Shown here piece by piece: positions 1 through 64,000 of a DNA stretch of 64,000 nucleotides. Position numbers and translations under genes: made by a program. The notes below the pieces were generated by a model that was given only the letters and a program-made list of their open reading frames with translations, had not been told where the DNA came from and made no database searches. This DNA comes from Antechinus flavipes (taxonomy: Eukaryota). Every line of letters begins with the position of its first letter. Position 1 is the first letter of the stretch. The stretch spans positions 90,706,001-90,770,000 of the forward strand of contig NC_067402.1 in the NCBI RefSeq assembly GCF_016432865.1. The letters are read 5' to 3'.

Positions 1-740
1 CAGTTCTGTCCACGATATCCAAGTACTGTACAGCCCCATGGAGATCAGAAACAGAGCAGGTGGAAGGAAATCAAGGAGAACTCTAGAAGTCACTAGTGTC
101 TAGAGTGCTGGGGAGAATAAGCCAGTCCTGGAAACAAGAGTCAATTTACTGCGTTCATCCATCTAATGCTTCTTCACTGATCTGAGCCTTGGAAGAAGAC
201 CAAAGTATGTGAGGGAAAGAAAGAAGATGTGTGTGAGGAGGGAGGATGAAGGAGGTGGGTAAAGGAGTAGAGATGTGAACTGAGACTGTAGTACAGGAGG
301 GAAATACAAACAGGCTGAGTTGGGGAGATAAGGGGTGAAAACAAGTTTTTTGAATGCATGTTTTTGGTAGGTTCCATTTTAAGGGAGATAATGAAGAAAA
401 TGGAGTTTATCTGAATGGGGAGGATCAGGATAAGAAACCCTGACATGCAAAAGACAAAGGAACTGATTATTTCCTGGAGAAAAGATAACGCAAGGGAGAC
501 ACTGGTAGCTTTATATGGTTGAAGAATGATTACAAAAAAGGAGAATGATCTTGTTCTGGGTTATTCTGGGTGGCAAAGTTGTGGGATCATTGGTGGACAT
601 CAGAAGGAGTTGGTCTTGGGATCAAAGCGAGGAAGAAATGTCCAACAATAAAACAGATTATCTAAAAGGCAGTGATCTTTCCAGCCCTGGAGGAACTTAC
701 ACAGAGGTTGTTTCTGACCCTGAATGAGAGACTAGATTAG
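1..740 (+). mobile_element. Ancient L3/CR1-like LINE fragment in ABCB8 intron 9
   Basis: Segments such as ctggagaaaagataacgcaagggagacactggtagc resemble the degraded CR1/L3 ORF2 3' end. Recognition is by eye only. Confidence 0.35.
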
Positions 741-975
741 AAGATTGAGTTTTATGATTCTGCCTGGATAGGGCCTAGATGGGAGCTCTTCTGGAAAAAA
801 CTCGGGCTGCCAAGCTGAAAAGAAATATATGGCACTAACACAGTAAAGTACGACAAGATCCAGCTGGCTCTAAAAGGCCAGCTGCATGCGATGGATGTGT
901 GTGCTCCTGGGCACGGGACAAAACAGCAGAGGCTCTGGGCCCAAACATGCCGCGCCCCAGCCGGCCCTGGCTCAC

Positions 976-3900
976 CTCTGCACGGTCTGGGACGCCACCA
1001 GGAAAGACATGAGGTCCCCGCCTGACAGCTCTTGTCCTGCCACCAGGGAGCCGCCTATGAACAGCGTGCCTAGAACCATGCCTGCGTGGGGAACATAAAG
1101 GGAGAGGTCACTAGGGCAGAGGGGCTGGAGGTGGGCTCTGCTCCTAATTTGGGGCAAGTGACCCATCTTGACTGGATCTGTTTCCTTATCCGCCACACAA
1201 GGAACATCGCAAGTTCTCTGATCCTATGAGTAAAGAGACTGTCTCTGGATGCCCCCTGGGCCCCTTGCGTCTAATGGTTCCGGGACCACCCCATACCCAC
1301 TCCTGCCCTTAAGGCGTCACTCACAGTTGAGAGCGATGTTGGAGAGCCCCTGGAAGATGGCGATGCCTCTGCCCAGTTTCTCTGACAGCTCACACGACTT
1401 CTCCAGCTCCTCTCCATAGTGCCTGCCATGGGGCGAAGCTGGGTGTTGAGGGAAGACCCATCCCCCTCCGCCCGGCCCGCCCCCCACCCCTCCAGGACTC
1501 ACTGTTCCTCCCGTGGCTCCATGGCAAAGGCTCTCACGGTCCGTACGTTGCCCAGGGCCTCATCCGCCACACCTGTTGCCTTAGAGATCTGCAGAGAACC
1601 CAGGAATTAGCAAATGGGGGGGGGGGCTAATATTTAAAGTGGGTTATGGGGAGGCCAAAGGTAAAGGAAGCTGGGAGGATAGGAGTTAGGGAGAGTGAGG
1701 GCGGCACTGGTACCTGCTCCTGAGCCTGTCGAGAGAGCTTGCGGAGGAGGGCGCCCAGCAGGGAACCCGCCCCAACCAGGACAGGTGTGACCATCAACAA
1801 TATAACCGTGAGACGTGGGGACAGCACGCTCAGGGACACCAGGCAGCCCGCCATCTGGGTACAGCTGCGGAGGCCCTGAGGGGAAGGAGAGAACAACCAG
1901 GATCAGGGCCTCCGGCCAAAAGTCTTTATCAGGTCAAGGGGCGGCTGGCCCGCTGAGCTGATCAGAACGCTGCTCCCAAGGACGGGCCAATTAGTTAAGC
2001 TTCTCCAGTTGCAAGTCATGAGCTGCACCTAAAATTCTCTGCCGACTGCCCTGCAATCATCTGCCACTGGGCAAAAGAACTTGTTGATGGATACACAAGA
2101 AGATAAAGTGGTGAAAACCAGCCCCCTAAGTGGGAAACGACCCCATACGGTCTATGAATAGGGGTTCAGCCAAACCAACATCCCACTCGACTGCCAGCCC
2201 ACGTTTCCCGTGTCCCTCTCCGAGGTGCTAGCCACCAGACCAGGACGTGGTCCCTGCTGCAGAGCAGCGGGCAGTGGCCCTCGGGAGCTCACAGTATGGA
2301 ACATCACAGAGCCAGGGACCAGGAGACTCCCTGACATGCTAGGTCTAGAGAAGGGAGAAGGTGGGGAGAATCAGCAGAAGCTCCTGCTGCAGAAGAGCAG
2401 GGATGAGGAAAGCCAGTCCTCTCTGTTCCACCAGGTAGATTTCCTGGTGGTGGGATTTCAGAAGCAGTGAGGAGGAGTGTCCATATCCCTCAGTCTGTCC
2501 TTATTTCTGGTCTCTCCCCTTCCTTCCCCCCCAGATGACTTGTGATGTTACCCTTAGATCTGCCTAGCCTCCCTAAAAAAGGGCAATCAGGAGCCCCCTG
2601 ACCTGGGAGATGACAAGTTTGAAGGACGACTTGAATTCTTGCACATCAGCTGTTAGTCGTGCCACCAGCTGCCCTGTCTTTTTGGTGTCAAAGAAGCCAA
2701 TGTCCTGTCTGGAGGAAGGAGGGGGGGGTCACCCAGATGATCACATCCCACACTGATGTCCCAAGCACAGAACCCTGGGGCCTGGGCTCCATGATCAGCA
2801 GAGTACTCAGGCTCTCTTTTAAGGGATTGATGAGGGACACAGTAACAGAGTTGGAAGGGGATAGGTGAAGAGATCCTAGAGCAGGAAAGGATTCGAGAGG
2901 TTTCCTAGCTTGGTTGTTCCATCTCAGAGAGGTAAAGTTTTTATTTTAGACATGAGATAACCAAAGCAAAGGGAAAGATTATATAATTAATCAACACCAT
3001 GTAGCTAATAATACATGCCAGAGCCAGAATTAAAGCCCTGCTCTTCTGGATCCCAGTAAGTTCGTCTTTCCAGATCATGATACCTCTCATGTCTATAGTC
3101 TGGAGGAACTGCCTCTTTGGGCCAGAATTGTGATTATCAGAGCCTGGGAGAGGAAGAAAAGGCTTCGGCCCCAAGACTCAATTTGACAGAGATCCCTGGA
3201 GATCTATTTGCTATAAAATGGATACAGAAATATCAGAATCACAGTTTCTATATCATCTCCCCCCCAACTCCACCCCTACCATCACTAATTGTGTCCTTGA
3301 CTATCTCCCAAAGTCTACTCCCTTTACTCTCTGAGTGTCCTTAGGGAAGCAGACCTTTTCTCTCTTCCCAGGCCTGCTCTTCCACCCCAGCCCATAATCA
3401 CCCTTCCTTTCCCCCGGCATTACCGAAGCAGGCAGCCAAACAGTTGTTTCCGAATATCTTTGGCTATGCGTTCTCCAAGTCTTGACAACAGTACCAGGTA
3501 GCCAAAGGTCAGCACCCCCTAAGGAGAGTAATAAAAGAGATCCATAGAGTTCCACTGAGGCTTCCCTAACTGATTCTTGTCTAAACATAGCACTAGATCC
3601 CTCGCCATTTCCAACCCCCCCAAAATTGCCAGGACTTGAATTCCTATTTAAGGCAGTATACTATAAAATTGATAGATGATCATAAAAATTCCTCAGACTC
3701 TTCCCCACACACACTTCCTACCATAATACCTGGACAGTGTAGAGGGTGAGTAGATGAAGACCAAGGCTTCGGGCCTCCATCATGAAGTTCCCCAAATGAT
3801 CTTGGGTGTATTTCCCCACAATCTCCACCAACTGGCCCAGGAGCAGGGGAATTTGCACATTCACCAAGGCAGATCCCAATGCTAGCTGTGGTTGGGGAGG

Positions 3901-6260
3901 GGGAAAAGGAGGAGTTAGAAAAGGGGAATCTATACTTCGATAGCCTTAGCAATGATTGTCTCTTTAACCCTGTGATACCACTAGGTGGCTTCTGGGTATC
4001 CCTAATGCTTCCTCCTGCTCCATGCACAGCCCTTGCTCTCACTATTTCTATGGGAATCATATATACTGGACACCCTTCTTGAAAGACCTAATAAGGTTTT
4101 TAGCACTCCTCCCAAGTAACTGAAGTCCAGCCTTCCTGGACGAGACTCCTTACTCTATCGTTTCCCTTCCATTCCTTCAAAATGAGCTCATCCCTACCAT
4201 TCTCCCCGAACCTCTTTTGGAGTAATAGTGGTGGAATGTAATAGACTTATTTATCTTCTCTCTGGGCCACCCCCCTTCATATCTTCTTATGACCCTATCC
4301 CTGTCTGTGGCAAAGATGGAAGAATGTGGGGGATGGAGGGGGTGACCTCACCACAATGGCTGTCCCCAGGGCCAGCAAGTGGGGTCGCAGAAAGCACCAG
4401 AAGATAGACCAGTTGAAGCAGGGCTCCTGTGGTTGGGACTTGCATTCCACAGGGGGCAGCTCCTCCATCTCACACCGCCCCACAAGATAGAAGTGGCAGC
4501 CTTTGCTCCATATTATAGGACTCAAGAGTAGCCCCCCAACCCAGAGAGAGGATCCTTGACGGCTAGCTGGGGGGCTTCTGGGTAGGCACAGCCGGAGCCG
4601 GGCCAGAGCCCGCAGAATGTAGGAGCCAGTGTGACTCTCCAAATGCCTGTGAGGAGAAAGTGGTCTTAAATTAGTCAATTTATTAGGAGTACAGATTTGG
4701 TCTCTGCTGTGTCCCCAGCCCTGGGCTTAGCACTAGTGCTAGTTAGCACTTTGTGAGGATGAAAGAAGAGAAAGAGAAAATCTGGCCCCTTCCATCAAGG
4801 AGCATGAGAGAGAATCCCAACTGATGATAAAACACACACATATATGAACACAACTCAAGAATTTCAAGAGAGCCAATCATGTTCTCTTGTGTTCTCTCTC
4901 CCAATGCACTGCTCTTTCTGAGCATGTGGATGACTCTGTAGCCTTCAGCCTTTGGGCCCCCCATAATTTTAGAAGACCTTAGAGCTCAGTTACCTGAGTC
5001 ATAAAGTCCAACAGCACCTCAACTGAAGAAACTGAGGGCCAGAGAGATTGAGTGAGCTACATGACACCATACAACTAGAGTTAGTGACAGAACCTGACTG
5101 TCTCATGCTTTTCCCATCCTTCCCCATCGCTGTGGGCACTGAAAAGATAGCACAAAGAGGAAAAGGAAAAGACATATTTCCTTCTATTTTGTGGAAGAAG
5201 GAAAAAACCCTGATTTTAGAAAGCTGCATAATATTGTGGCAATGTACCTCAACTAAAGCCTCAAGACTTGGCTTCCTGTTTGAGCTTTGTCATTCCACTT
5301 AACATGTGATACCTGACAAGTCACTGGCCTTTGTGTCTCCATTCTCTCACTGGTCAAATGGGAATAATAAGAATACCAGCACAAGTATCTCACATGTTCT
5401 GGGAAGGTGGGAGATAATGGACTTGAGAGCACCTTGGGAAACACTATCACATGTGAAGGGCCCAGTAACTGTCACAGACTTGCATCCCTTCTTCCTTGCC
5501 AGTCCCCCGGGGTCCGGAAGGCCGGACTTAGGGTTCTGAGGGGCTTATACTGCCAAGGAGGGCAGAAGGGTGACTTTCTGGCATTTGAGCATCCCGCTCG
5601 CGCTTGTCCAATCCGATATTGTTGGCTTCTGGAAGCAGGCCACGTGCTGGCATGGCTCGCGGATTCCCGACTTAGCCAAGGCCACTTTTTCCTGGAGTTA
5701 CTTTTGTGTCGGGTCTCTCGGGATCTCCCTCATTGGGCTGCGGCGAGGGGCGAGTTAAATGACGTATGTGAGAAGCACAGGCCTCTGAACAAAGGCGAGG
5801 GGTTCTCCCGGGAGAAACGCTGCTGGTTCACCTTAGACCTACCCTTTGACCTAATGAGAACATTAATCCGGGAGCCGGGACAGATCCCCGAATGGGGACA
5901 ACGGAGGCCTGTTCTCGGAACACTTGGACTTCTGCCCCGGAGCGCCTTAGGCGCTGGGCTCCATAAAAGCAAAGGCAGACCAGTCTGCATCGGAGCCGTC
6001 AATAAATTATTAAGCACGCTCCCCGCGTAGATGACATTACACCCAGACCCGAGGGAGCCTACATCTCCCAGCAGCCTCGCGCGAAACCAGAACTACATTT
6101 CCCAGGGGGAGCCCTCGCGGAACCGGCGAGCCACTGGCCCGCTCCAAGCCGACGCTTCTTTTTACCTGACGGCCGTAAACGTTCGGGGCCGGAGCGGCAG
6201 TAGCAGGGCTCCCCGAACCGGGCAGCCCCGAGTCCCGACCCGAAATAAGTGAACCAACAT
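976..6260 (-). CDS. ABCB8: Mitochondrial ABC transporter ABCB8 (MITOSUR), 5' partial: coding exons 1-9; remaining exons lie left of position 1
   Basis: Exons (minus): 6260-6166, 4646-4352, 3885-3730, 3518-3424, 2708-2603, 1875-1714, 1588-1503, 1422-1325, 1081-976. All introns are GT-AG and phases are consistent (95,295,156,95,106,162,86,98,106 nt). Translation [12 protein letters not shown]...[18 protein letters not shown]...[42 protein letters not shown]...[35 protein letters not shown] matches mammalian ABCB8 N-terminus and TMD as I recall it. Confidence 0.96.
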
Positions 6261-6760
6261 GTTGGAGCGGGAGAATGGAAGCAGCCGGCAGTGGCGGTTT
6301 CACCCTTGTCCCGCTGAAGGCGCCATGTTGATTCAGCCCCCTTCCCGACGAGCCTCACGAGGCTCAGCTAGGATTGGTGGAAAGGTCTCGACCTCCACCC
6401 TTCTGAGTTATGATTGGAGCAAATCTCTCAGACCGTATCTGCCCAGAGCTGTGACTGGACAATCGGTTGGAGCCCTTCCCCCTCTAAGACTCGGAAAAGG
6501 CTCCAGGCTCCCTTAGCACTCCCCCTCGGGGGCGGAGCCAGGAGAAGGATGGGGCGGGGCGAAGGGATGACCCGAGGGCTCAGGGTTAGTCACCGGCACT
6601 CTTCGGGTAGCCAAGGTGTGGGTGTGGGCGTGGCGTGACGGGGCCGCGTCAATGTCCAGATCCTGTCAGAGATCAGAAAGGGCCCAAGAAGGGGGCGGGG
6701 AAGTGATGGGCAGACGTAGGTGGAGCCCCAGCCGACCTGACCTCTACACCTTGATTTGAG
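5570..6760. promoter_or_regulatory. CpG-island promoter of ABCB8 (head-to-head with ATG9B)
   Basis: CpG-rich around ABCB8 exon 1. CCAAT boxes on minus at 6373-6377 and 6413-6417, YY1-like CGCCATGTT at 6321-6329, GC boxes near 6530-6560 and 6690, ACTACA..TCCCA motifs at 6058-6119. Confidence 0.8.
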
Positions 6761-8205
6761 CTGTCAAGAAATTGGGGACGGGGTGGAGAAAGCTGTCCTG
6801 TCCTTAGACCCACACTTTGGGCTTATTTACTGATTTTTACAATGTGTTTACTTATTATTAATAATATAAATAGGCTTATTTAATAATAAATAATAATTGA
6901 TCATGGAAGGGAAGGGGATCAGGAAAAGTGAGGAGGGGGATTCGGGGGAGTTGGGGTCACAGGGGAGGGGAAGTTTTGGGTAGTGTGGGGAAGGAGAGGT
7001 TCTTGGGGTGCAGCAGGGATTCTCAGGGGAGGAAGGGTTGGGATGAGCAGGGAGGAGAAGGAAGGGGTCTGGGTCTTCTGGAGAATTCCTATGGAGGGGA
7101 GTTCTTAGAGAAGCCGGCAAGGAGGGATTGCAACAAAGAGGGAACTCCGAGGGTGAGTTAGGGAGGCATTCCTGAGCTGATGAGGGGAGGGGCGAGTGAG
7201 GAGCTTTAGGGTGTCGCTACACTTTGTCCCGGAAGCTTCCGAGCAAGCCTAGGTTACATGTATGTAGTTCAGCCGCCGAGAACTGCCCCAACTCAGTCTA
7301 GTGATAGAGTGCATCACTCAGTTACAGTTTCCCATCGGTTGGATTCATCCTGGGCAAGTGTGGGTTAGAGTTTGGGGTTAGCACCTGTATGTCCTTGACC
7401 CACAGCCTCCTCATCTAAACGGATAGTTTGGACTAGAAAATCTTTTAAGGTTATTTTAAACTCTAAATTCTGTTGTCCTTTCCCGTCCCCGTCCCCAGTC
7501 TGTTAGACCCAAGTCCACATTGTGCAGCCCGCCATTTAGCTGGTCCTCCAGGAACCAGAGAACCTGTGCTTGTCTTACATCTCGCAGGGCACCGGGCCTC
7601 TTGTAGTTCCGTGGCCCTGGGTGGCTGAGTCAGCACCTGAGGGATGGGTCTGAAAGAGGAGGCTGAGGGCCCGAGGGCCTGTCCTGAGGAGTCAGCTCTG
7701 TAGGAATGAGGCTGGACAGGCTTGCCTCCCAGGTCCCCCTCGGGATGGAAGGCCAGCAAGCTCCCTGCTCAGCGCTGCCGTCCTGTTCTGTATCTCCCCT
7801 TGGGATTCTGAGACGTGCCCTCCAAACGGAGCAGTCTCTTCTCCTCCCCAGTTCCCCCGAGTTTGCTTCTTGGAAGTCCCGAGGAACTGTTTCAACACGA
7901 CTGAGTCCGATATGGGGAAGAGGCAGAATGCCATGAGGCAGGGCCCCGGGAGAGGTGCAGGGGGCAGCGGGGTCTGTTTGAACATTGTCCAGCTGGTGGG
8001 AGAGAGAAGGAATCCAGAGGCTCGGGAGACCTGATGGCTCCCCCAGGAGTCTTGGGAGGGGCCATGAGTGGTCAAACAGGTGCTTGGGAGTCAGGACGCC
8101 CGGGGCCTGCTTATGGCTGAGTCACTCTGTTGTTGTCGTTCGAAGAACCACAAGCTCTGCTCCCCAGAAAACAACAGCAGTGTTTCTGTTGGAGGAACCA
8201 GCCCG

Positions 8206-11200
8206 ATGGTGAGACGGATGGGATGGGGGGGGACAAAGGGGCAGCAAGAAAGATGGGGGGAGCTGGGGCCAGGAGCTACATTATTATCCCCTTTGCTCCC
8301 TCCTCCTCGATGTCTGGGGCCTGGAAGGGGCAGGATCTCTGTCTTTTCTATGTCTCCAACTCCCTACACAAGAAGCTCTCCTTCCCCATTTCTTGCTTCC
8401 ATCCCGAGGCCCCTTAGCCCAGCCAGGACTTCTGGGGTAACTCAGCCCCACAGCACTGACCTCCAGGCCCCAGAAACCTCTTCACCTCATGGGGAGTCTT
8501 CTGGGACCCCTTGCTCTGCTCCATCTGGCCTAAGATCCTACTCCACCCCATGCCTGGCCTCGGTGACTCCCCTTCCCTCACAGTGGTCTCTCCAGGCTTC
8601 CTCCGGGCTGCGGATGGGCCCCCTAATCCCAGAACAGGATTACGAGCGACTGGAAGACTGTGACCCTGAAAGGGACTGTGACAACAGCCAAGACTCCCCC
8701 CTCCCAGGGGATGACCAGGAACCCCTGCTCCATGTGCCAGAGGGGCTCAGGGGTGAGTGGGGATCCAGGGAGCACAGTTGAAACAGATTCTGGTGTGGAG
8801 CGGGAGACAGCAGAGAGGGAGGGGCACAAGTAGCAGTCCCCACATTTAGAAAGTTCGAGGGGGCAGGGGCATGAAGCCAAAGGGTTAGAGGTGACAGGCT
8901 AAGGGACTGGAGACCACCCGAATGACGGCTTAGACTTCTGCATGTAGAGTTCCTTCTCTTACATTTACTAGCCGGGTGCTCCTGGGTAAGAAACTTCATT
9001 TCACAGTGTTGGTCTCCTCTGCTGCTGAGACACAGGGTGAGTGTGAGGATTGTAAAAAGAAATGGGAGTGATTGTCTTCCCTGCCTTTTTTCCATCCAGG
9101 CTCTTGGCATCACATCCAAAACTTGGACAGCTTCTTCACCAAGATATCTTGTGTGCCCGGTGTTGAGGGCAGCTGTAGTGGGCAGCTGTGAGATGGCAGG
9201 GCTGAGGGCGAAGACTGGGACATTCCTTGGAAAGGAATGGGGGCCTGAGAACTGGCAGGGGCTGGACTTTAGGAATGAATAGTCTGGTTGGAGGTACTCA
9301 AAGGGAGGGGGTTCAGTGGGCACTGGGGTTGGGGGAGATCTTTGATGACTCGGTCTTATTCCTTGATAAGTTTGGTACCTCTACAATTACCATCAGCGGA
9401 ATGGCTTTGCCTGTATGTTTCTGGAGGATGCCTTCCAGTTAGGGTAAGTCCTTTATATTTAGTTCCCGTCTTCATCCCCGCAGTCCCTCTTCTCACCTCC
9501 CCATGTAGCCGCCACTTCCTTTCCCTCTCTCCTTTCCCATCCCTCAGCAAGCCTGGCAGGCCTGGGATGGTTCCCCTGGGATCTGTTGGCCTGACCCCAG
9601 GCTCTGCTCCCAAGCCCCGTCACCCTGGGATGCCTCTGGTCCTGCCTTCATCCTTATCCCACTCCACCCACAGACAGTTCGTTTTCATTGTTGCCTTCAC
9701 TACTTTCCTGCTCCGCTGCGTCGATTATGATGTTCTCTTTGCCAACCGGCCTGTTAACCACACGCGGCCTGGAGCCCCTGGCTCCCACCAGACCCCTGGC
9801 GTCCTTCCCAGCAAGGTGACCCTGTCTGATGCTATCCTGCCTGCTGCCCAGTGTGCCCAGCGGTGAGTGAGAGCAGAGAAGGGGTGAGGGCAGCGGGGCT
9901 TGGGAGCCTGGATGGTTCCGGGATGGAGATCAGAGACACTGTCACCCCTCCTCATCCTCTGTTCCAGCTACAGCCGAAGCGCAGGCAAGGATGAGCAGAG
10001 GGCTAGGGGAGTAAGGCTGAACAGAGACAGTCAGACTGGTGAGAGGGAAGGGACCCGGGAATCTCACCTGTTCTGTCCCTGTCTCAGTCCTCTGAGCCAG
10101 GTCCTCCTCCTGGACCCATGTCTAATCCTGGCCCATTTGTCTAATCTGCTCTTTCCTCTATCCCTACCCCATGCCCTTTGATTATGGGCTTACTAGTTCT
10201 GCTATGTACCCTAACTCTAATCTCTTTAGGTAATGAAACCCTAATCCAGGCCACCAATCTGTCTGTTTAATACAGGGTACGTTCCAGCTCGCTCCTGATC
10301 TTCCTTTTGTTCCTGGCCACTGGGTTTTGGCTATTCCGTCTTCTACGATCCCTCTGCAACCTTCTGAACTATTGGGATATCCGAACATTTTACAGAGAAG
10401 CCCTGCACATCCCCCCTGTGAGTTGGAGGTCGCAGGGTGCTGTGAAAATAGGTCAAATTGGAGTTAGAGAGGGGAAGAAGAGAACACGATAATAGGTCAA
10501 AGCAGAAGCTGAGGGAAACCGTTTTCCACCAGCATCCAGAGGTCTGAGACATGAAGGTTGAGAATAAGGATATTTTCAAGTTATCAGATCTTCCTTGACA
10601 TCTACTATACGCTTGGCTTTGTGGGAGACAGGAATGATAAGACATGGGGCTTGCCTTTGGAGAGCTCACAATCGAGGTGAACAAACAAGACTGGTACCTG
10701 TGTCTCAGGACACCAGATAATGCCAGATGGCTTATAATCACATCTATACGGTGCAGACATCAGGAGCTCTATAAAAGGAAGGAACAGATAGGCAGAAAGA
10801 ATAGTTTGAAAAGAAGAGGAATGGTTGGATAGAATTTGGATAGAAAGGTTACCTTTTTGCAACTTCTGTTCATTTCTCCTCTTTCTGCCCTCTGGGGTCA
10901 ATCATATCCACATCTGGATTCATAGAATCACAGAATGTTGGACCTGGAAGAAGTGTTAGAAGTCACCTAGACTCAGCTTCTTACTTTACAGGTAGGGCAT
11001 TTGGGGCCCATGAAGAAGAGAGGTTTGCCTAAGGTCTGATAAATCCTAGAATTAGGAATCGGTCCTCAATACTGCCCTGTATTATCTGGCTCTCCTAAGT
11101 AGACAGTAGGTTTGGAGCTGGAAAAGGTCTGAGTTTAAGGCCTGCCTTGGACATGCACTGTGTTCTCATGGGCAAGTCACTTGATCTCTCCATGTACCCA

Positions 11201-14200
11201 GAGAACTCTGAATGACTTGGAGTTACATTTTCCTTGATGGGAGGAGTTTCTATTTTGGGAGTTCCTCACACTGATGAAATCACAGGTCTTAACTACCACT
11301 TGCTCCTCCCCTAGATAGCCGGCTCCTGAATGGTCCTTTTTTGTATTTCTCATAGCTCTAAATACTGGGTTGGGCAAATAGTAGGCATTTAATAAATATT
11401 TGTTGGATGAATGGATTCTTATCAGAGTTATGAGAAATCCTTGCTGGGTTCAGAATAGGATCTGATGGGAGTGGTGTTTTAGGAAGGTCAGTCTGGGGGC
11501 TGAGTGGAATTTGAGGACAAGAGACTGGAAGGAAAAAGCCAATTTTATGGTTGTTGAAATGGTCCAGATGCACATGATGAAGATCTAGATTAATGTGGAA
11601 GGGAGCGTCTCTTTTTTTTCAAGAAGTCAAGAAACTATTTCTCTGGATGGGTTTTTTTTGGGGGGGGGGAGGAAGAGGAAATAAAATTTTTGACTTCATT
11701 GGTATTAGGAGGAAGTGCTTCATTTCCTTTATCAAAGACTAGGGCATTAAGAGGTCAGCTTAACTGCCCAGAGTTGCACAACCAGGATGTGTTAAAAGAC
11801 AGCACTTGAATCCAGCACTTCTTGGTCCTGAGGCCTCCTTTCTAGATTGACCAGTAATCACTGAGCCGGGCACTAGGGGTGATCCTTTGTGTAAAACATG
11901 CATGTGCTCTTGGGACTCAGTCTGGGTCGGAGGACAGAACATGACAGGTATGAGAAGTTCACCTAAAAACAAAAAGGGCAAGGGGTCAAACAGCTTGACG
12001 TGATTTATAATCTGATGAGCTGCATAGACAATGAAGATTATAAGAGTTCAGAAGAGGACGGAGAGGAAGGATGATATGGTAGGTCTGATGACAGACTGGA
12101 AGTAAGGGTTACAGAAAAAGAGAATTCTGGTGCCTGAAGCTGTGAGCCTGAGGGGCCGAGAGGAGACCAAGCTCCAAGACACAGAGCTGAGGCTTGGGGC
12201 AGCAAGAGGGCATGAGTTCCCTCTCAAGCCACTGTCTCCCAGAGGGGGCGCGGCCCACATTTACGTAGTGGTCATCAAGGGGGGGAGCCTTTGGGGTACG
12301 GTCCTTCCCAGGAATCACTCCTTTTCCCTCTTCCTTCAGGAGGACCTCAGCAAGGTGTCCTGGGCTGAGGTCCAGTCTCGCCTCCTGGCCCTGCAGCGTG
12401 GGGGGGGCCTGTGCGTGCTGCCGCGGCCCTTGACCGAGCTCGATGTTCACCACCGCATCCTGCGCTACCCCAACTACCTGGTGGCCCTGGCCAACAAGGG
12501 CCTGTTGCCAGCCCGCTGCCCCCTACCCTGGGGGGGCAGCGCCACTTTCCTCAGCCAGGGACTGGCCCTCAATCTCGATCTGCTCCTGTTCCGGGGCCCG
12601 ATCTCTCTCTTCCGGGGGGGCTGGGCATTGTCCAGTCCCTACAAGCGGAACTGTCAGAGGCGGACGCTCGCCACCCGCCTCCGCCGGACTCTGTTGCTGC
12701 TGGCCCTGGCCAACCTGGCTCTCTGCCCGCTGGTGCTGGCTTGGCAGGGCTTACATGCCTTCTTCAGCCACACGGAACTGCTGCGCCGGGAGCCGGGGGC
12801 GCTGGGGACGCGGCGCTGGTCCCGCCTGGCCCACCTGCAGCTGCGCCACTTTAACGAGCTGCCCCACGAGCTCCGCGCCCGTTTGGCCCGCGCCTACCGC
12901 CCTGCTGCCCGCTTTTTGCGGGCTGCCGCCCCCCCGGCCCCACTCTCGGCCCTGCTGGCCCGCCATGCTGGTTTCTTTGCCGGTGCCTTGCTTGCTGTCC
13001 TGTTGGTGCTCACGGTGTATGACGAGGATGTGCTGGCTGTAGAACATGTGCTGACCGCCATGACAGGGCTGGGGTTGGCGCTGACTGTGGCCAGGTCAGC
13101 ACATGGGGCACCGCCCTCCTGCCTTGGGGGTCCCAGGGCAGAAATCTTCACCTCTCCTTCTTAGATAAATACCCAGGGAAACATGTCCATCCTTTCATTC
13201 CGTTCTCTCCACTTCTAAGTGTCATACAGTTCTAGAGCTTGGAAGGGACTTGGGAGAGCATCTAGTTCTCCTATTTTACAGGGAGGGAATGAAGACCCAG
13301 AAAGGGCAAATGACTCACCTGCTCATGGCCACAGAGGGAGTGGGCAACAGTGTTAAGACCAGGACATAAATCTCTTGTCTTGAAGGCCAGCTCTCTACCC
13401 ATCATCCTACCGCTTAACTCTCCCAGATACTTAAAATTCTGAGCTGACAGGGACTGGAAAACCACCCAATCCCCTAATTTTATAGAAGAGGGAAGTGAGG
13501 CGCTTGCTCAAGGACAGCTTGTGAGGGACGGCCAGAAGCAGAAAACCCTCCTGCTTTTTGCCCCATGGCTCTCCTCTTCCTCCAGGTGCTTCATCCCCGA
13601 GGAGGAGCTGGTGGGCCGCTCCCCAAAGTCCCTGCTGCAGGCCGCTCTTGCTCACATGCATTACCTCCCGGAAGAGCCGGGACTCACCCGGGAAGCCAGC
13701 ACTCACCACCAGATGTCGCAGCTCTTGCAGTACAAGGCAGTGAGTGAGCGCAGCTGGCTCTGGAACGTGGTCAGACCACCGGGCCTGGTCAAGGCGGGGA
13801 TCTGTGGGAGCAGCTGTGGGACCTGACTCCGTAAGGGCATCCCAGGCTTCTCAGGGCTCTCTGGCGGGGGAGCCGTTTGGCCTTAGTGGCTTCTACTCTG
13901 CAGTGCCATCTTGGCTGGGTTGGGGAATTCTTTTATCCACAGGTCTTACGCCATTCTCTCCCCAGATAGCCCTTCTGGGGGGTTCCCCCATTTTATTTCC
14001 CCTAGGTGTCTCTCCTAGAGGAGCTCCTCTCTCCAGTCCTCACCCCGCTCGCCCTCCTCTTCTGGTTTCGCCCTCGTGCCTTGGAGTTCATTGATTTTTT
14101 TCGGCACTTCACTGTGGATGTGGCTGGCGTTGGGGATGTCTGTTCCTTTGCTCTCATGGATGTGAGACGCCACGGCCATCCCCAGGTTAGATCCCCTCTC

Positions 14201-16464
14201 CCATCCTTCTTCCTGACTCTCCCTTTCTCTCTGTTAGACTTAGGAGATAGGGGCCCTAGGGGGCCAAGGTAGTATCCAAGAATGGGGAGCAAATACAGGC
14301 AATAATGTTGTTGTCAGGTATTTCAGGATAGGAGCAGAGTCACTTCCAAGGTGCGGGTATGTGTGAGGCAGAAACAAATTCCATATTTAGAAGCATGGTG
14401 ATGTAGTAGACCTAATCAAGACAGTAGTCCTGGGCTCTAATTGTGTGACTTGGAGCAGGCTGCTTAATCTCTTCCAGAACTAATATCTTGATTTATTTAA
14501 TAATAGTAATGACTTGGAGGTAGGTGCTATAATTATTCCCATTTTACAGTTGAGAAAACTGAGGCACACAGGTTAAGTGATTTGAACTCGGGTCTTCCTT
14601 ATTCCATATCTGGTGTCTTATCCACTGTGTATGTAGCTGTATAGTATAGTCTTTGTCCACCTACTTCACAAGATTCTCTTGAAGATCAAATGATGATTAT
14701 CAAAGTGTTTTGAAAAGCACCCAGGAGATTGGTAAGTGCAATATAGTGGGCAGAGAGCTGGCTTTCCTGTCTGGAAGATGTACTGCTATTGCTTCTGACA
14801 TATCCATGCCCCGGGTGAGTGCCCCAGGCCCCTATCTCGGGTTGGCTGTGAATCGTGGAGCCCAGGGAAGTCTGTGTCTGCCAAACAACAGCCTTCACAT
14901 AATGGCTTATGATTTCCCCAGTGGCTCTCGGCAGGACAGACGGAGGCCTCGGTGTCCCAGCGTGCAGAAGGGGGGAAGACAGAGCTCTCCTTGATGCGTT
15001 TTTCACTGGCTCACCCCCGCTGGCGACCTCCTGGGCACAGCTCACGATTCTTGGAGCAGCTTCGGGGCCGGGTACAACAGGATGCGGCTCTCTGGGCTAC
15101 TACTCCAGTCCGGTCTCCCCCCACACCCGGTCACGGTCCCAGCTTTCTCAGCGACTCCATGTCCTCAGTGAGTCCCTCCCACCCCCAGAATCTTCCCCAC
15201 CCTGGAGATCTTCACAGTCCGTCCCCAACCCCGCCGGCTCCCTCCTCGCCCCTTGTGTCCCGGAGCCTGTTAGCCTATCCTCTCCTGTGGAAATTCACCG
15301 ACTTTCCGACCCTGACCTCCCCAAGCACTCTCCCTTTCCTCTTGCCTGCAGCCCGAGGCACTCCTGGCCAGCCTGATGTTGCATCCCCTTCTGCCACCCC
15401 GGGATCTGAGTCCAGTTGCTCCCTGCCCAGCTGCTGCAACTGCCAGCCTCTTGGCCTCTCTCTCAGGTTCCACGTCACAGGCTGGCCACGACCCAAGGTG
15501 GGGATGGGTGCAAAGGATGGGGTGGGTTGGGGGAATCAGGGTGGAACCATGAGGGGGCACAGAGACACCTAGGGGAAATCCTGATCTTTGGGGGAGAGCC
15601 TGGGGAGGATGGGGAAGGGTGTGACCCTGAAATAATCACTGTGGGGAGGTCAAAGCCCACTGGGCTGGGGATGCTGTTTGGAGGTGGCAGAGCATACTTC
15701 TGACCCGCCCAGCTGCCGGTTGTAGTTGTGTCTCTCCAGGGGGTGCAGGGGTCCGGAACCCCGCCCTGCTTTCTGAGCTTGCCTCTGCTGAGATGAGTCT
15801 TCATGCCATCTACCTGCATCAGGTGAGCTGGTCCGGAGAGCAGGGCGTGTGTGTGTGGGGGAGTGACTAACATTGATGAAGGAGGTGGGGAATCACAACT
15901 GCCCTCTACCCCGAAGAGTCGAGCCTCTGGGCTTGAAGGGTGAGGGCAAGAAAAGAGCCCACCGGTGGTGGTGCTCACGGCTTCCCCCCATCACTCAGCT
16001 CCACGAGCAGCAGCAGCAAGAGCAGTGGGGGGAAACTTCAGCCACGCCGCTCCCGAGGCTCTGGCCCAGCCCCCAGAGGCCACTCACCCCTGAAGATGAG
16101 ACCCTGACCTGGCACAGTGATGGTAAGACCCCAGCCATTGGGAAGGGATTGGGAAAGGAGGAAGCGTCATGAGACAGTGGTAAGAGTCTGAGGCTCTGGC
16201 TTCTAATCCTGTCTGTTGCTTATTACATCACCTCTATGGGTCTGTTTCCCTGTCTGTGCAATGAAGGCTAGATTGATTCTGAGATCCTTCTGAATTCTGT
16301 AGGACTGGTGGCTTCTCTTCCCAGGTACCAGCCCTGCCTCTAGCTCCAGCTCCAGCCCCAGACAACAATGGGGGCCCAAGGGAGCCAGTAATCTACCCCT
16401 TGGGGGGTGGCAAGAAGAGGGCAGTGTTCAGAAGGAGCCAGAGCTCAATCCCAGCAGTGGCTGA
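8206..16464 (+). CDS. ATG9B: Autophagy-related protein 9B (lipid scramblase), complete, 13 coding exons, 942 aa
   Basis: Exons (plus): 8206-8752, 9100-9143, 9379-9443, 9674-9862, 10276-10417, 12340-13094, 13586-13739, 14006-14185, 14922-15167, 15352-15497, 15726-15822, 15999-16122, 16325-16464 (TGA). Total 2829 nt with an open frame. Motifs MVRRMGWGG, EQDYERLEDCDP, WHHIQNLDSFFTK, LRHFNELPHEL, VYDEDVLAVEHVLT, AEGGKTELSLMRF, EMSLHAIYLHQ match ATG9B. Intron 2 is AT-AC; all others are GT-AG. Confidence 0.96.
9144..9378 (+). other. ATG9B: U12-type (minor spliceosome) AT-AC intron 2 of ATG9B
   Basis: 5' end ATATCTT at 9144, branch site TTCCTTGAT at 9359-9367, 3' end TAC at 9376-9378. Removal joins FFTK to LYNYHQRNGF in frame. 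Confidence 0.88.
14395..14630. mobile_element. MIR/CORE-SINE fragments in ATG9B intron 8 (representative of many MIR-like remnants, e.g. near 5000, 10930, 13230, 21090, 26800, 42300, 47450, 61790)
   Basis: CORE motif ccattttacagttgagaaaactgaggcaca and related variants recur across the window. Confidence 0.6.
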
Positions 16465-17240
16465 GAAGTCAAGCAATGTGGTCAGTATTGTCTGGGGTGG
16501 GAAAGAGAGAGAAATGAATAGTTAATGGAAAGGGGGTGGTGTGGTGGGGATTAAGAGGACCAGGATAGGCAGACTAATTGGGGTGTGGGGGGGCGATAGG
16601 GCAAGGGAGGTTTTCTCTGGATTTGGGGCAACTGGACACCTGCCACACACACCATCTTTTCCTTTCCCAGATTCTCCATCCCAGTTGGCTGATCGAGGTT
16701 GGGAAGACAATTAGCCTTCACCTGCTGGCTCTTATGCAAGTCATCATAATTCAGACCAGGGGCTGAGCCTTAGTGGAAGCTGGCAGGCCCTTGGGGGTGG
16801 TGGGAAGTCTTGAGCTAGCCCCAGAGAACCGAAGTGAGGATGTGTGGGGGGTGGGCCCATGGGGAAACACTGGGGGCATCCCTTTACACAAGATGAAAGG
16901 AGGGGGAGCAGTTGATCCCTCATCAGCACCAGACCAATGACACCCTAATGCCAGCAGTGAGACAGGAGAAACCCCACATTCATTACCATCAGTCCCTCTT
17001 TGAAGGAGCGATCACAGAGCAGGGTCATTCATGATGGTATGCGTGACTGGAATTAAATTGGCTGGCAGTAATCAGACACTAGCCATAAGGGAAGGGATAT
17101 CAAGCTAAGGAGCCGCCTTTTCTTTCGGTTCCCTCCGAATTGGATGGCACTCAGTATGGGGGGTAGGTGGGAAGGGGAGAATTGGTTTTGGGCAGACCCC
17201 TGCTCTTGGAAGTTTGTGAGGGGCAGGGGGCTACCTCTGG

Positions 17241-17246
17241 AATAAA
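17241..17246 (+). terminator. Candidate ATG9B polyadenylation signal AATAAA
   Basis: First canonical AATAAA I saw downstream of the ATG9B stop codon (16464). Confidence 0.45.
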
Positions 17247-17748
17247 GCACCAAAGACCGCTGTTACCTGTCTGTGACTCTGTGTCCCCGTCCCCAGCTCG
17301 GAAAGGAAACCCACGGAGCCTAGCAGTAGTGGCCACATCCGGGGCTTTTATGGGGCCCTGAATGCTGCTATCTCCAGCCTCTCATGGGAGACAGCCTGTG
17401 TTCTAGAGCGACGTGGGGCTGAAAAGAAAAATATGCCTGGAGAAAGGGAGGGCAAGACCTGTGGTCTCCAGGTGGAGATGACGCCTAAGCCGGAAGGGGA
17501 CATAAGATGGCCCACTTAGGACAGCCCCCTCGTGGTGGAGAACGAGCACCCCAGGTTCCGTGGCAGGCAAGCGGAGGAGCTGGGCCTTGGGGCTGGGAGT
17601 CTTCCCGTGGAAAGCAGGGGAGGCAGGCGCGTCACGGGCTGCACCGGGACCCCCTTCCCCCCAAACAGAGCCGGCGTTTCCAGGCCAGGCTCCCCATTAG
17701 CCCGGGATTCGGGAGTAAAGCCGAGGCGGAGCTATCAAAACTAGAGAC

Positions 17749-17754
17749 TTTAAT
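17749..17754 (-). terminator. Candidate NOS3 polyadenylation signal ATTAAA
   Basis: Plus-strand TTTAAT, about 30 nt past the NOS3 stop. It is the only A(A/T)TAAA hexamer I found on minus between the two stop codons. Confidence 0.3.
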
Positions 17755-17785
17755 GCGAGCGGGCGGCCCAGCAGGCTCCGGGCCC

Positions 17786-36812
<19,027 letters not shown>

Positions 36813-37100
36813 GTTGGCAGTTCAGAGACTAGGCAGCTCTGAGCTAAGGACCGGCCTTTTCCTTAGGAAACAGAGAAGGGAGGGGGACGGCGGGGAGGGG
36901 ACTGGCCTGGGGGGAACCGGGGGTTGGCAGCTAGGCCCTGGGCCCCACCCCCGCCCCCACACACAATGGGACAGGAACAGCTCAGCTGGGAGGCAGTAAA
37001 GGCCACAGGCCCCACACCCTCCAAGAGGGGTGGGGGACCCGGACACCGAGGTTCCGTTTGGAGCCTGTTAGCCTTGCTGGCTGATAAGTGGGAACCCAGG
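36813..37100 (-). promoter_or_regulatory. NOS3 proximal promoter
   Basis: Directly upstream of the ATG. TTCCTAAGGAA element at 36859-36869, GC box at 36949-36958, SOX-type CATTGT at 36963-36968, GATA site CCCACTTATCAGCC (core 37082-37087). Order matches my recollection of the human eNOS promoter. Confidence 0.75.
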
Positions 37101-38114
37101 TGTCCTGACCTTGGGAACTGGAACAAGCACTGAGCATAGGGATGGGGTGCTGGGCGGAGAGGGTGCCCAGCAGAATGGTGGATCAGAGTAAGGATCCAGG
37201 CCCTTAAAGATAAACGCAGTTCCGCAATAGGAGTCAGATAACCGGGTTCCTGGCTTTGAACTTGGAAATCTTGCCTTGACATAAGCTTAGGAACATAGGA
37301 TTGAAAAATTCAGGAGGAAACTTGAAGATAATCTTATCCCTCACTCTCATTTATGGATGATAAAAAATGAGACGCAGAATGCTTGAGCGAAATGGCCAAC
37401 CGGGCTCCAGAGCTAGGGCTTGGTTCGCCCCTTCACGTACATCTTAGTTTTTTTTTTTTCCCCAGCCCTGATTAAACAGAGGATCAAAAATGTTAGTCTG
37501 AGCTTAAGAGTTAGCAGCAAGTAAAACAGAATGAGGTTGATGGAAGGGACTAGAGATCTGAGATCATCTTTGCTGTGTTGCTCAAATTTACTATTTCAGG
37601 GGCTTCAGGAGCCTGGGGCTGTAGCAGGGTGGAAGCTCAATCTGGGGCCATAGAATCATTCAAAGATGCTGCCCCTTGACTTAGGTTCAGGGAAACCCCA
37701 CCTTCCCTTCCCAGCCTCAATTTCCTGGCACTCCCCCTTCCTACCTCCTATGAATCAAGGTGGGGACACAAAGAAGCAGGAAGCTTCCTCGGCCCCACCA
37801 CCCCATCAGCCTCTGGTGCATGTGGTCTCAAGGGAGCAGGACCATAGTGGAGTGAGATGGAAACTGCCCATTGGGGAAGACCTAAAATCCCTTTGATAGT
37901 GTGGACACAGGATGAGGTGGATAGACTACAATCCCCAGAATACCTAGTTGTCCATATAGGTTATCTTGATGCTTCCCAGGTGATATAGCATGTAAGGACT
38001 TGTAGTTCTGGAGTAATCTTGGTCCCTGAGCAAGGAAGCTTCAGGGGACAGAGTTTATCTTTTCCTTTGAGCATCTGGCTTCAGAGATAGAGAGATGGAT
38101 GACCGAAGGAAGGA

Positions 38115-38120
<6 letters not shown>

Positions 38121-38181
<61 letters not shown>

Positions 38182-38200
38182 GAGACAGAGAGAGACAGAG
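38121..38200. repeat. (GA)n microsatellite
   Basis: Interrupted GA/GACA run. Confidence 0.9.
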
Positions 38201-38289
38201 TTAAAAAAAAAAGGATGTATGGAAAAATATTTTAGTCTGGGACAGGAAAAGACAAGCAAAGGCAGGAACTGAAACATTTTTATTGGAAG

Positions 38290-38900
38290 CATTGTTGAAA
38301 ATGTGGAGGTCAATGTATAGGAAGAATGATAGGGTAAACTTTTGTGAATTTAAGAGGATGTTAACTTTCAAAATTTTTATTTGTTTTTTATTCTGAACAT
38401 AACAAACCAAATAAAATGAGCATTCCCATATACAAGGTAAAATAAAAAGATTTGTAGATGAAACTATTTATTTCATATTGGATATAGTTTGTTTTTCCTT
38501 TTAAGTATATAATGAATTAGACATATAACTTTCTTTTTACAATTTAAATTTATTTTGTTCAATTAAAAAAAATCTATTTTTTTCTCCCTTTCACTTCCCT
38601 TTTCCTCTCTCCTAAAAAAAAAAAAAAGAAAAAAAAATGCAATTCTTGCAACAATTATGTATTGTCAAAGAATATGAATTTTCATTTGGCCAGGTCCAAA
38701 AACCGTGTCTCCTTCTGCACGCTGAGTGCATCACGTCTGTCACGAGGTAACTAGCATTCTACAAATATTTCCTCTTTCTTTGACCTCTTGTGAGTATAGG
38801 CCTAGCAGGAGCATTGTTGGGTCAAAGGGAATACAAAGTTGAGTAATCTTTGGGGAACAGTTCCAAAATGCTTTCCAGGAGAACTTGAACAATTTAAACT
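38290..38900 (-). mobile_element. Degenerate LINE-1-derived sequence
   Basis: AT-rich, with L1-like segments (agcattgttgggtcaaaggg, aattgctttccag-like). Boundaries are approximate. Confidence 0.4.
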
Positions 38901-38989
38901 TGTAGCTTTCAAAGCTGTCCTGCTTGTCTATATTTCCTTTGAACTTTTAAAAAAATTCTCTTTTGTACGTTAAAAAAAGTTTTAGTGAC

Positions 38990-39271
38990 NNNNNNNNNNN
39001 NNNNNNNNNNNNNNNNNNNNNNNNNNNNNNNNNNNNNNNNNNNNNNNNNNNNNNNNNNNNNNNNNNNNNNNNNNNNNNNNNNNNNNNNNNNNNNNNNNNN
39101 NNNNNNNNNNNNNNNNNNNNNNNNNNNNNNNNNNNNNNNNNNNNNNNNNNNNNNNNNNNNNNNNNNNNNNNNNNNNNNNNNNNNNNNNNNNNNNNNNNNN
39201 NNNNNNNNNNNNNNNNNNNNNNNNNNNNNNNNNNNNNNNNNNNNNNNNNNNNNNNNNNNNNNNNNNNNNNN
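38990..39271. other. Assembly gap
   Basis: Run of N. Confidence 0.99.
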
Positions 39272-39924
39272 GATCTAGGACATTAAAACCGGAGGGAACA
39301 GTGACAAGTTGTATAGTTAGATTTGATGTTAAGAAGATGGAGGGAAGTGTGTTTGGAGAGCAATTCAGAATAATATAGGACCCTAAGATTTAGAGGGCAC
39401 TGGATTCCTTTCATACTAATTAAACATGTAGCCAAATGGCAGAGTGGAGAGAATATTGTACCTGAAATTAGGAAGATCAGATCTTATATTTTGTCACAAA
39501 GTCTTAGTAGTTGGGTGATCCTGGGCAATCACTTAACTTCTATGGGGATAATTACCACCCCACTAGGATTATTTTGAGGACCAAATGAGATGATATATGT
39601 AAAGGGCTTTGAAAACTTTGAAGTATAATATATATGTTATTTTTATTATTCCTATTTTATAGGTGAGAAAAATGAGATCCCAGGACATTTTGTGATTTAT
39701 CTAAGAAGGGCAGAGCCAAGACTTCTGACCAGAAATTCTACCACACCATGTTATCTCTGGGAAAGGAAAGGAAGAATGATGCAATTAAGATTGGTAATGA
39801 GCTAGGAATGGGGCCTAGCCAAGGCCAGACTAAGTAGGTGGGGAGAACATGTAGGGGTATGATAAAAATAAATGGATTAGGATTAAAAGCTCAAAGTTCA
39901 GTCTGGATGTTGAAACGTAGAGAA

Positions 39925-40063
39925 GGGGAAGCTAGATGGCACAGGGGATAGAGCATGGGTTCTGGAGGCAGGAGGACCTGAGTTCAAATGTGAAGTGAGA
40001 TAGTAGCTATAAAGACCCTGGGTAAAAAAACCAAAGCCTGATTACCTTCAAAAAAAGAAAAAA
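39925..40063 (+). mobile_element. Degenerate WSINE1-like SINE
   Basis: ggggaagctagatggcacag...gaggacctgagttcaaat (A/B boxes) followed by an A-rich tail. Confidence 0.65.
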
Positions 40064-40238
40064 GGTAAAAGATAGGACTTTTGATCTCACTTTTTCAATA
40101 GTCAGAGATCATTATCAATTCATCCATAACCTACATTGACGTCTAAGTGGGACCAGATTGCCCTTGATCTGTTCCCTTAAAAAGCCTGTTCTCAGGAGGG
40201 ACCCAGGGCATAGATGTAGCATTAATAACATATACAAA

Positions 40239-40870
40239 AGCAGCCCTGTTTGTAGTGGCTAGAAACTGGAAAATGAATGGATGCCCATCAATTGGAGAAT
40301 GGCTGGATAAATTGTGGTATATGAATGTTATGGAATATTATTGCTCTGTAAGGAATGACCAGCAGGATGAATACAGAGAGGCTTGGAGAGACCTACATGG
40401 ACTGATGCTAAGTGAGATGAGCAGAACCAGGAGATCATTATACACTTCGACAACGATATTGTATGAGGATGTATTCTGATGGAAGTGGATTTCTCTGACA
40501 AAGAGACTTAACTGAGTTTCATTGGAGAAATGATGGACAGAAACAGCTACACCCAAAGAAGGAATACTGGGAAATGAATGTGAACTATTTGCATTTTTGA
40601 TTTTCTTCCCGAGTTATTTTTACCTTCTGAATCCAATTCTCCCTGTGCAGCAGGAGAACTGTTCGGTTCTGCAAATATGTATTGTATCTAGGATATACTG
40701 CAACATATTTAACATATATAGGACTGATTGCCATCTTGGGGGGGGGAGGAGGAAGGGAGGGGAAAAAACGAAACATAAGTGATTGCAAGGGATAATGTCG
40801 TGTAAAAATTATCCTGGCATGGATTCTGTCAATACAAAGTTATTATTAAATAAAATAAAATTTAAAAAAA
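40239..40870 (+). mobile_element. 5'-truncated LINE-1 (ORF2 C-terminus, 3' UTR, poly-A) with a 15-bp TSD
   Basis: Encodes AALFVVARNWKMNGCPSIGEWLDKLWYMNVMEYY (L1 ORF2 C-terminus). G-rich 3' UTR and A-tail. TSD AATAACATATACAAA at 40224-40238 and 40871-40885. Confidence 0.92.
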
Positions 40871-41849
40871 AATAACATATACAAAGAACTTCTTCACTAG
40901 TTAGACCTGGTGTAAATCAGTATGTTTACACAATTGTGATTGGGATGGCGCCTTCATTTTTGAGTATCTCTCCCCCTTCCAAAAGTCATCTCTTTCGAGA
41001 AAGAATGAAAAAGAAAGAAGAAAAATTCATTTTGGCAAAAACCAGACAAAGCATAGGATTACAGGTCCAGAGCTGGAAGGATATTCATTCTCTTCCTCCC
41101 CCTAACCCCAACATTTTATAGAAGAATCATCTGTGAAGAAACGAACTGTGCTTGACAGTATACTCAGTATTCCAAACCCTTAGGACCCCACCTCTGCAAT
41201 GGAGGGAGGGAGGTGCATTTTCTCAACTCTGCTCTGTAGCCAAGTTTTAACCAGGATGTTGTGTGACATTCTGCCTTTAAGACAGATAAGCTGTTGCCAA
41301 GAAAAGGAGCTTGTATGGGGTTGTATATTTTCTTTAAAGAACAAAGCACAACAGAGACTTGTTCGGGTTTCAGTCCACATTCATGCCCACACCTTCCCCA
41401 CCTTCCGTTGCAGTCCCTTTCTAAGACTGTTGATGTTCTGAACCATGATGGTGTAGGAGTTTTGGCCATCAATGAGTCATTCATTGCACCACAGCCACCG
41501 GACTCTGCAGCAACAAGGCTTATTATCCTTAGTGAACTAACTTTGGGGATAAACTGTCAGGAAAATTGTTTTTGTTTCTTGGTGATGTGGAGGATTTTAG
41601 TGGTAGAGGATTGCTCTTTCTGGATTTTTACTCCCTTATCCCTTAGGCTTTTTGTTTCCCTAAGAGTGAGCTTGTGATCATAGAACAGATGAATGAAATT
41701 GGGAAAAGGGTCTCATTTCTTTGGGATATAGTTTGAGAAGGGCTACTCTGTAACGAAAAGATGTTCTTTTTGTTAGGGCTCATGTGGGCAAATGCTTTGG
41801 CGTGGACTCCTACTTTGTCAAATGTCAATCGAAACAAGATGGTTTTTTG

Positions 41850-42240
41850 TAGTAACTTTTTATCTTTCAAAATACACGCAAAGATAGTTCACCCTTGCAA
41901 AACCTTGTATTCCACATTTTCTCCCTCTCTCCTCACTTCTCCCCTTCCCTAGACAGCAAATAATCCAATGGGTTAAACGTGTACAACTTTTATAGACATA
42001 TTTCCACATTTACCATGCTGCATGAGAAAAATCAGATCAAAAAGGAAAAAAAATATGAAGAGAATCCCTGCCCCCGCAAACAAATAACAACAAAGGTGAA
42101 AATACTATGTTGTGATCCACATATAGTCCCCACAGTAGGATATAGATGTAGGAGGCTCTCTTCATCACAAGTCTATTGGAATTGGCCTGAAATACCACAT
42201 TGTTGAAAAGAGTCAAGTCCATCACAGTTGATCAGGAAGA
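41850..42240 (-). mobile_element. Older LINE-1 3'-end fragment
   Basis: Reverse complement resembles marsupial L1 3' UTR (ccttgcaaaaccttgtattccac...ccctagacagcaaataatccaat). Boundaries are approximate. Confidence 0.6.
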
Positions 42241-42878
42241 TAGAGTCTTTTATGGGCACTTACAGATGTATGGAACATTAAATTGAGACATCAGAGGTTA
42301 TCCAGTTTAACCTCATTCATTTTAAACATGAGAAAACTGAGGTCAAAATTTGCCCAAGATCACAGTTACTAAATGGCAGAGCCAGGACTTTTTCCATTAT
42401 CTCATGTTGTCTCTCTTCTAATTAACTTACCCAGGTGTATTGCTTTTAAATTGATATTCCCTTTTCCCTTGCAAAGAAATGTTCTTGCTTATGCCCAAGA
42501 GAATCTCTAATTACTTCTCTCTTCTCTTGATGTTGCCATAAAATATCTGAGTATGGCATCAACTTCCCCTTTCTCTCCTCAACTCTATTTATTGCATTCT
42601 ACAGACCCCAAGTGAGAGTGGGTTTTCCAGGATTTACTTACAAAGGGAAAGAGAATATATAAATTTGGAAATAAGACATAGTAAGGTAATTAGAAATGCA
42701 AAGGAAAACAAATCAGTCTCATACTTATTATTTTTATATCTCCCTTTGCAAAAGAGTCACTCATTGTAACACACACAGAGACAGAGACAGAGAGAGTGTG
42801 TGGGGAGGAGGTAGAAATCTAATCAATCCATCAACTGAGGATGTGATTTTCCCCATCTATTGTTTCCCACTTCTGCAA

Positions 42879-43021
42879 NNNNNNNNNNNNNNNNNNNNNN
42901 NNNNNNNNNNNNNNNNNNNNNNNNNNNNNNNNNNNNNNNNNNNNNNNNNNNNNNNNNNNNNNNNNNNNNNNNNNNNNNNNNNNNNNNNNNNNNNNNNNNN
43001 NNNNNNNNNNNNNNNNNNNNN
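42879..43021. other. Assembly gap
   Basis: Run of N. Confidence 0.99.
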
Positions 43022-43210
43022 TCAGTATACTTATGTAATATTTAGAGGGTTTTCCACAACTGTTGTTTTTCTCCTCAGGTGTACCCCCCCCATTTGTATT
43101 CTTTCTATGTACCTTCCAAAAGTACACAAAGATGAACTCTTCTATCACACTTACAATATTAAATTTCTAAGACTGTCATTCCTCAAACACTCCAGTTATT
43201 AAAGATTAAA

Positions 43211-43212
<2 letters not shown>

Positions 43213-43240
<28 letters not shown>
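43213..43240. repeat. (AC)14 microsatellite
   Basis: Perfect run. Confidence 0.95.
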
Positions 43241-43243
<3 letters not shown>

Positions 43244-44769
43244 TCATTGTTTTTTTTTTAGTGTTAATTTTTCTAGTCTATTATGAACATTGTTTTCAGA
43301 TAAAAAAACTTTCATTACCTCCCTATACCTATAAAATCTTCAATATGACCCTCAAGGATTTCCATAATCTGGTCCCAATTTTCTTTATCAATCAATAAAT
43401 AAGGCCGACTTTATTTTCTAGGTTTATCTCTTATTCATCTTTGTCATATGCTCCCCTCTTTTTATTATTTGTCATCTGTTTTATTGTTATCTTGTATTTT
43501 ATTTCATTTTTGTGTGTCTTGTGCCCTAACTAGATGATAAATTCCTGGAAGGGCTGTATAAATATTGTATTTCTTTCTATCTGACAAATAGAAATTATCT
43601 TGAATATAGTTTAGTATCTTATATATAGTAGACATTCAATGGATGCTCGTTAATTGTAGGACTAAATTGTGGAGATGATTTTGAAATGTTGAATAGTCTC
43701 GGACTATAGGGCTAAGAATTCTTGGAGAATAATGGGTTTTCTTTTAGATAGAGGTTGAAAGGAGGTAGATTTGGCAAATAGGAAAAGAGAGTACCTTTAG
43801 ATTTAGAATTTGCATTTGACTTCTAGGGACACTGATAACTTTGGGAATGCTTCAGGAACAGAGTATATCAAGAGGTTAAAAAACATTAAAAAAAAAAAAA
43901 AAGCCAGAGAGAGAGAAAAAAATCAGGGAGATGAAACTTATCGCAATTTAGCTTTCTTCCTTATCTCTGAGGGATCAGGTTAGAAAGACTTCTCAGTTTT
44001 CCTGTAGTCCCAAACTGAGTCAAGTGGTCTGACGAAAACTAAGAAATCTTCTAAGACTCTCTCTTCCCTTTCCTCCCTTTCACTCCCCATCCCAGAGTAG
44101 GGACTTTTCCCTTTCTCCCAAAGTTCTCTACTCTGCCTCAGGGCCTCTGACCCAACACTTCAACTTGCATTCAATTCTTATACTCACTGGGCTGCCAACT
44201 AATCCCAGCAAAGGTGTTAAATGGTAATTAAAGTGTTAGCTGATAATGGGTTTAAGGTGTGACTCCTCTTGAAGTTATTTGAATTTTAAAAGAATCTTTA
44301 AAGACCAAAAAAACTCTCCAGACTCCAAGAAATTAAGCAATAATTATGGAATCACCGCTATTGAGAGTCAGAATTGTCCGGGCTTTCTAAATACCATTAA
44401 GAGGTTGGACGACTCTCTTTTCTCTGAGGTCATTCATCCCTTATCTTCGATCACAGCTTATTCAAGTCTATGTGGGATGAATGAGTAACTTCGATTCGTA
44501 CAGGAAACATGGCTTAGTGGAAAAAACATTGTATTTGGATTTTGATGATGTTCAAAATGTACATCTGGAAAACCTAGATCCTTCTAAGTGTTAGTTTCCT
44601 GATCTTTAATATAAGGGCCCTTCTAGGTCTCTAATTCTGAGACCTTCAATTCTTTTAAAAGCAGTTATCTCATTCAATGAAAGAAGCCAGTTTGAGGGCC
44701 TCGGGGATAGTCTGGGGGTAGTAAGAACTAATTATGTGCCCCGTTCGGTGCTAAATTTTAGGGATACAG

Positions 44770-44965
44770 AGATAGCTCCTCATGATAATTGTGGAAATAT
44801 ATATAGAAGAATTGCACATGTTTAACATATATTGGATTACTTGCCACCTAGGAGAGAGGACGGGGGAAGGAAGGGAAAAATCTGGATACAAGATTTTGCA
44901 AGGTGAATGTTGATAATTATTTATGCATATATTTTGAAAATAAAAAAGCTTTAGTAAAAAAACAA
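44770..44965 (+). mobile_element. Older LINE-1 3'-UTR fragment
   Basis: gaattgcacatgtttaacatatattggattacttgcc...gggaaggaagggaaaaa...ttttgcaagg...aataaaaaa resembles the L1 3' UTR at 40700-40870. Confidence 0.6.
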
Positions 44966-45389
44966 AGATATGGACTTTCGGGAAGCTCATAATCTAATGA
45001 AGAAGACAACATGCAAACAATTATGTACAAACAAGTTATATGTGCATGTGTGTAATTCTTTTGACCATAGACGTGATTTATCACCTGCCTGAAAATAGAA
45101 ATAATCACCACAGAGGAGGCGCTAAAATTGGCAAGGACTGGGAAAGCCTTCTTGTGGAAGGTGAGATTCAGAAACGATAAGGAAGTCAATGAAAATATCA
45201 GGTCAGAAGAACGACAAGAAGGTTGACGTCATTGAATCAAAGATTTAGAGAGATGTCAGCTTGATCGTTTAATTTGGTATCAGAGGCATCCAAACCTGTT
45301 GTTTGTTCCCTTTGTGACGCTGACAAAGTCCCTTTATTTCTCTGCTCCTCAGTTTCCTCATCCGGGAAACGAAGATATTAGACTAAGTT

Positions 45390-45660
45390 ATATAGATACA
45401 GTGTATGTTTTTGTGTATAATTTAGGGGTGTAGTAGGTGTGTACGTGTGTATACTATGTATCTGTATACAGTTTTTTGTGTGTGAATACAGTATATGTGT
45501 GTAATATACTATATGTGTACGCCGCTGATGCATGTATATGTGTGTGTGTACAGTGTGTCTCTATACTTGTGTGTGTACAGTAAATGTGTGTGTGTTATAT
45601 ATTATATAAATATTGTATATTATGTATTATATATCTATATATATACACGTGTGTGTGCAT
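45390..45660. repeat. Degenerate (TG/TA)n low-complexity tract bordering the orphan CpG island
   Basis: Alternating purine-pyrimidine runs tgtgta and tatata. Confidence 0.75.
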
Positions 45661-45689
45661 ATTTCCCTCCAGTCGGAGAGCCTGTGACT

Positions 45690-46640
45690 TATTTCCCATT
45701 CCTTGGCGGACCCTGCCCTGCCCACCCTCTTCCTGGCTTTTCCGTTCTTGCCTCCTTGGTTCCCGAAACTGCGGCAGGGATGGGGAGGGGATGAGGCCGG
45801 GGATGACTGGGCCCCAGCGGAGCCCTGGGTCTCGGCCCCCCGGGGGGGGGGGCGGGAGGGGACGAGGACTCGGAGCCTTCTGTGTGAGCTGGAAGTGCCC
45901 CACCCTCCCGTCTATGAGCGGCTTCCTTCCTGCCGCCGCGGCGCGGGCGGGCGGGGCGGCCAGCTGAGGGGAAAGGAGGGAAGGGAAGTAGGGAACTGCG
46001 GGGTGGGGAAGGGGGAGGAGGAGGCGGCCTTCCTCTGGCGGGAGGGACCCTTGGTCCGAGCCGGTCCGCCTTCTTCCCTTGGTGAGGGGGATGGAGTGGT
46101 GTTAAACTCCCAGAGAGTGTGGGGGAGTGTGGGGGGGATGTGTACGGGAAAGGTGCAGCCGGAGAGGAGGAGGACCATGAGCCTCGCTGACCAGAAAAGG
46201 GCCCGAGTTCTGGGAGAGCCCGGGAAAAGCCCGGACTAGCTCAGGCCCTTCTCGGGAAATCCACAAGGGGGCAGTAGAAGGCTAGAGAGTTTTCTCCCCA
46301 AACTGGAGACGATGACGTCGTGGGGGACCCAGCCAAGCCCGGGGGGCGCAACCACGTGCCTTTGGGGAGCCTGGCAGTGGCCCTTTTGCTAGAGAGCGAA
46401 CCTGCTGGCCCAGCTGGGGGCCTCAGCGACTCTCTGACAGGTGATGCTGCTTCTGAGAAACTTTCCGGTCCCAGACCCCGGGGCTGGAGCCAGCAGGAAG
46501 AGGGGAAGCTGAGGCTAGGGGCTTCAGCGGGGTCCCCGGAAGTGCCTGAGGTAGCGTCTGGACAGGGGACTTCCAGTCCGCCACTTCACCGTGGCTCAGA
46601 GCCAGAGCATACGTAGCAGGGACCGCGCTCACGCAGGGGC
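45690..46640. promoter_or_regulatory. Orphan CpG island, promoter- or enhancer-like, between NOS3 and KCNH2
   Basis: CpG-rich block in AT-rich, repeat-rich flanks. GC boxes near 45945-45960, CRE-like TGACGTCG 46313-46320, E-box CACGTG 46353-46358, ETS CCGGAAGTG 46536-46544. Confidence 0.55.
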
Positions 46641-46980
46641 TAGGCTCTGGAGCCAAATTGCTTTTTAGTCTGTGGAACTGCTTCTCCCCCCTCTGGGCCG
46701 TCTCCTCCTTTCCCCACCAGGTTATAGGGTATGAAAGTTTAGGACCAGATGGTCACTCTGCGGACCCCTATGAATATTAATTGAGGTTATTAACCTTTGA
46801 GGACTCCAAGCCTTTGGGCCAAAAGGGGTGGTACCACAGAGCTTTGGGGTCCCCCAATGACTTATTTAGACATGAGCAGACCACTATTGATTCCTTTGGC
46901 TAATTGCCCTAAAAGTCAGATCCTACTTTTCCTCTGAATTGTGGATTTTTCTTTCCAGATGGAAAGAAATACATCTCCAT

Positions 46981-46982
<2 letters not shown>

Positions 46983-47020
<38 letters not shown>
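46983..47020. repeat. (GT)19 microsatellite
   Basis: Perfect run 40 bp left of the OC1-like MITE. Confidence 0.95.
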
Positions 47021-47022
<2 letters not shown>

Positions 47023-47060
47023 TGGCCTTTGTTAATCCTTTTGCTGGAGGGTTTCCATTG

Positions 47061-47252
47061 CAGGGGTCCTCAAACTACGGCCCATGGGCCAGATGCAGCA
47101 GCTGAAGATGATTATCCCCCTCACCCAGGGCTATGAAGTTTCTTTATTTAAAGGCCCACAAAACAAAGGTTTCGTTTTTACTATAGTCCGTCCCTCCAAC
47201 AGTCTGAGGGTCAGTGAACCGGCCCCCTATTTAAAAAGTTTGAGGACCCCTG
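47061..47252 (-). mobile_element. Second OC1-like hAT MITE, opposite orientation
   Basis: 192 bp with the same 16-bp TIRs. Its reverse complement aligns end to end with 30202-30392 at roughly 90% by eye. No TSD is recognisable. Confidence 0.85.
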
Positions 47253-50200
47253 TTAGAGCTGGAGCCCCTTGTGTTGGATGTAGGAATGTTGTAACACCTT
47301 CACAGGGAAACGAAGTATTGTATAAACCCTGGATCCTAAAAGGAAAAAGAGACATTTCCTAAGAGCAGGTTATGTAGTATGAAAGTTTTCATGTGGCAGG
47401 TCAAATCACGTTCTAGGTATCCTACCAAGTGCCTCTCTAATGATAGGTCAGTTGTGCAGCAGAGTGAGAATAACATTAATTATGGAATCTTAGGACTTGG
47501 AGCTGAATTCCCCTTACTGACTACCTGTGTGACTAATAGGCAAATCCTTTCCCTTTAGTTTCCTCATCTATAAAAGAGAGAGGTTAAGATGAGACGATCT
47601 CTAGGGTGCCTTCCAACTGTCCATACTGTGATCTCCCCACCTGAATATTTTGCTGCAGGTGTTTCTAAGACTTTGAGGTTAGAGAAAACCCCTTCCTACC
47701 TTACCTGTCCACACCCTGTCATGGCCCTTCCCACTTCCCACCCTCCTCCATTCCCTCCCTCAAGTTGGCCCAGTTTCCTGGTGTGGTTGCCGTGGTGCTG
47801 GGGCCTCTGGGAAGCATTGAGTGTGGCTGGGCAGGGAAGCTCCTTAGCAACCATCACTGGGCAATTAGCCAGGGAACAGCCCCTTTCCCACTTCCCAGGG
47901 GCTTCCATTGGAGGAGAGTGGGTGGGTCAGGTTAGGGCATTGTGAAACAACCTTCCCTGTTTCTGAGCAAGAAGACATGGAATGCAGGCTTTAGCCTCTA
48001 AAGTGTCTCCCCATACTTGTATTGTATTTTTGCCTTTTCATGATGTATTTCTTCACCTAGACTATAAGCCCCTTGAGGGCAGGAACCATGTCTATATTCC
48101 TGTTTTCCCAGCACTTCGCACAGTGCCACAAACACAGCAGGGGCTCAGTAAATGTGTGAACTTAACAGTGATGTCCTAGGCTTTCCCAGTTGCCCTCCTA
48201 GACTTCTGCCTGGGTCTTCTATGACTCCGGGCCAACACCAGTCTCTGCAGGAACTAAGTCTGCAAAAGTCCTATTCTCTAGAGTCGGAAGAGGCCTTAGA
48301 GACCATTCTTTTAACACAGTCATTTTACAAACCTGTGGCCTAAGGAGGTTAAATGGTTTGCTCAAAACCTCTCAACAGCAGAAACAGGATTCAGACTTGG
48401 CTCCCAGACTTGGACTATAAATCCGGGGCACAGGTTTTATGGGCTTTATGATGCTGTGGTGCTCAAAGGCAGAAGGGAGTGTGGGCAGCGCTCTGTGCAG
48501 GGCAGGAAAGGCTCCTCTTGAATCAGTCCTGTGATGCAAGGAGCAGCTAAAGCTCCACGCTTTCCTCCAGGGCATTTAAGGATGCTAGAGACTCAGAAGA
48601 GAGCTGGTGAATGATGGCTCCTGCGGAAAGCAGGCTATGCTTTGTTATGACAAAAAGAGAATTTGGGAGGGGCAGGGTTGTGTGTGCAGAAGAGAGATTA
48701 GGTTAAGCCTGGGAGGCAGTGGTGCTGGCGGGGAGGGAGATTGGGTCTCCTTCCTTTGGCTCATCATTTTGATGGATAGTTGGTGTCCATGGAGGTCTGT
48801 GTCCTCTTCATGCAGACTCCATACACAGCATATTATAGAATTGGGGAAATCAGTGACGATGAGAATTGTGGTCAGATCCAGTCGGGTGCTGTCTGAATTG
48901 TACAAGCTTATTTCCCTATCTCTACAGACCAGTGTTTGGGTTGGGGGTGGGGTAGAGAATGGAGCAGGTATTACAGGAGTCCTGGTTTAGGGATACAGAA
49001 CATATGTGCTGTTGGTATTGGAGTCCCTATATGGCATAATGGATAGAATAAGGAAGAACAGAATTCAAATCATACCTTAGACACTTACTACCTGTGTCAC
49101 TTAACTTCTGTCTGCTTCCATTTCTTCATGTGCAAAATAGGGATAATCATGTACACCCAGTTCATAAAGTTAGAGGGCATGTTGAAAACTCTAAGGAGTC
49201 AAATAAATGTTGGTTTTTTTTGTCATTAATATATCAGTTGTATTATTATCATTCTATAATTTCCACCAGCTCCCATATAAGAAGGCTCATTGCTGGGCTT
49301 CGGTCCTGAGAAGAAGCCTTTGCATACTTATTCTTCGGGGCTCTGCTCAAGCCTCTTCTCCTCCTCTCTAATTTAGACACTGGAATAGTGAATAAAGAGC
49401 TAGAACTTGGAGTTAGGAAGACTTAGGGTGGCTTCCTGATTCAAGCTAGCTATGAAGTTCTATGAAAATCACTAAACCTTAGTTTCCTCTTAGGTAAATT
49501 GGGTTGGACTGGGTGGCTTTTTAGATCTCTTCCATAAAATCTATGATTTTATGATCTCAGAGCACTTAAGTTTTAAAGTGATTTCTATTTCCTTTGATTT
49601 CATGGCATTTTGAATCTTCTACTCATTTTGACACTTGAGTCATCTACAGTCTTGTGACAGCTTTTATGTGGTTGATAGAGAAGGGAGCAGTGGTCCCCCA
49701 CTGATTTTGAAGTTAGAGGTCACAGTAGAAAGGAAAACTGGACTAAATGACTTTGAAGTCCTTCTCAACTATAACATTCTAGGACTTCGTCATAGATTTG
49801 AATATCAATGCTGGCATTTACTAGGTTTGTGCATTTCAGATTCCTCATTGGTAAAATGGGGTTGAGGATTGGACTAAAATAGCCTCGGAGTACCCTTCCA
49901 ATTCTAAATCTAGGATCCAGTGATTTTTCTGAGTTTCCTTACCTATTTCTATTTCTAATATCTATTTCTATTATTATCTAATTTATTATTTAGTATTTAT
50001 TAAAACATTATATTTCCAAATTCCCCCTCATAGTTGTTGAGTGTGTAATTGTGAGTTCCTTAAGGAAACTGTACCCTATACTTCTTTGTGATTCCACATC
50101 ATGCACAGTACTTTATTTGATAGATCTGTTGGTTACTTAATGAATTTATGGAGGCAGCAATAGGATCACTGGTGATGGAGAATCCAATATGTCACTGAGT

Positions 50201-51311
50201 CATGGAGCATATGATCATTTTTGTGTTCTTGTCCTTGTCATTGTAAGTCATAGCTAAAGTTTCATCTTTAAGTCTCAGCCTTCAAGCAGGAACAATGGCT
50301 GGAGTAACTATAAATTTTTGAGGACTAATAGCCAGGTTGGACCCCTAGCATCTAATCTTCAAACTCCCTGTGCATTTGGGTCCTGTGTTTCTGGTTCTAC
50401 TGAACTCTAACTCTCTTTTCATTTTGTTCAGTGTATGTTCAAACCTTGGGTCCCTGATTTGTTGTAATCAATAGAACATTGCCTGGAAATCAGAAATGCA
50501 CATACATATATCTATGTAATTTTGTTCATTTTTAAAAGCACCTGCTATTAGAGCTACCTCCCTTTTTTTTTTTTTTTTTTTGCCTCAATCTCAATGAATC
50601 ATTTACCCAGGTCCAGAAAGCAGAATTTCCCTTCAAAGTTGGGCCTTGTGTGGTTTTCCTAATTTAATCTATACTAGTGAAGACTCTGACTCTTCTGGCT
50701 TGGGACACCTTCCCTTTGCTTCTTGCCCAACTGGGCATAAAGGGGGTGTTCAGAACCTTGGACAGAGGTAGCAAACTGGAGCAAATCTGGAATCTTCAGC
50801 CTTGGCACACCTTCCTGCCCTTTCTGACCTTGCCTTGCCCTACTTCCTTTATGATTAGTTAATTTTCCTGGTTTAATCCTTTATGGATTTGGACCCTCAT
50901 TATATATATATCCCTTCTTCTGAAGCCTCCAAAGAGGCCAATTCCAGTCTCTAAATCAGATGAAAAAGGATTTCAAGGTTTAAGGGAACAAATGAAGAAG
51001 GTTTCACAATTTCTTCCCAAGCCTCACTGGCTTGATAATTGGGACCTTGCTCTGAGTAGAGGAGGAGATTATTATTGCCACTCTGCCTTAGTTCAAGCTG
51101 TTTTTATACCACCAATGATTTCCTTCCTCCTCTTTGCAAATTGTACTTATCTTTAATGGTCCATTTCTTCCATAAAGACTTCCTTAACTTCTCTAGTCTT
51201 AATGAGGCAGTCTCTCTTTCCATTCTTTGAATTCTCACTATATTTCTAATCAGAGTTACCACATAGCTTATGATTTAGTTATCCTGTAACTGTTCCATAT
51301 ATATTCAGCTT

Positions 51312-51345
51312 TGTTTATTTATCTATCCCTCTATCCATCTATCCA

Positions 51346-51381
<36 letters not shown>

Positions 51382-51387
51382 TCTATC
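51312..51387. repeat. Compound (TCCA/TCTG/TCTA)n tetranucleotide microsatellite
   Basis: Tandem ATCT, GTCT and CCAT units. Confidence 0.9.
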
Positions 51388-53199
51388 ATCTCTCAGTTTA
51401 GACTGTAAGCTCCCAAATGTTAAGAAACTATGTTCCCTTCTCTCCCTTTTTCTATATCCCCTACAGAACTTACTATATCCCTACAGAACAGCCCACATCA
51501 GGGACTCAGTAAATATTTATCGATTGTCTCATTTTGAAGCCTTTTAAAATTTATTTCCAAAGGTCAGAGAAGTCCCTCATTCTTAGTTTCAAAAAAACTA
51601 GGTTAGGCAGAACAGTAATAATTCTCATTTACATAGCCTTATATTTTACTCACAACCTGTGAAAATGTATTATGATCCCTACCATCCAAATGAAGAAATT
51701 GATTCAAAGAAATGAAGAGCTTTGCCCTTCTGCCTCCAAGTTCACTATTCTTTCTATATTGTTATAGGGGGACAGGATAGGTTAAAAACAAGACAAAGCA
51801 GGTGAAACAGAACTGGAGTGCTCTTTTTCTTGACCATTATCCAGGGATTCATCCTTATTTTAGCAAAAGAGCTTTTGGTCATGGGAAAAAACAAAAACTT
51901 GCATAAATAAACTTTTCTTATGGAAGGACCTTTTTGAACGGGTGATTAACATAGTGGGATCTGTTTTAGGAATATCAATTTGGCAGCTCTGTGTGGGAGA
52001 AGGATTAGAGTTGGAACAGATCAGAATCAGGGAGATGAATCAGGCAGCTATTGTAATAGTTCTGGAAAGAGGTGATGATGGTATGAACCAGGTGGTTTGT
52101 GATGTAAGTAGAGACAAAGGAATCAATGACCATTCCTCTTTGTGGTTGAGGTGGAATAAGGGCACAGGCCATGGGAATTGAGCAGATTGATGAATTAAGA
52201 AGCTAGGCTATCTGTATGAAGTGAAGCAATTCACTTAACCTTTCTAGGCTTCAGTTTCTGTAAAATGAGGGGTTTAGATTAGATGAACTATAATCCCTTA
52301 GCATATGGTCCTATGACCAAGTGAGGGAAATCTCCCTAGCAGTGATAAAGGTGAGCCTAGTGGGACTGGGTCGAGGGTTTGATTCGGGAATAAGGAATAT
52401 GTAAGGTAGCAGCATGCATATAATTAACTGAAGAAAGGCAATAAGCAAAATGAGTCCTTGGCCTCCATATGAAGGAGGATTGGCATCTAGAGAACTCAAA
52501 CTGTTAGAACTCAAGCAGTTTCTATCACCTTCCTACCCCCATCTTAATTTTTTTTTCAAGATCCACTGTACAGAATAATCCTTCAGACACAGATTCATGC
52601 CCTTTTCTAATTTGAGGGTATTTGAGATAGAGATTTTTCGAAATCTCTTTTTCCCTTATGGTTTTTGAGTTTTCCTGCAAACTGTTTCTCCTTGTCCCAC
52701 CTGTCTATGTGCTTGTTCTTCCCCTCTGACTATAATTGTCTCTAGGGATCCTCTTTGACTGTAACTTGTTTTCATTCTCTTTAGGGGGCCTTCACTTTAA
52801 TTGCTTCTTCTCTTCTTGTTCCCGCAAGAACAGGGAAAGGGAAAGGCTTCTCAGTCTTTTTCCCCTTCTCCCCATCACTTCCCAGGATAGTCAAGATTGA
52901 GGTGAGGACAGTGTCAGGAGTGGCTTCTTTCTAAATCTCTAGATTTTTTATTTTTGGTGAGTGGGAGGTAGTTCTTGCCATAATCATGATAAGGTATAGG
53001 GCTTCACTGCCCATCTACCTCTTTTGGAGGCAACTGGAGAAGGGACATCTCCTTCCTTTTAAAATTTATTCCATGATAGGCTCTTGAGACTAGGGAAGGG
53101 AGAGTGTGTGTTGAGGTTCAAATATCTCTTTCTTGTTATAGCCTTTTCAGTTTTTAGAATTAAGCTTTGGTCAATATATTTTTCCTTTTTTATACCTGT

Positions 53200-53428
53200 G
53201 AAACTAGATGGCACAGTGGATAGAGTGCTGTTCCTGGAATCAGGGAGGCTTCTCTTCCTGAATTCAGGTGCCTCTGACACTTTACTAGCTGTGATCTGGG
53301 ACAAGTTAATTTATCCTGTTTGCCTCAGTTTTCCCAAATGTAAAATGAGCTGGAGAAGAAAATGGCAAACCACTTCAGTATCACTGCCAAGAAAATGGGC
53401 AGAGTCAGAATTGACTGAAAAATAACAA
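53200..53428 (+). mobile_element. MAR1-type CORE-SINE
   Basis: tRNA-like head, CORE (gcctcagttttcccaaatgtaaaatg) and RTE-like tail (ggagaagaaaatggcaaaccacttcagtatc...gactgaaaaataacaac). Confidence 0.7.
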
Positions 53429-55689
53429 CCTGAGACCAGGGAAGATGGGAAGTTGGTAGAGGAATGGGAGGGGAAAAGTGTCTCAATAAAAACCATCTGT
53501 TTCCTTTTATCCTCTGGTGTCAGTTAGATTGTTCTAGGGAAGGTGTCTCTTGGGAAGAGCTGGTATTATTCTAGGGCCTTAGGCCATGTCTGCGGGGGAG
53601 GCCAACTGGAAAGGCTCTCAGGCTCTTTTAAGTAAAAGTGTGTGGCACTATGGTGGAAGTTTTTTCTCTGCCTCTGTTTCCATCTGTCTTTGTCCTTCCT
53701 CTCCTCCTCTCCTCATCCCCATCTCCTTAGATTCTAAGTCAAGGGGTCTTTTTTTTAAAACTTGGTTTGGGGGGCAGGGAGCTCTGTGACTCTCAGTTTT
53801 CTTTGTTCAGTATATTTCTAAGGGATCTAGAATCCCTTAGACTAGAGCAAGATTTCTCTACCTCACTTTTCTGGGGGAAAGAGATGGGGGAGAGCTCCTG
53901 CTTTCAATATTGCCAGGCTAGGGACAGGGAATCTCATGTAAATTAGTTTCTATCTTGCCCTTAGTGCCTGGTTCTTCTCTCTCCTCAGGTCCCTTAGGAA
54001 CTAGTCAAGGCTCAAAAATCTTTGTCTCTTGCTCGAGGCAGCATTTTTCTCTTTCCATTACCACTCTCAAGTGCAAGGGGGAGTGGTTTCTCTTCAATTT
54101 CTCCACAGGCTTGGATGGAGGGGGATTTCAATAAACTGAATAGTCTTGGCTCAGCAATCTATCCTTTCCCTGATCACTCTGAGTTTGGCTTCAGGATTCA
54201 GGCTGGCCCTAATCGGATGTGGGGAATAGGATATGTTGGATATATTTTCTGTCTCTTTTCCCTTCATATGGGTGAAATAAGGTTTAAAAAAGTCATCAGA
54301 AGTAGCCTAGGAAAAAACAGGAAATCACAAAAGGGCAAAAAGGCAACCTGAAATGGGAGGATTTGTTGAGGGTAGGAGGTGCAATCCCACTGCATTTGCA
54401 TTGATTCTGATTTTCAGTGCAGTGAACACAACAGTTTGGATGTTTTATTTATTTAGCTTTTTAAAAGCACTAATTGACTAGATCTTCCTCTTTCCTCTTT
54501 GTTTCAGTCTTCCTAAACCACTAGTCATCCAGTTCCAAAGGGTGATTTGGAAAAAGGGGACTCATGATTACTTTTTTCTAGGCTTTTCTCCTTCATGCTT
54601 CCTTTCTCTCTCCTCCCCCTTTCTTCTCAATGCAGTCCTGCCTGGTGACTAGATGGGAATTCCGGGATCTGGGGCTCCCTTTGTCCTTTGGCCCTCTCTC
54701 TTTTCAAGGCTGGAGGCAGCTGCAAGACTTCAGGGTCCCCCACGTGGCCCCATCCATCCCAGACAGGTTGGTATCTCAGTTCTAGGGGAGGGGGCCTGGA
54801 TGTCCTCAGCTGCTGGCTCCTCCTCCCCTCCCCCAGAGCTCCCCTCAGCTGTCAACACTTCAGTCTTACCATTCTCTGGCCCTCCATCAGGGCCCCCTGC
54901 TCTAGCCAGTGTAGTAGCCAGCATACCTTCCCATTATGACAGCCCCCCACTCAGACCACAGGCTAAGCATGCAGACATTCTGCCCTTCAGCATCCTCCCT
55001 GCCTCCTTGCCTAAATAAGGGAGCTGCAGCTGGAGGGAACCAGCTGGCTGGCTTAGGAGGAGGGGCTTAAGGGGAAGAGAGGAAGATGGGGTTCTCCCTC
55101 TGGGTTGGGCCAGTACTGGGGCTCTGAGGCACGGGCTATTGGTGAAGATGTAGAAGTAAGGTTCCATCGACTGCTACTTCCAGGAAGGAGTCGGGGCCGG
55201 GCAGATGTGTTCCTCCCCCAAAAAAGAACGCCATTCTTTAAACCAGTTCCATTCTCCCCTTTTCTATTATTTCCCTAGGCTGCAACCTCGGTCAGTTGGA
55301 CTCTGTCCCTCCCCCCATTGCCTGCTCTGCGTCTAGTAGGCCTTCGATGACCAGCAGTCTCAGGGAACTCCGTCTGTACCTCTTGGGCTTGGAATGGAGG
55401 GGAAGGGCCTGGCATCTATTCCTCCAGTCCCCTCTTTTTGAGACCCTAACCCTCAAACCCTGCTCTCGTTCATTATCCTTTGGTTTTTTTTGCCTTCTTC
55501 AAGACACTGACATTTCCGGACATTTTGGTGCCAATTTCACCTCCACGAGTTCTCGAACGACCCTGGCTCCTTCCATTCGCTGGATTCTCTCCCTAACCGT
55601 CTCCTCCGGCCCTTCAAATCATTCAGTATTATTTATTCCGTCCCTACTGTGTGTTCAGCACCATAAAGAAAGAAAGTACAGACCCGCTT

Positions 55690-60772
<5,083 letters not shown>

Positions 60773-63700
60773 GTAAGGAGCCAAGCTGGGTGCGTGGGAA
60801 GGTGGGCAGGATGGGACCCGGGGCCGTCAGGAAGATGGATGGAGTGAGGATTTGTGCTGAAATGAAAATTGCCTTATGGCATGATCTGGAACAGAGGCTG
60901 TGGGAGTCCAGCAGGATGAGATTGTGTTCCTGGTTTAAAGTAGAGGGAGGGTTTCTCCAGGACTCTCCTCCCCAATTTTCAATTTCATTTGCGGCTTTGG
61001 GCAGCTGTGGCTCTTTGCGATTAAGGGTTTGCCGTGACATGTGACAAGACCTTAGTCCTGGCTAGCTCTTCTCTCCATTGAGAGCTTCAGAAAAATGTTA
61101 TCCCCAGAGAGGGAGGGGGTCTAGGATCCATCCCCCCCATGCTGTCCCACCTTCAGTCTTTAGTCTGTCCCCTGACAAAGCCCTGCACTGCCTCCCTTGG
61201 AGTTCTGCATCTTCATCCTACCCTGTGCAGGCTCTGTCCACTCTGGCACCAGGTGTCTCTGCTCAGTTGCAGCTTCCAGGCTTAGCTGCTCCTCACTTCC
61301 GGAGACCAGATAAACAGCCTGGGGGTCTGGTTTGGGGGAAAAGGGAGGAAGGAAATCTTTCCACCCAGTGGCCGGTGGGGTGGTGGCCATCGGCGCTCCC
61401 TGTAGGGCTGGGTTTATCCCCAGGACTGCTGTGGTTGTGCACTATGGGGTGTGACTCCGGAAGGCAGCTTTGGAGAAGGGTGCGGGAGGAGAAGGCAGGC
61501 CAGGAGAGCTGTCTCCTGTTGCTAAAAAGATGGGAGGCTTCCGTGCATACGTGTGGTTTCCCTAACAACTAAGCAAAATGCATCTATACTGTGTGATGCA
61601 CCATATACTCATAGACCTGCGTGACTTCTTTTCCTATTTGAGGTGACCCTTGTTCATTTCAGCCTGCCATCTGTGTGGACACATGAAAGAGAGAAGACAT
61701 TCATGCATTGTGATTTTCTTTGGGCTCATACTTTGGTAGGGATGGTTCTATCGGTGTGATCACATGTATTTGTACAAAGATTAGGTGCTGAGGTGGATAG
61801 TGCTGAACCTGAAGTTAGGAAGGCTTGAGTTCAAATCTTACCTAAGATACTAATTGTATGATACTGGGCCAATCACTTAACCTCTCTCTGCCTCAGTTTT
61901 GTTATTTGTGACATGTGGATAAGAATGTCTCCCATACAGAACAAAGGAGACTGAATGTAAATCAACACATGCTATTTCACTTCTTTCTGTTTTTTTTTAA
62001 TCTCTCCTATGATTTTCCCTTTTTGCTCTGATTTTTCTCTTTCAACATGATTCATAAAACAATGTGTATTTATTTTTAATACTTTTTTAAACTTTTTTTT
62101 TTTTACTAGAAATTTACTAGAAAAATAGCTCTCATATCTTAGGGTTGCTGTAAGCAAAACCTAATAGATATAAATGACTTTGCCAGCCTTAAAGCATTAT
62201 TATGATTATTATTAGACATGATCGTTTCCATGATCAAAACCATGCTGGTATATTTGATCTTGTTGATACTTGTCATTGGATTTAAAAAGTTGGGCTCCTA
62301 GGATCTTTGAGATCATCTAGTTGAATTATCTCCCTTATCTTAAAGATAAAGAAATCAAGTTTCAGAGAGTATCTTATATAGCTAGTAAGGAGACCACCTT
62401 GAACTGAGGTCCTCTTGATTCCAAAACCAATGATGTTTCCTCTGAATTTGATCTGAATCAGAAGCAGTGTAGTACGTGGGGCAATTGATGTCTTGTCAGT
62501 ATCAATATTGATGAATGCACTTTGATGGAAGCCTTTTAGAGCCTCGGGCTTAGTGGCCTGGCCTCTGTCAGACTTTTAATGTCTGCAGTCATGTTTTGGC
62601 ATGTGTTTTGATTTTTGTATTACCATATAGCTATAGACAAAGCCCATTATATATGATGGGGCTTTCTCTCCAGTCTATAATGCTATGGAGGCGTGGTTCT
62701 CAGCTAATCTGTCTTTGACTTGGGCTAGATATAGACCCAGCCAGCCCATTTGTAAAAATTCTGTAGGGAAGCATCACTGTGGACTTAAAGGAATCTCAGA
62801 GGAAGGAAAAAAAGGGGGAAAACTGTACCCTGGAGCTCCTGGCTCTGCTCTAGTGCTTTTCCATTAGACCAGGTTGCTATTCCAAATGGAACTCTGACCC
62901 AGATAAACCCCACACCTGCTTTCTCTTTGTGGCCCCTCCTGGCTCTTACCTAGTTTCCCTAAGGATCAGGTGTCTCCTGCCAGCCAACCTTTGCTGTGTA
63001 TCCCGCCATTCCTGGCTTCCATCCTAATCCTAGCATGATGAAAGATTTTCTCCATTTCCCCTTTGCCTGACATTAAGATGTCTGATTCCCAAGATGCTTG
63101 TCTTAGGGTGTCTGTGCTGGTGGATAGACACAAGCCTGGGAAGGAGAGGCGGTGGGAGCATTTTGAGGTGCTCCTACCACCTTTTCTTCTTTATCTTAAT
63201 CCCTTGGGGGTCTCCATCTGAGGGCAGTCAAGGCTTTGCCCTCGAGGCCCCGGAGTGGAGAAGAAGCAGGGGCAGGAGGATCTGAGGAGGAGGAGGGGCT
63301 GCTAGCTGGCAGGCGCCGCCATCGACAGCTGTGCAGTGTCCGTGTCTCCAGCTTCAGCTCTGCGCAGTATCAGGGCCTTAAGCCAGACAGCCTCATGAAT
63401 CAGCTGCCCCGGGCAGGGGGTGGGGGAGGTGGGGCTGGGGCTGTGCTGGTGGAGGGGTGGAGATGAAGGCTGGCAGTATTGGGCTTGGGCACTTGGACCT
63501 CTTGAATTGAATTGAATTGAAAGCCTGGGACATTACGAGTTTGAGGAGAATCCTGGCTGTATTTATTTTTTAAGTGCCTACTGTGTGCCAGACACCATAA
63601 GCTGGAGCTTTCAGTAGTATCAGTTAAGGAATGTCAAACTGGAATCAGGGACAGAATCAAAAATAGGCTCTATCCTGGTGGTGATTTCTTGATATCTCCT

Positions 63701-64000
63701 GAGCCGCAAAGGAGAGTGCTACTATTGACTGTATATAAATTGTGTGTATGTTTCCCATGAGTGAATCTACTCAAAGGTCCATGTTCACTGGGGTCCACTA
63801 AGAGAAGAGGGTGAATATGTGAGACTCAGAATTCAGTTGGTGAATGGCCTGGCAAATGGGGTCCTCCACACCAAATCTCTGCGGGAAAGGTCCCGGTCCA
63901 GGGCTTTGGGTAAAGGAAGGCAGTGAGCATCTGACCAGCTCTGGAGATTCTCTTTGTTTCTGGGGTTTGTGCCTGGAGGGAGTGAGCCCAGGGTGGATGG

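What the first reader, a model, noticed from the sequence alone, without database searches (positions are those of the whole stretch)
9144..9378. ATG9B intron 2 is an AT-AC minor-spliceosome intron with a variant 5' splice site
Seen: exon 2 ends ...TTC ACC AAG and the intron starts ATATCTTG. It ends ...TTCCTTGATAAGTTTGGTAC, and the next exon reads CTC TAC AAT TAC CAT CAG. The branch motif TTCCTTGAT fits the U12 consensus TTCCTTRAY with its A 12 nt from the AC. Known: AT-AC termini plus such a branch site define U11/U12-dependent introns, which are rare and often rate-limiting. The 5' site deviates from ATATCCTT, which may weaken U11 pairing. Inferred: ATG9B output may be gated by the minor spliceosome. 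I cannot confirm whether this intron is already catalogued.
Basis: partly seen in the sequence, partly recalled or inferred. Interest (0 to 1): 0.7.

Follow-up and report, generated by a model that had tools for sequence, protein, structure and literature searches.

The report
Known ATG9B minor intron, variant donor

Summary
Observation confirmed. Exon 9100-9143 ends TTC ACC AAG. The 235-nt intron 9144-9378 starts ATATCTTG and ends TTCCTTGATAAGTTTGGTAC. Exon 9379-9443 starts CTC TAC AAT.

Spliced contigs in three runs from three studies carry the joint 9143|9379 (AT..AC, unambiguous) beside three ordinary GT..AG joints. That RNA comes from a close relative (about 3% exon divergence), not from this species itself.

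The U12-type reading is supported by AT-AC ends, a TTCCTTGAT branch motif with its A 12 nt from the 3' end, no pyrimidine tract, and orthology.

It is already catalogued. The MIDB paper (PMC6717393) lists ATG9B as a minor-intron gene in mouse and human, with 5' site AAG|ATATCCTTT. ATG9A has an AT-AC intron at the same codon position, and it is retained in ZRSR2-mutant cells and listed in the CENATAC-depletion tables.

Three unnamed orthologous loci also read ATATCC. The window has +6 C>T and +8 T>G, shared by a roughly 1.3%-diverged relative's DNA, so it is not an assembly error.

A 5' site with +6 T is rare but works: RASGRP3 has ATATCTTTT and is ZRSR2-dependent. The gene is under purifying selection (dN/dS 0.13).

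"Gating" of ATG9B output is untested. The scan holds only this same note for the stretch. Low interest.

The parts
8206..8752 (+). ATG9B first coding exon (start codon 8206-8208; low-complexity N-terminal region)
   Evidence: ORF 8068-8781 reads MVRRMGWGG...VPEGLRG. The relative's contigs cover 8000-8751 and join 8752 to 9100.
8209..8583 (+). Alternative in-frame GT..AG intron inside the first coding exon (375 nt, directly after the ATG)
   Evidence: The loose end behind 8208 in X1, X6 and X7 matches window 8584-8612 with 2 mismatches. The donor is ATG|GTGAGA and the acceptor is ...CCCTCACAG|. X6 record 6 reads straight through, so both forms exist.
8753..9099 (+). Intron 1, ordinary U2-type GT..AG with a strong pyrimidine tract
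   Evidence: Joint 'skips 347, GT..AG' in three runs. 18 of 20 bases before the 3' end are pyrimidines.
9100..9143 (+). Exon 2, 44 nt, encoding (G)SWHHIQNLDSFFTK
   Evidence: The contig piece 9099-9143 has 0 differences. It is 100% identical at protein level in orthologue loci L002-L005.
9144..9378 (+). AT-AC U12-type intron, 235 nt, phase 0
   Evidence: Joint 9143|9379 'AT..AC', both=0, in X1, X6 and X7. It is orthologous to the MIDB-listed human (177 nt) and mouse (122 nt) ATG9B minor introns.
9144..9152 (+). Variant U12-type 5' splice site ATATCTTGT (orthologues read ATATCCTTT; +6 C>T, +8 T>G)
   Evidence: No difference is listed here in the DNA contig of related organism E.
9359..9367 (+). 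U12-type branch point sequence TTCCTTGAT; the branch A at 9366 is 12 nt from the 3' end
   Evidence: The core TTCCTTGA equals the human ATG9B branch site in MIDB.
9379..9443 (+). Exon 3, 65 nt, encoding LYNYHQRNGFACMFLEDAFQL
   Evidence: Pfam ATG9 profile positions 16-36, 17.1 bits, below the 27-bit cut-off. The contig piece has 0 differences.
9444..9673 (+). Intron 3, U2-type GT..AG
   Evidence: Joint 'skips 230, GT..AG'.
9674..9862 (+). Exon 4 (QFVFIVAFTTFLLRCVDYDVLFAN...)
   Evidence: Pfam ATG9 profile positions 38-75, 26.7 bits, just below the 27-bit cut-off. Contig pieces.
10276..10417 (+). Exon 5; it joins onward to the large ATG9-domain exon (12370-13110 lies within it)
   Evidence: Joint 9862|10276 and the loose end behind 10418, which reads into the large exon. 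Pfam E 7e-67 for 12370-13110.

Best explanation
This is the ancient, conserved U12-type (minor-spliceosome) AT-AC intron of ATG9B. It is the same intron that is catalogued in human and mouse ATG9B and that sits at the same codon position in the paralogue ATG9A.

It is removed precisely between 9143 and 9379, phase 0, joining ...FFTK to LYNYHQ....

The recognition steps are inferred from established knowledge of U12-type splicing, not shown here. The U11/U12 di-snRNP binds the 5' site and the branch site TTCCTTGAT cooperatively. U11-48K reads the first three bases (ATA). U11, and later U6atac, pair with the bases after them.

In this animal's lineage (earlier notes of this scan call it a dasyurid marsupial) the 5' site has taken two substitutions relative to all other orthologues seen: +6 C>T and +8 T>G. 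From my own knowledge of the snRNA sequences, +6 U can still wobble-pair with the G that normally pairs with C, and +8 is variable among orthologues.

Together with a strong branch site, the intron most likely stays a working, somewhat sub-consensus U12-type intron in a gene under purifying selection.
For: - **Sequence:** AT-AC ends, branch motif and 12-nt spacing are as described. There is no pyrimidine tract between branch site and 3' end.
- **RNA:** a spliced joint 9143|9379, AT..AC and unambiguous, appears in one contig each of three runs from three studies, with the neighbouring GT..AG joints.
- **Catalogue:** the MIDB paper's supplement lists Atg9b/ATG9B as a minor-intron gene in both mouse and human. 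The 5' site is AAG|ATATCCTTT (scores 94.6 and 99.2). The branch sites are AATTTCTTGACA and TGTTCCTTGACA.
- **Paralogue:** the ATG9A intron is AT_AC with TCTCGA|ATATCCTTT and TTTCTTAAC...AC|GTTTAT, the same FF-x-x|x-Y position. It is retained in ZRSR2-mutant MDS samples (PSI 0.085 to 0.339, padj 6e-10) and appears in the CENATAC-depletion tables.
- **Orthologues:** three unnamed loci have an AT-AC intron at the same place. L002/L003 is 166 nt with ATATCCTTTG, L004/L005 is 143 nt with ATATCCTTTC, and L009 is 120 nt with ATATCCTGG. Each has a TCTTGAC or TCCTTAAC branch site 8-11 nt from AC.
- **The variant is real:** a DNA contig of related organism E (32 substitutions in 2501 nt) shows no difference at 9144-9158 or 9329-9479.
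- **+6 T is tolerated elsewhere:** RASGRP3 has CAT|ATATCTTTT in mouse and human, and its retention rises in ZRSR2-mutant cells (PSI 0.149 to 0.328, padj 0.002).
- **The gene is functional:** dN/dS is 0.13 on the large exon against five orthologues.
Against: - No RNA of the window's own species was examined. The spliced contigs come from a relative whose intron sequence is unknown, so it may carry the canonical ATATCC.
- Dependence on U11, U12, U4atac or U6atac was not tested for ATG9B in any species here. ATG9B did not occur in the CENATAC/ZRSR2 supplement files searched.
- The 5' site matches only 6 of 8 consensus positions. By the MIDB scoring rule (AT-AC 5' score above 50) it may be borderline, since the milder RASGRP3 variant scores only 53-59. 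I could not compute the score.
- Thirteen differences of the organism E contig were not printed. I infer from the ordering of the table that they lie beyond 9627.
Confidence: 0.9

Rival explanations
1. The two substitutions in the 5' site materially weaken U11/U6atac recognition. In this lineage the intron would then be spliced slowly or retained, and ATG9B output would be unusually sensitive to minor-spliceosome activity. This is the reader's 'gating' idea in its strong form: a minor intron drifting into the 'minor-like' class.
For: - +5/+6 CC is the most conserved part of the site. In the MIDB supplement the string ATATCCT occurs 342 times against ATATCTT 7 times, and some of those 7 lie in branch-site columns.
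- RASGRP3's ATATCTTTT scores only 53-59 against 94-99 for canonical ATG9B.
- PMC11347168 describes minor introns that accumulate point mutations and become 'minor-like' intermediates.
- All five other orthologues keep C at +6.
Against: - The RNA runs assembled no retained-intron contig for 9144-9378 (depth 0 in the intron bins). This is weak evidence, since contigs drop rare forms and the RNA is from a relative.
- The branch site is the strong TTCCTTGA version, and recognition of 5' site and branch site is cooperative.
- The gene is under purifying selection.
- The variant is shared by a diverged relative's DNA, so it is at least tolerated.
- RASGRP3 shows that such a site functions as a U12-type site.
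Confidence: 0.15
2. The intron is removed by the major (U2-type) spliceosome, in one of two ways. It could be a U2-type AT-AC intron, or splicing could use the in-frame GT..AG pair at 9151 and 9370, which would add five codons (ISFWY).
For: - A GT at 9151-9152 and an AG at 9369-9370 exist and keep the reading frame.
- The exon ends in AAG, an A-2 G-1 that PMC11347168 links to major-spliceosome use in minor-like introns.
Against: - No contig shows the 9150|9371 joint, and all three runs show 9143|9379.
- The five extra codons are absent from every orthologue. The spacing FFTK-(I/L)Y is conserved.
- The site CTT|GTGTGC is a poor U1 site, and the sequence before 9370 has no pyrimidine tract.
- The 5' site ATATC plus TTCCTTGAT at 12 nt is the U12 signature, not the ATAAGT-like site of U2-type AT-AC introns (own knowledge).
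Confidence: 0.04
3. The T at +6 and G at +8 are assembly or sequencing errors in the window, and the true site is the canonical ATATCCTT.
For: Every other orthologue examined has ATATCC.
Against: - An independent run of a different organism label and study (X21, organism E) yields a single 9955-nt contig covering the stretch, with no difference listed at 9144-9158.
- Two separate substitutions in 3 nt, without an indel, are unlike a typical assembly error (ungapped alignment).
Confidence: 0.02

Closest known systems
Human and mouse ATG9B minor intron (MIDB; Olthof et al. 2019, PMC6717393: human chr7:151023510-151023686, mouse chr5:24391082-24391203)
   Same: Same gene and same exon junction (FFTK | I/L-Y). 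Both have AT-AC ends, an exonic AAG before the 5' site, a branch site of TTCCTTGA (human) or TTTCTTGA (mouse) type close to the 3' end, and short length (122-235 nt).
   Different: The window has ATATCTTGT instead of ATATCCTTT (+6 C>T, +8 T>G). The branch site ends GAT rather than GAC. The intron is longer (235 nt). The first exon-3 codon is CTC (Leu) rather than ATC (Ile).
ATG9A AT-AC (A-type) minor intron
   Same: It is paralogous and sits at the same codon position (FFSR | VYNLHQ), phase 0, with AT-AC ends. This points to an intron older than the ATG9A/ATG9B duplication. Retention rises in ZRSR2-mutant cells.
   Different: It is in a different gene, has a canonical ATATCCTTT and a TTTTTCTTAAC branch site, and is 836 nt long in human. 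Minor-spliceosome dependence is shown for ATG9A, not for ATG9B.
RASGRP3 AT-AC minor intron with 5' site ATATCTTTT
   Same: A natural U12-type AT-AC intron with T at +6, conserved between mouse and human. It has a low 5' site score (53-59) and is still retained more in ZRSR2-mutant cells.
   Different: It is an unrelated gene. It keeps T at +8, where the window has G. In RASGRP3 the variant is shared by mouse and human, whereas in ATG9B it is lineage-specific.
'Minor-like' introns of the six-class intron taxonomy (Olthof et al. 2024, PMC11347168)
   Same: They have minor-type consensus elements with a reduced matrix score, some derive from ancestral minor introns, and many are still minor-spliceosome dependent.
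   Different: Class membership depends on matrix scores that I could not compute. The window's intron keeps AT-AC ends and a strong branch site, so it may still score as plainly 'minor'.

Membership tests
U12-type (minor-spliceosome) intron, AT-AC subtype | Terminal dinucleotides AT...AC | tested here: met
   AT at 9144-9145 and AC at 9377-9378. The joint is labelled AT..AC in three runs.
U12-type (minor-spliceosome) intron, AT-AC subtype | 5' splice site consensus ATATCCTT directly at the exon border | tested here: inconclusive
   ATATCTTG matches 6 of 8 positions; +6 is T and +8 is G. The same +6 T occurs in the catalogued RASGRP3 intron. A matrix score could not be computed here.
U12-type (minor-spliceosome) intron, AT-AC subtype | Branch point sequence TCCTTRAY | tested here: met
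   TTCCTTGAT at 9359-9367.
U12-type (minor-spliceosome) intron, AT-AC subtype | Short branch-to-3'-site distance (optimum 11-13 nt) | tested here: met
   A9366 to C9378 is 12 nt. The optimum is quoted from PMC3584512.
U12-type (minor-spliceosome) intron, AT-AC subtype | No distinct polypyrimidine tract before the 3' site | tested here: met
   Between branch A and AC the sequence is TAAGTTTGGT. The longest pyrimidine run in the last 40 nt is 6 and belongs to the branch motif, against 10-13 in intron 1 and the exon-1 alternative intron.
U12-type (minor-spliceosome) intron, AT-AC subtype | Orthology to introns already classified as U12-type | tested here: met
   The same junction appears in the MIDB-listed human and mouse ATG9B and in ATG9A. 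Three further orthologue loci carry ATATCC...AC.
U12-type (minor-spliceosome) intron, AT-AC subtype | Splicing depends on U11, U12, U4atac, U6atac or ZRSR2 | not testable with these tools
   Only indirect evidence exists: the paralogous ATG9A intron and the +6T RASGRP3 intron are retained in ZRSR2-mutant cells. ATG9B is absent from those supplement files.
ATG9 family gene (ATG9B orthologue) | ATG9 domain (Pfam PF04109) and ATG9B-type synteny with NOS3 | tested here: met
   PF04109 E 7e-67 on 12370-13110, with weaker sub-cut-off matches on exons 3 and 4. A minus-strand FAD_binding_1 ORF at 20119-20643 lies downstream, as in orthologue loci L001, L004 and L008.

The most novel reading that the evidence does not exclude
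In this lineage a vertebrate-wide, otherwise invariant U12-type 5' site (ATATCC) has begun to erode (+6 C>T, +8 T>G) while the branch site stays strong. ATG9B would then be a natural example of a minor intron moving toward the 'minor-like' class, held up by cooperative U11/U12 recognition. It would offer a natural test of how much 5' site degeneracy the minor spliceosome tolerates.
Probability: 0.25. Interest if true: 0.3.

Novelty: already known. Interest (0 to 1): 0.12.

Why it matters
It matters little beyond correct annotation. Gene predictors that only allow GT-AG introns would mis-model the 44-nt and 65-nt exons on either side of this intron. A matrix-based minor-intron classifier could miss it in this species because of the sub-consensus 5' site.

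For people who study minor-intron evolution it adds one data point. A 5' site conserved from the GC-rich distant orthologue (L009) to human can take a +6 C>T change and persist in a gene under purifying selection.

It does not open a new question about autophagy or about the minor spliceosome.

Tried and rejected
- **Chance tests of the motifs alone.** The branch-plus-AC pattern occurs twice against 1.02 expected, and RTATCYTT five times against 7.5 expected. Motif counts carry no weight, so the argument rests on exon position, RNA and orthology.
- **Full-text literature search.** ATG9B together with minor-intron terms gave no paper. The answer was only in supplementary tables. The supplements of PMC4066798 and PMC7367187 held nothing usable.
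- **Word search with the large exon.** The best hits were only 84% identical, all unnamed Logan fragments. No close relative of this species is in that collection, so the variant could not be dated within the lineage.
- **Loci that did not reach the intron.** L001, L006, L007 and L008 begin downstream of intron 2 and were usable only for dN/dS.
- **Relaxed constraint or pseudogenisation of ATG9B as a cause of 5' site decay.** Rejected: dN/dS is 0.13, the large exon has no stops, and exons 1-5 are intact.
- **In-frame GT..AG alternative 9151/9370.** Not seen in RNA and not conserved.
- **Rfam scan of the window.** No snRNA or other RNA family at gathering score.
- **Steps not done.**
  - Matrix or intronIC scores were not computed, because the matrices are not on hand and typing hundreds of sites was not appropriate.
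  - U11 and U6atac duplex energies were not computed, because no tool supplied those sequences.
  - P0017 looked like human ATG9B to me, so I did not fetch or compare its contigs.
  - The N stretches (864 N in the window) were left untouched.
Full report
**What is in the sequence.** The window carries an ATG9-family gene on the + strand.
- The coding exon with the start codon (8206-8752) is followed by a GT..AG intron (8753-9099).
- Next come a 44-nt exon (9100-9143, ...SWHHIQNLDSFFTK) and the intron in question (9144-9378, 235 nt).
- Then follow a 65-nt exon (9379-9443, LYNYHQRNGFACMFLEDAFQL), a GT..AG intron (9444-9673), exon 4 (9674-9862) and further exons.
- Pfam ATG9 (PF04109) matches exon 3 at profile positions 16-36 (17.1 bits) and exon 4 at 38-75 (26.7 bits), both under the 27-bit cut-off. 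It matches the large exon 12370-13110 with E 7e-67.
- A minus-strand ORF downstream (20119-20643) is an FAD_binding_1 domain. The same arrangement is seen downstream of ATG9B in orthologue loci. This fits the known tail-to-tail ATG9B/NOS3 pair, so the gene is ATG9B.

The intron starts ATATCTTG and ends TTCCTTGATAAGTTTGGTAC. The A of the branch motif (9366) is 12 nt from the last intron base.

**Is it more than chance?** Not by motif counting. The branch-plus-AC pattern occurs twice in the window against 1.02 expected, and the loosened 5' pattern RTATCYTT does not even include this site. The weight comes from three other lines.

First, only the AT-AC reading keeps the conserved spacing FFTK-(I/L)Y-x-x-HQ seen in all orthologues. 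An in-frame GT..AG alternative (9151/9370) would insert five codons that no orthologue has.

Second, RNA. Of the runs that hold part of this stretch, I laid three RNA-like runs from three studies and one DNA run of a related organism on 8000-10500.
- In each of X1, X6 and X7, one contig runs exon 1 - exon 2 - exon 3 - exon 4 - exon 5.
- Its joints are 8752|9100 (GT..AG), 9143|9379 (skips 235, AT..AC, no positional ambiguity), 9443|9674 (GT..AG) and 9862|10276 (GT..AG).
- These contigs differ from the window by about 3% in exons 1, 4 and 5, with the same differences in all three runs. They therefore come from a close relative, not from the window's species. Exons 2 and 3 are identical.
- This shows the mature mRNA of a close relative joins exactly these two exon ends. 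That the window's own transcripts do so is an inference from identical exon ends.
- Only X7 is on record as RNA. X1 and X6 are RNA by the tool's guess, though their spliced contigs argue for RNA.

Third, orthology (below).

**It is already catalogued.** Full-text searches for ATG9B together with minor-intron terms found nothing, but the supplementary tables did.
- The MIDB paper (Olthof et al. 2019, PMC6717393) lists Atg9b/ATG9B as a minor-intron-containing gene in both mouse and human.
- The 5' site is AAG|ATATCCTTT in both species, with scores 94.6 and 99.2.
- The branch sites are AATTTCTTGACA (mouse) and TGTTCCTTGACA (human).
- The intron is 122 nt in mouse (chr5:24391082-24391203) and 177 nt in human (chr7:151023510-151023686).
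- The same table lists ATG9A (CGA|ATATCCTTT, TTTTTCTTAACA).
- The CENATAC paper's tables (PMC8280824) give the ATG9A flanks...TTCTCTCGA|ATATCC... and ...TTTCTTAAC...AC|GTTTAT. That is the same phase-0 position between FFSR and VYNLHQ.
- ATG9A is among that paper's A-type introns, and its retention rises in ZRSR2-mutant MDS samples (PSI 0.085 to 0.339, padj 6e-10).

So this is an old intron shared by both paralogues, and a known member of the U12 class.

**What is particular here.** I fetched unnamed orthologous loci through fragments found with the large exon and located exons 2 and 3 in them.
- L002/L003: 166-nt intron, AAG|ATATCCTTTGTAC, TTTCTTGAC...AC.
- L004/L005: 143-nt intron, AAG|ATATCCTTTCTG, CTTCTTGAC...AC.
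- L009, a distant orthologue (60% identity) on a contig of 72% G+C: 120-nt intron, AAG|ATATCCTGG, TCTCCTTAAC...AC.

With human and mouse, that makes five orthologues with C at +6. An ungapped comparison with L002 shows the window differs by substitutions, +6 C>T and +8 T>G, not by an indel. Position +8 is G in L009 too, so only +6 departs from an otherwise invariant base.

The change is not an assembly slip. The DNA contig of organism E covers the whole stretch with 32 substitutions and lists none at 9144-9158 or 9329-9479. The 13 unprinted differences equal the number expected beyond 9627, where the printed list for that run stops. This last point is my inference from the table.

**Does +6 T still work?** In the MIDB supplement the string ATATCCT occurs 342 times and ATATCTT 7 times, some of these in branch-site columns. 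GTATCCT occurs 853 times and GTATCTT 40 times.
- RASGRP3 has CAT|ATATCTTTT in both mouse and human, with a 5' score of only 53-59. That is just above MIDB's cut-off of 50.
- Its retention nevertheless rises in ZRSR2-mutant cells (PSI 0.149 to 0.328, padj 0.002).
- So a +6 T site is rare but is used by the minor spliceosome.

Mechanistically, U11 does not pair with +1 to +3, which U11-48K reads. The U11/U12 di-snRNP binds the 5' site and branch site cooperatively (PMC3584512). From my own knowledge of the snRNAs, +5/+6 CC pair with GG in U11 and U6atac, so C>U leaves a G-U wobble. I could not compute duplex energies because no tool supplied the snRNA sequences.

The window's branch core TTCCTTGA is the strong form. 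It equals the human one, which scores 88.8, against 73.9 for mouse TTTCTTGA. It could therefore offset a weaker 5' site. That compensation is inference.

**Is the gene decaying?** No. On the large exon the window differs from five orthologues by dN 0.11 and dS 0.85 (dN/dS 0.13), with no stops. The orthologues differ among themselves by dS 0.11-0.24. The window is therefore a distant lineage under purifying selection. Earlier notes of this scan (s1-204721, s1-204762) call this genome a dasyurid marsupial. The long synonymous distance to the other, mutually close, sequences fits that, but I did not verify the species.

**Verdict on the interpretation.** The U12-type AT-AC classification is supported. 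The variant 5' site is real and derived. 'Gated by the minor spliceosome' is a generic property claimed for all minor-intron genes and was not tested. The RNA runs assembled no retained-intron contig, which is weak evidence because contigs drop rare forms and the RNA is from a relative. By the newer six-class scheme (PMC11347168) the intron might score as 'minor-like' in this species. I could not score it.

Exons were searched one by one by reference.
- One protein hit (P0017) looked like human ATG9B to me, and I did not fetch or compare its contigs.
- N stretches were not touched.

**Seen in passing.** In the relative's RNA, a contig covering 8000-8208 continues with letters that match 8584-8612. 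The borders are ATG|GTGAGA and ...CCCTCACAG|. This is a 375-nt, in-frame GT..AG intron directly after the start codon, and it removes the low-complexity N-terminal 125 codons. Another contig reads through, so both forms exist.

Noticed in passing
window 8209-8583 (+): There is an alternative in-frame GT..AG intron (375 nt, 125 codons) inside the first coding exon, starting directly after the ATG (ATG|GTGAGA ... CCCTCACAG|). In the relative's RNA contigs of three runs, both the spliced and the read-through form are present. The spliced form would give ATG9B without its low-complexity N-terminal region.
   Followed up: partly
window 20119-20643 (-): A minus-strand ORF carries a Pfam FAD_binding_1 domain (E 1.5e-28) downstream of ATG9B. 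The same domain lies downstream on the opposite strand in orthologue loci L001, L004 and L008. This is consistent with NOS3 lying tail-to-tail with ATG9B.
   Followed up: partly
window 10566-10610: A second TTCCTTGAC...AC match sits at 10591-10610 (+), and a canonical ATATCCTT sits on the minus strand at 10566-10573. Both lie inside the long intron after exon 5. They are within chance expectation and not at any exon border.
   Followed up: no
window 9379-9381: The first codon after the AT-AC intron is CTC (Leu) here and in the relative's RNA, but ATC (Ile) in all the orthologue loci that hold it (L002-L005 and L009). So the base directly after the 3' splice site has also changed in this lineage.
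   Followed up: no
L009:3844-3963: A distant ATG9B orthologue (60% identity on the large exon) on a contig of 72% G+C keeps the AT-AC intron (120 nt), with ATATCCTGG and a perfect TCCTTAAC branch site 8 nt before AC. Position +8 of the 5' site therefore varies naturally, while +6 does not.
   Followed up: partly
window 12370-13110 (+): The window's ATG9B large exon is only 83-84% identical in protein to five orthologues that are 93-98% identical to each other (dS 0.85 against 0.11-0.24). The word search found no closer relative in the protein collection.
   Followed up: partly
   Followed up: no
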